Shown in pieces: positions 1 through 64,000 of a stretch of DNA of 64,000 nucleotides. Where the stretch lies: positions 15,774 to 79,773 of the forward strand of contig JBATUQ010000052.1 in assembly GCA_049671285.1 (NCBI GenBank), written 5' to 3'. Each line of letters opens with the position of its first letter. The stretch's first letter is position 1. The position numbers were made by a program, and so were the translations under genes. The notes beneath the pieces are model-generated. The model did no database searches, was not told the DNA's origin, and was given only the letters and a program-made list of their open reading frames with translations. Source of the stretch: Leeuwenhoekiella sp. GTDB lineage: Bacteria; Bacteroidota; Bacteroidia; Flavobacteriales; Flavobacteriaceae.

Positions 1-597
1 TTAAAGGATGATATAAATGAAGCTAATTTTACGGACAATTTATTCGGAGAGAAAACAAAAATCAATGCACAAGAATTGCTTGAAATAAACTTTAAGAAAT
101 ACAATAAGGTAGAGGCATCAGCAAACGAAATTTTAAACCCCTTCAATTATTATGATGCTGCTGCAAATATTGTTGACCCAAATAACGAAATAAGCCCAGG
201 TAGTTCAGGGCAAAATTACGGGATGCTTGCTCTGCTTTGTATCGCCAAGCTTTCTATTGTTGAAAGAAAGACAAGACATACTTTTGATAGGGTTGTAGAG
301 GGAATAAGAATTTTGCCAATTGATGAAGTTGCAGGATTAGGAGAAAACTTTGATATGCTTTACGACATTGCAAAGCGGTTAGACTATCAGATTTTCACTA
401 TGACAATTACTGCTAATGACTTGACTTTTCAAAACGGCAATCAAATTTACTATGAATTTATCAAAAATGCAGATGAAAAACTTTTTGAGCATAATGAGGG
501 AATTCAAGCTTGCTTCTCTAAAGATAAATTGATAGATGATATTCAAACACATTTTTCAGATTCAACTTTCCATTTGGAAGAAATTAATATCAAATGA
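1..597 (+). CDS. 3' part of an SMC/ABC-type ATPase gene, 5'-truncated by the window edge; candidate defence ATPase (Wadjet JetC/MksF-like or PARIS AriA/OLD-like)
   Basis: Frame 1 is open from nt 1 (no stop before the listed ATG at 76), so the gene starts upstream of the window. The translation has an ABC-signature-like SPGSSGQ motif. About 35 aa later comes a Walker-B/D-loop-like RILPIDEVAGLG, then an H-loop-position QIFTMTIT with no His. A 4-bp ATGA stop/start overlap joins it to the next ORF. Confidence 0.4.
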   Translation, partial: LKDDINEANFTDNLFGEKTKINAQELLEINFKKYNKVEASANEILNPFNYYDAAANIVDPNNEISPGSSGQNYGMLALLCIAKLSIVERKTRHTFDRVVEGIRILPIDEVAGLGENFDMLYDIAKRLDYQIFTMTITANDLTFQNGNQIYYEFIKNADEKLFEHNEGIQACFSKDKLIDDIQTHFSDSTFHLEEINIK

Positions 598-1508
598 TTC
601 CAATTAATACGCCATATAAGGTTCTAATGTATTTGGTAAAAATCAATGAAGATAAATCTTCACCAAAAAAGTATGAAAGTGACGCATTGATTTTGCATTT
701 TATTGAAAGGAAGTATCTAACAACACCAAAAGAAAGTCATAGAAAGTTTTATAAATCAAGTTCTTTTGAAGAACCTTTTACCAATGAAATTTTTCCAACA
801 TTTAGAAAATATGATTCATTCATCAAAAAATATCAAATTGAGAACTTAGAGAATCATTATTCAGTTCAGGAATTTGATACCTTAATCCAAATTGAAAATG
901 AAAGAGTAAAAATTCTTAATGCTGAATATTCTTTTCAAACAATACTTACTCAGCATTTTGGAAGTTCAAAGCACAGGAAAGCAGGTGGAATTTTATCTGA
1001 CGCAATAAAGAAAATATTAAAAATTGACAGCTTCCCTGAAGAGATTAAAGATCGACAATTTCTTTCTGTTCTATATCCAAAAAATGAAACTCGCTATATC
1101 ATACTTTGTGAAAATTTGAATAGATTAAAAATGCCAAGACACGACTTCATTGAGTTTTGGTATGCAGGTGGAAAAAACATAAAACAGCTTCAATTCATTC
1201 CAAAACCTAAGGTTCCAATTTTTTATCTATTTGATTGGGATTATGAAGGATTAAATATTTACATAGAAATTGAGCAAAAATACTTACCGACTATTAAAGC
1301 GTTAATCCCTGATAATTACGAATCATTAATGGAAAAACAGGAAGACGTAAAAGAGCACCACAGTAAATGGAAAAATAATAAATGCTTACTTCATTTATGT
1401 GAGAATGAAAGAGAAATAGCAAAGGTTTTATTTGAAACAGACCACATAATAGAAGAGCAGAAAATTAGGTTAAATGATATAAATCTATTAAAAAACGGCA
1501 TCATTTAG
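594..1508 (+). CDS. Toprim-domain protein; nuclease/topoisomerase-like partner of the upstream ATPase (JetD/MksG-like or OLD/AriB-like)
   Basis: The C-terminal half carries Toprim hallmarks in the right order and spacing: a conserved Glu in RYIILCENLNRL, a Gly-Gly in FWYAGGKN, and DxD-G in IFYLFDWDYEGLNIY. The 4-bp overlap with the upstream ATPase gene implies translational coupling. At 304 aa it is nearer AriB/DUF4435 size than a typical ~400-aa JetD. Confidence 0.4.
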   Translation: MIPINTPYKVLMYLVKINEDKSSPKKYESDALILHFIERKYLTTPKESHRKFYKSSSFEEPFTNEIFPTFRKYDSFIKKYQIENLENHYSVQEFDTLIQIENERVKILNAEYSFQTILTQHFGSSKHRKAGGILSDAIKKILKIDSFPEEIKDRQFLSVLYPKNETRYIILCENLNRLKMPRHDFIEFWYAGGKNIKQLQFIPKPKVPIFYLFDWDYEGLNIYIEIEQKYLPTIKALIPDNYESLMEKQEDVKEHHSKWKNNKCLLHLCENEREIAKVLFETDHIIEEQKIRLNDINLLKNGII

Positions 1509-1588
1509 AGAACATTTATATTAACACGTTTGATGATACATTAGCAATTCACACAAGAAAACGTTTAGTCCAAGTATGACAAAATAAC

Positions 1589-1745
1589 CCGGAAAAGTTT
1601 TCGAACAGCGATCCCAACGAGGTTTCTATTGTGCTGACCAATCAGTATAATTTTCGCGTAAGCGTGATTGCCATTGATGAGATCCCGGTACAGTTTCAGT
1701 AGCGGGATTTTGAGATGCAGATTGTCGTAGAAGCTAAAAAGACAT
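1589..1745 (+). pseudogene. Degenerate partial copy of an internal segment (codons ~70-125) of the DUF58 gene
   Basis: About 157 bp, ~90% identical to 3029-3185 inside the intact DUF58 gene. It translates to PEKFSNSDPNEVSIVLTNQYNFRVSVIAIDEIPVQFQ*, with TAG replacing the AAG Lys codon of the intact copy. It is a direct repeat 1440 bp upstream of its parent and brackets the rhuM gene. Confidence 0.6.
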
Positions 1746-1760
1746 GTAAAGCAAGGTGAA

Positions 1761-2738
1761 ATGCATTCAGAAATAATTATATATCAAACCGAAGACGGGC
1801 AGACCAAAATTCGAACTCGATTAGAAAATGAAACTGTTTGGTTGAATCAAGAACAAATGGCAGAGCTTTTTCAGAGAGATCGAAGTGTGATTACAAAACA
1901 TATCGGCAATATTTTCAAAGAAGGAGAATTGGAAAAAAAAAGCAATGTGCAAAATTTGCACATTGGTGGTTCAGACAAGCCTGTAAAGTTTTACAATCTT
2001 GATGTTATCATATCAGTAGGTTACCGGGTAAAATCGCTAAGAGGCACTCAATTTCGTATTTGGGCAACACAGCGGTTGCGAGAATATATCGTCAAGGGTT
2101 TTGCTATGAATGACGACCTGCTCAAGGAAGCAGGTGGTGGCAATTATTTTGATGAACTGCTAGCTCGCATCAGAGATATACGTTCATCCGAAAAAGTGTT
2201 TTGGCGTAAAGTGCTCGATATTTATGCAACCAGTATTGATTATGACGGTAAAGCCGAAGAATCCATCCCTTTTTTTAAGACGGTACAAAATAAAATGCAC
2301 TGGGCTGCACACGGGCAAGCGGCTGCAGAAACCATTTACAAACGTATTGACGCTAGTAAACCCCATTTGGGCCTAACCAATTTTAAAGGCGAAAAGCCAA
2401 CAAAAAAAGAAACTGAGGTTGCCAAAAACTACCTGAATGAAAAAGAACTGGATGTTCTCAACAGAATGGTTACAGCCTATTTGGAATTAGCAGAACTGCA
2501 AGCGCTGAACAGAAAGCCAATGTATATGAAAGATTGGATAAGCCGTTTAGATGACTTTCTTCAGATGACCGGAAACGACATCCTAACCAATGCAGGAAGC
2601 ATCAGTCATCAAAAAGCTTTGGACAAAGCTCATCAAGAATATGAAAAACATAGGGAAGAAACCAAAAATGAGCTTTCTAAAGCAGAAAAGGATTTCATAA
2701 AGCAAATAGAGTCTACTGCCAAAAAATTAAAGAAATAG
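1761..2738 (+). CDS. rhuM: RhuM-family protein (virulence/defence-island associated, DNA-binding)
   Basis: 325 aa. The N-terminus IIIYQTEDGQTKIRTRLENETVWLNQEQMAELFQRDRSVITKHI and the central YRVKSLRGTQFRIWATQRLREYIVKGF are the conserved core of the RhuM family. Confidence 0.85.
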   Translation: MHSEIIIYQTEDGQTKIRTRLENETVWLNQEQMAELFQRDRSVITKHIGNIFKEGELEKKSNVQNLHIGGSDKPVKFYNLDVIISVGYRVKSLRGTQFRIWATQRLREYIVKGFAMNDDLLKEAGGGNYFDELLARIRDIRSSEKVFWRKVLDIYATSIDYDGKAEESIPFFKTVQNKMHWAAHGQAAAETIYKRIDASKPHLGLTNFKGEKPTKKETEVAKNYLNEKELDVLNRMVTAYLELAELQALNRKPMYMKDWISRLDDFLQMTGNDILTNAGSISHQKALDKAHQEYEKHREETKNELSKAEKDFIKQIESTAKKLKK

Positions 2739-2815
2739 CCAATGCAAAATTTAGTACACATAGCATACAGCCAAACGACTAGGAGCAAAAGTTCTGATTT
2801 CTAAAAGAATAAAAA

Positions 2816-4156
2816 TTGAAAATAATAAGCTTCATAAAATCCCTCTACCTCCACAACCGTGTGTTTTACGCATTGGCCGGCATCGGTGTACTTTTCCTGT
2901 TTTCCTATTGGTATCAATGGTTGTATGTGGTAAGTTGGTTGCTGCTTTGGGCGTTGTTTTTGTTTTTTATCATTGATTGCGTTGCCCTATACCGAAGAAA
3001 AGACGGCCTTACCGCAAAACGCGATTTGCCGGAAAAGTTTTCGAACAGCGATCCCAATGAGGTACCGATTCTGCTGACCAATCAGTATAATTTTCGCGTC
3101 AGCGTAATTGCCATTGATGAGATCCCGGTACAGTTTCAGAAGCGGGATTTTGAGATGAAGATTTTGGTGGAGGCCAAAAAGAACAAACGCGTGGAGTACC
3201 ACTTGCGCCCCACCGAGCGTGGTCAGTACACCTTTGGGAACCTCAACCTTTACGTTCGGTCGCCGTTGTTGCTGGCGGTACGTCGGTATAAATTTCAAAA
3301 GGACCAGATGGTAAAGGTGTATCCGTCGTTCATCCAGATGAAGAAGTATGCCTTTCTCGCCATCGACAATAAGTTGACGCAATACGGTCTGAAGAAAATG
3401 CGTCGCATTGGCCACACGATGGAGTTTGAACAGATCAAGGAATACGTTCCCGGTGACGATGTGCGTACCATTAATTGGAAAGCCACGGCCAAACAGGGCA
3501 ACCTGATGGTCAATCAATATCAGGATGAAAAATCTCAGCCCATTTATTCGGTAATCGATGCGAGCCGGGTGATGAAAATGCCTTTTAAAGGCTTGACACT
3601 GTTGGATTATGCCATCAACAGTACGCTGGCCTTTAGTAATGTGGCACTAAAAAAAGGCGATAAAACCGGAATGCTCACCTTTAGTGAAAACATTCTGAAC
3701 CACCTCGCCGCAAGCAAAAAGAAAACCCACCTCAACCTGATTATGGAGGTGCTCTACAGCATCAACACCCGTTTTCTAGATAGTGATTTTGGTCGCTTGT
3801 ATGCCGAAGTGAAACATAAGATTACCCACCGCAGCCTGCTTTTGCTGTACACCAACTTTGAGCACATCACCGCACTCGAGCGGCAACTGCCCTATCTCAA
3901 AGGACTTTCGCAGAAACATGTACTGGTCGTGATCTTTTTCGAAAATTCGGAGCTGGACGATATAATTCAGAAGAAGGCGGAAAACACTCCTGAAATCTAC
4001 CACAAGGCCATTGCCCAAAAAATGGACTATGACAAAAAATTAATGGTCAAGGAACTGGAAAAGCACGGCATTCAGACCGTACTCACCAAGCCGGAAAACC
4101 TTACAGTAAATACCATCAACAAATATTTGGAAATCAAAGCCCGGGGTATTTTGTAA
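2816..4156 (+). CDS. DUF58 domain protein (MoxR-associated, vWA-like fold) with an N-terminal transmembrane extension
   Basis: The DUF58 core motif is present: GHTMEFEQIKEYVPGDDVRTINWKATAKQGNLMVNQYQDEKSQP. The N-terminus has two hydrophobic helices. No MoxR ATPase gene lies next to it in this window. Confidence 0.85.
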   Translation: MKIISFIKSLYLHNRVFYALAGIGVLFLFSYWYQWLYVVSWLLLWALFLFFIIDCVALYRRKDGLTAKRDLPEKFSNSDPNEVPILLTNQYNFRVSVIAIDEIPVQFQKRDFEMKILVEAKKNKRVEYHLRPTERGQYTFGNLNLYVRSPLLLAVRRYKFQKDQMVKVYPSFIQMKKYAFLAIDNKLTQYGLKKMRRIGHTMEFEQIKEYVPGDDVRTINWKATAKQGNLMVNQYQDEKSQPIYSVIDASRVMKMPFKGLTLLDYAINSTLAFSNVALKKGDKTGMLTFSENILNHLAASKKKTHLNLIMEVLYSINTRFLDSDFGRLYAEVKHKITHRSLLLLYTNFEHITALERQLPYLKGLSQKHVLVVIFFENSELDDIIQKKAENTPEIYHKAIAQKMDYDKKLMVKELEKHGIQTVLTKPENLTVNTINKYLEIKARGIL

Positions 4157-4240
4157 TTGCGGTTCTTTCATTTTCGCATCACGCAGAATACACAAGATCA
4201 AACTTGGTTATCTTTACAGCACGCATTATTTAATCTACTT

Positions 4241-4609
4241 ATGAAAAAAGTCCTCATTTATATTTTGGGCGGGATCGTCGCCCTCTTCTTGTTTTTCTTT
4301 GTTTTTGTGTATTCGGTGCCGTATAGCGAGGGCACCCGTGCTGGCGAACTGATCAAATTCAGTCACAAAGGTGTGCTCGTCAAAACCTGGGAAGGCCAGA
4401 TCAGTCAAGGGATCAGCGGTGCACAGATTTTTGATTTCTCGGTGTTGGATAAGGAAGACGATGTCATTCAGAAATTACAGGATTATCAGGGCACCTATGT
4501 CAAACTCACCTACGTGGAGCGGTACACCACCTTTTTCTTCTGGGGCGACACCAAATATTTCATTACCGACGTAGTCAAGGAAAATTCACCACATTTTAAC
4601 CGGCAATAA
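4241..4609 (+). CDS. Hypothetical small membrane protein
   Basis: The listed ORF 4157-4609 most plausibly starts at the internal ATG (MKKVLIYILGGIVALFLFFFVFVY), giving a single N-terminal TM helix. No recognisable family. Confidence 0.45.
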   Translation: MKKVLIYILGGIVALFLFFFVFVYSVPYSEGTRAGELIKFSHKGVLVKTWEGQISQGISGAQIFDFSVLDKEDDVIQKLQDYQGTYVKLTYVERYTTFFFWGDTKYFITDVVKENSPHFNRQ

Positions 4610-5358
4610 TGTTTCAATCGGGCCTTGTACGGCATCCTTGCCAAAAGCCCTCAGGAGTTCCTTATCTTTACGTTCAAATTCAAAGAAATATTATATTGAG
4701 CATTTCCGAAAACCTAAAAAAATATAAGAACGAACTTCCCCAACAGGTCAAACTGGTTGCGGTATCAAAGACCAAACCTTTAGAAGATCTTCGTGAAGCA
4801 TACGATGCCGGTCAGCGCATTTTTGGTGAAAACAAAATCCAGGAAATGACCGATAAATGGGAAGCGCTTCCCAAAGATATCCAATGGCATATGATTGGTC
4901 ACGTGCAGACCAATAAGGTGAAGTATATGGCGCCTTATGTGAGCTTGATACACAGCGGCGACCGGCTCAAACTCTTCAAGGAAATCAACAAACAGGGCAA
5001 AAAAGCAGACCGCATAATCAATGTGCTGCTTCAGGTTAAGATTGCCGAAGAGGATAGTAAATTTGGAATGGATCCCAAAGAAGCCGAAGATTTTCTAAAC
5101 GGTGAACCACTGGCTGATTTTCCCTATGTAAACATTAAAGGTTTGATGGGAATGGCGTCTTTTGTTGAGGATGAGAAGCAATTGCATCGGGAGTTTGCGG
5201 TAGTTGAAAAGTTGTATGACCGCTTCCGCGAAAAACACGGTTTTACGATACTAAGTGCAGGAATGAGCGGAGATTATAAGATCGCCCTCGAGCACAAAAG
5301 CAATATGGTACGCATAGGCAGTGCTATTTTTGGCGCCCGTGAAGGAGGTGGATGGTAG
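4609..5358 (+). CDS. yggS: YggS-family pyridoxal-phosphate homeostasis protein (PLPHP)
   Basis: KLVAVSKTKPLEDLREAYDAGQRIFGENKIQEM...WHMIGHVQTNKVKYM is the YggS/alanine-racemase-N fold signature. The true start may be the in-frame TTG at about 4696 (MSISENLKKYK...), giving the usual ~220 aa. The listed ATG at 4609 abuts the previous stop. Confidence 0.85.
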   Translation: MFQSGLVRHPCQKPSGVPYLYVQIQRNIILSISENLKKYKNELPQQVKLVAVSKTKPLEDLREAYDAGQRIFGENKIQEMTDKWEALPKDIQWHMIGHVQTNKVKYMAPYVSLIHSGDRLKLFKEINKQGKKADRIINVLLQVKIAEEDSKFGMDPKEAEDFLNGEPLADFPYVNIKGLMGMASFVEDEKQLHREFAVVEKLYDRFREKHGFTILSAGMSGDYKIALEHKSNMVRIGSAIFGAREGGGW

Positions 5359-5380
5359 CGGATCAGTTGGCAGTCTTCGG

Positions 5381-5540
5381 TGGGCAGTGGCAGTCTTCAG
5401 TAGGCAGTGGCAGTCTTCGGTGGGCAGTGGCAGTCTTCGGTGGGCAGTGGCAGTCTTCGGTGGGCAGTGGCAGTCTCCAGTGGGCAGTGGCAGTCTTCAG
5501 TGGGCAGTGGCAGTCTTCAGTGGCAGTTTGCAGTTTTTTG
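5381..5540. repeat. 20-bp tandem minisatellite, ~8 copies (TGGGCAGTGGCAGTCTTCGG)n, intergenic
   Basis: Head-to-tail copies with only 1-2 nt variants (TCAG/TCGG/CCAG at the unit end). The unit length is not a multiple of 3. It lies between the yggS stop at 5358 and the exonuclease start at 5654. The listed ORFs 5321-5602, 5352-5582 and 5363-5641(-) are just translations of the repeat. Confidence 0.9.
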
Positions 5541-5653
5541 AAGTTCTTAAAATCACAGCAACCCTGCACAATTACGAAGTAGAATTTAAACATATTACTT
5601 AAATCCCGACCAAAAAACTTCAAACATTGAACTATAAACATTAACCAAATTAC

Positions 5654-7042
5654 GTGTACGCAGTTTTAGACATAGAGACCACAGGAGGAAAATTTAATGA
5701 AGAAGGCATCACGGAAATTGCTATTTACCGTTTTGATGGCCGTGAGGTGGTCGATCAGTTTATCAGCCTTGTGAATCCCGAGCAGCCCATTCAACCTTTT
5801 GTGGTTCAACTCACTGGGATCAACAATAAAATGCTGCGCAATGCCCCCAAATTTTATGAGGTGGCCAAACGTATCATCGAAATCACAAACGAATGCACTA
5901 TCGTTGCCCATAATGCACCCTTTGACTACCGCATCCTCCGGTTGGAATTTGACCGTCTTGGATATGATTACCAACGTAAAAGCCTGTGTACCGTTGACCT
6001 TTCCAAAGAGCTGCTGCCCGAAGAAGAAAGCCACAGTCTGGGCAAACTTGCCCGTAGTTTGGGAATACCAATGACAGACCGCCACCGGGCAAGCGGTGAT
6101 GCGCTGGCCACTGTAAAACTTTTTAAGCTCTTGCTCAACCGCGACACCAAAAAGAAAATCATACAACAGAGCGTCAACCTCAACGTACCAAAAAAAATGG
6201 AGACCAAACTCCGTGATTTGCTGGAAACCGTACCAAGCACCACCGGAGTTTTCTACCTGCATAATGCCAAGGGGAAGATAATATTTATCGGCAGAAGCCG
6301 AAATATGAAAAAAAGGCTCAATCAATATTTTACCAATGAAAACAAAAAATCCCGACAAATACAAGAGCGTACCGCTGCCGTAAGCGTAGAGGAAACCGGA
6401 AGTGAACTCATTGCAACCCTGAAGGAATATGAAGAGCTGAAGCAGAACAGGCCATATTACAACACCTTAAAAAGGGAGCAGTTTACTAGCCAGTTGGTCA
6501 TAAAAATCGATCCAGACGGATTTGCATCGCTGGTCGTAGAGCGTCCCGATGACCGCCCCGACCCTATCGCCTATTTTGCAAACAGCAGCAGTGCCAAAAA
6601 GCACCTTCTCGACTATGTTGACAAGTATGACCTCTGCCTGAACAGAACAAGCATGAAGAAAGACAAAGGGGCTTGCGAGAATTACAAGTTGGGAACGTGC
6701 AAGGGAGCCTGTGTTGGCAATGAGGAGCCGTCAAGTTACAATGCAAGGGTAGAAGATTTGATACGGGAACATTCCTTTTTCGGGCGGGATTTGGCTATTA
6801 TTGACCGGGGTCGCAACGCGAAAGAGCGTGCAGTAATTTTGATTGAAAATGGTAAACTGAGAGGTATGGGTTACTTTAACCTTAATTTTCAGATCAACGA
6901 TCCACAAATACTGCATAAGATCATTACCCCAATGAAGGATAATGCGGTTTTTCGGTTTATCATCCAACGACACTTACGTTCCAAGAAAGTCCTGAAAATT
7001 ATCGATCTTAAGGCCATCAATCAATCTGAAACCAAAAACTAG
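5654..7042 (+). CDS. DnaQ-like (DEDDh) 3'-5' exonuclease fused to a GIY-YIG nuclease domain (Cho/UvrC-N-like)
   Basis: The N-terminus MYAVLDIETTGG...IVAHNAPFDYRIL...HRASGDALAT gives the Exo I, II and III motifs. The central GVFYLHNAKGKIIFIGRSRNMKKRLNQYF is the GIY-YIG core. This fusion is common in Bacteroidota. Confidence 0.8.
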   Translation: MYAVLDIETTGGKFNEEGITEIAIYRFDGREVVDQFISLVNPEQPIQPFVVQLTGINNKMLRNAPKFYEVAKRIIEITNECTIVAHNAPFDYRILRLEFDRLGYDYQRKSLCTVDLSKELLPEEESHSLGKLARSLGIPMTDRHRASGDALATVKLFKLLLNRDTKKKIIQQSVNLNVPKKMETKLRDLLETVPSTTGVFYLHNAKGKIIFIGRSRNMKKRLNQYFTNENKKSRQIQERTAAVSVEETGSELIATLKEYEELKQNRPYYNTLKREQFTSQLVIKIDPDGFASLVVERPDDRPDPIAYFANSSSAKKHLLDYVDKYDLCLNRTSMKKDKGACENYKLGTCKGACVGNEEPSSYNARVEDLIREHSFFGRDLAIIDRGRNAKERAVILIENGKLRGMGYFNLNFQINDPQILHKIITPMKDNAVFRFIIQRHLRSKKVLKIIDLKAINQSETKN

Positions 7043-7056
7043 CAGTTCTCCTGCCC

Positions 7057-7893
7057 GTGATAGAACGAACGAAACATACCTGGCGTACCAAACTTCATGA
7101 AGTCATTTATGAAGCTGACACTACTGAGGGCAAGTCGTTTGATGTCATACTCTTGATCCTGATTTTTGTCAGCATCATTTTGGTAATGCTGGAAAGCGTG
7201 AGCCACCTTAACGCTGAATACGGCAAGTGGTTTATCATTGGCGAATGGATCATTACCATTTTTTTCACCATAGAATATATTCTGCGTATCATCTCGATAA
7301 AGAAGCCTTCCAATTACATTTTCAGTTTTTATGGTATAATCGATCTCCTTTCGACCATCCCCCTTTATCTTACTTTTTTCTTTGTAGGGACCAATGCCCT
7401 ACTTGCCATCCGGGCTCTACGCTTGTTAAGGGTTTTTCGCATCTTAAAGATCAGCAGGTATGTGGGCGAAGGTGAAAAATTAAAAAGGGCTTTGTCTGAC
7501 AGCCGGCCCAAAATTTTGGTCTTTTTATTCGCAGTTTTAGTGCTTTCGGTGATTGCGGGTACGGTAATGTATTTGGTAGAAGGGCCTGAACATGGATTTG
7601 TCAATATCCCGATCAGTATTTATTGGTGTATCGTGACGTTAACCACGGTAGGTTTCGGGGATATCGCACCCGTTACTGCATTGGGACAATTTGTGGCCAC
7701 GGTAATCATGATCATGGGTTACGGAATCATTGCCGTACCCACTGGCATCGTTAGTGCAGAAATGTCAAAAGATAAATCTACCGGCACCGAAACCAAGATG
7801 AATACCCAAACATGTTTTAATTGCGGTGCTTCCACCCATCAGAACGATGCTATTTACTGCCACAAATGTGGTAATAATCTACATCATGACTAA
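7057..7893 (+). CDS. Voltage-gated K+ channel (6-TM ion-transport family) with a C-terminal CxxC...CxxC zinc-ribbon tail
   Basis: An S4-like RALRLLRVFRILKISRY segment, a pore/selectivity filter TLTTVGFGD, several hydrophobic segments, and a C-terminal CFNCGASTHQNDAIYCHKCG. Confidence 0.8.
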   Translation: MIERTKHTWRTKLHEVIYEADTTEGKSFDVILLILIFVSIILVMLESVSHLNAEYGKWFIIGEWIITIFFTIEYILRIISIKKPSNYIFSFYGIIDLLSTIPLYLTFFFVGTNALLAIRALRLLRVFRILKISRYVGEGEKLKRALSDSRPKILVFLFAVLVLSVIAGTVMYLVEGPEHGFVNIPISIYWCIVTLTTVGFGDIAPVTALGQFVATVIMIMGYGIIAVPTGIVSAEMSKDKSTGTETKMNTQTCFNCGASTHQNDAIYCHKCGNNLHHD

Positions 7894-8800
7894 AACGGTA
7901 ATTGTTGTGGTAGGTACGACTGCCATTGGCAAAACTGCATTGGCAATTCAGTTGGCCCAAATTTTTAATGCCGAAATAATTTCAGCAGATTCCAGACAGT
8001 TTTTTAAGGAAATGAAAATTGGTACAGCGGTGCCATCTGATGACGAACTGGCTGCTGCCAAACATCATTTCATTCAACATTTGTCCATTCACGAACCGTA
8101 TAGCGTGGGGGATTTTGAGCGGGATGCCCTGCGGAAAATTGAAGAACTCCACCAAAAAAGCGACTATGTGATCGTTGCCGGCGGAAGTGGCCTGTACGTC
8201 AACAGCCTACTGTACGGATTGGACGACTTCCCGAAAATCGATCCTTCCGTGAGGGAAAGATTAATAAAGGAACACGAGACCAAAGGAATATCTCATTTAC
8301 AGAAAAAGCTTATAGCGCTAGATCCCGTACAGGCCAAAAAGGTAGATCTACAAAACAGCCAACGCATCATCCGCGCCCTGGAGGTTTGTTTGGCAACTGG
8401 CAAACCGTATTCGCAGTTCCTATCAAAAAAAACCGTCAAAAGGCCTTTCAACATTATAAAAATCGGTTTGAGTGCACCACGTGAAATCATCTATGACCGA
8501 ATCAACAGGCGAGTCGATACAATGGTAGAACGTGGATTATTAGAAGAAGCGCGCACACTATTTAGGCATCGCAAGCTGAATGCGCTGAACACTGTGGGGT
8601 ACAAAGAATTATTCAACTACCTCAACGGGTCGTTGAGTAAGGAAGAAGCCATAGAAAAAATAAAGATCAATACCCGGCGGTTTGCCAAACGGCAGTTAAC
8701 CTGGTACCGAAAGGAAGAAAACATTCACTGGTTTCCTTACGACACGGCCAGTGAAGACATTGGTGATTTTATAAAAAAGGAAACAACCACATCTTCATAG
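7886..8800 (+). CDS. miaA: tRNA dimethylallyltransferase
   Basis: MTKTVIVVVGTTAIGKTALAIQLA (P-loop) and DSRQFFKEMKIGTAVPS are MiaA motifs. The start is taken at the internal ATG 7886 (MTKTV...). It overlaps the channel gene stop by 8 bp (ATGACTAA). Confidence 0.9.
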   Translation: MTKTVIVVVGTTAIGKTALAIQLAQIFNAEIISADSRQFFKEMKIGTAVPSDDELAAAKHHFIQHLSIHEPYSVGDFERDALRKIEELHQKSDYVIVAGGSGLYVNSLLYGLDDFPKIDPSVRERLIKEHETKGISHLQKKLIALDPVQAKKVDLQNSQRIIRALEVCLATGKPYSQFLSKKTVKRPFNIIKIGLSAPREIIYDRINRRVDTMVERGLLEEARTLFRHRKLNALNTVGYKELFNYLNGSLSKEEAIEKIKINTRRFAKRQLTWYRKEENIHWFPYDTASEDIGDFIKKETTTSS

Positions 8801-8815
8801 TTGTTTCCTTTTATA
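8777..8815. terminator. Putative bidirectional intrinsic terminator between miaA (+) and the response regulator (-)
   Basis: GGAAACAAC-12 nt-GTTGTTTCC hairpin spanning the miaA stop. It is followed by TTTTATACC on the plus strand and preceded by AAAAAAGG, which gives a T-run on the minus strand. Confidence 0.45.
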
Positions 8816-8818
8816 CCA

Positions 8819-9529
8819 CTACTCTTCTTGCTTTACAACCAGACGGAATCCTTCTCCGTGGATGTTTAAAATTTCAACGCTATCGTCAATTTTTAGATAC
8901 TTCCTCAATTTGGCGATGTACACATCCATACTTCTTGATGTGAAGTAGTTGTCGTCCCTCCATATTTTGGTCAATGCCAGTTCGCGCGGCATGAGGTCGT
9001 TCTCGTGCAAGGCCAACAATCGTAAAAGCTCGTTTTCCTTTGGCGAAAGCTTAATGGGCTCGTCTTCCTTAAACGTTAAAAACCGAAGCTTACTGTTAAG
9101 GAAAAAATTCCCGATGTTAAACTCAAACTGCTTACTATCTGCGACAGAATCTGTGGCCTTACGCATCATGATGGCCTTGATTTTCATAAGGAGAACCTCA
9201 CTGTCAAAGGGCTTGTTCAGATAATCGTCTGCACCTACCTTGTATCCTTTGAGCACGTCTTCCTTCATGGCTTTGGCCGTAAGGAAAATTATAGGCACAT
9301 CTTCGTTTTTCTCGCGAATTTCCTTGGCCAAGGTGAAGCCATCCTTATAGGGCATCATCACGTCAAGGATGCAAAGGTCAAAATCGTCTTTTTTAAACTT
9401 TTCGAAGCCTTCCATACCGTTCTTGGCATGGGTGACGTCATAATCGTTCATTGACAGATAGTCCTTCAGCACGGTCCCGAAGTTGGGATCGTCCTCTACG
9501 AGTAAGATTTTTTTGTTTTCTGTTTCCAT
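8819..9529 (-). CDS. OmpR-family two-component response regulator
   Basis: Receiver domain (KILLVEDDPNFGTVL...DLCILDVMMPYKDGF...LTAK) plus a C-terminal winged-helix domain (LTPKENELLRLLA...). Confidence 0.9.
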   Translation of the reverse strand: METENKKILLVEDDPNFGTVLKDYLSMNDYDVTHAKNGMEGFEKFKKDDFDLCILDVMMPYKDGFTLAKEIREKNEDVPIIFLTAKAMKEDVLKGYKVGADDYLNKPFDSEVLLMKIKAIMMRKATDSVADSKQFEFNIGNFFLNSKLRFLTFKEDEPIKLSPKENELLRLLALHENDLMPRELALTKIWRDDNYFTSRSMDVYIAKLRKYLKIDDSVEILNIHGEGFRLVVKQEE

Positions 9530-9533
9530 GATT

Positions 9534-11132
9534 TTAAGAGATTAGTGGTAATTTAATTATAAATGTGCTGCCTTTCTGGCGTTCGCTTTGCACCCAGATA
9601 GATCCTGAATGATCCTCCACGATACGCCTGGCATAAGCCAGACCAAGACCGTGGCCTTTCACATTGTGGATATCACCGGTATGCTCGCGATAAAATTTTT
9701 GAAATATTTTTTTCTGAACCCCTTTTGTCATACCGTCACCTTGATCGCTGATCTTGATAAGTATGAAATTCTTGATGTTTTCTGTATAGATGTCAATTTT
9801 GGGCACGTCTGAAGAATACTTGATGGCATTGTCCAGGATATTAACGATAACATTGGTAAAGTGAAGGTCATTGGCCAGCACAGACGATTTTAGGGCACCA
9901 TAATGAGTTTTGACATATCCGCCACGATCTTCTATAATAAGACCTATGTGCGCAATGGCATCTTCCACGAGGTCGTGAACTTTTAAACGTTCTTTTTTGA
10001 TGTCCAGTTCGTTTTTCTCCAATTTCGAAATCCGGAGGATATTCTCTACTTGGGCATGCATCCTCTTATTTTCCTCCCGGATCATACCTAAATAACGATC
10101 TACGGTTTCCTGCTTGGCCCTGATTTTGGGATTTCGCACGGCGTCAAGAGCGAGGTTGATCGTTGCTATTGGTGTTTTAAACTCGTGGGTCATATTGTTG
10201 ATAAAATCTGTTTTGATCTCAGAGATCTGCCTTTGTTTGACCAGCTGTCTTAGGGCACTACCATAGGCTACTACAATTATCAGCGTAAAAAGAATGCTCA
10301 ACAGAGCCATCCCCACTACTGAGGAAAGCACAAAATTCTTTTCTCCGGGAAAATTGGCCAATAGTTTATAATTGTTGCCGCTATCCTTGTCAAAAAGGGA
10401 AACACTGTAATTATCTTCCGGGTCGCTCTGCTCAATGTCAAAGTTCTCGCTACGCACCTTGGTAGCCAAATTGTTGCTATAAACGGCGAAATCAAATTCA
10501 GTTTCCAGATCCTGTTCTGCGAGACCCATCGTTATCAATCTTTTGATTTCGGTAGCACTTACCCGATTCTGAATCAACTCCTTACTGGTTATCTCTGAAA
10601 TCAGATTTTCCATCAGGAACATTTCAGCATCGTTCAGGCTGGCAATTTTTGCATAACGGTCACGGGTGCCTGCCATTTTTCGATCCAGTTCATCCTTGCT
10701 TACTATCTCGGTCAACCTGCGCTGTAGGTATTTCTTAAACTTAATGCTATCTACCTCAAAATCAACAACCATCGAACTCAGTTTATAATCCTGAGAAACT
10801 ATATTGTTCCGGTAAGTAAAGGTGTCGCCCGCAGCCGAGTCCTGTTGGGAATATAAATATTCATCTATCGAGAAATCCTGTGGAACCCCAGTACTGTCAA
10901 TTATCTGCTGAACGTTGTAATACCATTTGTCCAGCTCATCCCTTTCTATGGTCTCAGCAACTTCATGAAGCACCTGTTTCACTTCAAAAGCGAAGTGCTC
11001 CTGCTTGCTTTCGATACTGTTTGCTATCCAGTATCCCTGAACAAAAATTATCCCGATCAGGGACAGGCTCATCAGTATAATAAGGAGCACAAATAAATTT
11101 TTACTCATGACCCAAATGTATGGGTTTAACAT
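9534..11132 (-). CDS. Sensor histidine kinase (HisKA + HATPase_c), two TM segments
   Basis: H-box MTHEFKTPIATINLALD. N, G1 and G2 boxes (NILDNAIKYS, DQGDGM, GHGLGLAY). N-terminal signal/TM and a second TM before the kinase core. Operon partner of the regulator 5 bp downstream. Confidence 0.9.
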   Translation of the reverse strand: MLNPYIWVMSKNLFVLLIILMSLSLIGIIFVQGYWIANSIESKQEHFAFEVKQVLHEVAETIERDELDKWYYNVQQIIDSTGVPQDFSIDEYLYSQQDSAAGDTFTYRNNIVSQDYKLSSMVVDFEVDSIKFKKYLQRRLTEIVSKDELDRKMAGTRDRYAKIASLNDAEMFLMENLISEITSKELIQNRVSATEIKRLITMGLAEQDLETEFDFAVYSNNLATKVRSENFDIEQSDPEDNYSVSLFDKDSGNNYKLLANFPGEKNFVLSSVVGMALLSILFTLIIVVAYGSALRQLVKQRQISEIKTDFINNMTHEFKTPIATINLALDAVRNPKIRAKQETVDRYLGMIREENKRMHAQVENILRISKLEKNELDIKKERLKVHDLVEDAIAHIGLIIEDRGGYVKTHYGALKSSVLANDLHFTNVIVNILDNAIKYSSDVPKIDIYTENIKNFILIKISDQGDGMTKGVQKKIFQKFYREHTGDIHNVKGHGLGLAYARRIVEDHSGSIWVQSERQKGSTFIIKLPLIS

Positions 11133-11173
11133 TTAGAAGATAATCTGTTTAACCAAATGTTAACAACAGAAAG

Positions 11174-11764
11174 CTACCTGTTTACAAGGGTTCGCAGCGC
11201 ATTAACGTGAATTTTCCTAACTTTTTTGATGGTATTTTGAAGATTCTGGTTTTGGAGCACAAAAGTGGCAAGTTCCTTTTTCCGCGCATCAGGCCATTGC
11301 TTATTGATGCGTTTCAGTACTTCCTCGGCTGTGGTGCCGTCCCTCTGGATCACGCGCCTAATTCTCTCCCTTTCTGGAGCAGTCACTAAAATAGTTAGAT
11401 CACACTCACGGTCTCCACCTGTTTCAAAGAGAATGGCGGATTCTTTGATTACGTAGGGCGCGTGCTGCTTATTCGCCCAATGGCGAAAATCAGATTTCAC
11501 TGCAGGATGCACAATGGCGTTAAGTTTTGTCAGTAAATCAGGATCATCAAAAACTTGGGTGGATACATAGTTACGGTTCAATTTATTTTCTTGGTAAGCT
11601 GCCTCACCCAGTAGTTTAATAATCTGGGTTTTTAATTGAGGAGTATGCATCAACCGCTTGGCTTCGGTATCTGCAATATATACAGGGATGCCCAAAGTTT
11701 CAAAAATCTTGGCAACCGTACTCTTGCCACTTCCTATGCCCCCCGTGAGACCAACAATCTTCAT
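11174..11764 (-). CDS. coaE: Dephospho-CoA kinase
   Basis: MKIVGLTGGIGSGKSTVAKIFE P-loop and CoaE length (196 aa). 4-bp overlap with the upstream gene. Confidence 0.9.
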   Translation of the reverse strand: MKIVGLTGGIGSGKSTVAKIFETLGIPVYIADTEAKRLMHTPQLKTQIIKLLGEAAYQENKLNRNYVSTQVFDDPDLLTKLNAIVHPAVKSDFRHWANKQHAPYVIKESAILFETGGDRECDLTILVTAPERERIRRVIQRDGTTAEEVLKRINKQWPDARKKELATFVLQNQNLQNTIKKVRKIHVNALRTLVNR

Positions 11765-12708
11765 TTGATCAGCAAAAATTGAACGGTCTTTTCGCGCAAG
11801 CGTAAATCCCTTACATATTGTGGTGCGGTGACGATCTGTGGGCTGATGGTAGTGCTTTTGCTATCAACTTCGTCAAAATCGCAGACGATCTTAAAGTCAC
11901 TGGGTTTGACCTTTTCATAATTCTCAAAATTGACATTGTAGATCACAACGATGCTTTTGGGGAACACCTTTGCCGTCAGCCCGCTGGGGACATTGACCAA
12001 TTGTAGTGGCACCGAGGTACTGCCTTCTGTAAAACGATCTACAGGCACGCGGTACTTGATGAGCGCTGGGGTGGCACTCACAAATTTACCTTTCTCCCCC
12101 AGCTCGAGGGCAATACTATCAACGATCCCTTCCTTTAAATTTTGGTGGGTTATGGTTTGCGTATAGACCGTATCCAGGGCGTTAATGGTGTGCTCGGGAC
12201 CACTTAACTTTACTTGTGCCACCTCTAGGGTCACCCCTTCTAAACTACCGTACCCGGTGGTATAAGAAATTTCTGATTTTGCCAAAACGGGTACAACACG
12301 TTCAATATTCTGTTCGATCTGAAAATAAATGGTATCTGGCATAAAGGACCGGATTTGCATCCCGTTCATTTTGGTGGCAATTTGCTCCTGATAATCCTGA
12401 AAGGCATAAAAATAGATGGTGCTATCCCTTTGTTGAAGTTTTGAAAGATCAATTTCCAGATTCTCCTTGGCAAGTTTAAGCTTGAGAAAATCATAGCCCA
12501 TATCTGTTCCCGTGAGTTTTACACTTGCTGCGGAAACACTATCGAGCACTTGGTTCTTTGGGATATTGATAAATGTTAGCGGCACATTGAGGGAATAACG
12601 AAAATTTTTACTGAGTTTGACCAGCACGGAAAAAATCGACACCGAAAGTAAAATCAGCAAAAACACCCGAAAATTAAAATTGTTGTACCCCTTTGTATTA
12701 TTGGCCAT
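11761..12708 (-). CDS. YbbR-like domain protein (CdaR-type), single N-terminal TM
   Basis: N-terminal TM helix followed by a repetitive beta-rich periplasmic region. The position immediately upstream of coaE is the conserved Flavobacteriia arrangement. The family assignment rests on pattern and context. Confidence 0.5.
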   Translation of the reverse strand: MANNTKGYNNFNFRVFLLILLSVSIFSVLVKLSKNFRYSLNVPLTFINIPKNQVLDSVSAASVKLTGTDMGYDFLKLKLAKENLEIDLSKLQQRDSTIYFYAFQDYQEQIATKMNGMQIRSFMPDTIYFQIEQNIERVVPVLAKSEISYTTGYGSLEGVTLEVAQVKLSGPEHTINALDTVYTQTITHQNLKEGIVDSIALELGEKGKFVSATPALIKYRVPVDRFTEGSTSVPLQLVNVPSGLTAKVFPKSIVVIYNVNFENYEKVKPSDFKIVCDFDEVDSKSTTISPQIVTAPQYVRDLRLREKTVQFLLIK

Positions 12709-12734
12709 ATGCTTCCGCTTTATCGCTTCTAAAA

Positions 12735-13736
12735 TTAGTCAAAAAATAACTTCGGAAACACCTTGCGCTCCTCCCGGCCCAAAATCTTTATCTTCAATAT
12801 GCTTTCGAAAAAACCAACTCCGTAACCAAAAAACTGCACCAAAAGGGCCAAGATACTTAACAGGCCTACCGCTACGCTCTCGCAGATAATGGAAGCAAAG
12901 AGAGCAACCGATACTATATAAAAGACCAGTGCAGCGATTGGCGTAAAGATCCCAAAACATGCCATGATTATAGCGCACAGCACAAACCCTGTAAAAAGTG
13001 TAGGGAACCAATAGGTCAATTTGGCCGTACCCGGATGCCATTTATTAAGAATGGGCCGAACCTTGCCAAATTTATTGACCTGTTTGTAAAAACCTTTCCA
13101 GGTGATACGCCGCTTGTGGTAAACAAATGCTTCCTCGATCAAGGTTGAGGAAAAACCCCGTTCCCAAAGCCGAAAGGTCAAATCTGGATCTTCACCGGGA
13201 TGGATGTTGCCAAAACCACCGGAAGCCTCAAAGGCCGACTTTGAAATCCCCATATTAAAACTGCGCGGCTGAAACTTTTTTGAATCGGCACCTTTTCCGC
13301 GCAAACCTCCCGTTGTGAGTACTGAGGTCATGGCAAAACTTACTGCTTTTTGCCGATTGTCAAAATCTGGATGGGCAGCATCAGGACCTCCATAGAAGTC
13401 AAAATAATCCTCCTTTAGATGATCATTTACGATGTTTAAATACTCTGGCGGTAAGATACAGTCGCTGTCCAAAATGATAAAGTACATGCCCTTGGCGCGC
13501 TGCATACCATAGTTACGGGATGGTCCCGGGCCGGTATTCTGTTTTTTGAGGTAGGTGAGGGCAAGGTCGCTAAAATCCTTAAGTACGGTTTCTGCTGTTA
13601 CGTCTGACCCATCCTCAACGATCACGATCTCATATTCTCCATCATACGTCTGCTGCCGGAAGCTCTGCAGCAGTTCAGCAACTTCCTGCGGGCGGTTGTA
13701 CACTGGGATGATGAATGAGAAGTACAGGTCTTCCAA
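12735..13736 (-). CDS. Family 2 glycosyltransferase with C-terminal membrane anchor
   Basis: FSFIIPVYNRPQEVAELLQSF...EIVIVEDGSD...ILDSDC gives the GT2 DxD and Q/RxxRW-type architecture. Hydrophobic C-terminal third. Confidence 0.8.
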   Translation of the reverse strand: MEDLYFSFIIPVYNRPQEVAELLQSFRQQTYDGEYEIVIVEDGSDVTAETVLKDFSDLALTYLKKQNTGPGPSRNYGMQRAKGMYFIILDSDCILPPEYLNIVNDHLKEDYFDFYGGPDAAHPDFDNRQKAVSFAMTSVLTTGGLRGKGADSKKFQPRSFNMGISKSAFEASGGFGNIHPGEDPDLTFRLWERGFSSTLIEEAFVYHKRRITWKGFYKQVNKFGKVRPILNKWHPGTAKLTYWFPTLFTGFVLCAIIMACFGIFTPIAALVFYIVSVALFASIICESVAVGLLSILALLVQFFGYGVGFFESILKIKILGREERKVFPKLFFD

Positions 13737-13825
13737 AGCTTTCAGTATTGAAAAAAATCTTGAATCTATAAATTCTAAACAAAAATGTCCTGGAAAACCA
13801 GGACATTCAGCATCGTATTTTCTAA

Positions 13826-14647
13826 CTATTCTTCAGCATCCACAAAGGCTTCCATCACCGCATCACTGACGCCCATATTGCTGAATCCGCCATCATGAAA
13901 GAGGTTCTGCAAGGTGACTTTTTTCGTCAGGTCAGAAAATAAGGTTACCGTGTAATTGGCACAGTCCAAAGCAGAAGCATTCCCCAACGGACTCATTTTT
14001 TCAGCGTAAGCGATAAAGCCGTCAAAGCCTTTTACGCCTTGTCCTGCCGTCGTGGGCGTGGGTGATTGTGAGATGGTGTTGACCCGAACTTTTTTATCGC
14101 GGCCAAAGAAATACCCAAACGAGCGCGCAATACTTTCCAGATACGCTTTGTTGTCGGCCATATCGTTGTAATCCGGGAACACGCGCTGCGCTGCCATATA
14201 GGTCAGGGCAACAATACTTCCCCATTCGGTCATCGCATCTTTTTGATACAGCACCTGCATGGTTTTATGAAAGGACATCGCGCTGACATCTGTTCCTTTT
14301 TGGGTCCAGTCGTATTTTTGATCGGTGTAGTGGCGGCCTTTTCTCACGTTTATTGACATCCCGATACTGTGGAGCACAAAATCGACTTTTCCACCCAGTT
14401 TCTCGACGGCGCCATCCACAAGCTTTTCCAGATCCTCAACAGAGGTTGCGTCTGCAGGTATGATCTCAGAACCTGTTTTTTCTGCAAGCTCACTGATCTT
14501 GCCCATGCGCATCGCAATGGGTGCATTGGTCAGGACAAAGGTTCCTCCTTCCTCATGTACGCGTTCTGCGGTTTTCCAGGCGATGGAATTTTCATCAAGC
14601 GCCCCAAATATGATTCCCCGTTTTCCCTTTAGTAAATTATATGACAT
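13826..14647 (-). CDS. fabI: Enoyl-[acyl-carrier-protein] reductase (NADH)
   Basis: LKGKRGIIFGALDENSIAW NAD-binding motif and the SDR catalytic Y-x6-K region. 273 aa. Confidence 0.9.
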   Translation of the reverse strand: MSYNLLKGKRGIIFGALDENSIAWKTAERVHEEGGTFVLTNAPIAMRMGKISELAEKTGSEIIPADATSVEDLEKLVDGAVEKLGGKVDFVLHSIGMSINVRKGRHYTDQKYDWTQKGTDVSAMSFHKTMQVLYQKDAMTEWGSIVALTYMAAQRVFPDYNDMADNKAYLESIARSFGYFFGRDKKVRVNTISQSPTPTTAGQGVKGFDGFIAYAEKMSPLGNASALDCANYTVTLFSDLTKKVTLQNLFHDGGFSNMGVSDAVMEAFVDAEE

Positions 14648-14683
14648 TATAAAGCTATTGATTTGATTGGTTAAATATACAGT

Positions 14684-16339
14684 TTATTCCGCCAGCAACT
14701 CCCGGGCCTGCTCCCGTGAAGTACTGGTAATCGTTTTACCACCCAGCATTTCGGCAAGCTCGAGAATGCGTTGTTCCTGATCCAGCTGACTGATCTGTGT
14801 GATCGTTTTATCCTTTTGATCATTTTTGTAAACCTTGAGATGCGTGCTTCCCTGACCAGCAATCTGCGGTAGGTGCGTGATGCTTACGAGTTGCATATGC
14901 TTACCCATTTCTTTCATTATCGTTCCCATTTTTAGGGCAACCTCACCACTAACACCGGTGTCAATTTCATCAAAAATTAAAGTAGGGAGTTGTGCATAAC
15001 CGCTCAAAATTGCTTTTATCGCCAGCATAATTCTCGACAGTTCTCCACCAGACGCTGCTTTGGCCATTTCCTGAGCCCGCATTCCCTTATTGGCCGAAAA
15101 TAAGAATTGCAAATTGTCCTTTCCATTATCCCGCAATTCTTTGGCCGTTTCCAATTTTAAGTCAAAACGGGCATTGGGCATACCCACTTTACTGAGAATA
15201 TCTTCTAGTTTTTCCGCGAGTGGTTGCAGGGCTTTTTTACGCTTTCGCGAAATGTCTTCCGCCAACTTTTCCAGCGATTCCTTTGCTGCGGAAGCTTCTC
15301 GTTTGAGCTTTTCTATCGTGCTGTCAAGATCATTTAGGTCCTGGACTTCGGCATCGAGGGCGTCACGTATTTCAATCAGTTCTTCAACAGTCCCGGCATT
15401 GTGCTTCTTCTGAAGGTCAAAAAGCAACTTCAGCCGTGTTTCTGCTTTTAATAGGGTTTCCGGATCACTTTCTGTGTTTTCCAGGATTTCTTCAAGGGTT
15501 TCCGCAATATCGGCAAGCTCTATGCTAACGCTGGCAACGCGGTTATCCATATCTTCCAAGGCTTTGCTGAAACCCGAGATTTTGCCCAGCCCCTGTTTAA
15601 CCGCAATTAAATTTGGGCTGATCCCCACATCTTCCTGAACGATCAGGTTTAGCGCTTCAGCAAGGGTTTCGGTAATCTGGCCCACGTTGCTCAACGTGTC
15701 GTATGTCGCTTCAAGCTCTTCCTGTTCGCCAGGTTTCAACTTGGCCTCTAGCAGTTCGCTCAACAAATGGTTGTTATATGCTTCTTCCGTAAGCGCTTCG
15801 GCTTTTTTAGCTTCCAGTTGCTTGATATTCCGTAGTAGTTTTTGGTACGCTGAAAATTTTTCGCCGTAGGCCAAAACAACAGCATGGGTACCAGCAAATG
15901 CATCAACCACCTGAAACTGAAAGGAATTATCGACCACCTCCAGCGTCTGGTGCTGACTGTGTATATCGATCAATTTTTCGCCCAAAGCAGAAAGCGCGTT
16001 TAGGGTTGCCGGTGTATCGTTTATAAAAGCGCGACTTTTTCCGGAAGGTAAAATCTCACGCCTGATGATCGTCTGCACATCATAATCCAGATCCTGCTCC
16101 TCAAATAGCGGTTGCAGTTGCAATTTATTCAAGTCAAAATAGGCTTCGATGACACATTTTAACTCGGGGTCGCCAACGCTGGAAAGATCTGCCCGTTTTC
16201 CAAGAATAAGGCCAAGGGCACCCAATAAAATGGATTTACCGGCACCGGTCTCCCCGGTAATGACCGTGAAGCCCGTTGTGAAGTCCAGACGGACCTCCTC
16301 AATCAGGGCGTAATTATTAATATGAAGTTGGGTGAGCAC
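14684..16339 (-). CDS. recN: DNA repair protein RecN
   Basis: LTQLHINNYALIEEVRLDFTTGFTVITGETGAGKSILLGALGLILG is the Walker A head. Long coiled coil. C-terminal signature/Walker B (GGELSRIMLAIK...LIFDEIDTGVSG). The start is taken as the in-frame GTG at 16339 (VLTQLHINNY), because the upstream extension overlaps the next gene. Confidence 0.9.
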   Translation of the reverse strand: MLTQLHINNYALIEEVRLDFTTGFTVITGETGAGKSILLGALGLILGKRADLSSVGDPELKCVIEAYFDLNKLQLQPLFEEQDLDYDVQTIIRREILPSGKSRAFINDTPATLNALSALGEKLIDIHSQHQTLEVVDNSFQFQVVDAFAGTHAVVLAYGEKFSAYQKLLRNIKQLEAKKAEALTEEAYNNHLLSELLEAKLKPGEQEELEATYDTLSNVGQITETLAEALNLIVQEDVGISPNLIAVKQGLGKISGFSKALEDMDNRVASVSIELADIAETLEEILENTESDPETLLKAETRLKLLFDLQKKHNAGTVEELIEIRDALDAEVQDLNDLDSTIEKLKREASAAKESLEKLAEDISRKRKKALQPLAEKLEDILSKVGMPNARFDLKLETAKELRDNGKDNLQFLFSANKGMRAQEMAKAASGGELSRIMLAIKAILSGYAQLPTLIFDEIDTGVSGEVALKMGTIMKEMGKHMQLVSITHLPQIAGQGSTHLKVYKNDQKDKTITQISQLDQEQRILELAEMLGGKTITSTSREQARELLAE

Positions 16340-16415
16340 GGCCGTGGATTTTCTTTTCTTAGATTGCCAAAGATAGGAGTGATTACGGTAACTATCAAAG
16401 AAATCCGCCGCTGCC

Positions 16416-17303
16416 TTAAAATTTGATATCCTGCCAAAATTGTGACTTGGTAGGTGCCACACGGGTCAGCGTATTCATCACGCTCTTAATATCGGTTAGT
16501 GGGCCAGCACTGAAGATTTTGACAACTTCCTCTGCCTTTGCATCAAAGAAAACCCGGGTCAGGTAATTGTTGGGGCGGCGATTGTACATCTCGTCAAAAA
16601 GTCCCAGGGAAACGGCGATGCCGGCCTTGGCCTCGTCCGGGTTTTCTACCATATAGTCGAGCCCGTTGCGGTGGTACGCATACATAATATCGTGGAACAA
16701 TAGAAAATTTGGTGATATCAAATCGTTGTTCAAGGAAAACCGGTTTTGTGTTCCCCCTTGCGACTGCCAGGCTGACGAGCCACCCGATTGGGCGGTACTC
16801 ACAATTCTTTTGGCTTCCTCAAAATAGGGTTTTCCGCCATTTGGCGAAAAAGTGTCCGCATCAAAACCAATGATGGTGTAGGCATAAAAGGCCAAGGTGG
16901 AAATAAGGTTGGAATCAAAAGAATTGGGGTTGTAGTTCAACGGCTGAAACTCGGTGTACCGAAAATTAAAATCCCGGTCGTTATAGTTAAATACCGTGGT
17001 GTTGTAGGTACCGTTATACACCGGCCGTGATGATTGCACCTGAATACTGGCGGTAAAGGCATCACTGTCAATGGCCGAAACAATAATCACCAAATTGCAG
17101 TTTATGCGCTCCTGCTGTTTGTAATCAACATCCGTCCAGACCGTGTTGTTCATAAATTCCTCGATCTGGGTCCGCAGGGTTTTAAATACTTGCAGGTTGG
17201 ACTGCCCCGTTTGTTCTGCGTTGATAGAAACCGAACAGTTGAGTTCTTGTGCCTTGCCCAATACAGCAGTAAGAAACAGGAAAAGAAACGTGATTTTACG
17301 CAT
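16416..17303 (-). CDS. DUF4835-family secreted protein
   Basis: Signal peptide MRKITFLFLFLTAVLGKAQ at the internal ATG. The position between coaBC and recN matches the conserved Bacteroidota placement of DUF4835. Family call from context and composition only. Confidence 0.55.
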   Translation of the reverse strand: MRKITFLFLFLTAVLGKAQELNCSVSINAEQTGQSNLQVFKTLRTQIEEFMNNTVWTDVDYKQQERINCNLVIIVSAIDSDAFTASIQVQSSRPVYNGTYNTTVFNYNDRDFNFRYTEFQPLNYNPNSFDSNLISTLAFYAYTIIGFDADTFSPNGGKPYFEEAKRIVSTAQSGGSSAWQSQGGTQNRFSLNNDLISPNFLLFHDIMYAYHRNGLDYMVENPDEAKAGIAVSLGLFDEMYNRRPNNYLTRVFFDAKAEEVVKIFSAGPLTDIKSVMNTLTRVAPTKSQFWQDIKF

Positions 17304-18504
17304 TGAGATCAAGTTGTATTTTGTTCCAGATGTCTGTGGCAACATCAGTCTTATCTTTAAGTGGAAACGTTTCCATTTTATCATTCTTATCTATCAAGGT
17401 TACCTTATTGGTGTTTTTTTGAAATCCTGCACCGGCATCATTGAGCGAATTGAGAACAATAAGGTCTAGCTTTTTCCGGTGTAGTTTTCCTTTGGCATTT
17501 TCCACTTCATTCTCCGTTTCCAGAGCAAAACCCACAAGATATTGATTTTCTTTGGAAGCACCCAAGGTCGCTAAGATGTCGACTGTGGGTTCTAGCGCAA
17601 TGCTCATTTTGGTATCTTTCTTCTTAATTTTTTGATCAGTCACCTGAGCAGGACGGTAATCTGCAACAGCAGCGGCGGCAATGGCAATATCCACTTGTGG
17701 AAATAACTTTGTGGCTTGCTCAAACATTTCTGCTGCGGTAGTCACTTTGCTAAGCTGAATACCTTCGTGTTCCACGGACAAAGCTGTGGGGCCGGAAATT
17801 AAATAAACGGTGGCACCGAGTGCGGCTGCCATTTCGGCAAGGGCGTAACCCATTTTGCCACTGCTGTGATTGCCAATAAACCGAACTGGATCTATAGGTT
17901 CATACGTAGGCCCGGCAGTGATCAGCACTTTTTTATTCAGGAGTGGCAGTTCTTTTTTTAGATCTTCTGAAATAAAATGTAGGATTTCTTCGGGCTCTGC
18001 CATTCTCCCCTCCCCGCTCAGGCCGCTTGCGAGTTCGCCGCTTCCCACAGGAATTAATTTGTTTCCGAAGGATTGTAATTTAGAAATTGAATCTTTGGTA
18101 CTTCCGTGTTTGTACATATCCAAGTCCATCGCTGGAGCAAAATACACAGGGCATTTGGCCGAAAGATAGGTGGTCAACAACAGATTGTCTACCCTGCCGG
18201 AAGCCATTTTGGAAAGCGTGTTTGCGGTGGCCGGAGCGATTACCATAAAATCAGCCCATAGGCCAAGCTTAACGTGATTGTTCCAGGTGGACGGGTCGTC
18301 CTCTTTGGTGAATTCGGTCAGCACGGTTTTTTTTGATAGTGTCCCCAAGGTGAGCGGTGTAACAAAATCTTTAGCGCCCGGCGTCATTACCACTTGAACT
18401 TTGGCGCCAGCCTTCATGAATAAGCGCACCAGCCAAGCCGACTTATATGCAGCAATGCCACCGGTAATGCCTAGAAGTACTTTTTTTCCTTTGAAAATTG
18501 ACAA
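17296..18504 (-). CDS. coaBC: Bifunctional phosphopantothenoylcysteine decarboxylase / phosphopantothenate-cysteine ligase
   Basis: The N-terminal flavoprotein motif KVLLGITGGIAAYKSAWLVRLF and the C-terminal CoaB domain (ITAGPTYEPIDPVRFIGNHSSGKMG) are present. TTG start. Confidence 0.9.
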   Translation of the reverse strand: MSIFKGKKVLLGITGGIAAYKSAWLVRLFMKAGAKVQVVMTPGAKDFVTPLTLGTLSKKTVLTEFTKEDDPSTWNNHVKLGLWADFMVIAPATANTLSKMASGRVDNLLLTTYLSAKCPVYFAPAMDLDMYKHGSTKDSISKLQSFGNKLIPVGSGELASGLSGEGRMAEPEEILHFISEDLKKELPLLNKKVLITAGPTYEPIDPVRFIGNHSSGKMGYALAEMAAALGATVYLISGPTALSVEHEGIQLSKVTTAAEMFEQATKLFPQVDIAIAAAAVADYRPAQVTDQKIKKKDTKMSIALEPTVDILATLGASKENQYLVGFALETENEVENAKGKLHRKKLDLIVLNSLNDAGAGFQKNTNKVTLIDKNDKMETFPLKDKTDVATDIWNKIQLDLNA

Positions 18505-18597
18505 ATTCTTTCAATTTTATGATCCCTCAAAAACAAAAAAACGGACCAATTCCAAAATAAGAAAAGGCACCGTAGATTATTGCAAATAAAGAGAATT

Positions 18598-18927
18598 CTA
18601 CTCCTCGTCCTTCTTACTCGTATCGCGATAATAAATCTTATCTTCCAACCACTCCTGCACTGCCATTGCGTGAGGCTTTGGCAACCGCTCATAAAATTTG
18701 GAAACTTCAATCTGCTCCTTGTTTTCGAAAATTTCCTCTAAGCTGTCGCTATAAGTTGCAAATTCGTCCAACTTCTCCAGCAATTCTCTTTTAATTTCTG
18801 TGTTGATCTGGTCAGCACGTTTTGAAATTATGGAAATTGCCTCGTAAATATTCTGTGTGGGTTGATCTATCTCTTCCCTGTTCAGGGTTACCGTGTTTAC
18901 CGGTGCATCAAAATTTTTAACGTCCAT
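18598..18927 (-). CDS. rpoZ: RNA polymerase omega-subunit-like protein (Rpb6/RpoZ family)
   Basis: NIYEAISIISKRADQIN resembles the omega core (xRYELVxxAAKRARQL). Acidic C-terminus. bamD-rpoZ-coaBC is a conserved Bacteroidota order. Confidence 0.5.
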   Translation of the reverse strand: MDVKNFDAPVNTVTLNREEIDQPTQNIYEAISIISKRADQINTEIKRELLEKLDEFATYSDSLEEIFENKEQIEVSKFYERLPKPHAMAVQEWLEDKIYYRDTSKKDEE

Positions 18928-18944
18928 TATTCTCCCTTTTTAAA

Positions 18945-19766
18945 TTATGTGGTCATATTCTCCAAGCGCGATGCGATATCGGCTTTAAGTTCATCTGCCT
19001 GCCCGCGGTATTCCCCTTCCGGGTAGTAACGAATCAGGGTATTGTAATATTCCAATGCTTTTCTCAAGCGTTCTTCGACTAAAAAAGCCAAACTGCCTAC
19101 CGCAAGTTTATACTGTGAATCCAGTTTGTAATACATCGCTCCTTCCCTGTAAGGCGAACCCGGATAATCTGAAATAAAATCATCAAAAGCAGCTATCGCG
19201 CTGGGATAGGTGCTCATCGCGTCCCCTATGGTGTTGTACTGCTTGGCAATATCAAAATCCTTCTTCTGAATTTTTTGGCTCAGTTCTGTGATCATGGTTT
19301 CGGCCTCCTCTTGAAAACCAGATTCCGGGTACTGCCCGATAAAAAGTTGCAACTTATCAAGTGCCTTGTTCGTTTCGGTCTGATCGCGGGAAGAAATGGG
19401 TGAAAGCTCGTAAAAACTGGCAGCACTTTTAAATGCCGCTTCTTCTACTTTTTCAGAATCAGGGTATGCAGAGATAAAGCGGTCAAACTGGTAGCTGGCC
19501 GTATAATAATCCCGCATTTTGTAAATATTGTCAGCGTAAAAGAACATAACCCGCTCCGCTTGCGGCTTGCCGCGGTAGGCCGGAACGACCTGCTCAAACA
19601 ATTGCAGGCTCTTGCTATATTTACCCGCCTGGTACAATGAATCTGCCATTGTATATTTTGCGGCTATGTCCGGTTCCTTCAGCACCTTTTGGTACTCACT
19701 GCAACCGGTGAGCAAAAAGACTGCAAAACAAACTGATAAAAATTTAAAGGCCTGGTTTGAAAACAT
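18945..19766 (-). CDS. bamD: Outer-membrane protein assembly factor BamD (TPR lipoprotein)
   Basis: Lipoprotein signal ...FLLTGCSEYQ, TPR repeats (ADSLYQAGKYSKSLQLFEQV...), 273 aa. Confidence 0.8.
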   Translation of the reverse strand: MFSNQAFKFLSVCFAVFLLTGCSEYQKVLKEPDIAAKYTMADSLYQAGKYSKSLQLFEQVVPAYRGKPQAERVMFFYADNIYKMRDYYTASYQFDRFISAYPDSEKVEEAAFKSAASFYELSPISSRDQTETNKALDKLQLFIGQYPESGFQEEAETMITELSQKIQKKDFDIAKQYNTIGDAMSTYPSAIAAFDDFISDYPGSPYREGAMYYKLDSQYKLAVGSLAFLVEERLRKALEYYNTLIRYYPEGEYRGQADELKADIASRLENMTT

Positions 19767-19802
19767 CGTGCAAAAATAACTATTTAAAACGGATTACAAA
19801 AC

Positions 19803-20684
19803 CTAAAGACGCAGTCCCTCAAAATATGTTGCAAGTGTTTGTGATAAGCCTACAGTGGCGGGCAGCAAAGGCAGTCGCACGATGGGATGGCAAAGACCTT
19901 GCGCTGCCAGCAAGGCTTTAATCCCTGCCGGATTGCCTTCGGCAAAGATATGGTTGACGCCGTCCATAAGCTGATAATGATTGGCATAGGCCGCTTTTAC
20001 ATCACCTTTCAGCCCAGAATTTATCATAGGTACAAAAAGCTGCGGTATCCCTTGACCAAGTACCGAAATCACACCATCACCACCGGCCAGCACCGTCGGC
20101 AGGGCAAGCATATCGTCCCCCGAAACGACCAAGAAACCTTCAGGCCTGTCTTTAATGAGCTTCATTACCTGTGCAATATCTCCCTTGGCTTCTTTGATCC
20201 CAATGATATTCTTGAAACCCCGGGCGAGCGAAAGGGTCGTAGCAGGTGCAATGTCGCTTCCCGTACGGCCAGGTACATTGTACAACATAATGGGCTTATC
20301 TGTCGCTTCTGCAATTGCGGAATAATGCGCGTATATCCCAGCTTGGGTGGGCCTGTTATAATATGGACTCACTGAAAGTATTCCAGCAAAGGCGCTAAGG
20401 TCGCGGGTCTGCAACTCTTCAACAACCTGAACCGTATTGTTTCCGCCCACGCCGAGCATTAACGGAAGTTTACCCGCATTAGCATCGATAACAGTTGCAA
20501 TGACCAGGTCTTTTTCGGCAGGTGTAAGCGTAGCGCTTTCACCGGTGGTACCCAGCACGACGAGGTAATCCACCTGATGAAAAATACAATGCTGCACGAT
20601 AGCCGTCAGGGCTTCGGTGTCAACACTTAAATCTTTTTTAAATGGAGTGACCAATGCTACTCCAGTTCCTCTAAATTCCTGCAT
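19803..20684 (-). CDS. dapA: 4-hydroxy-tetrahydrodipicolinate synthase
   Basis: GVALVTPFKKDLSVDTEAL...VVLGTTGESATLT...YNVPGRTG are DapA motifs. Confidence 0.9.
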   Translation of the reverse strand: MQEFRGTGVALVTPFKKDLSVDTEALTAIVQHCIFHQVDYLVVLGTTGESATLTPAEKDLVIATVIDANAGKLPLMLGVGGNNTVQVVEELQTRDLSAFAGILSVSPYYNRPTQAGIYAHYSAIAEATDKPIMLYNVPGRTGSDIAPATTLSLARGFKNIIGIKEAKGDIAQVMKLIKDRPEGFLVVSGDDMLALPTVLAGGDGVISVLGQGIPQLFVPMINSGLKGDVKAAYANHYQLMDGVNHIFAEGNPAGIKALLAAQGLCHPIVRLPLLPATVGLSQTLATYFEGLRL

Positions 20685-20685
20685 A

Positions 20686-21204
20686 TTAATCGAGACGCTT
20701 CAGTATTTTTAAATATTTGTGCAATTCAATGATAAATTGATCCCGGTCCCCTTCTTCGCTGTTGATCATCAAATCGTACAACTTTGGTTCTTCAGAACGC
20801 AGCCCGGCCTTAAATTGCGCCTGGGACTGAGCAACTAAAAGGTTTAAAAAAAGGTTTTCGGTATCAAAATAGCCCACGAGTAAATCAAATGGAGTTTTGG
20901 TGAACTCAGCAATCGCTGGATTTTTTATCTTGCCCAAACCCCCAATATCCTTCTCATTGAAAAACAAGACATTATCAGGCGTTTCCGAAGGTTTTTCGTC
21001 CATAAAACAAACCGCTTTCACTGTAGTGTTTTTAGGAAGAAACCCAACCAGCGAACTCCAATCGGGCTTTTCTACAAAATGCTTGGCATTATAAATAAGC
21101 CCAACTGATTCTATGGTGCCAAAGGGTCTGTTTCCTGTAGTGCGAGCCAGCAGTTTGATGTATTTTCTTTTGACGAAATACTCTTTGGTTGCGTTTAAAA
21201 TCAT
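20686..21204 (-). CDS. Conserved hypothetical protein
   Basis: 172 aa, 2-bp gap after dapA (operonic). No recognisable motif. Confidence 0.45.
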   Translation of the reverse strand: MILNATKEYFVKRKYIKLLARTTGNRPFGTIESVGLIYNAKHFVEKPDWSSLVGFLPKNTTVKAVCFMDEKPSETPDNVLFFNEKDIGGLGKIKNPAIAEFTKTPFDLLVGYFDTENLFLNLLVAQSQAQFKAGLRSEEPKLYDLMINSEEGDRDQFIIELHKYLKILKRLD

Positions 21205-21268
21205 TTAATTTTACCGTGGTGGGCAAAAGTAAGTAAATCGCCCAAGTGTCAATAAAATTATACCATTT

Positions 21269-22018
21269 GTGATCAGATTTTTCATTTTTGTTAGTTTTCT
21301 AAGCTTGATTGCCTGCGGCGAAAACAAATCAGTCACCCAGAAAATCACAGCTTCCCAGACAACAGTTTCAGATTCCATCCCTGCTGATGCTGAGATTGAA
21401 GCGTTCATAGCTCCGTATAAAAACCGCATTGATCAGGAGATGGACAGCGTGCTGGCCTATGCTCCCGCGACCTATACTAAAAGCAACGGCGAGTACAATA
21501 CCGCCATTGGCAATATGATGGCCGATGCCGTGCTAGAACTTGCCGATACCATTTTTGCTGCCCGTACCGGGAAACACATTGATGCGGTCTTGCTGAACAG
21601 CGGTGGGATTCGCGCCCCAATCAATAAAGGAAACATTACCACCCGAAGCGCTTACCAGTTAATGCCTTTCGAAAACAGTTTGGTCGTCGTTGAACTAGAC
21701 GCCCAAATGATTCAAGCGATGTTTGAATACTTGAGCTGTGGAAAAGCGCATCCAATCTCAGGTATGGAAATCGAACTTGACGACAACGGAAAACTCGCCA
21801 ACAACACCATACACGGTGAACCGCTGGATGATTCCAAAACCTATTTCATAGCCACCAGTGATTATTTACAAAATGGCGGCGACGGTATGGAATTCTTAAC
21901 CGATCCCGTTTCAAAAACTGATCTGGACTATAAAATCAGGAATATCCTGATCGATTATTTCAGCAAATACGACACCATCGCCCCGGTTAGGGATAGTCGG
22001 TTTATAAAACGGGACTAG
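21269..22018 (+). CDS. 5'-nucleotidase C-terminal-domain lipoprotein
   Basis: Lipoprotein signal FLSLIACGENKS. The 5'-nucleotidase C-domain is recognisable from NTAIGNMMADAVLE...LLNSGGIRAPINKGNITTRSAYQLMPFENSLVVVELDAQMI. Confidence 0.75.
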   Translation: MIRFFIFVSFLSLIACGENKSVTQKITASQTTVSDSIPADAEIEAFIAPYKNRIDQEMDSVLAYAPATYTKSNGEYNTAIGNMMADAVLELADTIFAARTGKHIDAVLLNSGGIRAPINKGNITTRSAYQLMPFENSLVVVELDAQMIQAMFEYLSCGKAHPISGMEIELDDNGKLANNTIHGEPLDDSKTYFIATSDYLQNGGDGMEFLTDPVSKTDLDYKIRNILIDYFSKYDTIAPVRDSRFIKRD

Positions 22019-22083
22019 GGCGGTTCTCTTGGTACGCTTCCTCACCTTGTTCGGACGCTACTCGAGAACCTTATCAAAAGGAA

Positions 22084-22203
22084 AACAAAAGGTGTCCGAG
22101 TAGGGTTATTAAAGCAGAGCGAGACCACCCGTACCGAGGAAACCGGAACAAAAAAAGGTGTCCGAGTAGGGTGGTCAAAGCGGAGCGAGACTACCCGTAC
22201 CGA
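22084..22203. repeat. Two tandem ~62-bp direct repeats (~85% identical), intergenic
   Basis: AAAAGGTGTCCGAGTAGGGT(T/G)(A/G)T(T/C)AAAGC(A/G)GAGCGAGAC(C/T)ACCCGTACCGAGGA occurs twice in tandem. A GGTTCTC...GAGAACC inverted repeat (22023-22071) lies just upstream. They sit between the two 5'-nucleotidase-domain genes. Confidence 0.6.
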
Positions 22204-22228
22204 GGACCCGGGAACTAAAACTTACATT

Positions 22229-23137
22229 ATGCATCGCAGAACCTTCGTTAAAAATTCAGTGGCTGCATCCCTGCTAACGGGAATGACAACAAACAGCTAT
22301 GGCGCACTACTTCCCAAAGCAGATAAGCACATCACGATTTTACATACCAATGATGTGCATAGCCACATTGAGCCTTTTGGTCCCGATGAAGGCCGAAATG
22401 CCAACAAAGGTGGAGTTGCCCGCCGGTTGACGCTTATTCAAAAAGTACGTGCCGAAAATCCCAATACGCTCCTGCTCGATGCCGGGGATATTTTTCAGGG
22501 GACGCCCTATTTTAACTTCTATGGTGGCGAACTCGAATTTAAACTGATGTCCAAATTGGGTTATGACGCGGCGACCATTGGCAATCACGATTTTGATAAT
22601 GGCGTGGGCGGTCTTGCCGCTCAGATGCCGCACGCCGGGTTCAAAATGCTTTCGGCCAACTATGACTTTACAAATACCGCGATGGAAGGCCTGACCAAAC
22701 CGTATCAGGTTTTTGTAAAAGATGATGTGAAAATCGGTGTTTTCGGGATTGGGATCGCGCTCGACGGACTGGTCAACAAAACGCAATATCGGGAAACAAA
22801 ATATATGGATCCTATCGAGCGAACTCAAGATATGACCCGTATTTTACGCGAGGAAGAAAATTGCGATCTGGTCATCTGCCTTTCACATTTGGGTTATAAA
22901 TACGACAGTGATAAAATCTCTGATGTTGCCTTAGCGGCGAAAACAAGCGGGATTGACCTCATCATAGGCGGTCATACACATACTTTTTTGTCCCAACCCA
23001 CTGTCACCGATAATAAGCGGGGAAAAAAAGTCTTGATTAACCAAGTAGGCTGGGCCGGAATCAATCTGGGCCGGATTGATTTTTATTTGGATGCAAGCGG
23101 TAAAGTGAGTTCAGAAGAACTGATAATTGAGGTTTAG
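22229..23137 (+). CDS. Metallophosphoesterase (5'-nucleotidase N-terminal/calcineurin-like domain), Tat-like signal
   Basis: MHRRTFVKNSVAASLLTG is a twin-arginine-type signal. ILHTNDVHSHIEPFG, DAGDIFQGT and GNHDFD are the dimetal-phosphoesterase motifs. Confidence 0.8.
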   Translation: MHRRTFVKNSVAASLLTGMTTNSYGALLPKADKHITILHTNDVHSHIEPFGPDEGRNANKGGVARRLTLIQKVRAENPNTLLLDAGDIFQGTPYFNFYGGELEFKLMSKLGYDAATIGNHDFDNGVGGLAAQMPHAGFKMLSANYDFTNTAMEGLTKPYQVFVKDDVKIGVFGIGIALDGLVNKTQYRETKYMDPIERTQDMTRILREEENCDLVICLSHLGYKYDSDKISDVALAAKTSGIDLIIGGHTHTFLSQPTVTDNKRGKKVLINQVGWAGINLGRIDFYLDASGKVSSEELIIEV

Positions 23138-23634
23138 CTCTTCAATTTTTTTTGCCTCCAACCCAATCTTTTTTGAATGCTACTAGGTGAGTTGGTAATT
23201 CTTAATTACATTATTAAAATCTGCATCACCCTAGTATTTGCCTTACAACAAATACTGTAAAATTGACCCTACTTAAATTTCAATTTCCTGCTTTGTATTA
23301 TTTTCTTGGAACGACAATTATCGTAATAATAATGCTCATATAAAGGAATTACCCCAAAACTATTGCGCCCTTACATCGATTTCTATTCAATTTTCACCGA
23401 CTTTTACGCTATTAAACACTGTTATTACTTTGTATTTCGTCGTTATAATTTATCTTTTAATGTATCATTATTGAATTTAATTTTATAATTGTAGGTATTT
23501 ACTTAAAATATTATTTACTTTTACATTTAATACTGAGAATATATTATACAAAGTCAACCTTTTTAGCTCCGCTTGAAGGTGGTGATTGTATTTAACAGTA
23601 AAGTAGTTATGTGATTAATTTCAATATCAGACCT

Positions 23635-25647
23635 ATGAAAAATATATTATTCCTGACTCTTTGTCTATCCTTCTGCGTGATGCAAGCCCAGCTTTATGTG
23701 TCAGCAGATACAGAAATCTATATTTCTTCGGACGATAATCTGTACTCCAACGAAAATATTATCAATGAAGGAAAAATTCAATTAAACGATGCTTCCAGAC
23801 TTATTTTTGACGGAAATTTGACCAATAACAACCTGATCGCCTATACCAACGGAACCGACAAAGGTATACTCCAAATAGGATCTGGCGAGGTATCCAGTGT
23901 CAGTGCTCAAAATATAAAGTTCCACCCTACAGTCACGGAAGAGGCTCCGTTTATCATTCTAAATAAGAATTCTCAAGAGGCAAGCGTTACACGGGGTCAC
24001 TTGCGATTAACGGAACAATTAAAATCAATAAGTGGTACATTAAATGCCCAAAGTTCTATTAGCGAAACCGGAGAATCTTCGGGATTGACATTTGCCAGCC
24101 CCGATATCACCACCACGTCAATAGTTGAAGAATCTGATGGCGGAAATGTAGTTAATGTAATTGTAGAGCGTTTTATACCCAATTCCAGTAGGGCGTGGAG
24201 ATATCTTTCATCTCCAGTAAGTACCAACGAGTCCATCAAGGAAAACTTACAAGAAGGTGCCAACATCACTTCACCAGGCCAAGTAGCAAATCCATTTCCG
24301 GGGTATGGCACCCATATCACAGGGTCTAAAACGGGAACTCTTGGTTTTGATGCAACATTAACCGGCAACTCTTCCATGTACTTTTGGGATGGAGGCGCTC
24401 AACAATGGAACAGTACTCCCAATACAGATACCAGACAACTCGCGGCAGGAGAAGCCTACGCCATACTTGTGCGGGGTGGCCGGGAGCTTGATTTGACTGC
24501 TGGAAACGATCAATTGGGTTCATCTACCATTTTAAGAACTCTGGGAAATCTTCACATTGGTGCCTACAACACCCCCAATTTGGCACCCACGACAGGTGAT
24601 TTTTCCCTTGTAGGCAACCCGTATCAGGCACAGGTTGACCTGGAAGCATTACTTAATAGTGGCAATAACGGCGGAGTAAGTAACAATTTTGTCTATTATT
24701 ATGATCCCAATTTAGGAGTACAGGGCGCGTATGCCACTATGGATTTTGGCAATGGGATTACCCCAAGTGTGTCTGAAGCCAGCAAATACCTACAACCCAA
24801 CCAAGCCTTTGTTGTACAAACTACCACGTCCAATCCCACTTTACTTTTTGACGAGAATTTTAAAAGGCCAACTGATCAAACAAAGATCAACGGCGTTTTC
24901 AGTCCCGCTCAAAAAGGCAAATCGGACCTGGATAACGATAAGTTGGATACAGATTTTAAAATAGACGTAAATTTATTTGATACAGATGCCAACGTGACCA
25001 AGGATGGGGTCACGTTAAGATTTAATGCTGCTTATAACGACGAGATACTTCCAGAGGAAGACGCTCCAAAATTTTGGAATCGGGATGAATCGCTAGCTGT
25101 CCTCAACCAAGGTCAGTATTTATCCATTGATAAGCGCCATATCGTCAAGGAAATGGCGAATGCGCAATTGTATATTTCAAATTACAGGAATTCAAATTAT
25201 TCCCTGCAAATTTCCATAAAAAATGCTCCTGCCGGAAGTAAGGTCGTTCTGATCGATAATTACCTAAATACACAAACACTATTGGAAGAAAACGCCAATC
25301 GCCACGATTTTAGCATTGACAAAAATGTAGCTCAGTCCATTGATCAAAGTCGATTTAAATTGGGGCTTTATAGTAATTCGCTTAGTGTTCCATCCACTGC
25401 CGAGCTATCGTCTATAGGTTTCTATCCCAATCCCGCTGTTGATAAGCTGAATATCGATTTGAATACTACGGATGACGTTTTAAAGGAACTACAAATTTTT
25501 AGCTCAGACGGTAAATTGGTCAAACAAATTGCTGTTGATAACCTTACCGAAAAGCAGATAGAAGTAGGCGATTTACCACGCGGTATCTATCTTGTAGAAA
25601 TGCAAACGGTCAAAGGAAAGGCTGTAAAGAAATTAATTCTTCATTAA
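23635..25647 (+). CDS. Secreted surface protein with a T9SS (Por) C-terminal sorting domain; function unknown
   Basis: Signal peptide MKNILFLTLCLSFCVMQAQ. The C-terminal ~80 aa, IGFYPNPAVDKLNIDLNTTDDVLKELQIFSSDGKLVKQ...GIYLVEMQTVKGKAVKKLILH, is a type-A T9SS CTD. It is preceded by a 470-bp very AT-rich non-coding region. Confidence 0.75.
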   Translation: MKNILFLTLCLSFCVMQAQLYVSADTEIYISSDDNLYSNENIINEGKIQLNDASRLIFDGNLTNNNLIAYTNGTDKGILQIGSGEVSSVSAQNIKFHPTVTEEAPFIILNKNSQEASVTRGHLRLTEQLKSISGTLNAQSSISETGESSGLTFASPDITTTSIVEESDGGNVVNVIVERFIPNSSRAWRYLSSPVSTNESIKENLQEGANITSPGQVANPFPGYGTHITGSKTGTLGFDATLTGNSSMYFWDGGAQQWNSTPNTDTRQLAAGEAYAILVRGGRELDLTAGNDQLGSSTILRTLGNLHIGAYNTPNLAPTTGDFSLVGNPYQAQVDLEALLNSGNNGGVSNNFVYYYDPNLGVQGAYATMDFGNGITPSVSEASKYLQPNQAFVVQTTTSNPTLLFDENFKRPTDQTKINGVFSPAQKGKSDLDNDKLDTDFKIDVNLFDTDANVTKDGVTLRFNAAYNDEILPEEDAPKFWNRDESLAVLNQGQYLSIDKRHIVKEMANAQLYISNYRNSNYSLQISIKNAPAGSKVVLIDNYLNTQTLLEENANRHDFSIDKNVAQSIDQSRFKLGLYSNSLSVPSTAELSSIGFYPNPAVDKLNIDLNTTDDVLKELQIFSSDGKLVKQIAVDNLTEKQIEVGDLPRGIYLVEMQTVKGKAVKKLILH

Positions 25648-25734
25648 TTTACTTGTTGTTTTTTAAATGAAACGGGCAGTATTTGATCTATATATAAACA
25701 CATCCTGCTCGATCAGTGAGAATATCTCAAATGT

Positions 25735-25938
25735 TGCCTAGCGGCGAAAACAAAGGCAATTTTCCTCATCACTGTTGGTCATAGAAAACCTTACCATTAC
25801 GACGCTAAGCGATAATCAGGACGAAATAAAGCCCCAATTAACCAAGTAGGCTGAGCCGGAATTAATCTGGGCAGTATTGATTATTATCTGGATGCAGGCG
25901 GAGTAGTAAGTTCGGAAGAACTCATAATTGAGGTGTAA
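25735..25938 (+). pseudogene. Decayed duplicate of the last ~210 bp of the metallophosphoesterase gene (22928-23137)
   Basis: About 80-85% nt identity to 22928-23137, including ...ACCAAGTAGGCTG(A/G)GCCGGAAT(T/C)AATCTGGGC...GAAGAACT(C/G)ATAATTGAGGT. The reading frame is broken by stops and indels. Confidence 0.6.
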
Positions 25939-25980
25939 GATTTCTTGTGGAATATGAATTGATCATGCCATCACCAAAAG

Positions 25981-26361
25981 TCAAAATGGATTTAAAAGCT
26001 GTAAATCCGTAATACTTTGGAAATCCTTAATGTTTCGAGTCATCAAAGGAATGTCAAAACTCAATGCAGTAGCAGCAATAATCGCGTCAGGCAGTTTGGT
26101 TGAATATAATTTACGAATGTCTGCAGTTTGCAATTTAATTGCTTTGTTGAATTCAATTACTTCACATTTTTCAAGAAATTCGTTCAGCATTCTGATATCC
26201 TCTTCTTCATCAGATTTCCAAGAAAGAAGCTCTATTTCTGAAATTACAGAGATGCAGGGCTGCCACTTGTCGTCGGTTAAAGTTAACTTGGGAATGTCAT
26301 TGAGGATAATATTCCTTGAAGGAAGTAAATGACAATATTTGTGTCCCAAAGATACTTCACT
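25981..26361 (-). pseudogene. vapC: PIN-domain (VapC-like) toxin gene disrupted by a single-base frameshift
   Basis: The canonical PIN N-terminus VKYLWDTNIVIYFLQG starts at a GTG overlapping the antitoxin stop (GTGA). It runs only 25 codons before a stop. The rest of the PIN domain (NIILNDIPKLT...WQPCISVISEIELL...LPDAIIAATALSFDIPLMTRNIKDF) continues in another frame. The join implies one missing A in GGAAATATT, now GGAATATT, at about 26310-26316. The listed ORF 25981-26394 has an artificial N-terminal extension. Confidence 0.65.
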
Positions 26362-26563
26362 CCCAACCCGCTCGAAGTTCATCCAATTGCGCATCTACTT
26401 GATCCATAGATTGTTTCTTCATAGAACCGGCGTAATCTTGCCAATTGCTCTTTTGATTTTGGCTTTCTGTGGTTCTTTTCAGACGGATCAAGTTTAATGA
26501 TTCCAAATTCTCTAGAATTTTCAGAACTCCGTTATTCAGTATTTCTATCGTAATGCTGTTCAT
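26357..26563 (-). CDS. Putative type II antitoxin partner of the PIN toxin
   Basis: 68-aa ORF (MNSITIEILNNGVLKILENLESLNL...) immediately upstream of the PIN toxin, with a 4-bp stop/start overlap. Probable start at the internal ATG. Family not recognisable. Confidence 0.45.
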   Translation of the reverse strand: MNSITIEILNNGVLKILENLESLNLIRLKRTTESQNQKSNWQDYAGSMKKQSMDQVDAQLDELRAGWE

Positions 26564-26646
26564 TATGAAAGCTTTAAGATTACATTCAAAAATAGACACA
26601 TTTCAGTTGAATCTAAAATTTAACAAAATATGCTCCTATAATTAAA

Positions 26647-28650
<2,004 letters not shown>

Positions 28651-28943
28651 TTATTTGTTATTCTTTCAGTGTTCTATATTATTAATTCACTATGCTTGCT
28701 GTGGTTAACTCATTAGTGCAACTGTCCTTTTTATTGTGGTCTTAACTGAGTTGTTAATAATGAACGGTCTTACAGGTCTGTAATTTATTAATCTTTCCCC
28801 TTCTTTAATGCGTTTGTGCGGTACTTTTCTAAGTTCCGTTTTCTTTGTGTAGAATTTCCTCATCACCCCAATCCTAAACTTCACTTTACCCTTGTCCCGA
28901 GAGGTGTAGGGTCTTGTGAAATAGGTTTTTATCTTGAGGTAAA

Positions 28944-29147
28944 TTACTGGTTTGTGATACCGGGCCAACTCCCTTCCGTTGTTGGAATTATTGGTCTTAA
29001 TTTAAAAGCGATTAAAAGAAGCGTGGTGGCCGTGTCATATAGAAATAAGTTCCCCGCGGAAATCACACCAACCAGATAGTTCCCAAAGACATACATCCAG
29101 AATCTGGGTCTGGACAAATAGAAAACTTCTTTAAACGTCAGCTTCAT
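28944..29147 (-). pseudogene. Possible N-terminal fragment of a UbiA-family prenyltransferase
   Basis: 67 codons, MKLTFKEVFYLSRPRFWMYVFGNYLVGVISAG..., resemble the first TM segment of UbiA-type prenyltransferases, then stop. No downstream continuation in any frame. Confidence 0.3.
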
Positions 29148-29377
29148 ATTGTCCCAAAAATACCATGATAAAACTTGAAATCATCGTGTTTACGGAATCT
29201 TTGTTCAATTTTTTCAGGAAAAGTGTAAACGGAAAGTTGTAGCCCTGAAACTTGAACTTGTAGCTTTAAAATTTTGAGCAAGAGAGTCCTCGACCATGCT
29301 CAGACTGCTCTTATAAATTGAACAAAGCTTGAGAAGGCAGAATCGAAAACTGTAAGTGTAATCAGTCACGTAGATAT

Positions 29378-29885
29378 CTAATAAAAAAGCAAACCCCAAC
29401 CCCAATAATTACTGTGGAATTGCGAGGGCTCTAACAATTTGGTTGAGTCACCGTTATGGTTCAAAAATTCCTGCTCTGAAAGTTGGCTGTGAAGATCGCC
29501 TGATTTTAAATTGAGGATAGCAAAGCCGTTAGTCGTCTTCGTGTACAGAATATCACGCTCTTCGTAAAGTGTCTCAATCAAACTCGTCAACCCAAAGCCG
29601 TCATCGTTTTCGTTTCTTTTTTCAACATTTGCATAGTGAAAATCAATCATAGTAATATAGTACTGCGAGTTCAATGGCACCCTGCCATAATCCCCCAATC
29701 CGTTATTTCCAGTACGAAAAGCGCCAAATGAACAATGCCACAAACAACACAGGAAAAAGGATTCTTTTCTTTACCGAAGTACCTCTCCTAGCTTTAGCTA
29801 TTAAAAACCTGAGCAGAAAACCGTAAACAATGGCTAAAATTGAAATACGGATGATTTCAAAGATGAGATGTAATAAAACAAACAT
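29378..29885 (-). other. Two overlapping minus-strand ORFs (60 aa membrane-like + 121 aa) that could be one frameshifted gene; unknown function
   Basis: ORFs 29703-29885 and 29378-29743 overlap by 41 nt in different frames. The first is a hydrophobic helix. No recognisable motifs. Lies in a gene-poor, decayed region. Confidence 0.2.
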
Positions 29886-30781
29886 TATGGCTCTAATTTA
29901 AAGTTTACGGTATCTGTCTATTCTTTGCCATAGGTACACACGGGCTAAAAATCAAATTTATTTAATCAATCTCAACGGGAATAGGTCCTCCTAGCGATAC
30001 AAAACCACCACCAATTTCTTCTATATTCACATCCAATTCATCACTGGTTTTAACGCCAACAATATTGACATCGATCTCATCAGAACCATTTAGTTTAACG
30101 CTGATGGTTCCATCTTCGTTTATAGGTATTAAACCATAGTTTACATCGGAGGCTAACTTGGGATAATATCAAAATTTTTAATCGTTGAGAAAGTTAGGTT
30201 AACCGCTATTACGGTCAATATAATTTTCGTGAATTTATCTGTTTTCATTTTCGCTTTTTTTAGTGATATTATTGAACTCCAATTTCTATACCCTTTTGAT
30301 ATCTGCTCGGGCAATTCTCTATTGAGCTTTTTAGCTCATAATATTTACACGGCATCCTCAAAATGGTTAAGTACATTGGTTCTCGAGACCAACAAATATG
30401 GTTGGCTCCAACTAATATAACCAGCAACAACTATTCTTTTTACTAGTCTGTATTTGTCTGTTTCGTCTTTATTCCTTTTTCGGTTGTACTTATTTAAAAA
30501 ACTTCGTTTAATTGATTACAAAGAGCCTAGCAGTAGGTATTATGATTACCTCTTTGCTGACGATTTCTAATCATATTAGTTGATTCTAACTATATGGAAT
30601 TGAGCTTTGTTTTTTTTGAACTTTTGGCATAAATTTAATGATACGAGAATTGATTAAAAGAAAATTTCTATTCAATTGGACTGTATTACAATAGTTTATA
30701 CTCAATCAGAGTAATCTACAATTTATTACTTCGAATTAGTCAGTATAATTAATTTACTCGCTTATTAAGGTGTGAAATTCC

Positions 30782-31105
30782 TTACTTAATTTCAGATGAT
30801 CTTATTGCTGTTCCAGATGCCACAATGAAAAGCATAGATTTTCCTCCACCAGAAAATTCACTATAATCTAAATCTACTCCGATAACTGCATTGGCTCCTA
30901 CTAAAAATGCCTCTTTACGCAATTCGTTAAGGACTGTTTCCTTTGACTCGCGAAGAGTATTTTGTAAAGTTTCACTCCGACCTCCAATCACATCACGAAC
31001 TCCTGCAAATAAATCCTTAAAAACATTCATTCCAAAAGCACATTCTGCTGTTAATATATCTATTCGTTGATCAATTTTAAAGTCAACGTGACTTTCTGTG
31101 GTCAA
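30782..31105 (-). CDS. YbjQ/UPF0145 (DUF74) domain protein
   Basis: [35 protein letters not shown]...[34 protein letters not shown] aligns along its length with E. coli YbjQ. The TTG start is listed, but the frame stays open upstream to 31270 (see the zinc-ribbon finding). Confidence 0.7.
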
Positions 31106-31202
31106 AGTGATTTTCTTAATTTCTTCTAAGGTTAGGTTTTTTACTTCGTCCAGCTTTTTTTCTTTGTTTAAATATGCCGCCTCTGCCTGCTTTCGATTTT
31201 GC

Positions 31203-31370
31203 TCATTTATATAACAAGTCTGGCAAAATCCATCGTTTAATAGATTTTTTATTGAAATTTGTACCGCAACCTAAACATTTTGGACTTTCCTTATCTATGC
31301 AACTTTTACATATTCCATTTTTAAGTTCGAAAATCCCGAAACCTTTTTCACATTTTTTACATTTTGCCAT
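31203..31370 (-). CDS. Small zinc-ribbon ORF (55 aa, three CxxC pairs), possibly the N-terminal part of a frameshifted zinc-ribbon-YbjQ fusion gene
   Basis: ATG...[55 protein letters not shown]. It is not in the ORF track (<60 aa). A shift of one base in the A6 run (plus-strand T6 at 31245-31250) continues into ...[13 protein letters not shown]... and on into the YbjQ ORF. Confidence 0.4.
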
Positions 31371-31515
31371 CTTTCTGAATTTTGCTAAACAAAGTTTCCT
31401 ATTGTCTTATAAGTTATTTTTTATGTGCTCAATAACAAACATTTTAATCAATTACTAATCTCACAAGTTCAGACAAGCTCTAATTAAATTTTCTCAATAT
31501 TTTTGCCACATCATA

Positions 31516-34500
31516 TTAAGAGCCCTTCCCCAACCCCAACTTCAATACCTCCTTAATCCCTTCCAGATTCTCCGAAAATTGCATCATCTGGCTAAGCATT
31601 TGGGCCATTTCATTTTTGTCGCCAAAGCCTTTCAACTTGTTGTTTTTTACAAAAGTTTCCTTGATGGTATTCCAGCGCTGGGTTTCTTCGGGGTTGAGCG
31701 TGCCGGTGAGTTCCTTGTATTTTAAAATGTTGGCTTCCGCAGAGGCGGTCAGGGTTTGTGACTCGCTTTCGTAATGCGAAAGCAACAGCGTATCGAGTTC
31801 GCGGTCGTTCATGATCGGGACGACCTTGGCGACCAGTTTGTTCATATCGCGGTAGGAGCCCTGCAGTTTAAACGACGGTTCGGTGCGGTATTCGTCCTCC
31901 ATCGCCGCACTTTTGATGTAGGCGGCATTCACCTTCAGCACCGTATTCCTGATCTTGACCACCTTTTGCAGCACCGCAACATATTCCGCAATCTCCTGAT
32001 TGCTGTGGTTGCCGCTCAGTTGGGCTTCCTGATTGTTGTTTTCCACCCGGTCCAGCAGCGTATACACATCGTCAAAATGGCTGCTGCTCAATTGCTGCAG
32101 GATTGGGTTTGCGGTCAGCGAGTTTTCGATCAGGCTCAGGTTAAACAGATGCGCGGTATCGCCTATGATGTCTCCCAGGTTGTAAATATCTGCCCGGTTC
32201 GCCAACATATCTGGGATGCGGAACTTCTCCCCGCTCTCTGTATATGGGTTCCCGGCCATTATCACGCAGAATTTCTTACTGCGCAGGTCATAGGTTTTGG
32301 GTTTGCCGTTATACACGCCTTCTATTTTTCGGGTTCCGTCAGAAAGTGAAATAAATTTCTGCAAAAACTCCGGGTTGCAATGCTGAATGTCATCCAGATA
32401 AAGCATCACGTTGTTGCCCATCTCAAAAGCAAGGTTCAATTTCTTGAGTTCTTCCCGCGCGGCAGAATTGGTCGCACTCGCAGGATCTACTGAAGTTACC
32501 TCGTGTCCTATCGCCGGGCCATTGATCTTCATAAAAATTAGGCCAAGCCGATTCGCGATATATTCCATCAAGGTAGTTTTCCCGTAGCCTGGCGGCGAAA
32601 TCAACAACAGCAAACCCATTCGGTCGGTGCGTTTGTTGTCGCCCACGGTGCCCAACTGTTTCGCCAGATTGTCACCAAAAAGCGGAAAATATACCTGATC
32701 GATCAGTTTATTCCTAACGAAAGAAGTCAGCACCCGCGGCTTGAATTCTTCCAGTTTGAGTTGTTCTTTTAAATCTTCGGTTACCTGATGTTTGGCCTCG
32801 CGAAAAGCTTGAAAAGCGGGTACATCTTCGGCTACAAAAGCAGACAAGGTCGCCGTAAAATCGTGATAATTGAATTCGAAATTTCCTTCTGTGATTGTCG
32901 AATGGCTTCCGCTCAAACCACTTATAGTGGCACTTGGCGAAGTCGCTTCTACCTTAGAAACCGACGCATCCGAAAATAGCAACGCACAGACCACCTCATC
33001 GATATATCGTGATTTCTGCGCTGTCGAAAGTTGAGTTCCATTCTGGTAAACCGTATTGACGAAGGCAGAAACCCACTGCCGCGTCAACTTTATCATTTCC
33101 GAGAAGTCGGGAATCTTCTCAATACTTTTACGAAATTTTAAATCTGCTTGTTGCTCCTTCAGGTGTTTCTCAAAAGCTTCTTTGATGGATATCGCCAAAT
33201 GACTTTGCGCAAATTGATCGTCGTTTTGCAATTCCTCAAAAAGATAGTCAGCGATATTTTCGCCTAGAGCGGAATCAAAAAGTGTGGTCGCTTTAGAAAA
33301 ATTTTCGATCTGTCGGGTTAATTCCTTGATTAAAAAATCATATTCCCGCGTCTGCGGAAAATACTGCAACACCTCCCCGGAAGCTTTAATGCTCTGATCG
33401 AGTTGTGCTTGTTTCGCGGCTTCGAGACTGTTCCAAAAATACTGCGCAAACGCCCTGATCTCCGGCCGAAACCGCAACAGTCCCAACGAATGGTGCTTGT
33501 TGACCAACGTCGCCAAGATTTCTGCGGCATCGCGATCGTGCACGCCTTTTACATACCCTTCGGCATAATCGCTACTGCTTTCTTGCTGCACGATTTTAAG
33601 CAGTTCTTCTCCCGTTTTATCATACAGCTTTTCGGTACCAATCTTTTGAAATAATTTATACGCTAAATAGGCCGACCTATACACCTGATCGTTTTCAGAA
33701 ACCAGTTCCTGATCCCAGAGGTTTCGCGAGTTAAGCAAAATGGGATTGTCCAGTTTTTGGTAGAAATCCGTTCCGGTAAGGTGGTAATTAAGTTCGCCGT
33801 TTTTTAAAACGATCGTGAGATCGAGTTGCTGTTTATTGACCCCAAATTTGTGCTTGCCGAGTTTGATGACATTTTCGCCATCTTCATACAGATCCTGTTT
33901 GTCCTTGAGTTTGCGCAGCGCATCTTCGCGGGCGGTTTTGAGTCCGGTTTCAATTTCTTCGGCTTTACCGCTATCATCGAGATCTTTCAGCTGCTGCACG
34001 ATGTCGCGCACCTTGTTGATCATCAGGTCTGCGGCAAAATATCCGTTAATTTCTGTGGCAGTCTTAAAACTTTCGACCTTCTTCCGCACGCCTTTTAAAA
34101 TACGTTCGGAAGCATTTTGCAAAGCCATTGCACGCTTGTTGCGCTTTTCGACCAAGGAGTTTTTCCGGGCATCAAAGGCATTGTACACCTCTTCCCGCTT
34201 GTCGATAATCTCCGAAATGAATTCTTCGAAATCAGCAAATTTCCCTTCCAACTCTTCCAGCTGAATGGTGATTTTATTCTGAAACTCGTCGCATTTTTCG
34301 GGTGTATCTGCGATGTCCAGATAGTTGATGATGCTCTGATCGATCAACTTTAACTGCGCGGCAAAATCAGCTTGGGCTTCGGCGCTTCCCAAGGATTTCC
34401 GCTTATTGCGCAAAGCGGCTTTTAGCTGGTTTAGCGTGGCAAAAATCAGGGAAATATTATCGATGATTTTGGTTGAATGCGCCGTATCCTCAATCTCTAA

Positions 34501-36417
34501 GTTGGAAACGATATCGATCAACAATTCGAGGTCTGCCGCGATCTGATTGACTTCTTCTTCCAGTTTTTTGGCCTCGATTACTTTTTCTATTCCATCCAAA
34601 GCCTTTTGCTTTTCAGCGACTTTAGCGTGGTACGGTTGCAACGCTTTTTCGTCCAATAAAAACTGAACACAACGCTTGGAGATTTTCTGGGATTGTTCTG
34701 CAATATCGCTTTCAAGTTCCTCAGTGAATTTTAGATCGACATAACGGATTTCGCGTAAGCTGATCACCTCGCCACGCAAACTGCGCAACTGAGTCAACAC
34801 CGCAACAAACTCATCAATACTTCGGAAAGAGGTGCTTTTGATTTTACTAAAAAGTGCTTCCGCTTTTTTCCGGATTTCATCCGTTTGCTTTTTGGCATTT
34901 CGGCGCAGCTGCACCACTTTTTGGAATTCATCAATCGCAGCATTTGCAGCCTTATTGATTTCACCAAGCGGCTCGTTTAACTGTTGCGTTTCCGCCTCTG
35001 GCAACCAATAATAAGCGTCGAGAATATCCTTGGACGATTTGGCAATGTCGCTGTAAAGTCCGTCGTAACTGTCCTTTTTATTGAGCAAGGTAACCAGGGC
35101 ATTGACCTCTGCCATCGCCTTGACAATATCCTTGTTTCCTATTTTATAAAGCAGGGTGTCCTCGTGCTGCGACGGCATAAAATCCCCCTTGATAAAAGGC
35201 GTCTGCCAGATCTGAACGGTGTGGTGCTTGGTCTGCTCCTCTTCGGTGCGGAAATAACAAAGTTCACCATTCTGTAGCACTGTAAAACCGTTACAGATGA
35301 TGGGTGTTTTAATTTCCTGCGAAATCACATTGTAGGACATCAAATTGTACAGGCCTTCTTTGGAAGAATAAAAAATGTACAAAAAATCCTCACCGTTAGG
35401 AGAAGCAATGCGCCCCTGAAACTTTACGTCTGGAATCGAATTATCAAATACATTGTACTCGCCCGTTTGCAAATAATAACCCGTCGGAAAAATAATCCCC
35501 TGATCCTCGGGAAGCAAAACGCAGGCATCTTTTATACTCGCGATTTTCTGAACTTCCTTGAGTTTGTGGTTGTAAACAAAATAGCGGGACGGCTCCTGAA
35601 AAGGCTTGATTTCTAAAGCGATCAGATTGCCAAGATCGGCAAAACGGTACTGCCCGTCATCGAGCGTCTGGTCGTAGTGTTCCACCGTCTCTGAGAAAAT
35701 TCCTTTACCATCATCGGTGTTGTCCTCGATTTTAATGGTGAGGTCACCGCCTACCGCTTCCACAAAAACCTTGTCTGCAATCGATACGTGCGGATGTGCT
35801 CCATAACGCTGGTTATCGCGACCCGCTTCCAACCACTTAAACTCATGCTGCGCCGGAAACCGGAACTCGTGATCGCTTCGGTTGTCCACATAATCCAAGC
35901 GGTTTTCCTTGATCAGCCATTTAAAGGTTTTGATGTCGGTGACGCTTTCGCTCAGCTGAAAAATCATATGCAGATAGTTGCCAATGACGGCGAACTTTGC
36001 AAAAATGGTGTTCCGGTAGTATTTGTAAAGGTTGGTAAAATCGGTTTTAAAGGTGTCGTCATTTAGCAACCCAAGATCAAGCGGTTCGAATCGATTGTCT
36101 TTAAATTCATAAACGCTAAAAACATCGGAAAGTGTGATTTCCGTACGCAGTCCAAAATGCACATTGTACCCGAACAGGCAAGTATCTCCCAGCGACACAA
36201 TATCGCGGGCGATGCAATTGTTTTCGGTGTTGATTCGGTCATTGGCGATCAGTTTCGTTTCCAGCGACCCAAAGACTTCCTGGCGGTCAATATTCAACTG
36301 CTGTAGCCGTTCCTGAAGATCGACCTTCTGTTTCTGCAGCCGGTTTTGAATGATCTCGTAGGTGCCGGAGTCCAGTGTATTGTTATTACTATTTTTATTG
36401 GTATTGTTTTCTGACAT
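31516..36417 (-). CDS. Giant (1633 aa) protein with a C-terminal MoxR/AAA_5-like AAA+ ATPase domain and a ~1250-aa uncharacterised N-terminal region (beta-rich segment then long helical/coiled-coil region)
   Basis: The only P-loop is LLLLISPPGYGKTTLMEY near residue 1290. Walker B region VMLYLDDIQHCNPEFLQKFISL has D-D rather than D-E. Sensor/Arg region KKFCVIMAGNPYTESGEKFRIPDMLANRADIYNL matches the MoxR/AAA_5 pattern (xATxNPxExxGxxxLPxAxLDRF). Residues ~450-1150 are Lys/Glu/Leu-rich helical. It is the last gene of the pspA-flotillin operon. Confidence 0.85.
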   Translation of the reverse strand: MSENNTNKNSNNNTLDSGTYEIIQNRLQKQKVDLQERLQQLNIDRQEVFGSLETKLIANDRINTENNCIARDIVSLGDTCLFGYNVHFGLRTEITLSDVFSVYEFKDNRFEPLDLGLLNDDTFKTDFTNLYKYYRNTIFAKFAVIGNYLHMIFQLSESVTDIKTFKWLIKENRLDYVDNRSDHEFRFPAQHEFKWLEAGRDNQRYGAHPHVSIADKVFVEAVGGDLTIKIEDNTDDGKGIFSETVEHYDQTLDDGQYRFADLGNLIALEIKPFQEPSRYFVYNHKLKEVQKIASIKDACVLLPEDQGIIFPTGYYLQTGEYNVFDNSIPDVKFQGRIASPNGEDFLYIFYSSKEGLYNLMSYNVISQEIKTPIICNGFTVLQNGELCYFRTEEEQTKHHTVQIWQTPFIKGDFMPSQHEDTLLYKIGNKDIVKAMAEVNALVTLLNKKDSYDGLYSDIAKSSKDILDAYYWLPEAETQQLNEPLGEINKAANAAIDEFQKVVQLRRNAKKQTDEIRKKAEALFSKIKSTSFRSIDEFVAVLTQLRSLRGEVISLREIRYVDLKFTEELESDIAEQSQKISKRCVQFLLDEKALQPYHAKVAEKQKALDGIEKVIEAKKLEEEVNQIAADLELLIDIVSNLEIEDTAHSTKIIDNISLIFATLNQLKAALRNKRKSLGSAEAQADFAAQLKLIDQSIINYLDIADTPEKCDEFQNKITIQLEELEGKFADFEEFISEIIDKREEVYNAFDARKNSLVEKRNKRAMALQNASERILKGVRKKVESFKTATEINGYFAADLMINKVRDIVQQLKDLDDSGKAEEIETGLKTAREDALRKLKDKQDLYEDGENVIKLGKHKFGVNKQQLDLTIVLKNGELNYHLTGTDFYQKLDNPILLNSRNLWDQELVSENDQVYRSAYLAYKLFQKIGTEKLYDKTGEELLKIVQQESSSDYAEGYVKGVHDRDAAEILATLVNKHHSLGLLRFRPEIRAFAQYFWNSLEAAKQAQLDQSIKASGEVLQYFPQTREYDFLIKELTRQIENFSKATTLFDSALGENIADYLFEELQNDDQFAQSHLAISIKEAFEKHLKEQQADLKFRKSIEKIPDFSEMIKLTRQWVSAFVNTVYQNGTQLSTAQKSRYIDEVVCALLFSDASVSKVEATSPSATISGLSGSHSTITEGNFEFNYHDFTATLSAFVAEDVPAFQAFREAKHQVTEDLKEQLKLEEFKPRVLTSFVRNKLIDQVYFPLFGDNLAKQLGTVGDNKRTDRMGLLLLISPPGYGKTTLMEYIANRLGLIFMKINGPAIGHEVTSVDPASATNSAAREELKKLNLAFEMGNNVMLYLDDIQHCNPEFLQKFISLSDGTRKIEGVYNGKPKTYDLRSKKFCVIMAGNPYTESGEKFRIPDMLANRADIYNLGDIIGDTAHLFNLSLIENSLTANPILQQLSSSHFDDVYTLLDRVENNNQEAQLSGNHSNQEIAEYVAVLQKVVKIRNTVLKVNAAYIKSAAMEDEYRTEPSFKLQGSYRDMNKLVAKVVPIMNDRELDTLLLSHYESESQTLTASAEANILKYKELTGTLNPEETQRWNTIKETFVKNNKLKGFGDKNEMAQMLSQMMQFSENLEGIKEVLKLGLGKGS

Positions 36418-36756
36418 GCTTGGGCTTTGTTAAAGACCTGCAAGGTTTTGCCAACCTTGTAGGTCTGTCTTACCTGATTGAGCAAGGGAGACCTACAAGG
36501 ATCGCTCGTTCCTCGCTCATACCTTGCAGGTCGGGGCAACCACCCCGGTTTTCAGCTGCGCTGAAAAATTCCCCTCCTTAATTAAGGAGGGGAGCCTTTA
36601 GCATTTTCATAAATGAAAATGTGTTGAAGTCAATTTATATTACAATGCAATTAATTGCATTGGCGTGCAAAAGCTCCCCTCCTTTTCCCTTCGACTAAGC
36701 TCAGGACAAGCAAGGAGGGGACCGTTAAATCAAAGATTTAACAGGGGTGGTTTTGC
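36418..36756 (-). promoter_or_regulatory. Highly structured 339-bp intergenic region (nested inverted repeats, twin GC-rich hairpins, terminator-like element) between the flotillin gene and the giant ATPase gene
   Basis: Four 11-12-mers in alternating orientation: GACCTGCAAGG (36435), CCTTGTAGGTCT (36455), AGACCTACAAGG (36489) and CCTTGCAGGTC (36512). They allow either 1:2+3:4 or 1:4+2:3 pairing. CCCCTCCTT-AATT-AAGGAGGGG (36572-36593) is followed on the transcribed strand by AATTTTT. A second CCCCTCCTT...AAGGAGGGG copy (36676-36720) has a 29-nt loop. Further palindromes: CATTTTCAT-AA-ATGAAAATG, CAATGCAATTAATTGCATTG, GTTAAATC-AAA-GATTTAAC. Confidence 0.6.
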
Positions 36757-38823
36757 CTACTTCATCTTCACCCCGTCAATCCCAAGACCTTTGGCCAAGT
36801 TTACTAGGTTACTGAACATGGTCTTTTCTCCAGGGTCTCCAGAACGATCTCTTAGTTGCAGAAGCACATTGGCGATGGTCAGGTTCTTGATATCTTCGGA
36901 GGAAACTCCGTATTTATCTGCGAACTCTTTGACTTTGGCCAATAAATTACCCTTTACATCATCGCTGCCCAAAATGGCGTCTTTGACCTCCTGAATGTTA
37001 CTGCTGTTCTGAACTAAACGGTCGAAGCCTTTACCTTTTGTGATCTGGCCTATGATCTGATCAAAGAACATCGTCTCACCACCTACGATGTCGATTTTAG
37101 CTGCTTTCAATGCATCACCAATCACCTGAGCCTGTGCATCAGCAATGGCTTTCTGGATGTTGATGTGTGCCAGATCCACCTGAAGTTCCTTATCCAAACG
37201 CAATTTGAATTCTTCGTGCTCTTTACCAACACCATCCAATTTCTTCATCGCGTTGGCTTTTTCTTCGATACCGGCGGCATCGGCAATGGCCTTCTCCCGG
37301 ATTACGTCTGCTTCAGCAAGGCCGTCTTTACGCTTGGCGTCAGCCTTTGCGTGAATTCCGGCGGCTTCCGCCAATGCCATTTTCTCAATGATGGAAGCTT
37401 CCACGATTCCCTGACGTTCGTTGGCATCTGCTTTGGCGTGCATTACCTGAGCTTCAGACATACCAACGGTTGCTTCTTCCTTGGCTTGTGCTTCGGCCAG
37501 AATCTTACGGGCTTCTGCCTGTTTCTGGCTGGCTTCTTTGTGAGCTAAGGCTTCAATGTTTATCTCTTCTGCTTTTTGCTTGGCTGCTTCTTTTTGGGCT
37601 TCCGCTGCTTTGGTGGTTTTGATTAAGTCTTCTTGAGCATTCGCTTCGGCAACGGTAATTTTCACCTGCTTGTCCCGGTCGGCAGTTTTAAAGGCCTGAA
37701 TGTCCTTCATATTCTCTTGTTCTTCGACCACTCCTTTTTCGAGCATCACCCGGTCGCGAATCACATCCTGAATGTTTTTCTTTTCGACCTCAACCACCTT
37801 CTCTTTTTCGATCTGCGCCAAAGTGACGACGCGTTCCCTTTCGGTAGCTTCCAAGAGACGGTCTTTTTCAACACGCTCGGTTTCTACGGCATCTGTTCGT
37901 TCCTTGTTTTTAGATGCAACAATGATCTGACGCTGCATGTTTTCTTCGGCTACTTTTACTTTTTCCTCGGTGGCCAGTCTTGCAGTTTCCGATTTTAGAC
38001 GCTCCTCTTCACGGACCTTTAAAGTCTCTGCTTCTTCACGGGATTTAATGTTGGCAATCTCACGCTTCTGCTGCTCTTCTTTTTCAGCCAATTGTTTGTC
38101 GAGTTCGAGAATGGCTTCCCGCGCTTCCACATCTTGTTTACGGATGGTTTTTTCCTCGTCGCGCTTGATCAGGTTGGCCTTTACGTTTTGGGCTGCGGTG
38201 AGTTCGGTGATTTTCTTGATACCTTCCGCGTCCAAAATATTGTCCGGTTTTAAAACCGAAACTGAAGTCTGCTCCAAAAAGTCGATAGCACAATCTTCAA
38301 GCGTATAACCATTAAGATCGGTGCCGATGATATCTACAATTTCGTCACGAAATTCCCGACGCGCTTCATACAGCTCAATAAATTGAAATTTCTTTCCAAC
38401 AGTCTTTAAGGCTTCGGAAAATTTAGCTTCAAATAGATCCTCTAAGGTTTCGATTCTTGATGCGCGTGCCACACCAATGGTCTGCGCCACTTTCTTAATA
38501 AAGGAAACATCGTTGTTTACCCGAACAAAAAATGCCACTTTGATATCGGCCCGCATATTGTCCTTACAGATCAATCCTTCCACACCCAGACGTTCTATCT
38601 GGATTTTCTTGACCGAAATGTCCATGGTTTCCACCCGGTGAAAAACCGGAACGACATACAGACCTTTATCTGTCGCGACTTTGGTGCCGCCAAAACCGGT
38701 CCTGACTAAAGCTTGACCTTGATGCACTTTTTTGTAAAACATCGCGATGATCGCGAAGTAGACGATGACTAGAAAAAGGAGTCCGCCCAAAGCCAAGCCT
38801 ACAATTTGTAAAATACTTTCCAT
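36757..38823 (-). CDS. Flotillin-like SPFH/band-7 protein (YqiK/FloT type) with long EA-rich coiled coil
   Basis: N-terminal TM helix, SPFH domain (residues ~30-250), then ~350 aa of Glu/Ala/Lys-rich heptads (EAQKEAAKQKAEEINIEALAHKEASQKQAEARKILAEAQAKEE...) typical of flotillins. 688 aa. Confidence 0.85.
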   Translation of the reverse strand: MESILQIVGLALGGLLFLVIVYFAIIAMFYKKVHQGQALVRTGFGGTKVATDKGLYVVPVFHRVETMDISVKKIQIERLGVEGLICKDNMRADIKVAFFVRVNNDVSFIKKVAQTIGVARASRIETLEDLFEAKFSEALKTVGKKFQFIELYEARREFRDEIVDIIGTDLNGYTLEDCAIDFLEQTSVSVLKPDNILDAEGIKKITELTAAQNVKANLIKRDEEKTIRKQDVEAREAILELDKQLAEKEEQQKREIANIKSREEAETLKVREEERLKSETARLATEEKVKVAEENMQRQIIVASKNKERTDAVETERVEKDRLLEATERERVVTLAQIEKEKVVEVEKKNIQDVIRDRVMLEKGVVEEQENMKDIQAFKTADRDKQVKITVAEANAQEDLIKTTKAAEAQKEAAKQKAEEINIEALAHKEASQKQAEARKILAEAQAKEEATVGMSEAQVMHAKADANERQGIVEASIIEKMALAEAAGIHAKADAKRKDGLAEADVIREKAIADAAGIEEKANAMKKLDGVGKEHEEFKLRLDKELQVDLAHINIQKAIADAQAQVIGDALKAAKIDIVGGETMFFDQIIGQITKGKGFDRLVQNSSNIQEVKDAILGSDDVKGNLLAKVKEFADKYGVSSEDIKNLTIANVLLQLRDRSGDPGEKTMFSNLVNLAKGLGIDGVKMK

Positions 38824-38835
38824 TAAATTGATTGA

Positions 38836-39561
38836 TTAATTAGTTTCGTTATATAGTTGAACCAGATATGAGTGCTTATCTGAAGAACGTTTAATGATCA
38901 AAATTTCACTTCCATATGTAATTGGCGTACCATCTAGTGATTTGACGTAGATCGCCATAGGGTTGCCGTCTGCTAGAATTTCTGCGTTACCCATCTTATC
39001 TTCTGAAATCGTGGATAGCAAAACTCCCTTTCGGCCCAAATAATCCACAGGCGCATCCCCATCCTTATTCAGGTTTTTAAAGAAGCTCTTAAAAGGAGAT
39101 GTAAACAGCTTATTGAGGATCAATGCTGGAAAAAATCCAGCAATCATGATCACAAACCCCAAATAGTTGTCATAGGTAAAGGTTAATGCGGTCGTCAACG
39201 TGGTAATCGTCCACCAAATGAAAATCCAGCAAGTGAAGGTGAACATAAACGGCAGTCCGACAAAGTTGAAATAAATCAAAAATACCTGCCACCACTTTAA
39301 TTTGCGCTGCCTTTTGCCGATGACGTGATCTTTGTCAACTTCCACATTGGATACGTCCTGAAAGTCCATATTACCTCCTTCCAAACCGGTATCGATGTCA
39401 ACATCAGCGTCGATATCAACATCGACCTCGACATCAAAATCGAGATCAAAATCGATACCGCCTATCATCGTGATCAACCAGTAGATGATCAACAAAGAGA
39501 GCAATAACGTCAATATAATGTTGACCTCAGAAAATAATATGTTCCATAAATTTGTATCCAA
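38836..39561 (-). CDS. NfeD/YqiJ-like (DUF1449-type) inner-membrane protein with a C-terminal OB-fold, partner of flotillin
   Basis: Multiple TM helices. The C-terminus YLGRKGVLLSTISEDKMGNAEILADGNPMAIYVKSLDGTPITYGSEILIIKRSSDKHSYLV looks like the NfeD short-form beta-barrel. It sits immediately upstream of flotillin, as in yqiJ-yqiK and nfeD-floT operons. It also contains an alternating hydrophobic-Asp stretch IDFDLDFDVEVDVDIDADVDID. Confidence 0.6.
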   Translation of the reverse strand: MDTNLWNILFSEVNIILTLLLSLLIIYWLITMIGGIDFDLDFDVEVDVDIDADVDIDTGLEGGNMDFQDVSNVEVDKDHVIGKRQRKLKWWQVFLIYFNFVGLPFMFTFTCWIFIWWTITTLTTALTFTYDNYLGFVIMIAGFFPALILNKLFTSPFKSFFKNLNKDGDAPVDYLGRKGVLLSTISEDKMGNAEILADGNPMAIYVKSLDGTPITYGSEILIIKRSSDKHSYLVQLYNETN

Positions 39562-39563
39562 GG

Positions 39564-40280
39564 CTATCCCTCTTTTGTATTGTTAAGGCCCAGTTGGGCT
39601 TTTAGTCTTTCCAAATCGTCGTCGGCTTTGGCAACCGTGGTATCGGCGGCCTTGTCAAGTTCGTCATCAATGCTTTTTGAGGCATTGGCGATATCGCCGT
39701 AAGCCTCCGCAAGAGCTTCTTCCTGAGCGACCTTTTCCTTCATACGCTCCAGCATTGAAACCGTACCGCTGCTGTCAATTTCAGACATCTGCTTGTTCAG
39801 GTTTTTAGTTGCCGTGCTTACTTTTACGCGTGCTTTGAGCGTTTTAAGTTCGTTTTCCCAGTTGCTGATATTCGACTTTATGGTTTGAATATTCTTCTGT
39901 AGTTGAGCGACATTAGTATCAAACTTATCAGATTCCTTTTTTGCACGGTCCACGTGCTGCTGGGCTTCTTCTTTTTTGGTCAAAGCCTCTTTCGCCAAAC
40001 GATCAGCTTCGGCAGCATCCATCTCTTTGCTGTGCGCTTTTTTGAGGATGATGATGGCCTTGCTCTGGTAGTCTTCGGCTTTGTTTAAGTATTCGTCCTG
40101 GTCGTTCTTCGCACGAATTGCCAAGGCTTTGACCTGCGCGAGTGCTTCCAGGCTTTTCTCGAGATCCGCTTTCATATCGCGAATGCCCTGCTCGGTCATC
40201 TTGATGGGATCTTCCATATTGTCAATGGCCGAATTGGCTTCGGCCTCGCCTATCCTAAATAATCTTTTAAAAATGTTCAT
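39564..40280 (-). CDS. pspA: PspA/IM30/Vipp1-family protein (bacterial ESCRT-III superfamily)
   Basis: MNIFKRLFRIGEAEANSAIDNMEDPIKMTEQGIRDMKADLEKSLEALAQVKA follows the PspA consensus (M-IF-R...EDPEKML-Q-IRDM). 238 aa, all-helical, heptad-rich. Confidence 0.85.
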   Translation of the reverse strand: MNIFKRLFRIGEAEANSAIDNMEDPIKMTEQGIRDMKADLEKSLEALAQVKALAIRAKNDQDEYLNKAEDYQSKAIIILKKAHSKEMDAAEADRLAKEALTKKEEAQQHVDRAKKESDKFDTNVAQLQKNIQTIKSNISNWENELKTLKARVKVSTATKNLNKQMSEIDSSGTVSMLERMKEKVAQEEALAEAYGDIANASKSIDDELDKAADTTVAKADDDLERLKAQLGLNNTKEG

Positions 40281-40287
40281 GGTTCTT

Positions 40288-40325
40288 ATTATTACTATTG
40301 TTATTGTTATTGCTATTGCTATTCT
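40288..40325 (-). repeat. (TATTGY)6 on plus strand = (RCAATA)n in pspA sense, ending 8 nt before the pspA start codon
   Basis: TATTACTATTGTTATTGTTATTGCTATTGCTATTC. In the pspA-sense RNA it reads as ARN triplets (AAU AGC AAU AAC ...). Confidence 0.7.
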
Positions 40326-40399
40326 TTACTTGAGTAGGTTTAGAAGGAGTTTTTTGATTCTAGTCTCATATCTCATGTCTAAATTCTAATATCACATTT

Positions 40400-40795
40400 T
40401 CAATATTTACTGAACTCAATAATTTTGTCTGAATATTCACTCATTAATAGGCTTAGCGAATTCAGGCTGCCTTCGAGTTCGTTGAGATCCAGGTTTTCCA
40501 GCTGAAGCGTGTCCCGAAAAATTACCTTCTCGCCAGATTCATCAAGGACGAAAGCGCCGTGAATGATGTCCCTGTTTTTCTGAAGCAGGCTTTTGAAGAT
40601 TTTTTCGTTCTGGTTTCTAATTTTAAAAATGAACTGCTCCATAATCAGAATGGGTTCTGAAACGCCAAGGATCAAATTGTGAATACCAAAATTTTCCTTC
40701 TGAACGACTAGTATTCCGTCTTCCCGGTTTTCCTTGGTAATGTTGAAATTCAGTTCCAGCAGAAATTCTTTGGTGATGTTGAAATGATTTTTCAT
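40400..40795 (-). CDS. Small cytoplasmic protein, possibly YbjN-domain (T3SS-chaperone-like) family; first gene of the pspA operon
   Basis: 131 aa, mixed alpha/beta composition. Its size and its position directly upstream of pspA fit YbjN-like proteins. No diagnostic motif, so the family is a guess. Confidence 0.35.
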   Translation of the reverse strand: MKNHFNITKEFLLELNFNITKENREDGILVVQKENFGIHNLILGVSEPILIMEQFIFKIRNQNEKIFKSLLQKNRDIIHGAFVLDESGEKVIFRDTLQLENLDLNELEGSLNSLSLLMSEYSDKIIEFSKY

Positions 40796-40920
40796 CGATT
40801 GGTGTTGTTGATTATTATCAAAATTTTCAGCGGTTTAATACTACGAAAAAACTGTTGGAAAAATGCTAAAAATAATCCTTGGCAATGGTAATGAGGTAAA
40901 TAATAATGTTCATCATAATT

Positions 40921-41055
40921 GATTGATTTTTGATTGATCACAATTCTAGGACTGTTTTTTATCCTAATAACATTAGCATCTGTTAATCTAAATTGCTAAT
41001 ATTGTTAGTCAAATATACCAATAAAAATTAGTATTGCAAATTTTATTAGCAATTT
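40921..41055. promoter_or_regulatory. Divergent promoter/operator region between the pspA operon and the XRE regulator gene, with repeated TTAGCA(A)/TTGCTAA half-sites
   Basis: ATTAGCA-N15-TGCTAAT inverted repeat (40972-41001). More TTGCAAA and TTAGCAA copies at 41035-41052, ending 4 nt before the regulator start. TGATTGAT-TTT-TGATTGAT direct repeat at 40921-40939. Confidence 0.35.
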
Positions 41056-41817
41056 ATGTCCTATTTTGGAAAGAACATCAGAAAAATAAGAAGTGTCAAG
41101 ACCTTAAGTCAACAAGCATTTGCGGAGCTATTTGATTTAAAGAGAGGGACTTTGGGAGCTTATGAAGAAGGGAGAAGCGAACCTAAAATAGAAACGATAA
41201 TTAAAATTGCTAACTATTTTAGCATACCTATTGACGATTTGCTGACTAAAGAACTTACGGTAAACCGTTTGCTAAAGTTTAAAGGAGAACTGGCCATTGA
41301 ATCAGAAATTGAAAAACCACAAGCTTTAGCAGGTATCCCGCTAATCACTGAAAACAATACGGAAGATTATCTCTTACACGGCTGCAAGCCTGCTTTTATA
41401 AAGGATATGCAATTTATTAAGCTTCCACTAAATCCTGAGAAGGATTTTAGAGGGTATACCGTGAACAACCTGGAAATGGGAAGCTACGATAACGGACTAT
41501 TTCCCAATGACATCGTGATTGGAGAGCGCGTACCGCAGGAAGCGTATAAAAAATTAAACAAAGGAACACTGGTCTTCGTCATCGTGGAAGGAAAAATAAT
41601 CTTACGACGGCTATTTACCCTCAAAGAAAATTGTGTCCTGCGTGCAGATCATAAAAACGTCAGCGAACTAACATTTCCATTGAACGCCATTTCAGAAATG
41701 TGGCGGGTGCGCTATGTTTTTTACAGGAGGCTACCCGAGATGGGCTCAGACCTTGAGCAAAAACTTGAACTCCTCAAAATTGAGATAAGGGATGAACTTA
41801 AACGAAGTTTAAATTAG
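41056..41817 (+). CDS. XRE-family HTH transcriptional regulator with a C-terminal S24 (LexA/CI)-like beta-barrel domain lacking an obvious Ser-Lys dyad
   Basis: The N-terminus IRKIRSVKTLSQQAFAELFDLKRGTLGAYEEGRSEPKIETIIKIANYFSIPIDDLL is a Cro/C1 HTH. The C-terminal 130 aa follow the S24 peptidase fold pattern (GIPLITE...RGYTVNNLEMGS...NDIVIGERV...GTLVFVIVEGKIILRRLF). NNLEM stands in place of GDSM and RR in place of the Lys. It is divergent from the pspA operon. Confidence 0.7.
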   Translation: MSYFGKNIRKIRSVKTLSQQAFAELFDLKRGTLGAYEEGRSEPKIETIIKIANYFSIPIDDLLTKELTVNRLLKFKGELAIESEIEKPQALAGIPLITENNTEDYLLHGCKPAFIKDMQFIKLPLNPEKDFRGYTVNNLEMGSYDNGLFPNDIVIGERVPQEAYKKLNKGTLVFVIVEGKIILRRLFTLKENCVLRADHKNVSELTFPLNAISEMWRVRYVFYRRLPEMGSDLEQKLELLKIEIRDELKRSLN

Positions 41818-42788
41818 GAAGATACTGCTTCCACTTCTACCCGATGTGGAGCTTTTTCCAAATCTAAATCACCTTCTTCCTTAAGTTTTCGGCGCATTTG
41901 TTTGATGGTCAATGTACTTCCATCGTGGCTCCAGCCTGGAGGGCCAAAGGTATACATGAATTTATGTGCCCAGTTGGGAGACTTTTTCATGTCGCTCCAA
42001 ATGTCGCGATACTCGTGCGTCAAAATCACAAAAGGATTAAAACTGTTGGGCGGATGCGTTACTCCATATTCAATTTTGATATTATCATCAAGTTCCTTGA
42101 ACGTCCCAAACATACGGTCAAAAAGATTTAGGAAACCTCCGTGGTTTTTATCCATATATTCCAAGTTGCGGGAATGGTGTACCTGGTGCATGGTGTGGGT
42201 ATTCATGAATTTTTCGATGAATCCCAATTTGGGCACATATTGCGAATGCAACTGAAATTGCCAGAGCGCCTCAATACCCAAACAAACAATTAACATTTCT
42301 GGCGGAAATCCTATAGCAACGATCCAAACATAGAAAAGGGGTTTGTAAAAAATGGTGAACCATCCATTACGTACTGCTGTACCTAAATTAAAATTATCGG
42401 AAGAATGATGTACGATATGCGCCGCCCAAAAAAACCGCACCATATGGTTCTGCCGGTGAAACCAGTAATAAGAAAAATCATCGGCGATCTGGCAGAGAAG
42501 CCACACGTACCACGCATAACCAAAGCTTTCCCAACCAAAAACATTCATACGCACACCATCTACCAGCGGATTAAAAACATCATAGACCCACGTAAAGAGC
42601 AGGATCATAGTCACGGTTTTGATCAACGGCGCCAGCACGGCAGATCCAACTCCCATAAAAAGGCTGGAACCCAAATCTTTCCATTCGTACAACTGTTTAT
42701 CGCCGTGGGTATGACTGTAGGTAAGTTCAACCAGAATTAGGCCCAAAAAACAAGGAACTCCGTAAATAAGGGGATTATCAAAATCCAT
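41814..42788 (-). CDS. Sterol desaturase / fatty-acid hydroxylase superfamily membrane protein
   Basis: His boxes HRQNHMVRFFWAAHIVHHSS and HTMHQVHHSRN. Multiple TM helices. Confidence 0.8.
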   Translation of the reverse strand: MDFDNPLIYGVPCFLGLILVELTYSHTHGDKQLYEWKDLGSSLFMGVGSAVLAPLIKTVTMILLFTWVYDVFNPLVDGVRMNVFGWESFGYAWYVWLLCQIADDFSYYWFHRQNHMVRFFWAAHIVHHSSDNFNLGTAVRNGWFTIFYKPLFYVWIVAIGFPPEMLIVCLGIEALWQFQLHSQYVPKLGFIEKFMNTHTMHQVHHSRNLEYMDKNHGGFLNLFDRMFGTFKELDDNIKIEYGVTHPPNSFNPFVILTHEYRDIWSDMKKSPNWAHKFMYTFGPPGWSHDGSTLTIKQMRRKLKEEGDLDLEKAPHRVEVEAVSS

Positions 42789-42888
42789 AGGTTTTTTATT
42801 TTATTGAGTGAATCGGTTTACACCTTATCCAATTCTTATAACGTCAAAAATATGTTAATAAGTACCGAAAACGAAATATATTGGGGTC

Positions 42889-43662
42889 TTATAACATCTT
42901 GGCCTTTTCCCAAAAAACATCCATTTCGCTTAGCGTCATCGTTTCCAAGGACTTGCCATTTAATATGACTTGCTCTTCTAAATATCGAAACCGCTTTACG
43001 AATTTTTTGTTGGTACGTTCCAAAGCACTTTCGGGATCGATTTTTAAAAACCTTGCGTAGTTGATGAGCGAAAAAAGCACATCACCAAATTCGGCTTCCA
43101 TCTTTTCCTGATCTTGAGAAGCTACTTCTTCATTCAGCTCTTCCAGTTCTTCCCTGACTTTTTCAAAAACCTGCTGAGGCTCTTCCCAGTCAAAACCCAC
43201 ACCGGCTACTTTGTCCTGAATTCGGGTTGCCTTAACCAGCGCCGGCAGCGATCTCGGAACACCTTCCAAAACTGACTTCTTTCCTTCTTTCAGTTTCAAG
43301 TTTTCCCAATTGCGCTTTACTTCAGCCTCATCAGCTACCTCAACATCACTGTAAATATGTGGATGCCGAGAGATCAATTTTTCACAGATTTCATTGGCCA
43401 CATCGGCAATGTCAAAATCATTGGTTTCGCTGCCTATTTTGGCATAAAAAACCAAATGTAACAGGATATCACCAAGCTCCTTTTTTATTTCGACCAAGTC
43501 GTTATCCAGAATAGCATCACCCAGTTCGTAAGTTTCCTCAATCGTAAGGTGCCTCAACGATTGCATGGTCTGCTTTTTGTCCCAGGGGCACTGCTCCCGC
43601 AATTCGTCCATTATGGTCAAAAGGCGGTCAAAAGCTTGTAATTGTTGGGCTCTGCTATTCAT
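42889..43662 (-). CDS. mazG: Nucleoside triphosphate pyrophosphohydrolase MazG
   Basis: Tandem EE-xx-E/D MazG motifs (TIEETYELGDAI...ELGDILLHLVFYA and EELEELNEEV...EFGDVLFSLINYA). Confidence 0.9.
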   Translation of the reverse strand: MNSRAQQLQAFDRLLTIMDELREQCPWDKKQTMQSLRHLTIEETYELGDAILDNDLVEIKKELGDILLHLVFYAKIGSETNDFDIADVANEICEKLISRHPHIYSDVEVADEAEVKRNWENLKLKEGKKSVLEGVPRSLPALVKATRIQDKVAGVGFDWEEPQQVFEKVREELEELNEEVASQDQEKMEAEFGDVLFSLINYARFLKIDPESALERTNKKFVKRFRYLEEQVILNGKSLETMTLSEMDVFWEKAKML

Positions 43663-43670
43663 AGATGAAT

Positions 43671-44144
43671 TTATGCTTCTGTTTTTTCTTCGGAAGAAGA
43701 CGCATCACTTTCTGAATCTTCAGCTTCAGTTTCCGCTTCGGCCTTAGCCTCCGTATCATTAATAAAATCAAGCATATCGTGCTCGTGCAGCAAATTGTAC
43801 CACTGCACCACCTTTTTAATATCGCTGGCATAAACGCGATCCTCGTCAAAATTGGGCAGCACATCAAAGAAATAGGCTTCCAGGTCGTCTTTTGAGGATT
43901 TGTGATCAATAGCCCTTCCGCCGTCTTCCTTTTTATAGATATTCTGAAAAACCTCCTGCAACTGCACTTCTCCTCCCAACGTATATATGGCAATCTCCGA
44001 AAGCACACTTACATTGTGGCGCATACTTACAGGCATTTTTTTGCCATCGGTAAGGGATTCTGCAATAAAGCCGGTGCGTGTTCTGGCCCGCAAATGATAC
44101 AATCCCGGTTTTCCTGAAATCGATAATACTTTGTCTAAACTCAT
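43671..44144 (-). CDS. DUF5606-like conserved protein with acidic Ala/Glu-rich tail
   Basis: Position between def and mazG, and size (157 aa), match the Bacteroidota DUF5606 family. Assigned by context. Confidence 0.5.
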   Translation of the reverse strand: MSLDKVLSISGKPGLYHLRARTRTGFIAESLTDGKKMPVSMRHNVSVLSEIAIYTLGGEVQLQEVFQNIYKKEDGGRAIDHKSSKDDLEAYFFDVLPNFDEDRVYASDIKKVVQWYNLLHEHDMLDFINDTEAKAEAETEAEDSESDASSSEEKTEA

Positions 44145-44195
44145 ATAGTGTTCAATAATTGCTTTTTAATTTTTTTTCTTCGAAATCAATCCTGC

Positions 44196-44783
44196 TTACC
44201 TTCCTTTTTTCAGCGGAAATCGCATTCGGTAATCTGCATCGACCTTTCCTTTGCTGATATTCGCCAGCTTCCCTTTGATCAAGCGTTTCTTTAGGCTCGA
44301 CAACTTATCGGTAAACAAGATGCCCTCAATGTGGTCGTATTCGTGCTGAATGATTCGGGCGATTACGCCTTCATAGGTTTCGGTATAACTATTAAAATCG
44401 GTATCCTGGTAAGTAATGGTCAGTTTCGGTTTGCGGAAAACATCCTCAGAAATCCCCGGAATGCTCAAACAGCCTTCGCTGTAGCTCCATACATCACCGG
44501 TTTCATCGGTAATGGTCGCGTTAACGAAGGTTTTTTTAAATGCACTCAAGGCTTTACTTTCATCATCCTCAAAAGCCTCATCATCAGCCAGCGGACTCGC
44601 ATCAACAACAAACATACGAATGGGAAGTCCTATTTGTGGAGCCGCCAGGCCAATACCGCTGGCGCCGTACATCGTTTCGTACATATTTTTTTCCAGATCC
44701 TTGAGATCAGGATAGGCTTCTGTGATGGGCTTGGCTTTTTTCCTTAAAACCGAATCACCGTAAGCTACAATGGGTAAAATCAT
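44196..44783 (-). CDS. def: Peptide deformylase
   Basis: GIGLAAPQIG, EGCLSIPG and HEYDHIEG are the three deformylase motifs. Confidence 0.9.
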   Translation of the reverse strand: MILPIVAYGDSVLRKKAKPITEAYPDLKDLEKNMYETMYGASGIGLAAPQIGLPIRMFVVDASPLADDEAFEDDESKALSAFKKTFVNATITDETGDVWSYSEGCLSIPGISEDVFRKPKLTITYQDTDFNSYTETYEGVIARIIQHEYDHIEGILFTDKLSSLKKRLIKGKLANISKGKVDADYRMRFPLKKGR

Positions 44784-44810
44784 TCTTAATGAATATTGTT
44801 TATTTTACTA

Positions 44811-45224
44811 TTAAAATGCCGCAGAACCCAAATAGGACTGCAATATAATCGTGGCACTCACTTCGTCTAAAAGAGCTTTGTTTTGCCTTTTTTTCTTTTT
44901 TACGCCCGAAGTTAAAAGCGAAGCCGCTGCCATTTTTGAGGTGAATCGCTCGTCGACCCGTTTTATGGGAATCGTCGTGCTCTGCTCCAACTGCTGGCGA
45001 AATTTTAAAATCTCGGCTTCAATGGCGGAAGCTTCGTTGTTCATCCGTTTGGGTTCCCCGAGCAGGATCAACTCTACATTTTCCTGTTCCAGATACTCCT
45101 TTAAAAACGGAAGCAGCTCAACCGTCGCTACGGTTTTTAATCCGCTGGCAATGAGTTTTAACTCATCGGTGACGGCAATACCGGTGCGTTTTGCCCCATA
45201 GTCTAAAGCGAGAATCCGTGCCAT
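44811..45224 (-). CDS. ruvX: Holliday-junction resolvase-like protein RuvX/YqgF
   Basis: MARILALDYGAKRTGIAVTD is the YqgF N-terminal motif. Start taken at the internal ATG. Confidence 0.85.
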   Translation of the reverse strand: MARILALDYGAKRTGIAVTDELKLIASGLKTVATVELLPFLKEYLEQENVELILLGEPKRMNNEASAIEAEILKFRQQLEQSTTIPIKRVDERFTSKMAAASLLTSGVKKKKRQNKALLDEVSATIILQSYLGSAAF

Positions 45225-45590
45225 TATAAATTTTCGCAAAAATAAGGCATTATAACTTATCTGTTGAATTCTTGGCGATTTATAACAGCGAAGGTATCTT
45301 TGAGGCGATAACTATTTTTTGGGCCAAAGGCATAACAGTTTTTATGATCAGCGCTTTTCAACTTTTCTGAAGCTTTTTTCTTGTCGTTTACATAGTCGTA
45401 TTGATCGGTTTTGCTTTCAGCGGAAAAAGAAAAAAGGTTGAAAACCTGAGAACCATTATTGCAATGCCTGCCGGACTTTTGTTCGGATGGCTGGGTTGGA
45501 CCGCTTTGAATAATCAATTAAAGCTTTGGTCAAGCAACTCAAAAGAGTTGGAAATCAGAAAGCAAATGGAAATATAAAAAGCCAGGAATA

Positions 45591-45620
45591 ACAATAGCAA
45601 TAGCAATAGCAATAGCAATT
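45591..45620 (+). repeat. (CAATAG)5 hexanucleotide microsatellite 25 nt upstream of the dapD start
   Basis: AACAATAGCAATAGCAATAGCAATAGCAATT. The same hexamer family, (CAATAG/CAATAA)n in gene sense, lies immediately 5' of pspA at 40288-40325. Confidence 0.7.
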
Positions 45621-45645
45621 AAAATAACAATTCAAATAAACAACC

Positions 45646-46461
45646 TTGGAACAAGTAAAAAACATCATCAAAAAAGCGTGGGACGACCGTTCCTTATTAA
45701 AGGATAAAGTCACTCAAGATACCATCCGCGAGGTCATCGAGATGATCGACAGCGGTAACCTACGTGTCGCAGAACCCGACGGGGACGACTGGAAAATCAA
45801 TGAGTGGGTCAAGAAAGCTGTAGTCCTCTATTTCCCCATTCAGAAAATGGAAAAGATAGAAGTCGGCATTTTTGAATACCACGATAAAATGCCATTAAAG
45901 AGAGGCTACCAGGACAAAGGCATCCGGGTGGTACCTCACGCCGTGGCCCGCCACGGAGCGTATATTTCGAGCGGGGTAATCTTGATGCCTAGCTATGTCA
46001 ATATCGGCGCATATGTGGACGAAGGCACAATGGTAGATACCTGGGCGACGGTTGGTAGTTGTGCCCAAATTGGCAAAAATGTGCATTTGAGCGGTGGCGT
46101 GGGTATAGGTGGCGTTTTAGAACCCTTGCAGGCGTCTCCCGTAATAATCGAGGACAATGCATTTATCGGTTCACGGTGTATTGTGGTAGAAGGTGTTCGG
46201 GTAGGTAAGGAAGCGGTTCTTGGCGCGAATGTAGTGCTGACCGGTTCAACTAAAATAATCGATGTGACCGGCGACAAACCTTTTGAAACCAAGGGATTTG
46301 TTCCTCCTCGATCTGTGGTCATCCCCGGAAGCTATACCAAAGAATTTCCTGCCGGAAGTTACAACGTACCCTGCGCCCTGATCATTGGGCAGCGTAAGGA
46401 AAGTACCAACAAAAAAACTTCGCTAAACGATGCGCTACGGGAATATGATGTAGCTGTTTAG
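45646..46461 (+). CDS. dapD: 2,3,4,5-tetrahydropyridine-2,6-dicarboxylate N-succinyltransferase
   Basis: Left-handed beta-helix hexapeptide repeats (GAYVDEGTMVDTWATVGSCAQIGKNVHLSGGVGIGG...). 271 aa. TTG start per the ORF track. Confidence 0.85.
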   Translation: MEQVKNIIKKAWDDRSLLKDKVTQDTIREVIEMIDSGNLRVAEPDGDDWKINEWVKKAVVLYFPIQKMEKIEVGIFEYHDKMPLKRGYQDKGIRVVPHAVARHGAYISSGVILMPSYVNIGAYVDEGTMVDTWATVGSCAQIGKNVHLSGGVGIGGVLEPLQASPVIIEDNAFIGSRCIVVEGVRVGKEAVLGANVVLTGSTKIIDVTGDKPFETKGFVPPRSVVIPGSYTKEFPAGSYNVPCALIIGQRKESTNKKTSLNDALREYDVAV

Positions 46462-46497
46462 AGCAGGTTCAATCTGAATTATCGACAGTTTACGGTT

Positions 46498-47556
46498 ATG
46501 AAAATCCTGGTAATCCAGCAAAAAATGATAGGCGACGTGCTCACGTCGTCTATTTTATTTGAGGCCCTTCGGAAAAAATATCCAGAGGCAAAGCTGCATT
46601 ACCTCATTCAGCGGCATACGGTTGCGGTGGTTGAAAACAATCCCTATATCGACGAGGTTGTTTTTGACCTGGAGGACGAAGCAGGTGATACGGTTTCTTT
46701 CTTTGAATTTTCAAAAAGGATCAAATCTGAAAAGTACGATGTGGTTATTGATGCATATTCTAAAATAGGAAGCGCAGCATTAACTTTCGCCAGCGGCGCC
46801 AAAATGCGTATTGGCTACCGTAAAAGCTACACCCGCCTGGCCTATAACCACACGTTTAACTATGACCGCCAACCCAGAACCGATGCTGGTCTTGCCATTG
46901 AAAATAGATTAAAATTATTAACGCCACTGCTCGATCAGGTTCTTAAACCCGTCAAGCCCAAAATATATTTGACGGATGAGGAGATCGCTTCCGCGAAAAA
47001 ACTTTTGGCAAAGCATAATCTTTTCGACGAAGAAAATTTAATAATGATTTCCGCTTTGGGAAGTTCTGAAGCCAAAACCTACCCACTGGCCTATATGGCC
47101 GAAGTACTTGACCGAATTGCCCAGAAAACCGATGCACTAATGTTTGTGAATTATATACCACAGCAAAGGCCACTCATCGATACCTTACTGCAAAGCTGTC
47201 AACCGGAAACTTTGAAACAGATTAAACCTGAAGTCTATGCAAAAGGCTTACGCGAATTTCTGGCATTGCTTTCTCAGTGCACCGCAATTATAGGCAATGA
47301 AGGTGGTGCCATCAATATGGCAAAAGCGCTCGACCTGCCTACTTATTCCATTTACAGTCCGGCAACGCGTAGGGAGGCTTGGGACTCTTTTGGTAGCGAC
47401 AAACAGGTTTCGGTGCACTATTTTGATCACGATCCCGGAATGTTTGTTGGAGGTTCAGGAAAACAGGTAAAAAAACTGGCACCAGAAATGTACAGCCGTT
47501 TTATTCCCGAGTTGCTTTTTGAAACCTTGGAGGCATTTCTTAAAAAAGTCGTCTAA
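46498..47556 (+). CDS. Family 9 glycosyltransferase (heptosyltransferase-like)
   Basis: MKILVIQQKMIGDVLTSSILFEALRKKYPEAKLHYLI is the GT9 N-terminal signature. 352 aa. Confidence 0.8.
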   Translation: MKILVIQQKMIGDVLTSSILFEALRKKYPEAKLHYLIQRHTVAVVENNPYIDEVVFDLEDEAGDTVSFFEFSKRIKSEKYDVVIDAYSKIGSAALTFASGAKMRIGYRKSYTRLAYNHTFNYDRQPRTDAGLAIENRLKLLTPLLDQVLKPVKPKIYLTDEEIASAKKLLAKHNLFDEENLIMISALGSSEAKTYPLAYMAEVLDRIAQKTDALMFVNYIPQQRPLIDTLLQSCQPETLKQIKPEVYAKGLREFLALLSQCTAIIGNEGGAINMAKALDLPTYSIYSPATRREAWDSFGSDKQVSVHYFDHDPGMFVGGSGKQVKKLAPEMYSRFIPELLFETLEAFLKKVV

Positions 47557-48383
47557 TCTTTTTCTTTTTGTATGCCGTGATAGGTGTAAGAATATCCTTT
47601 TTTCCGCGTGTATTCCCTTATTGCTTTGTTCTTCTTCAGGGTTTCCGGGGTTTTGTATCCTCTGGGATGATCGAGGTGCAAACAGAGGGCGCTGTAGCGT
47701 ATCTGTTTTGACTTAATCCCTCGGTTCATCATTCGCTCTCCCAGTTCGCGGTCTTGTCCTCCGTATTGCATCCTTTCGTCAAGGCCATTGACGGCGAGTA
47801 TATCCGCCTTCCAACCGCTGGCATTATGACCGTTCCAGCTGGCTTTGGTCGGGGTTATGGCGTTCATCAATTTAGCTTTAAAAGGATCGGTATCCAGTTT
47901 GCTGTTCTTGTAGCTGGAAGGCAGCCCATATCGCTTTAGCCATTGCAGGTCAAAACAGCGTTGAGTGCGTACATCGTCTACCGAAATCTCTTGAGAGATA
48001 TTCAGCGGTAGTTTAAAATATCCCCCAGAAAGAAAGTAGCCCGGTTCACGATATTGCAAATGCACTTCCAAAAAGTCTGCCTTTGGTATACAATCGCCGT
48101 CGCTCATTAAAATATAATCTGCATTACAGGCCAGGATCGCTTTATTGAGAATTCGGGATTTTTGAAATCCACAATCTGCCTGCCAAACGTGAGTAATCTT
48201 TACTGGAAAATCTTGGGCCGTAGTGGTTATAAAATCTGCTGTTTCTCGGGTAGAACCATCATCGGCAATCACAACCTCAAAATCCTTTATGGTTTGTTCT
48301 GCATAGCCCCATAAGGTTTTCCGCAGCCAGTCTACCGCATTGTAAGTGCTTATGATTACTGAAATTTTTGGTTTATGTGCCAT
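47553..48383 (-). CDS. Family 2 glycosyltransferase
   Basis: ISVIISTYNAVDWLRKTLWGY...EVVIADDGST...LMSDGDC. The 4-bp overlap with the convergent GT9 gene's end is across strands only. Confidence 0.8.
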   Translation of the reverse strand: MAHKPKISVIISTYNAVDWLRKTLWGYAEQTIKDFEVVIADDGSTRETADFITTTAQDFPVKITHVWQADCGFQKSRILNKAILACNADYILMSDGDCIPKADFLEVHLQYREPGYFLSGGYFKLPLNISQEISVDDVRTQRCFDLQWLKRYGLPSSYKNSKLDTDPFKAKLMNAITPTKASWNGHNASGWKADILAVNGLDERMQYGGQDRELGERMMNRGIKSKQIRYSALCLHLDHPRGYKTPETLKKNKAIREYTRKKGYSYTYHGIQKEKD

Positions 48384-48432
48384 AGATGAATAGACAAAGT
48401 TACACGTTATTTATGAAAAAAGTTGTTTAGTT

Positions 48433-49203
48433 TTGAGCCTGAAGCCTATGGAAAAACTTTCGGTAATTGTACCTACTTACAATGAAGCCCACAATATTGA
48501 AGGGGTGTTGAAGACCGTACAATTCGCCGATGAGATCATTGTGGTAGATAGCTTTAGTACAGATAATACCGTGGCACTTGCAAAACCCCATGCTACCCGT
48601 ATCCTGCAAAGAAAATTTGATTACTCGGCTTCACAAAAAAACTGGACCATTCCCCAAGCCAAACACGAATGGATTTTTTTGCTTGATGCTGATGAGCGTT
48701 GCACCCCGGCACTTGAAGCAGAAATCAAACAGATTCTCAAAAGTCCGCCAAAAGACCTTGCAGGATTTTGGATCTATCGAAAAAATCATTTTATGGGTTC
48801 ACACATTCGGTATAGTGGCTGGCAAAATGATAAGGTTGTACGGCTGTTTAAAAAAAGTCTCTGCAGGTATGAGGACAAACAGGTACACGAGGAAATCATT
48901 GCCCAGGGCAGATTGTATTATTTAGAACACCGCTTACTGCACAATACCTACATTAACCTAGATGCATATATCTCTAAGCTCAATCGGTATGCCTATTTAC
49001 AAGCGCTGGATTATGATGTGACCACAAACCGTTTAAACCCTTTTCATTTTTTTATAAAACCTTCCTGGCGCTTTTTTAAGCACTACTTTCTGCAACAGGG
49101 ATTCCGTGATGGGGTACCGGGCTTCGTGATCAGCTTTTCGGCGAGCTACAGCATCGTGATGCGATATACTAAATTGTGGTTGTACCGCCGTGGCGAGCGA
49201 TAA
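48433..49203 (+). CDS. Family 2 glycosyltransferase (LPS core type)
   Basis: LSVIVPTYNEAHNIEGVL...IIVVDSFSTDNT...FLLDADE. Confidence 0.8.
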   Translation: MSLKPMEKLSVIVPTYNEAHNIEGVLKTVQFADEIIVVDSFSTDNTVALAKPHATRILQRKFDYSASQKNWTIPQAKHEWIFLLDADERCTPALEAEIKQILKSPPKDLAGFWIYRKNHFMGSHIRYSGWQNDKVVRLFKKSLCRYEDKQVHEEIIAQGRLYYLEHRLLHNTYINLDAYISKLNRYAYLQALDYDVTTNRLNPFHFFIKPSWRFFKHYFLQQGFRDGVPGFVISFSASYSIVMRYTKLWLYRRGER

Positions 49204-49231
49204 TTATAAAAGTAAGCAGAAATTTTTTCGC

Positions 49232-49522
49232 TTAAAGCGAAATCACCCCATCCACGACACTGACCTCTTTGTACTTTTTGATTACGTGGTCAGGATCTTT
49301 CATTCGCACATTAATAGAAACACTGGTAAATTTGCCGGTACGTGAAGCCGTTGTTTTGATCACCGCACCCATATTGTCAAAAATTTTCTCAATCTGTTTG
49401 ATTTTCTGCTCGTCGCTGGTGACTATAAATTTAAACAGATACTCAGATGGCCAAGACGATGTTTCTTCCAGGCGCGCCCTGAGTTTGTCATAAAATTCTT
49501 CGGGGTTTTTGTTCTTTTCCAT
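49232..49522 (-). CDS. DUF493 (YbeD/UPF0250)-family protein
   Basis: 96 aa. SEYLFKFIVTSDEQ...VSINVRMKDPDHVIKKYKEV matches the YbeD fold family pattern. Confidence 0.7.
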   Translation of the reverse strand: MEKNKNPEEFYDKLRARLEETSSWPSEYLFKFIVTSDEQKIKQIEKIFDNMGAVIKTTASRTGKFTSVSINVRMKDPDHVIKKYKEVSVVDGVISL

Positions 49523-49638
49523 CGTGATTTTTCAAAATGCAAAGATACACGGAAATAACAGATTTTAGAAGTTGCCGTACCTTTGACGTTTAGTTTTGGC
49601 TGCTGCCAAAGAAATTAAGAAAGAAAGAAAACTTCGAC

Positions 49639-50178
49639 ATGTCCGGGAATACCAAACGCATTTTACTCATTGGCGGGCCCAGTACCGGTAAGACCACACT
49701 TTTAGAAGCTTTAAAAGAAGATGGATACGTTTGTTACGAAGAAATTTCACGTGAAGTAACACGAGCCGCACAAGAGCAGGGCATTGACCAATTGTTCCTA
49801 ACAGACCCGCTGCTTTTTAGCCAAAAATTGTTGGAAGGCCGGATTGCCCAATTTGAGAATGCCACTGAGGAAAATTCTGAATTGGTTTTTATAGACCGCG
49901 GCATCCCCGATGTATTGGCCTATATGGATTATGTAAATCAAGACTATCCAGAAAATTTTGGTCAGGCTTGCCAGGACTACCGGTATGACCTTGTCTTTGC
50001 GCTTCCGCCGTGGCGGGAAATACATCAAACCGATCAAGAACGCTACGAAAGTTTTGATCAGGCCATCGCCATACAGCAGCAGCTCATTAAAACGTATGAG
50101 CATTTCTCATATCACCCCATAATGGTTCCCAAAACATCGGTTGCCTCACGCAAGGATTTTATCCTTCAACACATTTAG
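49639..50178 (+). CDS. P-loop NTPase (AAA_28/NadR-like predicted ATPase)
   Basis: ILLIGGPSTGKTTLLEAL Walker A and ELVFIDRG Walker B-like. 179 aa. Confidence 0.6.
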   Translation: MSGNTKRILLIGGPSTGKTTLLEALKEDGYVCYEEISREVTRAAQEQGIDQLFLTDPLLFSQKLLEGRIAQFENATEENSELVFIDRGIPDVLAYMDYVNQDYPENFGQACQDYRYDLVFALPPWREIHQTDQERYESFDQAIAIQQQLIKTYEHFSYHPIMVPKTSVASRKDFILQHI

Positions 50179-50179
50179 C

Positions 50180-52081
50180 GTGGACGAAATCAGGGAAACA
50201 CTTAAGAAATATTGGGGCTTTGAAAATTTCAGGCCGTGTCAGGAAGCCATTGTTAAACAAGTGCTTAACAAACGGGATGCGCTCGCCCTCCTGCCAACTG
50301 GCGGCGGGAAGTCAATCTGCTATCAACTACCGGCCGTAACACAGCCTGGGATCGCACTGGTCATTTCCCCGTTGCTTTCCTTGATGAAAGATCAGGTCAA
50401 CAGACTCACCGAACTGGGCATCAAAGCGACGTATATCCCTGGCGGCACGTCTTTGCAAGAGGTAGATACAATTTTAGACAACTGCATTTACGGAAATTAT
50501 AAACTGCTTTACCTATCACCAGAACGCGCCCAGCAGGAACTGGTCGTTGAGCGGATTAAAAAAATGGACGTTTCCCTTTTGGCTGTTGATGAAGCTCATT
50601 GCATTTCGCAATGGGGCCATGACTTCCGTCAGGCATACAGACAAATAAAGGAACTTCGGGAACATATCCCCGAAGTGCCGTGCCTGGCTTTGACCGCTAC
50701 AGCAACGCCAAAGGTTGTGGGCGATATTCAAGAGCAGTTGGGACTGCCAAAAGAAGCCATTTTCCAGACCAGTTTTAAACGGGAAAACTTAAGTTATGTG
50801 GTACGCACGACCGAGGATAAGGTTTATGATCTTATCCAAATTTTGAAGCACCGCAAAGAAAGTAGCATCATCTACGTGCGAAGCCGGAAAACCGCAAAGC
50901 ACTATGCAGAATTATTGAATACCAACGGTATCCCTGCTCATTTTTACCACGGCGGACTTAACCTTTCCCAGCGCGATAAATTTCAGAAAGACTGGATGGA
51001 CGAAAAAGTACGTGCGATGGTGGCGACCAATGCTTTTGGGATGGGAATCGATAAGGGAAATGTGGGAACGGTGGTTCACGTTGAGCTACCGGAAAGTCTG
51101 GAGAGTTATTTTCAGGAGGCGGGAAGGGCAGGCCGAAATGGCAAACCAGCGGTAAGCGTGATCCTTTTTCACCCTTCAGACCAAGACCGGTTGCAAAACC
51201 AGTTCATTTCCGTTCTACCGGATGCTTCGGCCGTAAAGCTGATCTATAAAAAACTGGTCTCTTATTTCCGAATTTCATTTGGGGAAGGCCAAGAGGAATA
51301 TTTTCCGTTCAACTTCAGTGAATTTTGTAAAACGTACGGCCTCAACACCCTTTTGGCCTACAACACATTAACAATACTGGACCGCACCGGAGTTTTAACC
51401 CTTTCGCAGGAATTTAAAAGTACTACTTCCCTTAAACTGGAAACCACACCCTTGCAGCTCACCCATTACTTGATCCGCAATGCGGCGCTTGATGGTGCGG
51501 TAAAAACCATCCTGCGAACCTATAGCGGTATTTTTGATGAGGAAGTACAAATTGATCTTGCGACCATTTCACGCAAGTCTAACATCGCTATTGCCAAGAT
51601 CCACGAAACCCTACTGCAACTGGATCGCGAGGAACTGGCCACTTATACTTATACCAGCTATGATTCTGGTGTGCTGTTTTTGGTACCGCGTGAGGACGAG
51701 CATACCTGGAACCCCGTACTGCCTTACGTTAAGCAGCAACGGAAACAAAAGATTACACAGGTCAAATCTGTTCTGTATTTCGTAAAGCAGCAAGAGCATT
51801 GCAGAAGCACTCTTTTGCTGAGATACTTCGGTGAAAGCCAAAAAGAGCCTTGTGGAATTTGCGATATTTGCAAAAAGACCCAAAACAGATCGGGCAGTTC
51901 TTCTAAAAAGAAAAGCTATAAAGCACAGATATTAGAAGCTGTCGCAGAAGCACCAAAAAATTCACGCGAGCTCGAAAACGCGCTCAAGTTGCCCAAAGAA
52001 GTCCTTTTGGCAAACCTGAAAGAGCTGCTCGTTGAAGAAAAAATCAAACTCAATCCTTCAAACCGATTTCAAAAACCATAA
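50180..52081 (+). CDS. recQ: ATP-dependent DNA helicase RecQ
   Basis: LLPTGGGKSICYQLPA, DEAHCISQWGHDFR, a zinc-binding CxxC...CxxC cluster, and C-terminal winged-helix and HRDC regions. Start taken at the GTG immediately after the upstream stop (VDEIRETLKKYWGF), not the overlapping ATG at 50141. Confidence 0.9.
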   Translation: MDEIRETLKKYWGFENFRPCQEAIVKQVLNKRDALALLPTGGGKSICYQLPAVTQPGIALVISPLLSLMKDQVNRLTELGIKATYIPGGTSLQEVDTILDNCIYGNYKLLYLSPERAQQELVVERIKKMDVSLLAVDEAHCISQWGHDFRQAYRQIKELREHIPEVPCLALTATATPKVVGDIQEQLGLPKEAIFQTSFKRENLSYVVRTTEDKVYDLIQILKHRKESSIIYVRSRKTAKHYAELLNTNGIPAHFYHGGLNLSQRDKFQKDWMDEKVRAMVATNAFGMGIDKGNVGTVVHVELPESLESYFQEAGRAGRNGKPAVSVILFHPSDQDRLQNQFISVLPDASAVKLIYKKLVSYFRISFGEGQEEYFPFNFSEFCKTYGLNTLLAYNTLTILDRTGVLTLSQEFKSTTSLKLETTPLQLTHYLIRNAALDGAVKTILRTYSGIFDEEVQIDLATISRKSNIAIAKIHETLLQLDREELATYTYTSYDSGVLFLVPREDEHTWNPVLPYVKQQRKQKITQVKSVLYFVKQQEHCRSTLLLRYFGESQKEPCGICDICKKTQNRSGSSSKKKSYKAQILEAVAEAPKNSRELENALKLPKEVLLANLKELLVEEKIKLNPSNRFQKP

Positions 52082-52086
52082 CTACC

Positions 52087-53031
52087 ATGCGCATTGTTTT
52101 TATGGGCACTCCAGATTTTGCAGTGGCCAGCCTCAAAGCTTTAAATGATTCTTCACACGAGATCGCCGGCGTAATTACAGCTCCCGATCGCCGAGCAGGC
52201 CGCGGCCAAAAACTACGGCAAAGTGCGGTCAAAGAGTTTGCAGATACAAAAAACCTTAGAGTTTTGCAACCTACCAATCTAAAAGATGATAGTTTTATCA
52301 AAGACTTGAAAGCGCTTCGGGCAGACCTTTTTGTAGTCGTCGCCTTCAGGATGTTGCCGGAAGTAGTTTGGCGGATGCCAGAGAAAGGTACCTTTAACCT
52401 ACACGCTTCCCTACTGCCCCAATACCGTGGAGCCGCGCCCATCAACTGGGCCATTATGAACGGAGAAACAGAAACCGGGGTCACCACTTTCTTTATTGAT
52501 GAGCAGATTGATACCGGTGCGATCATTTATCAGGAAAGGGTTCCTATTGAACCCTCTGAAAACGCGGGGTCGCTTCACAATAAATTGATGGTAGCGGGCA
52601 GTACACTTGTATTGAAGACCGTTGAGGCCATCGCCGCTGGTTCTGTCGTCACACATACCCAACCGAAGCCTGCACAGCAAAAGACCGCTTATAAATTAAA
52701 CCGGGACAACACCAAAATCGACTGGGCGAGGCCCGTTAAAGAAATTCATGACCACATCAGGGGACTGAGTCCATATCCTGTGGCCTGGAGCAACTTTGGC
52801 GCAGATGGCAGCACTAGGCAGATAAAAATCTATGCTGCCGAAGTATTGGATACCGGTAAGGCAAATTCAGATAATTTTGGAACAATTCAAATAAGTGATA
52901 ATCGTATCCTGATTCCTTTAATAGATGGTATTTTATCCCTTGCAGATATTCAATTATCCGGCAAAAAAAGGATGGACGTGAAATCGCTCTTAAATGGATA
53001 CACCTTTGCTAAAGGAAGTAAAATGTTCTGA
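52087..53031 (+). CDS. fmt: Methionyl-tRNA formyltransferase
   Basis: MRIVFMGTPDFAVASLKAL...LHASLLPQYRGAAPINWAI. Confidence 0.9.
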   Translation: MRIVFMGTPDFAVASLKALNDSSHEIAGVITAPDRRAGRGQKLRQSAVKEFADTKNLRVLQPTNLKDDSFIKDLKALRADLFVVVAFRMLPEVVWRMPEKGTFNLHASLLPQYRGAAPINWAIMNGETETGVTTFFIDEQIDTGAIIYQERVPIEPSENAGSLHNKLMVAGSTLVLKTVEAIAAGSVVTHTQPKPAQQKTAYKLNRDNTKIDWARPVKEIHDHIRGLSPYPVAWSNFGADGSTRQIKIYAAEVLDTGKANSDNFGTIQISDNRILIPLIDGILSLADIQLSGKKRMDVKSLLNGYTFAKGSKMF

Positions 53032-53216
53032 TGCCCTGTATTTACTGACTTGTCCAAAGTTCTTAAATTTTTGGGATGGTTATCAACAATACGTTAAAGT
53101 TATCAACATTAACCCGGATTTCCTGCGCTATTACTTGCCTGAACGGAATATCCGTCTAAATTTGTTACAGATACGTTTAACTGAAAATCAATTTAAAATT
53201 TTTTAACCTTTTAATT

Positions 53217-53489
53217 ATGAATAAATCAGACCTAATAGATGCAATGGCAGAAGATGCCGGTATCACCAAAGCAGCAGCCAAAAAATCCCTCGAATCGTTT
53301 TTGAGCAATGTTGAATCAACACTAAAAAAAGGAGATCGTCTATCACTGGTAGGCTTCGGATCTTGGTCAGTATCAAAACGTGCTGCCCGTGAAGGAAGAA
53401 ATCCTCAAACCGGGAAAACCATCCAGATTGCAGCCAAGAATGTTGTAAAGTTTAAGGCTGGATCAGAACTCTCTGATGCAGTAAACTAA
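53217..53489 (+). CDS. hup: HU-family DNA-binding protein
   Basis: MNKSDLIDAMAE...LVGFGSWSVSKRAAREGRNPQTGKTIQIAAKNVVKFKAG is the HU arm. Confidence 0.9.
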   Translation: MNKSDLIDAMAEDAGITKAAAKKSLESFLSNVESTLKKGDRLSLVGFGSWSVSKRAAREGRNPQTGKTIQIAAKNVVKFKAGSELSDAVN

Positions 53490-53510
53490 GAAACAGCAAC
53501 TTATACAAGT

Positions 53511-53540
53511 TTAAAACCCTCAATCTTGAGGGTTTTTTTA
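53511..53540 (+). terminator. Rho-independent terminator after the HU gene
   Basis: AAACCCTCAA-TCTT-GAGGGTTT perfect stem followed by TTTTTTATTT. Confidence 0.8.
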
Positions 53541-53602
53541 TTTATTACTATGTAACTTTGATATATCATAAAAAAAACCTAGTTTAGTTTTAAGTTTATT
53601 TT

Positions 53603-54163
53603 ATGACTACAAGTGATCTAACAAGTGGGAATTTACTTATAGCAGAGCCATCGATCATTGGGGATGCTTCCTTTGCACGTTCTGTTATCCTGCTCGCCAA
53701 TCACAATGCAGAAGGCTCGGTAGGTTTTATACTGAACAAGCCACTTAGTTTCACTCTAGAGGATCTTGTTCCCGAGGCACATTCTGATATTCAGGTATTT
53801 AATGGCGGGCCTGTGGAACAGGACAATCTGTATTTTATACACAAAGTTCCTGATCTTATACCCAACAGCATTGAGATCGCCTCTGGAATTTACTGGGGCG
53901 GTGACTTCGCCAAAGTGCTAAAACTCTTACAGTCCAATGAAATTTCCCCGGAAGAAATCAGGTTCTTTTTAGGCTATAGCGGCTGGGCATCTGAGCAACT
54001 TTCAGAAGAACTGGAGTCCCGAAGTTGGATTGTGGTGGAAAATACCCACGAAAAAGACATCATCAGTAAATGTGTCCCAGATTTTTGGAAAGAAAAAATC
54101 ACGGAACTTGGCGGTGATTATTTGATTTGGTCCAACGCTCCCGAAAATCCTTCTTATAATTAA
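53603..54163 (+). CDS. YqgE/AlgH-family protein (UPF0301)
   Basis: GNLLIAEPSIIGDASFARSVILLANHNAEGSVGFILNKP is the family's N-terminal motif. Confidence 0.8.
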   Translation: MTTSDLTSGNLLIAEPSIIGDASFARSVILLANHNAEGSVGFILNKPLSFTLEDLVPEAHSDIQVFNGGPVEQDNLYFIHKVPDLIPNSIEIASGIYWGGDFAKVLKLLQSNEISPEEIRFFLGYSGWASEQLSEELESRSWIVVENTHEKDIISKCVPDFWKEKITELGGDYLIWSNAPENPSYN

Positions 54164-54183
54164 ATTTAGGAATTCTGCCCTGT

Positions 54184-55026
54184 TCAACTTCCCAATCTTA
54201 TCATGGCGTTTAATTTACCCAATAGTTCTTTGGCAACTTCATTACCGTAGGCTTTCTTACGATACTTGCTAATGGGCTGAATACCTACAATCGCGTTGGT
54301 AATGAACAGTTCATCTGCTTTTTGCAACTCAAATGGTGAAATGACAGCCTCTTCTACCGTGAAGCCATCTAATGTTTTAAGCATATCCAGCAATTGCTTC
54401 CTGATAATGCCCCGCAAACAGCCCGAATCCAGAGGTGGTGTTTTTATATGTTTCCCTTTCACCAAGAACAGGTTGCCATTAAGGGCTTCGACAACCATCT
54501 TATTATTATTTACCAGCAAACAATTTTCCAAGTTGTTTTCCTTGGCATAGATGCTTCCGGTTATATTAATAAGCTTACTGGTCGTCTTGAGGGTAGTTAA
54601 CAGGTCTGCATTGAGATAATGGTCTTTATAGATATCCACTTCGTAATCATCAGCACCAAGGGTAAAAAATGGGGTCTTTAGCGCTTTCGCGAATGCAAAA
54701 TAACCCACCTTGTTGTCCGTGGGCAAATACGTACCACCGGGACTGCGAAATACCGTAAGGCGAACCCGCGCAGCGCTTTTCTCAAGGTTATTGGCAGCAA
54801 TCGTTTCCAGCAATTGCTGTTGCAGGTATTCTGGTGTAAATTCCATAGGGATTTCCATACGTAAAATACGCATCGAGGCCATTAACCTGAAATAGTGGTC
54901 TTCCCAAAAGTTGAGTTTTCCGGCACTGTACCGTATAGTTTCAAATAAGCCATCACCGTAAAGCAGCGCACGATTGTACGGGGAAATTTCTGGTTTCTCG
55001 ACAAGTTCACCGTTAAAGTTGATCAT
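54184..55026 (-). CDS. Class IV aminotransferase (branched-chain aminotransferase / aminodeoxychorismate lyase family)
   Basis: LLYGDGLFETIRY and the fold IV pattern. 280 aa. Confidence 0.75.
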   Translation of the reverse strand: MINFNGELVEKPEISPYNRALLYGDGLFETIRYSAGKLNFWEDHYFRLMASMRILRMEIPMEFTPEYLQQQLLETIAANNLEKSAARVRLTVFRSPGGTYLPTDNKVGYFAFAKALKTPFFTLGADDYEVDIYKDHYLNADLLTTLKTTSKLINITGSIYAKENNLENCLLVNNNKMVVEALNGNLFLVKGKHIKTPPLDSGCLRGIIRKQLLDMLKTLDGFTVEEAVISPFELQKADELFITNAIVGIQPISKYRKKAYGNEVAKELLGKLNAMIRLGS

Positions 55027-55079
55027 AAAAAAATCCCTTGGGTTACAAGGGACAAATATACGTTTCCTATGTGGCTCAA

Positions 55080-55472
55080 TCAGGTGCTTCCAATCACGTG
55101 TTTGAGTTCTGCGATTTGATTTTCCCAGAACATTTTTCCCTCATCGATTTCATCCTCTTCGGCAAAATCTGTTACGATAAGTGAGACATCTTTTGTAATC
55201 TCATCAACCACAATTCGCAGTTCGAAAAAGTAGGGTACCTCGTCGTCCACATCATCCATCCAGCGGAACTTAATGCGCTCGCCGCTCTTCTTTCCTAAAA
55301 GCTTGGCTTTTTCTTCACTGCCGTTCCAAATAAAGGTGTAATACTCACCCCGGGAATTGACATTATCGGCAAACCATTCTGACATCCCAGAAGGGGTTGA
55401 CATGTATTGATACAGCAGGGATGGTGACGCCTGCACTACAAATTCGATCTCAAACTTTACTTTATCTTCCAT
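55080..55472 (-). CDS. SRPBCC/START-like small protein
   Basis: 130 aa, alpha+beta composition of AHSA1/START-like proteins. Weak call. Confidence 0.4.
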   Translation of the reverse strand: MEDKVKFEIEFVVQASPSLLYQYMSTPSGMSEWFADNVNSRGEYYTFIWNGSEEKAKLLGKKSGERIKFRWMDDVDDEVPYFFELRIVVDEITKDVSLIVTDFAEEDEIDEGKMFWENQIAELKHVIGST

Positions 55473-55646
55473 ACATATATCGGTTACCGCACCAATATAG
55501 ATATTCTCCTAAAACTACAAAAGGGATTGGTAAATATTTAATTGCGCTTTTTCGCGCTTGCAGTGATAAGAATTGTTGTTATATTTGCAGCCGCTAAAGA
55601 AAAACCGAGCATTTGTTTAAAGCAAGGAATTTTTAGTAAAAGTTAT

Positions 55647-55720
55647 GGCGAGGTAGCTCAGCTGGTTAGAGCGTCGGATTCATAACCCGGAGGTCGGGGG
55701 ATCGTGCCCCCCTCTCGCTA
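55647..55720 (+). tRNA. tRNA with CAT anticodon (Met / fMet / Ile2-lysidine class)
   Basis: GGCGAGG-TA-GCTC-AGCTGGTTA-GAGC-G-TCGGA-TTCATAA-CCCGG-AGGTC-GGGGG-ATCGTGC-CCCCC-TCTCGCT-A. Canonical D-arm. The 7-nt anticodon loop has T33 and CAT at 34-36. The T-loop has swapped A54/T58. The acceptor has two G-U pairs. CCA is not encoded. Confidence 0.75.
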
Positions 55721-55760
55721 CTTTAAGAAAGTCGATCTTTATGGTCGGCTTTGTTTATTT

Positions 55761-55982
55761 ATGGAACACGTGGTTTACATCCTGTATTCGTTCAAGCACC
55801 GAAAGTCCTATATCGGGGAAACCGCTTCCCTTATTTCAAGGTTCCATTCCCACAACACATTTGCCAAAAAAGGCTGGACGGTAAAATACCGGCCTTGGAT
55901 GGTCTTGCACTTGGAGGTTGTTGAAAATAGAAAGGAAGCACTCAGGCGGGAAAAATGGCTCAAGACAGGTGCGGGCAACTAG
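55761..55982 (+). CDS. Small GIY-YIG nuclease-family protein (tRNA-adjacent type)
   Basis: MEHVVYILYSFKHRKSYIGETASLISRFHSHNT...GWTVKYRPWMVLHLEVVENRKEALRREKWLKTGAG is the GIY-YIG core. The listed ORF start at 55704 (GTG) overlaps the tRNA and is an artefact. The internal ATG is used. Confidence 0.8.
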   Translation: MEHVVYILYSFKHRKSYIGETASLISRFHSHNTFAKKGWTVKYRPWMVLHLEVVENRKEALRREKWLKTGAGN

Positions 55983-56149
55983 ACTAGCACCCGTTTATTG
56001 ATCAAATGCCAATTCCAACATCAGGGAAATTTCTATCTGGAAACTTAATTAACCTTCATTACTAACAATTTTACAACAAGAATATTAAATAGACATTTTG
56101 ATAAGTTCCTCTTCTGTAAAAGATTTAGAAGTTCAGTGAATCCTCAAAA

Positions 56150-56182
56150 TGAAAATAGCGGGTTAGAACCCGCTATTCTTAA
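56150..56182 (-). terminator. Intrinsic terminator downstream of the Sus-locus lipoprotein gene (minus strand)
   Basis: Minus-strand AATAGCGGGTTCTAACCCGCTATT hairpin followed by TTCATTTTGAGG (T-rich). Confidence 0.6.
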
Positions 56183-56227
56183 AATCTTCAAATAGTCCAA
56201 AAACAATTAAGTCCCATTATTAAATTT

Positions 56228-57280
56228 TCAGTTATCAATTTCTACATCGAATTCTTCAAAAGTCACATCTCTATTTCTCATTACCAGCGTGTCCCGTACA
56301 GTGTGACTTTCATTGTTTACGGTATCCGTGTATTGATAGTTCAAATAAATTGCATTACGGGATTGTCCGCCCCATTCTTCTTGATCCTCCGCCCACATAG
56401 CAGAACCAGAAACATCGTAAGCGTGGTCCCCAAAACTGGTCACTGTACCCGTGTTATTATCCATGAAGAGTACTTCAAAATTAACTTCTCCAGGGCTTGA
56501 TAGTGAATCTCTGCGAACAATGTTAGAAAGTTCAACGCTATTTCTACCAGTGGTAGTGACCTTAACGGTTTCGTCCCGTACAACAAATTCATCTCGGTAA
56601 ACCGTACTAATTGTCTCCCCGGCATCATTAGTCAATATATCAACGCCTCTTCTTAAATAAACTCCCTCAAATTCATTCATAAATTTGATACCGTATAATG
56701 TATAGTCCTTAGGTAATACTTCCCAATCTGAGTCAACAATTTTACGAGGATTTGCAACACCACCAGCCACCACACCGACCAGAAGGCTGTCTAAACCGTC
56801 AAAATCAGTGATGCGCAAGGGAATTACATAGTTGACTTCATTGTTAGGTGCAAAGGATAACGTATCTTCAAAAAATGCATCATTGAGCTGTACGGGTATT
56901 CGCCCCTTTATTGAACCGGCAGGAATAGTCAAAGGGCTCTCCTGCTCTAGGGTATAATAAGAGGGTGGTAAAACCTGAACGTTTACAGAACTTACTCCTA
57001 AAGAAACAGGATCAATCAACTCTGGTGCTACTTCAAAGAAAACACGTCTGTCGGTATCATTGCTGTATACACCAGACATAGTTACTCCCATCACAAAACG
57101 ACCTGCGTTGTCGTTATCATTGAACCCCAACTCGTAGTCTCCCAGTATAAGTTTTCGAACAGGAGTTTGAAATGGGAAATAAACCGCTGTTGTTCCAAAG
57201 TCATCAAACTCAAATTCCTGATTCTCGCAGGCAATCAAGCCAATTACGATTGCAACCAGTACCAAATATTTCGTTTTCAT
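56228..57280 (-). CDS. Sus-locus-associated surface lipoprotein (DUF1735/DUF4361-like beta-sandwich)
   Basis: Lipoprotein signal VIGLIACENQ. Beta-rich. Sits immediately downstream of SusC/SusD in the same orientation. Confidence 0.5.
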   Translation of the reverse strand: MKTKYLVLVAIVIGLIACENQEFEFDDFGTTAVYFPFQTPVRKLILGDYELGFNDNDNAGRFVMGVTMSGVYSNDTDRRVFFEVAPELIDPVSLGVSSVNVQVLPPSYYTLEQESPLTIPAGSIKGRIPVQLNDAFFEDTLSFAPNNEVNYVIPLRITDFDGLDSLLVGVVAGGVANPRKIVDSDWEVLPKDYTLYGIKFMNEFEGVYLRRGVDILTNDAGETISTVYRDEFVVRDETVKVTTTGRNSVELSNIVRRDSLSSPGEVNFEVLFMDNNTGTVTSFGDHAYDVSGSAMWAEDQEEWGGQSRNAIYLNYQYTDTVNNESHTVRDTLVMRNRDVTFEEFDVEIDN

Positions 57281-57316
57281 ATCTAAAAATATTATTATTA
57301 ATCAGGAAATAAAACC

Positions 57317-59038
57317 TTACCAACCCATATTTTGCTCCAATGCCGGAAATTTGATCACCTCGTTATTGGGTATTGGCAAGTACGTTGCAAAAGAAGGATA
57401 ATTTCTCGGCTCAACCGCAGGAAGAAGTACATAATCATCACCGTTAAAGAAGTAACCGGTGACCGTCTCATTTAAGGGAAGGCCCCACCTTCTTAAATCC
57501 CAGAACCTGTGCCCTTCAAAACTAAGCTCTAAACGCCGCTCATTTCTAATTAAATCCCGCATTTCACCCATACTGTTGACACTTGCCAAAAAGTCATCTG
57601 GCTGTGATATTCCAGCCCTTTCCCGAATTGCAGCTATTACCTCCCGTGGCGTCATTCCATTTATGGACATTTCTGGACCACCCATTTCATTTGCTGCCTC
57701 CGCAAATATCAAGAACAGTTCTGTAAATCTAAAATATACGTCATAATGTCGTTGGTCAGCCGTTGTATTGTCATCGTTTAGTCTTACATCTGGGCGTAAA
57801 AGCTTTTTTAAATAGTATCCGGTTACCGTAGAACTTTCGGAGATGGAGTCCAGTCTGTCAATCCCTCCACCAACTCCGGTATTTATAGTGCTTCCGCCAA
57901 AAGAGTCTCCATTTACCACGATATACTTTCGTAAGCGAGGATCTCTGTTCTCGTATGGATTTTGAGGATCAAAACCGTTTTCCACCGTAGCGGGAAACCC
58001 ACTTCTCATGGGGAAAGCCATTACTAGATTGTGTGAGGGGTTAACATCGCCATCACCATTTACCGATGGTGGAAAATTAGCCCTTTCACGAAATGAATTT
58101 GGATTCTCTATACTTCCTCTCCACAACATTTCTCCGCTATCAATATCAGAATCAGAGTCATAATACTCGTCCCCATCAGCGGCTAGTCCTGAAACACCAC
58201 CTATTGTATTGAGGACCTCACTGGAATTATTGGCTGCAATTGAGTAATAACCATCCTGTCCATTCAAAAAAGAAGGACTTGCCGCAAACAGTGCCAAACG
58301 GGCTTTAAGGCCTTTTACTATTCTACCTGAGATACGCTGATCGTTCTGTGCACCATTCACAATTTTATAAATATCGGGGTCTATATCGGCATATCTTTCA
58401 TCTATATCGGATACATTGTCTGAGTAGATACTGGGCAGTAAGGTCAGCGCTTCATCAAAATCAGCCATAATGGCGGCTACTGATGCTTCAAACGACAAAC
58501 GGGGAACATTAAAATCACCATCTGTTTCTATGAATTCTGAATAGTACGGTATCCCACTCAAATCACCTGATACATCTATGCCTGCGTGTGCCTGCAAGGC
58601 ATAATAATGATGTAATCCCCTTAAAGCAAGGGCTTCACCTTTCAAACGATCATTAAACAAATTATTGGTAATAGGATCTTGACTCCAGTTAATCTCACCC
58701 GCGTTTACGATTTCCAGAAAACGATTTGCAAAAAAGACCTTCTCAAAACTATTCCATCGCGAAGTAGGATTAAACTGAGCGGTCAATTCACCCAGCGCCA
58801 TTCTTTTCAACCCATTGCCCAAATCGTTGTGAACGGCATCGTCAGTAGCTACTCCTGTAAATGAATATTGATCGACCAAGTCATCGTAGGCATTGAGCAG
58901 AATACCTTCTGCACGCTCCGGTACATTCCTTATATCGTCAAATTCCAACCTGTTTTCATCAATCGGCTCAAGATCGTCACAGCTAATGAGATTGGACACC
59001 ACCAATATAAATGCTACGTGTCGTATAAAATTTTTCAT
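57317..59038 (-). CDS. susD: RagB/SusD-family nutrient-binding outer-membrane lipoprotein
   Basis: Lipoprotein signal NLISCDDLEP, TPR-like helical N-terminus, ~570 aa, directly downstream of SusC. Confidence 0.9.
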   Translation of the reverse strand: MKNFIRHVAFILVVSNLISCDDLEPIDENRLEFDDIRNVPERAEGILLNAYDDLVDQYSFTGVATDDAVHNDLGNGLKRMALGELTAQFNPTSRWNSFEKVFFANRFLEIVNAGEINWSQDPITNNLFNDRLKGEALALRGLHHYYALQAHAGIDVSGDLSGIPYYSEFIETDGDFNVPRLSFEASVAAIMADFDEALTLLPSIYSDNVSDIDERYADIDPDIYKIVNGAQNDQRISGRIVKGLKARLALFAASPSFLNGQDGYYSIAANNSSEVLNTIGGVSGLAADGDEYYDSDSDIDSGEMLWRGSIENPNSFRERANFPPSVNGDGDVNPSHNLVMAFPMRSGFPATVENGFDPQNPYENRDPRLRKYIVVNGDSFGGSTINTGVGGGIDRLDSISESSTVTGYYLKKLLRPDVRLNDDNTTADQRHYDVYFRFTELFLIFAEAANEMGGPEMSINGMTPREVIAAIRERAGISQPDDFLASVNSMGEMRDLIRNERRLELSFEGHRFWDLRRWGLPLNETVTGYFFNGDDYVLLPAVEPRNYPSFATYLPIPNNEVIKFPALEQNMGW

Positions 59039-59063
59039 TATTTAATTGTAATTTATCGATGAA

Positions 59064-62000
59064 TTAAAAAGTCATTCTCAAACCGAGTGTAAAGGTGCTG
59101 AACTGTGGCACCCCTCCAATGTTGAGTTCGCGTATATCCTTGTTCTCGGCAATTTGCAGAATGTTGTCTCCCGCTGCGTTCAGGCTAAAATCCCTCACTC
59201 CAAGCTGATCACAGAAGTTATCATCAAATGTAAAGGTCAATTGTGCCCTATTGATACGAAAGAAACTATTGTCATATTGCCAAAATGTAGAATTTCTGAA
59301 ATTGTTCTGATTGGATGTGGACGATAACCTTGGGAAAGTAGCAGTTTCTGCGGTTTCTGGAGTCCAGCGACCTCGTACAACCTCAGAATATTTCTCGTTT
59401 CCGTCTACCCTAAAGTAGTCATCCGTCCTATTGCCATCACCGCCCACTTGACCAGTACCCAAAACCATAAGATTAAACTGGTTCAATTTAAAATTTAAAT
59501 TGAGACCATAGGACCAAGGACTATTACCCATTCCTATATTGACGATATCGTCGTTATCAATTATGTTATCCCCATTTTGATCCCGATAGCGTAGGTCGCC
59601 AGGTTGTACATCTCCAAATCCAGGAACTGCCAATCCGTCGTTTAAAACGAGTTCTCCACTGGCGTTTCTTGTAAAATCAGACTCGGAATAAAAGCCTAAA
59701 TCTTCAAGCCCAAACCTTGTCGATGTTTGTGTGCCAACCCTATTTTGATATGCAAACTCATTAATTTCTGATCGCTGTATTATTTCTGATTCATTGTAGA
59801 GCACATTTGCACCAATGCTCATTATGAGGTCCCCAAGTCTTTTATCGTATTTAATTCCCACTTCTACGCCTGTAAAAAGATCACTGTCAAAGTTGTCAAG
59901 TGGCCTGAATGTATTGTAAAATGAAGGATAATTAGCACCTAGAAAGGCCGGTTGTTTGTCAAATTCTGATTTGAAGTAGTTGACCTCAAACCATAATGAA
60001 TTCATCAGATAGCTTTCAAGGCCTATATTAAGATCCAATCGTTCCTCAAATCCTAGATTAAGATTTTCTCCCTGTGAGATATTCTGTCTGCGGTTCTCAC
60101 TTTGCTGATCTGCCCAGACAAAATTTGATCCATCTGTATAATTTTCTTCATACAGGTAATAGCCATTTATTCCCAAATCTGACTTAATAATACCAGCGGA
60201 AGCTTTTAGTTTAAGATAATCAACAAAGTTGTTATCCTTTAAAAATGGCTCCTCACTAATTATATATGCCGCACCTACCGTTGGGGATAGTCCGCCTCTC
60301 TCACCCTCTGGCAATCTCAACGAATTAATATAAACTGCACTAAAATCAAGATAAAGCTTCTGACGATAGTTATAACCTATCTGAAAACCTACGTGCGCGT
60401 CGTTATTTGATTGAATAACTTCGTCACGCCGTTCTTTATTAAAGTAACCCAACAAGGTAGTATTTATAGTATGGGCCTCACCAAATGTTTTGTCATAATT
60501 GATCAAAGCATAAAAGCCCAATCGTGAAATAAAATTGCTATTCCTTACATTCTGGGTCTGATCGTTCAGGTCAAGATTACCAAAAGGTGTTAAGTTCACA
60601 ATGCGGTTACCATCAAATTCAGGTTCATACACCCTAAAGTCATTGCTTACGAATGTTCTGTAAGTATTTATGAAGTCAAAGCTCAAATAGGTCTTCGCTG
60701 AAAGACCTTGTGTTATTCCCTTGAGATCAAAATTTACAGCATTGTTAAATTGCGTTGCACGGGTTATTGTATTCTGGTATCCACCGGCAAGTAAGTCAGC
60801 AACCGGGGTATTGTTTTGAAATTGCTGGGTAGCGCCCAATATATTACCATCTATAATCCTGGCATCGGTTAATAGAGCCGCTAAACTTGGGTTACCCTCC
60901 ACATCGATGAGATCGATGGGCAGCAATGGTGCATAGTCATTAGGTCTAAATGTTCTTCCGGCATTTAAAAGATTGCCCAGCGGGCTTTGATTGTTCCTTA
61001 TGACGGCGACACCGTCAATGCTGCTATCAATCCAATCATTTACCTTAAAATCTATATTTCCCCTTATATTAAATCGATTCGTTCCGCCATCAGCATCATC
61101 GTTGGCCTTGACGATATCCTGATCATAATTCCATCCTAAGTTGACATAATACTGGTACTTTTCATCACCACCGGTAAACTCGGATACCACATACGATGTA
61201 CTTACAAATGGCAGCAGATACTCATCAGAATAAAAATCAACGTCAGGATACAAAATATCATTTGAACCAGTCCTAAAATCTTCGATCAGTTCTGGATCGT
61301 AAAAATTATCCAAACCATCATTTCTCCTGGCCTCGTTGAACAGTTCCATATATTCTACAGACCCCAAATAATTTGGCAGTGCTACCGGTACACGTAAACC
61401 AGAACGGGCGGCTACACTTATACTGTTCTTGTTGATCTCACCACGTTTGGTATTGATAATTATTACTCCGTTACGACCTTGATTACCATAAAGCGCTAAA
61501 GTATTTGCATCCTTAAGAACGGTTATTTGATCGATTTCCTCCATATTCAACAAATTGGGATCACGGCCAAGAACACCATCTATTACATACAAAGCGTTGT
61601 TGAAGCTCCTAATGTTATTAGATCCTTCCACACCTAAAAGTAAAGCACCATTGATGTAGTTCCTTACACCCTGGGTGTTGTCATAAGGCAATCGTTCCTT
61701 AGTTTCAACAGTTGAGACAGCACCCGTGATTTCGCGTTTGGTTTTTGTGGCAACTCCCATTTTGATTTCATCCTCCCAAGATGCGAGATAGGGGGTCTGT
61801 TGCAGGACAATATTCTCTGTTAAATCGGCAAATTGTAAAAGTCGTTTTTCGTATCCCTCCTTTTGTATCCGGACAACTTCATTTTCTGCAATTGTCAATT
61901 GAAATTTTCCCTGAGCATCGGTGGATTTCTCTATTCCTTTCGGCCCATAAACTTCGACACCGCTGAGAGGCGCGCCCAGATTATCCACTACGGTAGCAGT

Positions 62001-62096
62001 AATGGTGGTACCCTCCTGCGCATTTGTTTGTTTACAGAAACAAAGAACGGCAAGGAGCATTAAGGGAAACAACCTGTACTTTTTACTTAAATTCAT
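59064..62096 (-). CDS. susC: SusC/RagA-family TonB-dependent outer-membrane transporter
   Basis: Signal peptide, N-terminal carboxypeptidase-regulatory-like domain, TonB-box/plug region (GAVSTVETKER...), ~1010 aa, C-terminal aromatic residue (...GLRMTF). Confidence 0.9.
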   Translation of the reverse strand: MNLSKKYRLFPLMLLAVLCFCKQTNAQEGTTITATVVDNLGAPLSGVEVYGPKGIEKSTDAQGKFQLTIAENEVVRIQKEGYEKRLLQFADLTENIVLQQTPYLASWEDEIKMGVATKTKREITGAVSTVETKERLPYDNTQGVRNYINGALLLGVEGSNNIRSFNNALYVIDGVLGRDPNLLNMEEIDQITVLKDANTLALYGNQGRNGVIIINTKRGEINKNSISVAARSGLRVPVALPNYLGSVEYMELFNEARRNDGLDNFYDPELIEDFRTGSNDILYPDVDFYSDEYLLPFVSTSYVVSEFTGGDEKYQYYVNLGWNYDQDIVKANDDADGGTNRFNIRGNIDFKVNDWIDSSIDGVAVIRNNQSPLGNLLNAGRTFRPNDYAPLLPIDLIDVEGNPSLAALLTDARIIDGNILGATQQFQNNTPVADLLAGGYQNTITRATQFNNAVNFDLKGITQGLSAKTYLSFDFINTYRTFVSNDFRVYEPEFDGNRIVNLTPFGNLDLNDQTQNVRNSNFISRLGFYALINYDKTFGEAHTINTTLLGYFNKERRDEVIQSNNDAHVGFQIGYNYRQKLYLDFSAVYINSLRLPEGERGGLSPTVGAAYIISEEPFLKDNNFVDYLKLKASAGIIKSDLGINGYYLYEENYTDGSNFVWADQQSENRRQNISQGENLNLGFEERLDLNIGLESYLMNSLWFEVNYFKSEFDKQPAFLGANYPSFYNTFRPLDNFDSDLFTGVEVGIKYDKRLGDLIMSIGANVLYNESEIIQRSEINEFAYQNRVGTQTSTRFGLEDLGFYSESDFTRNASGELVLNDGLAVPGFGDVQPGDLRYRDQNGDNIIDNDDIVNIGMGNSPWSYGLNLNFKLNQFNLMVLGTGQVGGDGNRTDDYFRVDGNEKYSEVVRGRWTPETAETATFPRLSSTSNQNNFRNSTFWQYDNSFFRINRAQLTFTFDDNFCDQLGVRDFSLNAAGDNILQIAENKDIRELNIGGVPQFSTFTLGLRMTF

Positions 62097-62132
62097 TTTT
62101 CTATCTATTTATTAAAAAAGACTACAGTTATT

Positions 62133-63959
62133 TTACCAGCCTGGATTTTGTGGAAAACCCTCATAAATTTGAATCTGGCTGTTTTCAAATGGTAACCAAT
62201 AGTGCTTGGGGTATTCACACACCCTGTTTGCTAGTACTTTTACCTCAAAAAATGATTCGTCTTCAGGAAAACTCAATTCGGTCTTTACCCTGTATTTTTC
62301 AAGATGCGCTATTCCCCAACGGCGAATATCCACCCAACGATGAGCTTCAAAACTCATCTCTACGGCTCTTTCCCTCCTTAGCTCATCCATAAATTTGTCG
62401 CTATCTGCAACAATGGCCGATGGCATCAATGGAATACCAGCTCTTTCCCGAATCTGGTTTATTGCCTGCTCTGCACTAAGTGGATATGAAGCAGGCACCG
62501 CAGTAGCACCCTGAGCCGCGTGAAGGGCTTCAGCATACATGAGGTAAACGTCAGTCAAACGCATGCGCATTATCATGCCCACATATCTCCTTATTATATT
62601 GTTCCATCGGCTGTGACCGGTAGGATAGAATTTTTTAAATAGGTAGCCAGAATAAGAACCTCCACTGCTCCTACGGTGCTCTCCCCCTTCATAAAGCTGG
62701 GCAAATTGATGTTCTGGCGGAGCATTACTGGGAGCAAGCTGGTCTCCATTTATAATGATCCACTTATAAAACCTTGGATCTCTGTTTTCAAATGGTTTGG
62801 TGGGGTCATAGGTAGTTGGCCCATATTCCCCACTTAGGTCATCTTCAATGGACAAACCATTCTCCATACCGAAATTGTTATGTATGTAGTTGTGCGTGGG
62901 ACTATTATGCTCAGCAGCTCCTACCCCGTTAAAACTTCTCAGTGTTCCATTTGCCATGAATCGACCATTATCACCAAAATTACCTCCAGGTGGGGCCATA
63001 ATCAATTCAGAACTTAGAGGAAAACTATTGCGGCGGGGAACATCCCAGAATACAGTCTCGTATCTCTCAAAAGGCACGAGGCCGTAAACTCCTTGATCAA
63101 CAAGTCTTAAAACATCTGCAAAGGCATCAACCGCCATGTTGCAAAGCTCAATATCGTAGTCATAGGTATCTATCCCTGGCTGGTTGTTCATTTTCATTAA
63201 AGGACTTGCCGCAAGCAATAGATTTTTCCCACGGAAGGCAGCAGCAGCACCTTTGGTGATCCTAGCCTCGTTTCGTCCCAAGGTCTTTTGCCCATACTCC
63301 ATATCATCCCAGTCCACCGGCAAAAGCTCAATAGCCCGCAGATAGTCCTCGTTGGCTTCAAGGGCTACTTCCTTATAGGTCTCCGGTCGGGCCAGTCTAA
63401 AGTCGTCTGACCCCAACACTTGTTTGATGTAAGGAAAACGACCCCAAAATTTCATGATTTCATTGTGAAAAAAGGCTCTGAAGAAATAGGCCTGCCCCAA
63501 TATCACATCTCGTTCCTCCTGTGTGGCATTGACCATTAGATCGATGTTCTGTATGGCTATATTGGCCTTCCTAATCCCCCTTAGACTGGCATCCCAAAGC
63601 CCTGGCCTTACTCTAGCCCTGTTACTATCAACATCATCGGGACCACTGCCATTGAGGTATGAAAACCTATGATTGATCCAAAAGGTAAGATTACCGCTAT
63701 CTATCTGAGCGCTTGCCTGAAAACCCCGGGGTTGCCAAGAGTCGTCGCCATATAAATGATCTTGAAAAGTCCAACCTGCCTCACCATAGTTAATAACAAA
63801 CTGGTACATCTCCTCAATAAAACCCTGTGCGTTGTCAAAATTCTTGAAGGCTTCTTCTTCGTCTAGAATAACTTCAGGAGCAATATCCAAATACTCCTCA
63901 CAGGAAACTGCAAGAAAAAGCAATGAGGATATTATAAGTCGTGATACTAAATTTTTCAT
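62133..63959 (-). CDS. susD: Second RagB/SusD-family lipoprotein (its SusC partner probably lies beyond the window end)
   Basis: Lipoprotein signal LFLAVSCEEYLD, 608 aa, SusD-like helical architecture. Confidence 0.9.
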   Translation of the reverse strand: MKNLVSRLIISSLLFLAVSCEEYLDIAPEVILDEEEAFKNFDNAQGFIEEMYQFVINYGEAGWTFQDHLYGDDSWQPRGFQASAQIDSGNLTFWINHRFSYLNGSGPDDVDSNRARVRPGLWDASLRGIRKANIAIQNIDLMVNATQEERDVILGQAYFFRAFFHNEIMKFWGRFPYIKQVLGSDDFRLARPETYKEVALEANEDYLRAIELLPVDWDDMEYGQKTLGRNEARITKGAAAAFRGKNLLLAASPLMKMNNQPGIDTYDYDIELCNMAVDAFADVLRLVDQGVYGLVPFERYETVFWDVPRRNSFPLSSELIMAPPGGNFGDNGRFMANGTLRSFNGVGAAEHNSPTHNYIHNNFGMENGLSIEDDLSGEYGPTTYDPTKPFENRDPRFYKWIIINGDQLAPSNAPPEHQFAQLYEGGEHRRSSGGSYSGYLFKKFYPTGHSRWNNIIRRYVGMIMRMRLTDVYLMYAEALHAAQGATAVPASYPLSAEQAINQIRERAGIPLMPSAIVADSDKFMDELRRERAVEMSFEAHRWVDIRRWGIAHLEKYRVKTELSFPEDESFFEVKVLANRVCEYPKHYWLPFENSQIQIYEGFPQNPGW

Positions 63960-64000
63960 ATGCTGTTTTTTAAAAATTCAAATTGAATCCGAAATTAAAT

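What the first reader, a model, noticed from the sequence alone, without database searches (positions are those of the whole stretch)
1..2738. Window-edge defence-like module: SMC/ABC ATPase (truncated by window) + Toprim protein, translationally coupled, followed by RhuM
Seen in sequence: the ATPase head fragment has signature-like, Walker B, D-loop and H-loop-position motifs. The next protein has Toprim E / GG / DxD-G motifs. The two genes overlap by ATGA.

Established: an ABC/SMC ATPase plus a Toprim nuclease/topoisomerase-like partner is the core of Wadjet (JetC-JetD), MksFG, PARIS (AriA-AriB), Gabija and OLD-family defence systems. RhuM genes are frequent passengers of defence islands.

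Inference: this is the 3' end of an anti-plasmid or anti-phage system whose remaining genes lie upstream of the window. The 304-aa size favours an AriB/DUF4435-like or short JetD-like protein. The H-loop lacks the usual His.
Basis: partly seen in the sequence, partly recalled or inferred. Interest (0 to 1): 0.65.

Follow-up and report, generated by a model that had tools for sequence, protein, structure and literature searches.

The report
Divergent Wadjet-like anti-plasmid operon, Bacteroidota
The window edge holds the last two genes of a four-gene SMC motor plus DNA-cutting system of the Wadjet type, from a Bacteroidota lineage so divergent that the standard defence-gene profiles tried here miss it; the RhuM gene next to it is only a neighbour.

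Summary
Window 1-597 encodes the C-terminal ATPase head of a 1165-aa protein. Window 594-1508 encodes a 304-aa Toprim protein, and the two genes overlap by ATGA. RhuM follows at 1761-2738.

A 100%-identical contig (L001/L003) supplies the missing upstream DNA. It shows a four-gene operon: A (451 aa), B (211 aa, Pfam MksE), C (1165 aa) and D (304 aa).
- C folds as head, coiled coil, hinge, coiled coil, head. Its nearest structures are MukB and then Wadjet JetC.
- D folds as winged helix plus Toprim. Its nearest structures are MksG/JetD and then Topo VI-A.
- A has only suggestive MukF-like signals.

This is a Wadjet/MksBEFG-type SMC-nuclease system, not PARIS, Gabija or OLD.

It is unusually divergent. 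PADLOC finds no JetA, JetB or JetC, and Pfam recognises only MksE. The D profile recovers just 134 clusters among 1.84 billion representatives and no protein longer than 349 aa.

The operon architecture is conserved in Bacteroidota. Relatives of D occur in 159 species genomes. Here the operon is a roughly 30% GC island in a roughly 45% GC genome, inserted between the MoxR and DUF58 genes.

RhuM is not found near the operon in any of the other 82 loci fetched.

Verdict: a new variant of a known kind, of moderate interest.

The parts
1..597 (+). 3' end of gene C: the last 198 aa (residues 968-1165) of a 1165-aa MukB/JetC-class SMC ATPase. This is the C-terminal half of the ATPase head.
   Evidence: Window 1-1696 is 100% identical to L001 9375-11070. 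The full-length protein is P0123, at 100% identity. The AF2 model shows head, coiled coil, hinge, coiled coil, head. Foldseek gives MukB 5e-26 and Wadjet-II JetC 8e-22. hhalign against E. coli MukB gives 1.2e-9 for the N-terminal head and 1.8e-4 for the C-terminal head.
196..213 (+). Signature-like motif PGSSGQ of the SMC head (C residues 1033-1038).
   Evidence: G1037 is invariant in 35 homologues. The motif aligns to the MukB signature LSTGE.
310..342 (+). Walker B ILPIDE (D1075, E1076) followed by the D-loop-like VAGLG.
   Evidence: E1076 is invariant. D1075, G1079, L1080 and G1081 are conserved in at least 90% of sequences. The motif aligns to MukB LFLDEAARLD.
388..411 (+). H-loop position QIFTMTIT, with no histidine.
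   Evidence: Q1097 and M1101 are invariant. E. coli MukB aligns QLIIAAPE here and also lacks His.
594..1508 (+). [quoted passage not shown] It is translationally coupled to C through the ATGA overlap.
1110..1241 (+). Toprim catalytic core of D: E173 (1110-1112), G192-G193 (1167-1172), D214-W215-D216 (1233-1241).
   Evidence: These residues are invariant in the 48-sequence alignment A2.
1509..1588 (.). Right-hand end of the low-GC island, between the stop codon of gene D and the DUF58 remnant.
   Evidence: GC is 28-33% across the operon and 42-49% in the flanks. No flanking direct or inverted repeats were found.
1535..1741 (+). Pseudogene remnant of the DUF58 gene (aa 54-122, with an in-frame stop). 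It marks the boundary and is not part of the system.
   Evidence: tblastn gives 72% identity over 69 aa. A 154-nt direct repeat, 1589-1742 versus 3029-3182, is 91% identical.
1761..2738 (+). RhuM-family gene. It is a neighbour and not a component of the operon.
   Evidence: Pfam Virulence_RhuM matches at 1e-106. PADLOC candidate PDC-S05 matches at 1.7e-155. No RhuM homologue was found in any of the other 82 loci fetched.

Best explanation
Window 1-1508 is the 3' end of a four-gene operon, A-B-C-D, encoding a Wadjet/MksBEFG-type SMC-nuclease system from a divergent lineage found almost only in Bacteroidota.

The four proteins:
- C is a MukB/JetC-class SMC ATPase.
- B is an MksE-type KITE subunit.
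- A sits in the kleisin position (inferred).
- D is a short JetD/MksG-like winged-helix plus Toprim nuclease.

The mechanism is inferred from the characterised type I and type II Wadjet systems. The A-B-C motor loads on DNA and extrudes loops using ATP. When extrusion runs to completion on a small circular DNA, the D dimer is activated. D then cuts the DNA through its Toprim acidic residues (E173, D214, D216). The result is restriction of plasmids or other small circular invaders.

In this genome the operon is a horizontally acquired low-GC island between the MoxR and DUF58 genes. RhuM is a separate neighbouring gene.
For: Operon extension:
- Contig L001/L003 is 100% identical to window 1-1696. 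It carries genes of 451, 211, 1165 and 304 aa that abut or overlap.

Gene B:
- Pfam MksE matches at 2.4e-15 and 57.7 bits, against a cut-off of 27.

Gene C:
- Walker A GQSGTGKS is present and the ATPase motifs are invariant.
- The family profile hits the MukB head 3euj at 1.8e-7.
- Distant homologues carry Pfam MukB_N.
- The AF2 model shows SMC architecture.
- Foldseek gives MukB 5e-26, Wadjet-II JetC 8e-22 and type I JetC 1e-10.

Gene D:
- PADLOC gives weak JetD3 and JetD1 hits.
- E, GG and DxD are invariant.

Gene A:
- The top three PDB hits of its N-terminal profile are all the MukF winged-helix domain, in register.
- hhalign against E. coli MukF gives E = 0.0033.

Conservation and context:
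- C lies directly upstream of D in 77 of 80 genome loci.
- A- and B-sized genes lie upstream in 68 loci.
- The operon sits in different neighbourhoods in L001 and L002.
- GC is about 30% in the operon and about 45% in the flanks.
- Neighbours in other loci include integrases, Gabija-like AAA_15/OLD-Toprim/UvrD genes, reverse transcriptases and Schlafen-like genes.
Against: - No function has been tested. The loop-extrusion and cleavage mechanism is carried over from type I and type II Wadjet (papers read).
- The kleisin identity of A is not established. It has no Pfam, PADLOC or significant PDB relation. The MukF signals are below significance.
- PADLOC's JetA, JetB and JetC models of types I-III do not hit A, B or C, even at E = 1.
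- D is 60-100 aa shorter than the solved JetD and MksG chains. The whole-chain TM-scores are low (0.34-0.47).
- In sequence, C is nearer to MukB than to JetC. A chromosome-organising role therefore cannot be excluded by sequence alone.
Confidence: 0.8

Rival explanations
1. It is a housekeeping MukBEF/MksBEF-type condensin that organises or segregates the Bacteroidota chromosome. The Toprim protein would be an accessory rather than a defence effector.
For: In sequence and fold, C is closest to MukB. B matches the Pfam family named for condensin MksE rather than the JetB family DUF4194.
Against: - The operon always carries a Toprim protein with an intact catalytic E and DxD.
- It is rare and patchy. 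Relatives were found in 159 of 185,579 species genomes, and D has only 134 clusters among 1.84 billion representatives.
- It is a low-GC island here.
- It sits in unrelated neighbourhoods in different genomes.
- Those neighbourhoods often include defence or mobile-element genes.
Confidence: 0.08
2. It is a two-gene ABC-ATPase plus Toprim system of the PARIS (AriA/AriB), Gabija (GajA) or OLD class.
For: Seen alone, the window fragment shows only an ABC-type head with signature and Walker B motifs, followed by a small Toprim protein.
Against: - There are no hits to DUF4435, AAA_15, AAA_21, OLD-Toprim, AriA/AriB or GajA models for these proteins.
- The ATPase is 1165 aa long, with about 700 aa of coiled coil and a hinge.
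- A KITE gene and a fourth gene precede it.
- D's best structural matches are MksG and JetD, not OLD nucleases.
Confidence: 0.02
3. It is a Wadjet-like machine with a different target. It would act against phage DNA, or against the circular intermediates of the integrative and conjugative elements common in Bacteroidota, rather than against classical plasmids. RhuM might be a functional partner in this genome.
For: - The family is restricted to a phylum where conjugative transposons are common mobile elements. This point rests on general knowledge and was not tested here.
- RhuM matches a PADLOC defence-candidate family.
- Other defence genes are frequent neighbours.
Against: - The characterised Wadjet systems sense DNA shape and size, not sequence or element type, so circular intermediates would already fall within the same mechanism.
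- RhuM is not found in any of the other 82 loci fetched.
- RhuM is separated from D by a pseudogene remnant.
Confidence: 0.1

Closest known systems
Wadjet (JetABCD) types I-III, also called MksBEFG or EptABCD
   Same: - The four genes are in the same order: kleisin position, KITE, SMC, Toprim nuclease.
- The SMC has head, coiled coil and hinge.
- The nuclease has a winged-helix/CAP plus Toprim fold. MksG and JetD are its best structural matches.
- It occurs sporadically, in island-like settings.
   Different: - PADLOC's JetA, JetB and JetC models for types I-III do not detect A, B or C.
- D gets only sub-threshold JetD hits.
- D is about 300 aa long, against 365-374 aa for the solved JetD/MksG chains.
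- The D-family profile reaches no protein longer than 349 aa among 1.84 billion representatives.
- B falls in Pfam MksE rather than the JetB family DUF4194.
- The JetB IFDR motif mentioned in the review read is not visible in the N-terminus of B.
MukBEF / MksBEF condensins
   Same: - The N-terminal head of C is homologous to MukB. hhalign gives 96% probability at 1.2e-9, and the profile hits PDB 3euj at 1.8e-7.
- The best whole-chain fold match is MukB.
- B matches MksE and weakly matches MukE.
- The N-terminus of A weakly resembles the MukF winged helix.
- There is no His at the H-loop position in either protein.
   Different: - This operon has a fourth gene, the Toprim nuclease.
- C is 1165 aa long, against 1486 aa for E. 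coli MukB.
- The operon is horizontally acquired and rare rather than a core gene set.
Topoisomerase VI subunit A / Spo11
   Different: There is no Top6B-like partner. D is encoded in an SMC operon. By analogy with JetD it would act as a nuclease rather than a religating topoisomerase. This is inferred from the review read and was not tested.

Membership tests
Wadjet (JetABCD/MksBEFG) | An SMC-family ATPase subunit (JetC) with Walker A, signature and Walker B motifs, long antiparallel coiled coils and a hinge. | tested here: met
   The motifs are present and conserved. The AF2 model shows SMC architecture. Foldseek hits MukB, Wadjet-II JetC and type I JetC at 5e-26 to 1e-10.
Wadjet (JetABCD/MksBEFG) | A KITE subunit (JetB/MksE/MukE-like). 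| tested here: met
   Pfam MksE matches at 2.4e-15, above the gathering score. MukE matches at 4e-4. Distant operons give the same result.
Wadjet (JetABCD/MksBEFG) | A kleisin subunit (JetA/MukF-like) with N- and C-terminal winged-helix domains. | tested here: inconclusive
   - A gene of about 450 aa is conserved in the kleisin position in 68 loci.
- It has no Pfam, PADLOC or significant PDB hit.
- Its N-terminal sub-profile ranks the MukF winged-helix domain first, second and third, but only at E 0.07-0.16.
- hhalign gives E 0.0033 at 9.6% probability.
Wadjet (JetABCD/MksBEFG) | A JetD/MksG nuclease with a CAP-like domain, a Toprim domain and conserved acidic residues. | tested here: met
Wadjet (JetABCD/MksBEFG) | Detection by the existing type I-III subunit profiles (PADLOC JetA/B/C/D). 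| tested here: not met
   A, B and C give no hit at E up to 1. Two distant operons give no Jet hit at E up to 0.1. Only D gives weak hits. DefenseFinder could not be run.
Wadjet (JetABCD/MksBEFG) | ATP-dependent restriction of small circular DNA. | not testable with these tools
   This needs transformation or conjugation assays, or in vitro cleavage assays.
PARIS (AriA/AriB) | An AriA ABC ATPase paired with an AriB DUF4435 Toprim protein, as a two-gene system. | tested here: not met
   There are no DUF4435 or Ari hits in Pfam or PADLOC. The operon has four genes, including an SMC with a hinge.
Gabija / OLD-family nucleases | An AAA_15/AAA_21 ATPase fused or paired with an OLD-type Toprim domain. 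| tested here: not met
   These proteins give no such hits. D's structural neighbours are MksG, JetD and Topo VI-A.
RhuM family (Pfam PF13310), window 1761-2738 | A match to the Virulence_RhuM profile above the gathering score. | tested here: met
   The match scores 356 bits against a cut-off of 33.7. PADLOC PDC-S05 matches at 1.7e-155. RhuM is not linked to the operon elsewhere.

The most novel reading that the evidence does not exclude
This operon represents a fourth Wadjet type, found almost only in Bacteroidota and not yet described. Its distinguishing features would be:
- an SMC that is closer to MukB than to any JetC;
- an MksE-type KITE subunit;
- a kleisin that current profiles cannot recognise;
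- a minimal JetD of about 300 aa.

If so, three things follow. PADLOC at least fails to detect it in Bacteroidota (other annotation tools were not run). It could be one barrier to plasmid uptake in this phylum, which is untested. It could also be an informative intermediate for the proposed link between Wadjet and the MukBEF/MksBEF condensins.
Probability: 0.5. Interest if true: 0.6.

Novelty: new variant of a known kind. Interest (0 to 1): 0.45.

Why it matters
Wadjet is the model for how an SMC loop-extruding motor can sense DNA shape and trigger cleavage. The 2023 review and 2025 preprint I read describe only three types.

The PADLOC and Pfam profiles tried here largely miss this lineage. 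Defence-system surveys built on such profiles may therefore undercount SMC-based immunity in Bacteroidota. This is an inference, since only PADLOC and Pfam were run here.

The MukB-like SMC paired with a minimal JetD offers a natural comparison. It could show which parts of JetD and the kleisin are needed for nuclease activation. It also bears on the idea that MukBEF and MksBEF arose from Wadjet by loss of the nuclease.

There is a practical side. If the system restricts plasmids, it could affect how easily strains that carry it can be transformed.

Tried and rejected
- **Exact look-up of the 304-aa protein.** It found nothing, because the public gene call starts 11 codons later. The 293-aa form, P0001, then gave the upstream contig.
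- **Homology search with the 198-aa ATPase fragment.** It returned only short fragments. The full-length query was needed.
- **Sequence searches against the PDB.** Single-sequence searches with C and D found nothing. The D-family profile found nothing either. Only fold comparison linked D to MksG and JetD.
- **NCBIfam.** It gave no meaningful hit for any protein.
- **Profile of protein A.** The full-length profile hit only helical and coiled-coil noise, such as apolipoprotein and flagellin. Pfam gave nothing. The C-terminal sub-profile gave nothing.
- **tblastn of D against 72,556 plasmids.** No match.
- **Search for target-site duplications or inverted repeats at the island ends.** Nothing of 10 nt or more was found.
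- **Sigma-70 promoter and terminator scan.** Counts were no higher than in shuffled sequence.
- **RhuM as a system component.** Rejected, because no RhuM or DUF58 homologue lies within 10 kb of the operon in any other locus fetched.
- **PARIS, Gabija, OLD and Lamassu readings.** Rejected on domain content and operon architecture.
Full report
**1. What is in the window**

The + strand is open from base 1 to a TGA at 595-597 and encodes 198 aa. A 304-aa ORF starts at ATG 594 and ends at 1508, so the two genes share ATGA. A 325-aa ORF at 1761-2738 is a clear RhuM-family protein. It matches Pfam at 1e-106 and PADLOC candidate PDC-S05 at 1.7e-155. A DUF58 gene follows at 2816-4156.

On its own the 198-aa fragment matches no Pfam, PADLOC or NCBIfam model. 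The 304-aa protein gets only weak PADLOC hits to the C-terminal Toprim part of JetD3 (1.4e-5) and JetD1 (1.4e-4).

**2. Extending upstream**

The homology search returned a 100%-identical 293-aa gene call on a 17.5-kb public contig. That contig (L001/L003) is identical to window 1-1696 at every base. I treat it as the upstream continuation of the window.

It carries, on one strand and abutting or overlapping:
- A, 451 aa
- B, 211 aa
- C, 1165 aa
- D, 304 aa

The full-length C is identical to a protein annotated only as hypothetical in a Leeuwenhoekiella sp. MAG. To the left lies a RDD / SpoIIM-like / DUF4129 / DUF4350 / MoxR cluster. In the window, DUF58 follows to the right.

**3. Identity of the four proteins**

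*B.* It matches Pfam MksE above the gathering score (2.4e-15) and matches MukE weakly.

*C.*
- It has Walker A GQSGTGKS near the N-terminus.
- The window-encoded head carries the signature-like PGSSGQ and the Walker B ILPIDE. These key residues are invariant or nearly so in 35 homologues.
- The family profile hits MukB head structures (3euj at 1.8e-7, 1qhl at 3e-4) and no JetC chain.
- hhalign against E. coli MukB gives 96% probability for the N-terminal head.
- hhalign also aligns the C-terminal head motif by motif (E = 1.8e-4).
- More distant homologues carry Pfam MukB_N.
- The AlphaFold model (pLDDT 81) shows head, coiled coil, hinge (about residues 480-560), coiled coil, head.
- Foldseek ranks MukB first (5e-26), then the type II Wadjet JetC (8e-22), then type I JetC from E. 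coli and P. aeruginosa (about 1e-10), then Smc5/6 and Rad50.

*D.*
- Foldseek's only hits at or below 1e-3 are C. glutamicum MksG (1.3e-7) and P. aeruginosa JetD (1.6e-5). Topo VI-A follows.
- E173, G192-G193, D214-W-D216 and G219 are invariant in 48 homologues.

*A.*
- It has no significant relation to anything.
- Its N-terminal sub-profile ranks three MukF entries first among 177,635 PDB sequences. They align in register on the MukF N-terminal winged helix, but only at E 0.07-0.16.
- hhalign against E. coli MukF gives E 0.0033.
- I treat A as a probable kleisin. This rests on gene position plus these weak signals and is not shown.

**4. Is the architecture conserved?**

- A scan of one genome per species found relatives of D in 159 genomes. 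Of the 80 listed, nearly all are Bacteroidota, spanning Flavobacteriia, Sphingobacteriia, Chitinophagia, Cytophagia and Bacteroidia. A few are MAGs assigned elsewhere.
- A homologue of C lies directly upstream of D in 77 of those 80 loci.
- B-sized and A-sized genes precede C in 68 loci.
- A near relative (84% identity in D) has the same 451/211/1165/304 operon in a different neighbourhood, between a TrkA-type channel gene and clpB.
- Immediate neighbours across loci include phage-type integrases, resolvases, AAA_15/AAA_21 plus OLD-Toprim plus UvrD (Gabija-like), reverse transcriptases, Schlafen/AlbA_2 and caspase-like genes.
- In this genome the operon is 28-33% GC, against 42-49% on both sides.

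Together these features point to a mobile defence-type module rather than a core condensin.

**5. How it most likely works**

This section is inference. Type I and type II Wadjet are shown in the literature to cleave circular DNA. They do so through ATP-dependent loop extrusion by JetABC and activation of a JetD Toprim dimer (papers read).

The system here has all the structural parts, except that the kleisin is unproven. It also keeps the catalytic residues of both the ATPase and the nuclease. I therefore expect the same extrusion-cleavage mechanism.

**6. How it differs from known Wadjet**

- PADLOC v2 models for JetA, JetB and JetC of types I-III give no hit for A, B or C. This holds here and in two distant family members.
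- Pfam JetD_C is reached, below threshold, by only 4 of 48 D homologues.
- The D-family profile recovers only 134 clusters at E up to 1e-3 among 1.84 billion representatives. None is longer than 349 aa, so chains the length of the solved JetD/MksG (365-374 aa) are not reached.
- D is about 300 aa, against 365-374 aa for the solved JetD and MksG chains.
- C and B are nearer to MukB and MksE than to the JetC and JetB models.
- The literature I could search describes three Wadjet types. It returned no use of the phrase 'type IV Wadjet' and no paper describing a Bacteroidota Wadjet lineage.

I therefore rate this as a new variant of a known kind. The caveat is that DefenseFinder and newer PADLOC releases could not be run.

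**7.

- The ATGA coupling and all the motifs are confirmed.
- The missing H-loop His is shared with E. coli MukB at the aligned position.
- RhuM is not part of the system. No RhuM or DUF58 homologue occurs within 10 kb of the operon in any other locus fetched.
- RhuM is also separated from D by a DUF58 pseudogene remnant.

**8. Local history (partly followed)**

Window 1535-1741 is a decayed copy of DUF58 codons 54-122. A 154-nt core within it is 91% identical to 3029-3182 in the intact gene.

The region therefore reads: MoxR, low-GC operon, DUF58 remnant, rhuM, intact DUF58. This implies at least two insertion or recombination events at this spot. No flanking repeats mark the operon ends.

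In the short-read public assembly, the rhuM segment is a separate 1467-bp contig, and L001 ends inside the repeat. The exact arrangement therefore depends on how the MAG assembler resolved the repeat.

Noticed in passing
window 1535-1741 and 3029-3182: A decayed fragment of the DUF58 gene (codons 54-122, with an in-frame stop) lies upstream of rhuM. Its 154-nt core is 91% identical to the matching part of the intact DUF58 gene. As a result, rhuM plus the 5' end of DUF58 is bracketed by a direct repeat. This suggests repeated insertion or recombination between MoxR and DUF58.
   Followed up: partly
L086 (1467-bp contig) and L001 end = window 1696: In the public short-read assembly of the same sample, the rhuM segment is its own small contig, and the operon contig stops inside the DUF58 repeat. 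The order around window 1500-3200 therefore rests on how the repeat was resolved in the MAG.
   Followed up: partly
window 5368-5527: A tandem array of about 8 copies of a 20-nt unit (TGGCAGTCTTCAGTGGGCAG, 94% matches) lies in the gap between the 249-aa ORF at 4609-5358 and the 462-aa ORF at 5654-7042. Its function is unknown.
   Followed up: no
window 22080-22220: A 66-nt unit is repeated 2.2 times at 85% matches. It was not examined.
   Followed up: no
L006, L027, L032, L063: The Bacteroidota-type operon, or parts of it, appears in MAGs labelled Methanolobus, Nautiliaceae, Ignavibacteriaceae and Akkermansia. This could be horizontal transfer or binning contamination.
   Followed up: no
L046, L060, L062, L064 (about 660-4715); L045, L054, L067 (about 1-4740); L028, L036, L058: In many distant family members, large co-oriented genes end right at the start of gene A. 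Examples are pairs of about 717 and 627 aa, single genes of about 1570 aa, and pairs of about 702 and 407 aa. They may be linked defence systems or an extended operon. They were only scanned in bulk against Pfam.
   Followed up: partly
window 55647-55720: This is the only Rfam match in the window at gathering threshold. It is a tRNA gene on the + strand.
   Followed up: no

What the first reader, a model, noticed from the sequence alone, without database searches (positions are those of the whole stretch)
1589..3185. 157-bp degenerate direct repeat of an internal DUF58 gene segment brackets rhuM: a recombination or insertion scar
Seen in sequence: 1589-1745 is ~90% identical to 3029-3185, which encodes residues ~70-125 of the intact DUF58 protein. 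It carries a TAG where the intact copy has AAG. The two copies are 1440 bp apart in direct orientation, with rhuM and the DUF58 promoter plus N-terminus between them.

Inference: the rhuM segment, or the whole left-hand island, arrived by recombination within or next to a DUF58 gene. A homologous DUF58 fragment was left as a relic. The 10% divergence suggests the fragment came from a different lineage, e.g. the island donor, rather than from a recent in-situ duplication.
Basis: seen in the sequence. Interest (0 to 1): 0.55.

Follow-up and report, generated by a model that had tools for sequence, protein, structure and literature searches.

The report
Dead DUF58 fragment inside defence-gene insertion
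A 154-base dead copy of part of a housekeeping gene (DUF58) is a real leftover from the stepwise, integrase-free insertion of anti-phage genes between two normally adjacent genes of a marine Flavobacterium; it is an ordinary recombination scar, not a new kind of element.

Summary
The repeat is real. Window 1589-1742 matches 3029-3182 at 140/154 bases, with no indels and a 1440-bp offset. The upstream copy is DUF58 codons 72-122 with AAG>TAG at codon 109. Two independent Logan contigs from run SRR28062985 reproduce both flanks at 100% identity.

In 82 of 84 related loci the moxR stop lies within 0-492 bp of the DUF58 start (13 bp or less in 67), with no inserted gene. Here about 7.9 kb separates them. 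The insert has three pieces:
- a 6.6-kb Wadjet-like four-gene cassette, 89% identical to a copy at an unrelated locus elsewhere;
- the relic;
- a 1.05-kb rhuM fragment cut out of a larger defence operon, which keeps the first ~19 codons of the next gene.

No integrase, terminal inverted repeats or target-site duplication were found.

The relic's differences from the resident copy look like allelic divergence (dN/dS 0.14, no second-position changes). Its peptide matches the resident at 46/51 residues and no other homologue above 33/51. So it comes from a close relative's DUF58, or from the host's own displaced copy, not from a distant island donor.

Best reading: a passive scar of one-sided homologous plus illegitimate recombination. 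Interest is modest.

The parts
1..597 (+). 3' end of the 1165-aa SMC-like (JetC-like) gene of the Wadjet-like cassette
   Evidence: The ORF continues leftwards in L091 (L091 6474-9971; window position = L091 position - 9374). It has no Pfam, PADLOC or NCBIfam hit. An ABC/SMC-type C-terminal signature was seen by eye only.
594..1508 (+). JetD-like gene (304 aa), last gene of the cassette
   Evidence: Weak PADLOC JetD hits, E=1.4e-5 and 1.4e-4. It follows the same three genes in 8 other loci.
1509..1557 (+). Right end of the 6.6-kb cassette
   Evidence: The 89.3% nucleotide homology to L092 runs from L091 4322 to window 1557.
1558..1588 (.). 31-bp filler of unknown origin between cassette and relic
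   Evidence: It is homologous neither to L092 beyond the cassette end nor to DUF58 upstream of codon 72.
1589..1742 (+). DUF58 relic: codons 72-122 of a second, allelic DUF58 copy, with TAG at 1700-1702
   Evidence: 140/154 identity to 3029-3182 with no indels. dS 0.34, dN 0.046. 46/51 aa identity to the resident copy and at most 33/51 to any other homologue.
1748..2799 (+). rhuM fragment: last few codons of an upstream gene, intact rhuM (1761-2738), and the first ~19 codons of a helicase gene (2742-2804, ending in a new stop)
   Evidence: 82-87% nucleotide identity to rhuM loci L086-L090 over window 1748/1753-2791/2798. In those loci rhuM sits in MmeI and/or AAA_13 - rhuM - helicase - T5orf172 operons.
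2800..2815 (.). 16 bp of unknown origin directly upstream of the DUF58 start codon
   Evidence: There is no moxR tail here, unlike in relatives where '...EIPR*' abuts the DUF58 start.
2816..4156 (+). Intact DUF58 gene (446 aa)
   Evidence: PF01882, E=2e-16. 100% identical to P0001, a Leeuwenhoekiella sp. MAG protein; the next-best homologue is 79% identical.
3029..3182 (+). Resident copy of the repeated segment (codons 72-122)

Best explanation
The 154-bp element is a passive pseudogene fragment: codons 72-122, truncated at both ends, with one premature stop. It derives from a second DUF58 allele that diverged from the resident gene while both were still functional.

It lies inside a ~7.9-kb insertion that carries no integrase and splits the normally adjacent moxR-DUF58 pair of a conserved operon (SpoIIM - UPF0259 - DUF4129 - DUF4350 - MoxR - DUF58).

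Inferred history:
1. DNA from a closely related lineage carried a rhuM fragment directly upstream of its own DUF58.
2. That DNA recombined one-sidedly with the host locus. There was a homologous crossover within or beyond DUF58 and an illegitimate joint at codon 122, in the purine run AAAAAGA. This could have been homology-facilitated illegitimate recombination or a Campbell-type single crossover of a circularised fragment.
3. Either route duplicates the 5' part of DUF58, giving a truncated, displaced copy, then rhuM, then an intact gene.
4. The displaced copy was later cut back to codons 72-122 when the 6.6-kb Wadjet-like cassette, with short filler, replaced its upstream part. The order of these two events is unknown.

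Shown: the anatomy, the canonical empty site in relatives, the independent origin of the modules, and the selection signature. Inferred: the recombination route and the order of events.
For: - Repeat geometry and in-frame register.
- The canonical moxR|DUF58 abutment in 82 of 84 loci, and in the closest relative L093.
- L091 shows moxR (ending VEVPR*), then 22 bp, then the four-gene cassette, then 31 bp, then the relic.
- The cassette is 89.3% identical over 6.6 kb to L092 at an unrelated locus.
- rhuM nucleotide homology ends inside the flanking genes of its native operon, so it is a torn-out fragment.
- dN/dS is 0.14. No change falls on a second codon position. The four amino-acid changes are all conservative and sit at family-variable positions. 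The likelihood ratio for allelic divergence over in-situ neutral decay is 4-29.
- No integrase, terminal inverted repeat or target-site duplication was found.
- The same kind of displacement scar is described for T6SS and Rhs arrays (PMC5361080).
Against: - No conspecific genome exists in any searched collection. The next DUF58 is 79% identical and the metagenome scan found nothing. So neither donor nor recipient allele can be identified and no empty site from the same species is available.
- The selection test rests on only 14 substitutions.
- The history needs at least two illegitimate events plus one homologous event.
- Microhomology at the joints cannot be verified without the donor sequence.
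- No DUF58 codons 1-71 remain upstream of the cassette, so an extra deletion must be assumed.
Confidence: 0.65

Rival explanations
1. In-situ duplication followed by neutral decay of the upstream copy. The duplication could be a tandem duplication of the 1440-bp unit 1743-3182, or a template-switch copy of 154 bp used as filler at a repair junction.
For: The source lies only 1.4 kb away on the same strand and in direct orientation. The relic is flanked by short unassignable filler of 31 bp and about 5 bp, which is typical of illegitimate joints. The purine run AAAAAGA at the right edge could serve as microhomology.
Against: A neutral relic should take most hits at non-synonymous sites. Observed are 5 non-synonymous changes out of 14 (P of about 0.01 under this model), none at second codon positions (P=0.003 under uniform expectation), and no indels. 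Apart from the stop, no conserved-motif residue has changed. A dS of 0.34 would require a very old duplication.
Confidence: 0.15
2. The two copies are attL/attR-type repeats made by site-specific integration of an element that targets DUF58 and carries a replacement 5' end.
For: The repeats are direct, and the downstream copy lies in an intact gene whose 5' end follows foreign DNA.
Against: The repeats bracket only 1.29 kb (rhuM plus DUF58 codons 1-71). No recombinase is present anywhere between moxR and DUF58. The large cassette lies outside the repeats. The relic is not preceded by DUF58 codons 1-71, and no DUF58 sequence follows moxR. None of the 8 other cassette loci or 5 rhuM loci carries any DUF58 sequence.
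Confidence: 0.03
3. Assembly artefact: a strain chimera or mis-join at the shared 33-mer in a metagenome-assembled genome.
For: The source is a MAG. In a k=31 graph the 33-bp exact run is a repeat node, so an alternative pairing exists on paper: the cassette joined to a 5'-truncated DUF58, plus a separate 1440-bp circle.
Against: Both non-homologous junctions of the relic (1588|1589 and 1742|1743) lie inside independent Logan contigs at 100% identity. The MAG path is the only linear traversal that uses every edge once. The alternative needs a free 1.4-kb circle with no replication origin and a broken DUF58. Reads of 100 bp or more span a 33-mer easily.
Confidence: 0.04
4. The relic is retained because it has a function, for example as a leader or promoter for the orphan rhuM, or as an RNA that pairs with DUF58 mRNA.
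For: It ends 18 bp upstream of the rhuM start. Its reading frame runs into a TGA that overlaps the rhuM ATG in the same TGAAATG arrangement seen in native rhuM operons.
Against: There is no Rfam match and no promoter- or terminator-like signal above shuffle expectation. No second instance exists in any related locus. Nothing shows conservation beyond the inherited coding signal.
Confidence: 0.04

Closest known systems
Orphan or displaced gene fragments in Rhs, CDI and T6SS effector-immunity arrays, attributed to homology-facilitated illegitimate recombination (Kirchberger et al. 2017, PMC5361080; HFIR references cited there: de Vries & Wackernagel 2002, Prudhomme et al. 2002, Meier & Wackernagel 2003)
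   Same: An incoming module is anchored by homology to a conserved gene. A displaced, truncated older copy is left next to the new one. The copies differ at an allelic level and no integrase is involved.
   Different: Here the duplicated piece is the 5'-internal part of a housekeeping operon gene rather than a toxin 3' end. There is a single relic, not an array. The cargo is anti-phage genes.
Partial target-gene duplications (attL/attR) made by integrative islands that insert into a gene and restore it
   Same: A direct repeat of a gene segment, with the intact gene downstream of foreign DNA.
   Different: There is no recombinase. The repeats do not bracket the whole insert. The identical core is only 33 bp and overall identity is 91%.
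Defence-island hotspots between conserved core genes
   Same: Defence-type genes (a Wadjet-like cassette and RhuM/PDC-S05) are stacked at one site between two core genes.
   Different: The site is inside an operon, between two genes that abut or overlap in most relatives. It is occupied in only 1 of about 86 loci examined, so it is not shown to be a recurrent hotspot.

Membership tests
Pseudogene fragment (relic) of DUF58 | Significant homology to part of the gene, truncated, with a disabling mutation | tested here: met
   Codons 72-122 only. 140/154 nt and 46/51 aa identity. TAG at the invariant K109 position. tblastn finds no other DUF58 piece in the window or in L091.
Site-specific integration att repeats | The repeats flank the entire inserted element | tested here: not met
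   The insert runs from the moxR stop (L091 4299) to window 2815. The repeats bracket only 1743-3028. No DUF58 sequence follows moxR.
Site-specific integration att repeats | An integrase or recombinase encoded in the element | tested here: not met
   The only genes between moxR and DUF58 are four cassette genes and rhuM, and none has a recombinase domain.
Transposon insertion (target-site duplication) | A short (2-14 bp) identical duplication, terminal inverted repeats and a transposase | tested here: not met
   The repeat is 154 bp at 91% identity. No terminal inverted repeat or duplication of 9 bp or more occurs at any junction, and 8-mer matches are at chance level.
Recent in-situ tandem duplication | Near-identical copies, or differences distributed as neutral decay in the non-functional copy | tested here: not met
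   9% divergence, dN/dS 0.14, codon-position split 9/5/0, P of about 0.01 under the neutral-relic model.
Homology-facilitated illegitimate recombination or one-sided homologous insertion scar | Foreign DNA contiguous with a homologous anchor gene | tested here: met
   The rhuM fragment ends 16 bp before the start of the intact DUF58.
Homology-facilitated illegitimate recombination or one-sided homologous insertion scar | An illegitimate joint at short microhomology | tested here: inconclusive
   The purine run AAAAAGA lies at the relic/rhuM joint. Similar Lys/Arg-coding runs end the upstream gene in rhuM operons. The true donor sequence is unknown.
Homology-facilitated illegitimate recombination or one-sided homologous insertion scar | Identifiable donor and recipient alleles, or a mosaic breakpoint in the anchor gene | not testable with these tools
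   No genome closer than 79% aa identity exists in any collection searched.
RhuM family (PF13310; PADLOC candidate PDC-S05) | A full-length match above the curated cut-off | tested here: met
   PF13310 at 356 bits against a cut-off of 33.7. PDC-S05 at E=1.7e-155.
Wadjet (JetABCD) / MksBEF-G | JetA (kleisin-like), JetB (MksE), JetC (SMC ATPase) and JetD (Toprim) in one operon | tested here: inconclusive
   A four-gene operon of fitting sizes. MksE at 2.4e-15 and JetD only at 1.4e-5. The 451-aa and 1165-aa proteins hit no model.

The most novel reading that the evidence does not exclude
The 5' region of DUF58 at the moxR|DUF58 boundary acts as an integrase-free capture site. Defence cassettes would be stacked there by repeated one-sided homologous recombination anchored in DUF58, each event leaving a displaced DUF58 fragment that records the order of capture. 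Against this, the site is occupied in only 1 of about 86 loci. None of 13 other cassette or rhuM loci carries a DUF58 fragment.
Probability: 0.06. Interest if true: 0.5.

Novelty: new member of a known kind. Interest (0 to 1): 0.28.

Why it matters
The locus is a clean, readable example of defence genes entering a bacterial chromosome without any dedicated mobility enzyme. Discrete modules, including a piece torn from the middle of another defence operon, were joined by illegitimate and one-sided homologous recombination. They landed between two adjacent operon genes without destroying either. The relic gives relative timing: the allelic divergence predates the event, and only one disabling mutation has accumulated since. 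It adds no new mechanism or element class. Its practical value is for annotation, since the relic should be flagged as a pseudogene fragment, and as a caution that repeats of this kind in MAGs can be genuine.

Tried and rejected
- Exact-protein look-ups for the window's JetD-like and DUF58 products, and for P0001, found nothing. The source contig was reached only indirectly, through rhuM (P0121 to L085) and an alternative JetD gene call (P0241 to L091).
- A genome-contig scan with DUF58 returned no relative closer than 77%. The protein search found nothing between 79% and 100%. A metagenome scan for the shared core of the repeat gave 0 hits. So there is no empty site or donor allele from the same species.
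- P0077, a 376-aa DUF58 that starts at codon 71, looked like a second truncation at the relic's left edge. It is a gene-call artefact: the full N-terminus follows the moxR stop in L093.
- L045 (Aureibaculum flavum), the only other locus without moxR upstream, is an unrelated rearrangement with his genes, a sulfatase and an RDD protein. It is not an island.
- A search for terminal inverted repeats, target-site duplications or shared junction motifs found only chance-level 7-8-mers. One of these is an 8-bp inverted GGGTTATT / AATAACCC pair.
- The in-register 7-mer AAGAAAA, 27 bp upstream of the repeat, was considered as an extension of the relic and rejected. It overlaps the cassette end and the intervening 27 bases do not match.
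- The Rfam search and the promoter/terminator scan were negative.
- Eight further cassette loci were fetched to test whether DUF58 pieces travel with the cassette. None does.
Full report
**1. The observation**

The repeat finder and a base-by-base comparison confirm a gap-free direct repeat. Window 1589-1742 matches 3029-3182 at 140/154 bases (91%) with an offset of 1440 bp. The chance probability is about 1e-56.

The downstream copy lies in an intact 446-aa DUF58 gene (2816-4156; PF01882). It begins exactly at the first base of codon 72 and ends in codon 122. The upstream copy reads in the same frame but has TAG where the gene has AAG at codon 109. That position is Lys in 118 of 119 homologues. 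Between the copies lie rhuM (1761-2738; PF13310, E=1e-106; PADLOC PDC-S05) and DUF58 codons 1-71.

**2. Is it an assembly artefact?**

The source is a Leeuwenhoekiella sp. MAG contig of 79,773 bp. P0001 and P0121 are 100% identical to the window's DUF58 and rhuM products. The contig itself could not be retrieved.

Two contigs from the independent Logan assembly of run SRR28062985 reproduce the region at 100% identity:
- L085 equals window 1670-3136.
- L091 equals window 1-1696.

Both stop exactly where a k=31 graph must branch. That point is the only exact shared run of 31 bp or more, the 33-bp run at 1667-1699 = 3107-3139. Both non-homologous junctions of the relic lie inside unbranched contigs. 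The MAG order is the only linear path that uses every edge once. I rate an artefact at about 4%. Read mapping across the 33-mer would settle it.

**3. Context: what is normally there**

In 82 of 84 related loci a MoxR-type AAA ATPase gene lies directly upstream of DUF58. The gap is 0-13 bp in 67 of them and never more than 492 bp. The operon is SpoIIM - UPF0259 - DUF4129 - DUF4350 - MoxR - DUF58.

The two exceptions are uninformative. L001 is too short, although the moxR tail is visible. L045 is an unrelated rearrangement.

In the closest retrievable relative (L093, 76-81% aa identity) the moxR stop is followed immediately by GTG AAA ATT ATT, the DUF58 start. The window has no moxR anywhere in its 64 kb and no moxR tail before 2816.

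**4. The left side**

L091 extends 9.4 kb beyond the window's left edge (window position = L091 position - 9374). In order it shows:
- the same operon through moxR, which ends VEVPR* at L091 4299;
- 22 bp;
- a four-gene cassette: 451 aa, MksE (211 aa), an SMC-like protein (1165 aa) and a JetD-like protein (304 aa);
- 31 bp;
- the relic.

So about 7.9 kb has been inserted exactly between the moxR stop and the DUF58 start, all on the operon's strand. No DUF58 codons 1-71 follow moxR.

**5. The insert is a mosaic of independent pieces**

- **The cassette.** L091 4322 to window 1557 is 6.6 kb with 31% GC, against 46% for the operon. It is 89.3% identical in nucleotide sequence to L092, where it sits between a TrkA-type channel gene and clpB. 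Six further metagenome loci (L095, L096 and L098-L101) carry the same four genes in the same order, and L097 carries the last two.
- **The rhuM segment.** It is 82-87% identical to rhuM loci L086-L090 over window 1748/1753-2791/2798. In those loci rhuM is tightly packed between an MmeI-type and/or AAA_13 gene and a helicase - T5orf172 pair. The window keeps only the last few codons of the upstream gene, rhuM itself, and the first ~19 codons of the helicase (MQNLVHIAYSQTTRSKSS..., running into a new stop at 2802-2804). It is therefore a 1.05-kb piece torn out of a larger operon.
- **The joints.** They carry 22, 31, about 5 and 16 bp of unassignable sequence.

There is no integrase or transposase gene. 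No terminal inverted repeat or target-site duplication rises above chance.

**6. Where the relic came from**

Its peptide shares 46/51 residues with the resident gene, including all lineage-specific residues. It shares at most 33/51 with any of 119 other homologues drawn from a 5.8-billion-protein collection. At nucleotide level no species representative exceeds about 71% over the full length, against 91% for the resident copy. The source is therefore a very close relative of the host gene, not a distant donor.

The 14 substitutions fall 9/5/0 on codon positions 3/1/2. Seven codons differ only synonymously. The four amino-acid replacements (P84S, L86V, K115Q, L117V) are conservative and sit at family-variable positions. 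There are no indels. Nei-Gojobori estimates give dS 0.34, dN 0.046 and dN/dS 0.14.

If the relic had been copied in situ and then decayed neutrally, about 68% of the differences should be non-synonymous. Observed are 5 of 14 (P of about 0.01). The likelihood ratio for allelic divergence over in-situ decay is 4-29, depending on omega. Most of the divergence therefore predates the loss of function. Only the stop codon is clearly a later change. The sample is small, so this evidence is moderate rather than conclusive.

**7. Mechanism (inferred)**

A duplication of the 5' part of a gene, with foreign DNA between the copies and the downstream copy intact, is what one-sided homologous recombination produces. 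One end of the incoming DNA (rhuM fragment plus DUF58) crosses over homologously within or beyond DUF58. The other end joins illegitimately inside the host's DUF58, here after codon 122. A circularised fragment that integrates by a single crossover gives the same product.

The joint lies in a purine run, AAAAAGA. Similar Lys/Arg-coding runs end the upstream gene of rhuM operons. Microhomology is therefore plausible but unverifiable.

The displaced copy, originally codons 1-122, must then have lost codons 1-71. The simplest route is that the cassette plus filler replaced them. The reverse order of events is equally possible.

Which copy is native cannot be decided. Under this model the relic would be the host's old allele and the 5' part of the intact gene would be imported.

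The same logic has been proposed for orphan fragments in T6SS, Rhs and CDI arrays (PMC5361080).

**8. Rivals**

- In-situ duplication or a template switch followed by decay: 0.15. It is disfavoured by the selection signature.
- att repeats of a site-specific element: 0.03. It fails three defining features.
- Assembly artefact: 0.04.
- A functional leader or RNA: 0.04. There is no Rfam hit, no promoter or terminator signal above shuffle expectation, and no recurrence elsewhere.

**9. Is it a recurrent, targeted phenomenon?**

No. None of the 8 other cassette loci or 5 rhuM loci carries moxR, DUF58 or a DUF58 fragment. No other DUF58 locus examined carries an insertion or a second DUF58 piece.

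**10. Verdict**

It needs refining in three respects:
- The relic lies inside a three-part, integrase-free mosaic and not at an island boundary.
- Its source is a close relative of the host, or the host itself, rather than the donors of the defence genes.
- The DUF58 'promoter' in the interval is not shown.

This is a new instance of a known kind of recombination scar. Interest is modest (0.28).

Noticed in passing
L091 4322 to window 1557 (window 1-1557 is its right part): A conserved four-gene cassette (451 aa / MksE 211 aa / SMC-like 1165 aa / short JetD-like 304 aa), about 6.6 kb at 31% GC. It is 89% identical at an unrelated locus (L092), and L095-L101 share its gene order. PADLOC, Pfam and NCBIfam recognise only MksE and, weakly, JetD. 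It may be a divergent Wadjet/Mks type that current models miss.
   Followed up: partly
window 1748-2804: rhuM here is an orphan. In its closest relatives (93-94% aa identity: Maribacter sp. and metagenome contigs) it sits in MmeI-type RM and/or AAA_13 - rhuM - DEAD/ResIII helicase - T5orf172 operons. RhuM proteins are 85-95% identical across named sources from several Bacteroidota groups, whereas the neighbouring core gene DUF58 drops to 79% at its nearest relative. This implies frequent horizontal transfer.
   Followed up: partly
window 5368-5527 (weaker copies from 5328 to 5547): A tandem array of about 8 copies of a 20-bp unit (TGGCAGTCTTCAGTGGGCAG, 94% matches). It starts at the 3' end of the YggS-like gene (4609-5358) and lies upstream of a DnaQ-exonuclease/GIY-YIG gene (5654-7042). 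Function unknown.
   Followed up: no
window 4157-64000: The ThrRS - IF3 genes, followed in L081 and L093 by L35 and L20, come after DUF58 in the three closest relatives (L002, L081, L093). ThrRS, IF3 and L20 are absent from the whole window. Here DUF58 is followed by a small membrane protein, YggS and an exonuclease gene. DUF58 is therefore non-syntenic on both sides relative to its nearest relatives.
   Followed up: partly
L045 1-11341 (Aureibaculum flavum): The only other DUF58 locus of 84 without moxR upstream. Histidine-biosynthesis genes, a sulfatase and an RDD protein precede DUF58 instead. It looks like an independent rearrangement of the operon.
   Followed up: partly
L099 82-291: A rhuM-like C-terminal fragment (39% identity to residues 250-322) lies just upstream of the JetA-like gene of another copy of the cassette. 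This hints that rhuM-type genes and this cassette co-occur in defence islands elsewhere.
   Followed up: no
L091 4298-4305 and window 1583-1590: An 8-bp inverted pair, GGGTTATT / AATAACCC, lies at the moxR stop and at the left edge of the relic. It brackets the cassette plus filler. Given the number of comparisons made, this is within chance expectation.
   Followed up: yes

Follow-up and report, generated by a model that had tools for sequence, protein, structure and literature searches.

The 20-bp tandem array that separates a yggS gene from an exonuclease gene in Leeuwenhoekiella sp. is probably an expanded, slippage-generated CAGT simple-sequence tract of the VNTR type, belonging to a lineage-restricted family of repeats that follow stop codons. 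It is probably not a promoter device, as the original prediction had proposed. The array lies in a window (the whole stretch of DNA that was analysed, 64 kb) from a metagenome-assembled genome (MAG). We describe its structure and the junction that it occupies, and relate it to similar tracts in other genomes and to known repeat systems.

The array at the yggS-exonuclease junction

A pattern scan of the window found seven matches to TGGGCAGTGGCAGTCTTCGG, each with 0–2 mismatches and spaced exactly 20 bp apart, at 5381–5520, where 100 shuffles gave a chance expectation of 0. Tandem Repeats Finder placed the repeat at 5368–5527, with a period of 20, 8.1 copies, 94% matches and 0 indels. The tandem array is therefore real. 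With a degenerate unit included at either end, the full tract covers 5364–5540 (177 bp); a relaxed scan also begins at 5364, and the tract length under that definition is 171 nt. The features of the region are as follows.

4609–5358, + strand: yggS (PLP-binding YggS family), stop codon TAG at 5356–5358; open reading frame with a TIGR00044 match (E=2.6e-55, above the curated cut-off)
5364–5380, + strand: leading degenerate unit CAGTTGGCAGTCTTCGG, with a 1-nt indel; from the relaxed tract scan, and found again where Logan contig L017 ends
5381–5520, + strand: seven in-phase 20-bp units with the consensus TGGGCAGTGGCAGTCTTCRG; from the pattern scan and Tandem Repeats Finder
5521–5540, + strand: trailing degenerate unit TGGCAGTTTGCAGTTTTTTG; also present in Logan contig L016
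5541–5653, + strand: A/T-rich, non-repetitive spacer tail of 113 nt; from sequence inspection
5654–7042, + strand: DEDD (DnaQ-like) exonuclease/GIY-YIG (UvrC N-terminal-like) gene with a GTG start; open reading frame with Pfam matches to RNase_T, UvrC_M and GIY-YIG

The array had originally been described as eight copies, which is a fair rounding of what are strictly seven full in-phase units plus a degenerate unit at each end. It had been assigned to positions 5381–5654; this span leaves out the first partial unit and takes in the non-repetitive tail, although the distance given to the next start codon was correct. Each unit is built from GGGCAGT, GGCAGT and CTTCRGT (7+6+7 nt), that is, from sub-repeats ending in CAGT or CGGT, and GGCAGT is present twice inside every unit. 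Variation is found at unit positions 2 (G/A), 17 (T/C) and 19 (G/A). The core GGCAGTGGCAG is confined to the array within the window. Over the 180-nt array the + strand contains 71 G, 50 T, 35 C and 24 A, and the antisense strand is accordingly 39% C and 19% G. In sequence the array is a minisatellite, with head-to-tail units in the 10–100-bp range, high identity and a copy number above chance.

From 5 nt past the stop of yggS, the tract runs to 113 nt ahead of the exonuclease GTG, within a spacer of 295 bp between two genes on the + strand. The GTG start at 5654 is backed by orthologues that begin MYAILDLET. An NCBI MAG encodes a protein with 100% identity to the exonuclease, 'exonuclease domain-containing protein [Leeuwenhoekiella sp.]', and the next-nearest relatives in the homologue search share 62% identity with it. 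In five loci of other Leeuwenhoekiella species, in which gene order is kept over about 20 kb and an Ala_racemase_N gene is syntenic with the window yggS, the same junction measures 28–41 bp and carries no tract. Compared with these relatives, the window has about 255 bp of additional spacer. Because all five of the other junctions are short and tract-free, we regard the 295-bp spacer as a lineage-specific expansion. The short junctions of the relatives also mean that the gene pair resembles an operon junction in which the tract grew, and, to judge from the sequence, the gap between yggS and the exonuclease gene is a probable operon junction in origin. Motifs of the relatives' short junctions (AAGTAGAATTTAAA, TTCAAACATT and AAGTAGRATTTAAA) can also be discerned by eye in the window tail.

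We then considered whether the array itself encodes a structure or a protein. When folded as RNA, both strands were less stable than their dinucleotide shuffles (z = +2.68 for the sense strand and +4.51 for the antisense strand), and ideas of a hairpin, a riboswitch or a terminator were therefore dropped. Rfam gave no match for the array region or the related loci, and a terminator scan found no intrinsic terminator in the spacer; on these grounds, together with the folding result, we rejected a structured RNA, a terminator and a REP-type palindrome. In the whole-window Rfam scan, a single tRNA was recorded, at 55647. G4Hunter, for which the usual cut-off is about 1.2, gave the array a mean score of 0.54 and scores of up to 1.04 for single 25-nt windows; the same scoring gave 1.14 for the published motif GGGAATC and 2.29 for GGGGATT.

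Open reading frames of 76–93 aa traverse the array in three frames. For this reason the earlier argument that the array is non-coding because its unit is 20 bp is insufficient on its own. The statement itself is almost certain to be right, since the crossing frames have no Pfam match and no tract of the CAGT family lies within a gene, and the coding reading was rejected. That the array is not a CRISPR holds as well, its units being contiguous with zero spacers between them. Target sites for RNA-guided transcription by dCas12f and sigma-E (PMC13472631) were also rejected: because the unit matches nothing elsewhere in the window, there is no candidate guide.

Exact-protein look-ups found identical flanking proteins in one other assembly, a Logan assembly of SRR28062985. 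Its contigs stop inside the array, L017 ending in the first units and L016 beginning in the last units. This second assembly thus corroborates the flanks and outer units, and the internal copy number comes from the MAG assembly alone. The contig break, and the fact that units 3 and 4 are identical, could indicate that the assembled copy number or regularity is an artefact of short-read MAG assembly. We consider this quite unlikely, since both flanks are syntenic with relatives, the outer units and the order of variants are the same in both assemblies, and the longest perfectly periodic stretch, between the variants at 5402 and 5477, is about 75 bp and should be spannable by 150-nt reads. The unit-junction pattern had no match in the genome and metagenome collections. 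Taken alone, the array is a minisatellite of an ordinary bacterial kind in one uncultured genome, which would be relevant in practice as a length-variable marker and as a site of assembly breaks.

CAGT tracts in other genomes

A 19-mer from the unit was searched in 185,579 species genomes and gave 15 single matches, about the number estimated by chance; four or five of these were in Bacteroidota intergenic DNA, and none of the 185,579 genomes held more than one copy. The 24-mer CAGTTGGCAGTGGCAGTCTTCAGT or a one-base variant of it was found in L. blandensis MED217 (L005), Spongiivirga citrea (L012) and two Bacteroidota MAGs (L008 and L009), where the matches sit in longer intergenic runs of similar sub-repeats. 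The L. blandensis tracts belong to composite repeated units of about 330 bp, whose similarity to the window is limited to the tract. L. blandensis MED217 appears to be tract-rich and is a candidate test organism. The sub-repeats of the family are 6–7 nt long and include TGGCAGT, GGCAGT, AGCAGT, CTTCAGT and TTGCAGT.

When slight degeneracy was allowed, the 19-mer matched at least 120 metagenome loci. Among the metagenome matches listed, 45 low-GC loci contained extended CAGT tracts and 34 loci had the 19-mer without an extended tract. About 41 of the listed matches represent one gut-bacterium coding sequence and were used solely as a negative control. No match to the family 19-mer was found in viral contigs.

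We computed tract statistics for tracts with at least four CAGT repeats, with genes called simply as longest open reading frames and with some of the loci related to one another. Among the matches listed, all such tracts were intergenic and none lay inside a gene. The G+T-rich strand ran in the direction of the upstream gene in 36 cases and against it in 11 (p=3e-4), and tracts that did not contain the search seed, again among the matches listed, were split 19:6. Position was biased as well: among the same matches, 27 of 36 tracts were nearer to the 5' ORF than to the 3' ORF (median 23 versus 227 nt, p=0.004), and in 16 tracts the start lay at most 20 nt past the stop codon. The tract-bearing loci listed contained 32 further tracts in 334 kb, or about 1 per 10 kb, whereas the other loci (528 kb) and those from other Leeuwenhoekiella (107 kb) contained none. 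With one CAGT tract in 64 kb, the window holds far fewer than the tract-rich genomes. Its tract is the longest among the matches listed, by the relaxed definition, and the only one of them with a regular 20-nt higher-order period.

Between near-identical strains (L045 versus L086, and L076 versus L031), tracts show indels or a changed sub-repeat composition, which indirectly supports the prediction that the array is a VNTR-type sequence. In another pair of loci, L087 and L103, the tract is kept at the orthologous junction of two species; judged by eye, the aligned coding flanks look about 80% alike, and the non-coding flanks cannot be aligned. In the L027 set the tract lies inside a conserved non-coding block.

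These observations suggest how the window array may have arisen. CAGT tracts occupy intergenic DNA of some marine Flavobacteriaceae in a strand-specific manner, typically starting about 0–20 nt past a co-oriented upstream stop codon, and their sense strand is the G+T-rich one. In the window lineage, replication slippage or unequal recombination would most likely have multiplied a 20-nt block of three sub-repeats to about eight copies, within the yggS-exonuclease junction that is 28–41 bp in other Leeuwenhoekiella. The tract and added A/T-rich sequence would together have lengthened this junction to 295 bp. Because no terminator intervenes, the tract is probably co-transcribed with yggS, forming a G/U-rich stretch without structure in the 3'-UTR or between the cistrons. 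Apart from making the spacer longer, and potentially variable in length, it would have little regulatory effect, or none, that depends on its sequence. The sub-repeats recur across genera, extending even to 19–24-mers, and the L087/L103 tract persists; neither observation is an obvious prediction of purely neutral slippage. The strand and stop-codon bias could mean function instead of tolerance.

Alternative explanations for the array

The original prediction placed the array in the promoter region of the exonuclease/GIY-YIG gene, as a copy-number-variable element or reiterated regulator site that tunes transcription through spacing or site number. Several features suit this proposal: the units recur about every two helical turns, GGCAGT is duplicated within each of them, the array is upstream of the exonuclease gene and co-directional with it, and in other bacteria intergenic simple-sequence repeats can have such an effect (discussion in PMC4692102). 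The array is, however, 5 nt from the upstream stop and 113 nt from the exonuclease start, and a promoter scan of 5000–6000 found no sigma-70-type promoter; by eye, we saw no Bacteroidetes-type TAnnTTTG (-33/-7) element in the spacer. No regulator gene adjoins the array among the window ORFs and their profile matches, and a junction of 28–41 bp in the relatives has no space for such an element. Equivalent tracts are flanked by unrelated genes on both the upstream and the downstream side, so that the position and strand of the array fit a family-wide post-stop pattern whatever the downstream gene is. Because this rule ignores the downstream gene, no promoter was found and the relatives' junctions are so short, the promoter reading is unsupported, and we consider it unlikely that the array acts on exonuclease transcription. 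A function at the 3' end of the upstream gene is doubtful as well, if slightly less so. The CAGT tracts could be functional 3'-end elements, acting either as a G/U-rich single-stranded platform bound by an RNA- or ssDNA-binding protein or as an antisense Rho-loading site that keeps antisense transcription out of the upstream gene, with the eightfold array as an amplified insulator between yggS and the exonuclease gene. Strand bias and proximity to stop codons point in this direction, as do sub-repeat sequences conserved across genera, the retention of the L087/L103 tract despite diverged flanks, the conserved block of the L027 set, the strong depletion of structure, greatest on the antisense strand (z = +4.5), and the base composition of the array. 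On the other hand, stop-codon proximity is explicable if the promoter-proximal half of a spacer is under constraint, the tracts are missing from most of the Leeuwenhoekiella loci examined and are hypervariable from strain to strain, and the analogous repeats of Xanthomonas and Nostoc have no demonstrated function (PMC4692102). For the Rho-loading version in particular, an antisense strand with 19% G is not markedly G-poor for a rut site. A bolder form of the proposal is that CAGT tracts are previously undescribed elements of marine Flavobacteriaceae, strand-specific, G/U-rich and structure-free modules placed after stop codons, which recruit a single-strand-binding factor or load Rho in antisense, and that the eightfold array uncouples the exonuclease gene from yggS. 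We regard this form as improbable. If it were true, heptameric repeats that follow stop codons would seem to have acquired a shared role convergently across phyla, in the CAGT tracts as in the heptamers of Xanthomonas and Nostoc.

Two further explanations concern the spacer. A small MITE-like mobile insertion, about 100 bp between 15-nt inverted repeats, might have brought or seeded the tract. The inverted repeat pairs 5526–5540 with 5611–5625 (15-nt arms, 93% complementary, 70-nt loop) and is the sole one found in the spacer; an insertion would also fit the extra length of about 255 bp and the location of the L. blandensis tracts within composite repeated units. But the arms are low-complexity T-runs and A-runs, and the right arm overlaps TTCAAACATT, which by eye is also part of the short ancestral junction of the relatives. 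The 113-nt tail, moreover, has no significant similarity to the fetched loci (about 1.1 Mb) or to the rest of the window, and no target-site duplication was seen by eye. A mobile insertion is thus very unlikely. The array also shares with the iterons of plasmids and replication origins its direct repeats of about 20 bp beside A/T-rich DNA, in this case eight of them followed by a 113-nt A/T-rich segment that might be unwindable. It differs from iterons in having no adjacent Rep or DnaA gene, no DnaA box within 4 kb and no GC-skew inflection at 5.4 kb. Gene direction is the same on both sides, and the context is a housekeeping, chromosomal operon junction, syntenic with array-free relatives. 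An origin of replication at this site is extremely improbable.

Comparison with known repeat systems

The expanded CAGT tract that we favour has several counterparts among characterized repeats. It shares with the VNTR loci used in MLVA typing, such as those of Flavobacterium psychrophilum (PMC4501049), head-to-tail units of 10–100 bp, few variant positions and an intergenic location. Such loci are defined by copy-number polymorphism, whereas the window array is known from its sequence alone, and its unit is a compound simple sequence. Phase-variation contingency loci likewise have a slippage-prone tandem repeat upstream of a gene. Their repeats, however, have units of 1–7 nt and either separate the promoter hexamers or fall within the 5'-UTR or 5' coding region, whereas the window array is 177 bp long, has no recognisable promoter near it and adjoins the stop codon of the upstream gene.

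A closer parallel is provided by the G-rich heptameric repeats described by Rehm et al. 2015 (PMC4692102), which are GGGAATC in Xanthomonas and GGGGA(C/T)T in Nostoc/Anabaena. About 90% of the Xanthomonas repeats and 68% of those in Nostoc are intergenic, and in Xanthomonas they average 28 nt from the 5' ORF compared with 160 nt from the downstream ORF (PMC4692102). In both groups the repeats are mostly located between aligned ORFs, are transcribed and are variable among close relatives; carrier genomes have many copies, the function is unknown and polymerase slippage is suspected (PMC4692102). The same paper cites heptanucleotide repeats of Calothrix PCC 7601 and a general over-representation of heptameric repeats in bacteria. 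CAGT tracts are like these heptamers in their units of about 7 nt, G-rich strand, intergenic position after a stop codon, polarity and length variability. They differ in phylum, in the motif NNNCAGT and in the mixture of 6- and 7-nt sub-units. The window array differs additionally in its 20-bp higher-order unit, repeated eight times, in its single tract per 64 kb and in its low quadruplex propensity (0.54, versus 1.14 and 2.29 for the two published motifs). Because its G4Hunter score is low, it resembles the heptameric class in position and not in structure. In our literature searches we did not find the CAGT motif described in this phylum, and matches to the sequence string were primer coincidences.

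The CAGT tracts thus repeat, in a third phylum, the unexplained polarity of the Xanthomonas and Nostoc heptamers: on the sense strand, after the stop codon and nearer to the 5' ORF. This polarity points to either a general process of slippage plus tolerance or a shared function at 3' ends. Since the same bias accompanies a motif of low quadruplex propensity, our results suggest that the positional bias is independent of quadruplex formation.

CAGT tracts in other loci

In four metagenome contigs with a GC content of 0.30-0.35 (L027, L094, L122 and L123), we found the TTGGCAGTTGGCAGTGGCAGTTTTCAGT tract inside a non-coding block of ~300 bp. This block is strongly conserved across the four different contigs, and the tract within it appears to be conserved, not variable. 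The fetched loci L087 and L103 come from two organisms, and in each of them a CAGT tract (a run of sub-repeats ending in CAGT) lies 2-9 nt from a stop codon. The genes bearing these tracts are orthologous, with a protein end of ...QMMNKMK*. Despite the CAGT tract in both, the remainder of the spacer 3' of these genes gave no alignment between L087 and L103.

Composite units were detected in Leeuwenhoekiella blandensis MED217 (L005), where at least three tandem copies of ~330 bp, about 90% identical, occupy positions 2100-3230, 3' of a gene encoding 398 aa. Each unit begins with a variable CAGT/GTTTGNG tract, which is followed by a conserved block containing a hairpin. The next intergenic region (4720-4931) carries additional tracts.

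Hairpin potential and the 3' end of the array

In some family members the tract is followed by its own inverted copy, or forms part of the loop between the arms of a long inverted repeat. We observed such contexts in L061 (about 7784-7870) and, near the match to the array-derived seed, in L039/L041. These members thus have hairpin potential, whereas the array of the window has none. At the array's 3' end we noted a 15-nt inverted repeat, 93% complementary, with a 70-nt loop. Its arms (5526-5540 and 5611-5625) connect this end with the distal part of the A/T-rich tail, and it could either mark the boundary of a MITE-like element or be a low-complexity match that arose by chance.

Other repeats and gaps in the window

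Tandem hexamers, (AATAGC/AATAAC)n when written on the coding strand of the gene that follows, occur at two places, both immediately 5' of start codons:

Hexamer repeats in the window
40286-40325, ahead of the minus-strand gene 39564-40280
45587-45640, ahead of a dapD-like ORF with its start near 45649

They are a second type of intergenic simple sequence in the window, A-rich and in 5'-leader position. When ORFs of 90 aa or more were called with a simple heuristic, gaps of ~1-1.5 kb without a long ORF remained in 15550-17034 and 28407-31174. Finally, a 66-bp unit, for which an Rfam search returned no match, is repeated 2.2 times with 85% identity at 22080-22220, within the spacer separating the ORFs 21440-22018 and 22229-23137.

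What the first reader, a model, noticed from the sequence alone, without database searches (positions are those of the whole stretch)
22928..25938. T9SS-sorted surface protein gene looks like a cargo insertion at the 3' end of the metallophosphoesterase gene (decayed 3'-end duplicate downstream)
Seen in sequence: the last ~210 bp of the metallophosphoesterase gene (22928-23137) recur at 25735-25938 with ~80-85% identity and a broken reading frame. Between the intact gene end and the relic lie a 470-bp extremely AT-rich segment and the 678-aa T9SS-CTD protein gene.

Established: elements that integrate into the 3' end of a gene commonly bring a replacement 3' end and leave the displaced original as a decaying fragment.

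Inference: a ~2.6-kb insertion delivered a new surface adhesin-like protein. No integrase is present, so the insertion is either old or was mobilised in trans.
Basis: partly seen in the sequence, partly recalled or inferred. Interest (0 to 1): 0.55.

Follow-up and report, generated by a model that had tools for sequence, protein, structure and literature searches.

The report
Decayed gene-tail scar beside inserted gene
A 225-bp dead copy of the end of a phosphatase gene lies just after a surface-protein gene, marking an old, ordinary recombination event in a stretch of chromosome where related bacteria all carry different extra genes.

Summary
The last 232 bp of the metallophosphoesterase (MPE) gene (22906-23137) recur at 25714-25938. 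They match at 75% of alignment columns (83% in the 3' 115 nt), far above chance, and the homology stops at both stop codons. The second copy is a pseudogene fragment with stops, indels and a destroyed catalytic motif. Between the copies lie a 497-bp AT-rich leader and a 670-aa T9SS-sorted all-beta protein gene.

In 61 other Flavobacteriaceae loci that retain ligA, MPE and ligA converge across a gap of -4 to 3328 bp with lineage-specific fillers. None holds this T9SS gene, vapBC or a relic. So this is an integrase-free variable hotspot, and the T9SS gene is accessory.

However, the relic is sister to the resident tail, not foreign. dN/dS of 0.42 and dS of about 0.45 fit near-identical copies at the event followed by long neutral decay. 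I found no integrase, att core, gene remnant or compositional anomaly. The structure also cannot show whether the T9SS block or the vapBC block arrived second.

The best reading is an old homology-anchored plus illegitimate, or Campbell-type, recombination scar. This is an ordinary finding of low interest.

The parts
21269..22018 (+). 5'-nucleotidase C-terminal-domain gene (nucC), the conserved upstream partner of MPE
   Evidence: Pfam PF02872, E = 3.1e-25. It is syntenic in all 80 related loci.
22229..23137 (+). Intact metallophosphoesterase (MPE) gene, 302 aa, with all catalytic motifs present
   Evidence: Pfam PF00149, E = 4.5e-19. The translation shows the DVHSH, GDIFQG, GNHDF and GGHTH motifs. 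NCBI accession MGB5944171.1.
22906..23137 (+). Repeat copy A: the functional 3' end of MPE (77 codons plus stop), which includes the GGHTH motif
23138..23634 (.). AT-rich non-coding leader (GC 0.278) upstream of the T9SS gene
   Evidence: Composition. There is no Pfam remnant in any frame and no Rfam hit. Homologous T9SS genes elsewhere also have long AT-rich leaders (GC 0.27-0.34).
23635..25647 (+). T9SS type A cargo protein gene, 670 aa (the longest ORF starts at GTG 23611, 678 aa). It has a signal peptide, an all-beta multi-domain passenger and a C-terminal sorting domain.
   Evidence: PF18962, E = 2.4e-15. AF2 model with pLDDT 81. The CTD matches solved T9SS substrate CTDs at TM 0.75-0.82. 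NCBI accession MGB5944172.1.
25648..25713 (.). 66-bp spacer between the T9SS stop codon and the relic. Its 3' edge is the non-homologous junction.
   Evidence: There is no homology to the sequence upstream of 22906.
25714..25938 (+). Repeat copy B: decayed relic of the MPE 3' end (pseudogene fragment)
   Evidence: Matches at 75% of alignment columns (79% of aligned pairs) with stops and indels. Its own changes hit residues invariant in 119 orthologues. It is sister to copy A.
25981..26394 (-). VapC (PIN) toxin gene, apparently frameshifted. The family N-terminus is encoded at 26366-26304 in another frame.
   Evidence: PF01850 covers residues 49-126 only. BLASTP and tblastn against homologues show the frame change.
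26357..26599 (-). Putative VapB-type antitoxin ORF (68-80 aa)
   Evidence: Assigned by its position upstream of and overlapping vapC. It has no Pfam hit.
26647..28638 (-). NAD-dependent DNA ligase (ligA), the conserved convergent flank of the hotspot
   Evidence: Pfam PF01653, E = 1.2e-90, plus further ligase domains. It is syntenic in 61 of the 81 other loci.

Best explanation
The interval between the convergent, conserved MPE and ligA genes is an integrase-free hotspot where different Flavobacteriaceae lineages carry different accessory genes. In this lineage two accessory blocks lie in tandem: the AT-rich leader plus T9SS cargo gene, and a vapBC module. The 225-bp MPE-tail relic between them is the scar of the recombination event that joined them.

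The proposed event is as follows. DNA from the same lineage or a very close relative carried its own copy of the MPE 3' end. It entered by homologous pairing in a conserved flank, with a non-homologous join at the other end. That is homology-facilitated illegitimate recombination, or equivalently Campbell-type single-crossover integration of a circularised 2.8-kb fragment. One MPE tail stayed joined to the gene and remained under selection. The other was left without its 5' part and has decayed neutrally for a long time, roughly 0.15-0.2 substitutions per site.

Shown here: the repeat and its sharp limits, the decay of the relic, the sister relationship of the two copies, the hotspot, the accessory status of the T9SS gene, and the absence of mobile-element hallmarks.

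Inferred: the recombination mechanism, the closeness of the donor, and the age. The order in which the two blocks arrived is not determinable from this sequence.
For: - The repeat is highly significant, and homology ends exactly at both stop codons and at 22906/25714. That is where two hotspot haplotypes would stop being alike.
- Among the 61 other loci that retain ligA, the MPE-ligA gap ranges from -4 to 3328 bp. Fillers differ by lineage: M15 peptidase, DoxX, YhhN, a HigBA-like TA module and unknown proteins. Seven loci are essentially empty.
- None of those loci has the T9SS gene, vapBC or an MPE relic.
- The relic and the resident tail are sister sequences. They share Q31, D36 and E72, which are absent from 119 orthologues. 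Nucleotide alignment score is 107 against 20 or less for the tails of 81 other species.
- Nearly all amino-acid differences are relic-specific and hit invariant residues.
- dN = 0.19, dS = 0.45 and dN/dS = 0.42, with a CI that includes the 0.5 expected for copies identical at the event followed by neutral decay of one copy.
- No integrase or transposase lies in the 20.9 kb around the site.
- T9SS gene composition is not an outlier.
- Integrase-free hotspots that spread by homologous recombination in flanking core genes are described in PMC2617782. Homology-facilitated illegitimate recombination (HFIR) that leaves displaced 3' ends is discussed in PMC5361080.
Against: - No close relative exists in any collection searched. 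The next MPE homologue is 73% identical or less, and the metagenome 23-mer scan found nothing. Neither parental haplotype has therefore been observed.
- The illegitimate junction shows only a weak possible microhomology (CGA(T)CAGTGA).
- DNA uptake or competence in this organism is unknown.
- dN/dS has a wide CI (0.22-0.84), so moderate divergence before the event is not excluded.
- A site-specific element that has lost its integrase would leave the same architecture.
Confidence: 0.5

Rival explanations
1. This is the degenerate remnant of a site-specific integrative element of the e14 or phage 21 type that integrates into icd. In that model a tyrosine or serine recombinase integrated an element into the MPE 3' end, and the element's attP carried a replacement tail. 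The integrase and most of the element were later deleted, leaving only the T9SS gene and its leader.
For: - The architecture is identical to icd-e14-icdC: an intact gene end, the insert, then a displaced C-terminal pseudogene (PMC13626634).
- The repeat includes the stop codon and restores a functional gene, including the GGHTH motif.
- The age of the event (dS about 0.45) leaves time for the integrase to be lost.
Against: - No integrase, excisionase or remnant in the insert or within +/-10 kb.
- The longest identical stretch between the copies is 17 nt, and no core can be defined.
- The insert is only 2.6 kb with a single cargo gene.
- T9SS homologues elsewhere are not linked to MPE tails or integrases.
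- No similar relic at this site in 81 other loci.
- The replacement tail is sister to the resident sequence rather than foreign.
- No phage or plasmid similarity.
Confidence: 0.2
2. The mechanism is the same as in the best explanation, but with the opposite polarity. The T9SS block was already downstream of MPE. A fragment [MPE tail-vapBC-ligA] from a close relative then entered, anchored by homology in ligA, with its left end joined illegitimately 66 bp after the T9SS stop. The relic would then be donor DNA that was never functional here, and vapBC rather than the T9SS gene would be the newcomer.
For: - The structure is symmetrical, and the sequence does not polarise the event.
- TA modules are typical hotspot cargo. 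L005 carries a different TA pair in the same gap.
- The nearest VapC homologues are 62% identical or less and are scattered across Bacteroidota, which suggests horizontal mobility.
Against: There is nothing specific against it. vapC itself is frameshifted and looks old. Chimerism in ligA was not tested.
Confidence: 0.2
3. The structure arose by local events without any donor. A short tandem duplication of the MPE tail, or a decayed tandem MPE paralogue, was followed by an independent insertion of the T9SS gene exactly between the copies.
For: The copies are sister sequences, and dN/dS is compatible with identity at the time of duplication.
Against: - It requires two independent events at the same nucleotide, with the insertion falling exactly at the stop codon.
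- No tandem MPE paralogue or relic in any of 81 other loci.
- No MPE paralogue elsewhere in the window.
Confidence: 0.07
4. The structure is an assembly artefact of a metagenome-assembled genome, in which two strain haplotypes were joined.
For: The source is a MAG.
Against: - The relic is a heavily decayed pseudogene, matching at 75% of alignment columns with stops and indels. It is not a strain variant.
- An independent Logan contig is 100% identical across the whole structure.
Confidence: 0.03

Closest known systems
e14 and phage 21 integration into icd of E. coli K-12, leaving the icdC C-terminal pseudogene (Hill, Gray and Brody 1989, as described in PMC13626634)
   Same: The gene stays intact because the inserted DNA supplies a substitute 3' end. 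The displaced original tail persists as a short C-terminal pseudogene at the far side of the insert. The homology runs to the stop codon.
   Different: e14 is a 15-kb prophage with its own integrase and excises by site-specific recombination. Here the insert is 2.6 kb, with one cargo gene, no recombinase and no definable core. The relic is far more decayed: it matches at 75% of alignment columns and carries stops and indels, whereas the icdC stretch aligned in PMC13626634 differs from icd by two substitutions (D417E, D429E).
Homology-facilitated illegitimate recombination, and C-terminal displacement in Rhs, CDI and T6SS effector loci (PMC5361080; de Vries and Wackernagel 2002, Prudhomme et al. 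2002 and Jackson et al. 2009, as cited there)
   Same: A conserved upstream segment acts as the anchor and the other end joins illegitimately. The previous 3' end is pushed downstream and left as an orphan fragment. No integrase is needed.
   Different: In those systems the displaced 3' ends encode alternative toxin and immunity modules, are often retained functionally, and accumulate in arrays. Here the gene is a housekeeping phosphoesterase, the two tails are near-equivalent, there is a single displacement, and the relic is non-functional.
Integrase-free integration hotspots between conserved core genes (Touchon et al. 2009, PMC2617782)
   Same: Different lineages carry different accessory genes between the same two core genes. 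Most such hotspots lack integrases and tRNA genes. Spread is proposed to occur by homologous recombination in the flanking genes.
   Different: That work was in E. coli at the species level. Here the hotspot is seen across genera of Flavobacteriaceae, and it contains a physical scar (the duplicated flank end) that such hotspots usually lack.

Membership tests
Site-specific integrative element with 3'-end replacement (e14/icd type) | A recombinase (integrase) gene inside or next to the insert | tested here: not met
   The insert has no Pfam hit other than Por_Secre_tail. Gene calls with Pfam across 20.9 kb show no integrase or transposase. The AT-rich segment has no remnant at E <= 1.
Site-specific integrative element with 3'-end replacement (e14/icd type) | attL and attR direct repeats sharing an identical core | tested here: inconclusive
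   Direct repeats of 232 and 225 nt are present, matching at 75% of alignment columns (79% of aligned pairs). The longest identical run is 17 nt, and decay could have erased a core.
Site-specific integrative element with 3'-end replacement (e14/icd type) | The target gene is reconstituted by the insert-proximal copy | tested here: met
   MPE is intact with all metallophosphoesterase motifs, including GGHTH inside the repeat.
Site-specific integrative element with 3'-end replacement (e14/icd type) | The same element recurs at the same target in other genomes, or its cargo travels with the att-bearing end | tested here: not met
   None of the 81 other loci has a relic or the T9SS gene at MPE. 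T9SS homologues lie in unrelated contexts with no MPE tail.
Homology-anchored or illegitimate (HFIR or Campbell-type) insertion in an integrase-free hotspot | A variable interval between conserved flanking genes, with empty sites in relatives | tested here: met
   The gap is -4 to 3328 bp with diverse fillers. Seven loci have a gap of 90 bp or less, including L082 with 0 bp.
Homology-anchored or illegitimate (HFIR or Campbell-type) insertion in an integrase-free hotspot | The duplicated segment is flank-gene sequence from a closely related donor | tested here: met
   The two copies are sister sequences. dN/dS of 0.42 is compatible with near-identity at the event. The resident tail is not unusually divergent.
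Homology-anchored or illegitimate (HFIR or Campbell-type) insertion in an integrase-free hotspot | A non-homologous junction with short microhomology | tested here: inconclusive
   Homology is lost sharply at 25713/25714. Only CGA(T)CAGTGA is shared at the edge, and decay blurs the junction.
Homology-anchored or illegitimate (HFIR or Campbell-type) insertion in an integrase-free hotspot | Parental haplotypes are observable, and the host has a DNA-uptake route | not testable with these tools
   No relative closer than 73% MPE identity exists in 5.8 billion proteins, in the genome collection or in the metagenome scans.
T9SS type A cargo protein | C-terminal sorting domain (Por_Secre_tail, type A CTD) | tested here: met
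   PF18962, E = 2.4e-15, residues 605-676. The modelled CTD superposes on the RemZ, NucA and RemA CTDs in solved translocon complexes, with TM 0.75-0.82 and rmsd 2.2-2.6.
T9SS type A cargo protein | N-terminal Sec signal peptide | tested here: inconclusive
   MKNILFLTLCLSFCVMQAQ looks like a signal peptide and is modelled as a helix at residues 2-13. No dedicated signal-peptide predictor was run.
T9SS type A cargo protein | T9SS machinery present in the same genome | not tested
   Only 64 kb of the genome is available, and T9SS machinery genes were not searched for.
VapBC type II toxin-antitoxin module | An intact PIN-domain toxin with the N-terminal catalytic Asp in frame | tested here: not met
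   PIN matches residues 49-126 only. The family N-terminus (GVKYLWDTN) is encoded in a different frame at 26366-26304.

The most novel reading that the evidence does not exclude
The 2.8-kb unit (MPE tail + AT-rich leader + T9SS gene) could be a natural insertion-duplication cassette. In this reading, T9SS cargo genes in Flavobacteriaceae would be gained as small circularised fragments that integrate by single-crossover homology with the 3' end of a conserved gene, without any recombinase of their own. The relic would be a reusable landing pad or excision site. A further possibility is that the relic is retained because its transcript, read through from the T9SS gene, acts on MPE mRNA.
Probability: 0.08. 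Interest if true: 0.45.

Novelty: new member of a known kind. Interest (0 to 1): 0.2.

Why it matters
The locus is a clean and datable example of how accessory genes accumulate between conserved convergent genes without any mobile-element machinery. Here the accessory genes are a secreted or surface T9SS protein and a toxin-antitoxin pair. The duplicated flank end is a physical scar of the joining event, which most integration hotspots lack. It could help calibrate how long non-functional DNA survives in Flavobacteriaceae. It does not reveal a new mechanism or a new kind of element. Its practical value is for annotation: a pseudogene fragment at 25714-25938, and a frameshifted vapC.

Tried and rejected
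- Exact-protein look-ups for the 302-aa MPE and for P0121 returned nothing on record.
- The only other copy of the locus (L081, Logan) is 100% identical to the window, so it gives no polymorphism information.
- A search for close relatives failed everywhere. The genome-contig scan reached 71% at best, the search of 5.8 billion proteins reached 73% at best, and the metagenome scan for a 23-mer shared by both repeat copies found 0 hits.
- The codon-position excess at third positions (15%, 17% and 32%) looked at first like evidence that the copies diverged as functional orthologues before the event. I rejected that reading, because continued purifying selection on only the intact copy predicts the same pattern. 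The dN/dS test is compatible with no divergence before the event.
- A first nucleotide comparison using identity over aligned pairs gave inflated values for distant orthologues because of gaps. I redid it with matches per column and alignment score.
- The negative head/tail identity correlation across the top 119 hits was dismissed as selection bias, because the hits were chosen within a narrow total-score band. The genus-level comparison shows no chimerism but has low power.
- There is no conserved leader between the window's AT-rich segment and the upstream regions of T9SS homologues. One 35-nt AT-rich match (E = 0.002 in a tiny database) was judged unreliable.
- Nothing useful came from the sigma-70 promoter and terminator scan, the Bacteroidetes -7 motif scan, Rfam, or the plasmid and phage searches.
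- The gap-filling genes of relatives have no remnants anywhere in the window.


Full report
**1. What is in the sequence**

The neighbourhood reads as follows:
- dapA (-) and DUF6913 (-)
- a 5'-nucleotidase C-terminal-domain gene, nucC (+, 21269-22018)
- a 210-bp spacer
- a metallophosphoesterase gene, MPE (+, 22229-23137, PF00149)
- an AT-rich non-coding stretch
- a T9SS-CTD protein gene (+, ORF 23611-25647)
- a short non-coding stretch
- a PIN/VapC gene (-, 25981-26394) and a small upstream ORF (-, 26357-26599)
- ligA (-, 26647-28638)

NCBI annotates the same three proteins consecutively as metallophosphatase, T9SS type A sorting domain protein and VapC toxin, from a Leeuwenhoekiella sp. MAG (MGB5944171-3).

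**2.

The 3' end of MPE (22906-23137) recurs at 25714-25938. Identity is 83% ungapped over the last 115 nt, 79% over aligned pairs and 75% over all columns. The local alignment score is 114.5 against 10.6 +/- 1.7 for shuffles.

The limits are sharp. Homology is undetectable in the 100 nt upstream of either copy and in the 80 nt downstream of either stop codon. The repeat therefore runs from 77 codons before the stop up to and including the stop.

The second copy is dead. All three frames carry stops and there are at least five indels. Projected onto the gene's codons, W50 is TGA and the GGHTH catalytic motif reads TVGHR.

No other MPE-like sequence exists in the 64-kb window. A Logan contig assembled independently is 100% identical over 20.9 kb spanning the structure, which argues against misassembly.

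**3. The site is a hotspot and the T9SS gene is accessory**

A scan of one genome per species returned 80 loci, none more than 71% identical in MPE. A search of 5.8 billion proteins found only the organism itself at 100%, then 73% or less.

Across these loci, plus one Logan contig, the order dapA-DUF6913-nucC-MPE-> <-ligA is conserved. The distance from the MPE stop to the ligA stop ranges from -4 to 3328 bp in the 61 other loci that retain ligA. It is 3509 bp in the window's own locus. Seven loci are essentially empty: L008, L010, L014, L030, L038, L051 and L082. L082 is among the relatives most similar in MPE, and there the two stop codons abut.

The fillers differ by lineage. They include M15 dipeptidase, DoxX, YhhN, a HigBA-like TA pair and several unknown 230-250-aa proteins. 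None has a trace in the window.

No locus carries a homologue of the T9SS gene or of vapC at this site. None carries an MPE-tail relic, so the relic is a one-off.

The T9SS protein's nearest homologues are 52% identical or less and Psychroflexus-like. They lie in unrelated neighbourhoods with no MPE sequence nearby.

**4. Where the relic came from**

It is much closer to the resident gene.
- At the nucleotide level the alignment score is 107 (75% of columns) against the resident tail. It is 20 or less (58% or less) against the tails of 81 other species.
- At the amino-acid level identity is 69% against 49% or less.
- The two copies share states found in none of 119 orthologues (Q31, D36, E72), plus several rare ones.
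- Where the copies differ, the resident copy nearly always has the family-wide residue. The relic carries replacements at invariant positions: D7N, D18F, I21T, G22V, T25R, R57S, F60Y and W50stop. Those changes could only accumulate after inactivation.

Differences by codon position are 15%, 17% and 32%. Nei-Gojobori estimates are dN = 0.19, dS = 0.45 and dN/dS = 0.42, with a bootstrap 95% interval of 0.22-0.84.

If the copies were identical at the event, with one then evolving neutrally and the other under strong constraint, dN/dS should be about 0.5. Substantial prior divergence as functional orthologues would push it well below that. The data fit near-identity at the event followed by long decay, about 0.15-0.2 substitutions per site on the relic. 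The interval is wide, however.

The resident tail is not unusually divergent relative to the rest of the gene. Its tail/head identity ratio is 0.894, against 0.871 +/- 0.033 for orthologues. The nearest neighbours of head and tail do not clearly differ, although power is low.

So the 'replacement end' was not supplied by a distant donor.

**5. Signs of a mobile element**

I found none:
- no integrase or transposase in the insert or in the surrounding 20.9 kb
- no Pfam remnant in any stop-free stretch of the AT-rich segment at E <= 1
- no meaningful inverted repeats
- no identical core longer than 17 nt
- no Rfam family
- no similarity to plasmids or phages

The T9SS gene has GC 0.414 and GC3 0.387. 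That is about 1 SD below the window's 44 long ORFs, which average 0.437 +/- 0.034 and 0.461 +/- 0.065. The AT-rich leader (GC 0.278) is not anomalous for this gene family either. Homologues in other genomes also have 340-960-bp leaders with GC 0.27-0.34.

**6. The cargo**

The likely start is ATG 23635, giving 670 aa with MKNILFLTLCLSFCVMQAQ as a signal-peptide-like N-terminus. An AlphaFold model built on 27 homologues has pLDDT 81 and pTM 0.73, and is almost entirely beta.

The last ~75 residues superpose on the T9SS substrate CTDs seen in solved translocon complexes (8gl8_D, 8glk_D, 8gl6_D; TM 0.75-0.82). The passenger's weak matches are Ig-like sandwiches, an S-layer protein and a biofilm-associated protein domain. 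There is no enzyme fold. A secreted or surface, possibly adhesive, protein is a reasonable but untested description.

**7. Mechanism**

The architecture is gene, tail A, insert, tail B, downstream DNA. That is what any integration through the gene's 3' end leaves behind.

Two classes of mechanism give it. The first is site-specific integration of an element carrying a substitute tail. The classic case is e14 in icd, which leaves the icdC pseudogene (PMC13626634). The second is homology-driven integration. That could be a fragment anchored by homology in a conserved flank with an illegitimate join at its other end (HFIR), or a Campbell-type single crossover of a circularised fragment. HFIR has been invoked for displaced 3' ends in T6SS and Rhs loci (PMC5361080). 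It is also consistent with integrase-free hotspots that spread by recombination in flanking core genes (PMC2617782).

I favour the second class (0.5, plus 0.2 for its reverse-polarity variant) over the first (0.2), for five reasons:
- The site is a general hotspot without integrases.
- The two tails are sister sequences.
- Homology ends exactly where two hotspot haplotypes would diverge, at the stop codon.
- The cargo family shows no association with any element.
- No relic recurs in other genomes.

The structure cannot say which block came second. A fragment [MPE ... T9SS] anchored in MPE and a fragment [MPE tail-vapBC-ligA] anchored in ligA give the same product. The claim that the T9SS gene is 'the' insertion is therefore not established.

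A purely local origin (tail duplication plus a separate insertion) needs two coincident events and gets 0.07. Misassembly gets 0.03.

**8. Verdict**

This is a new instance of a known kind of recombination scar. Interest is low, at 0.2.

Noticed in passing
window 22019-22228: The nucC-MPE spacer is 210 bp here, against about 10 bp in 80 related loci. It consists of two tandem 66-nt repeats (22084-22149 and 22150-22215, 86% identical) plus an upstream segment (about 22040-22062) that pairs with the first repeat. The predicted RNA fold is -74 kcal/mol with z = -3.6. There is no Rfam hit, no other copy in the window, and no hit for a 29-base pattern in JGI metagenomes. It may be a small MITE- or REP-like insertion, or a regulatory structure, splitting a normally tightly coupled gene pair.
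   Followed up: partly
window 25981-26394 (minus strand), especially 26304-26366: vapC looks frameshifted. The family N-terminus (GVKYLWDTN..., which carries the first catalytic Asp of the PIN domain) is encoded in frame -3 at 26366-26304. The rest, from family residue ~35, is in frame -2. The first 43 aa of the annotated 137-aa ORF are unrelated to the family. Two database homologues (P0273, P0283) have similarly shifted N-termini, so this may be a recurrent way of inactivating the toxin, or an annotation pattern worth examining.
   Followed up: partly
window 31516-36417 (minus strand): A 1633-aa protein combines DUF3686 ('ATPase involved in DNA repair', E = 2.6e-180), DUF7902 and a C-terminal AAA domain. 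It is a giant ATPase of unknown role, about 3 kb beyond ligA.
   Followed up: no
window 594-2738: A 304-aa ORF with very low GC (0.284, GC3 0.234) and no Pfam hit lies next to a RhuM-family 'virulence protein' gene (1761-2738, E = 1e-106). This may be the edge of a foreign island at the start of the window.
   Followed up: no
L089 1116-10515 (JGI metagenome contig): A 42%-identical homologue of the T9SS protein sits inside a cluster of PTL_trimer (PF26696) proteins and a 1658-aa CLIPPER-domain protein. This suggests that in some genomes the family belongs to a larger surface-structure locus.
   Followed up: no
L047 11753-13166 and L054 12194-13611: In two loci (Winogradskyella sp. and Algibacter sp.) tblastn splits ligA into pieces. 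An extra BRCT/HhH-like segment, 47% identical to residues 482-663, lies between them. This may be a partial duplication or an insertion in the 3' part of ligA at the same hotspot.
   Followed up: no
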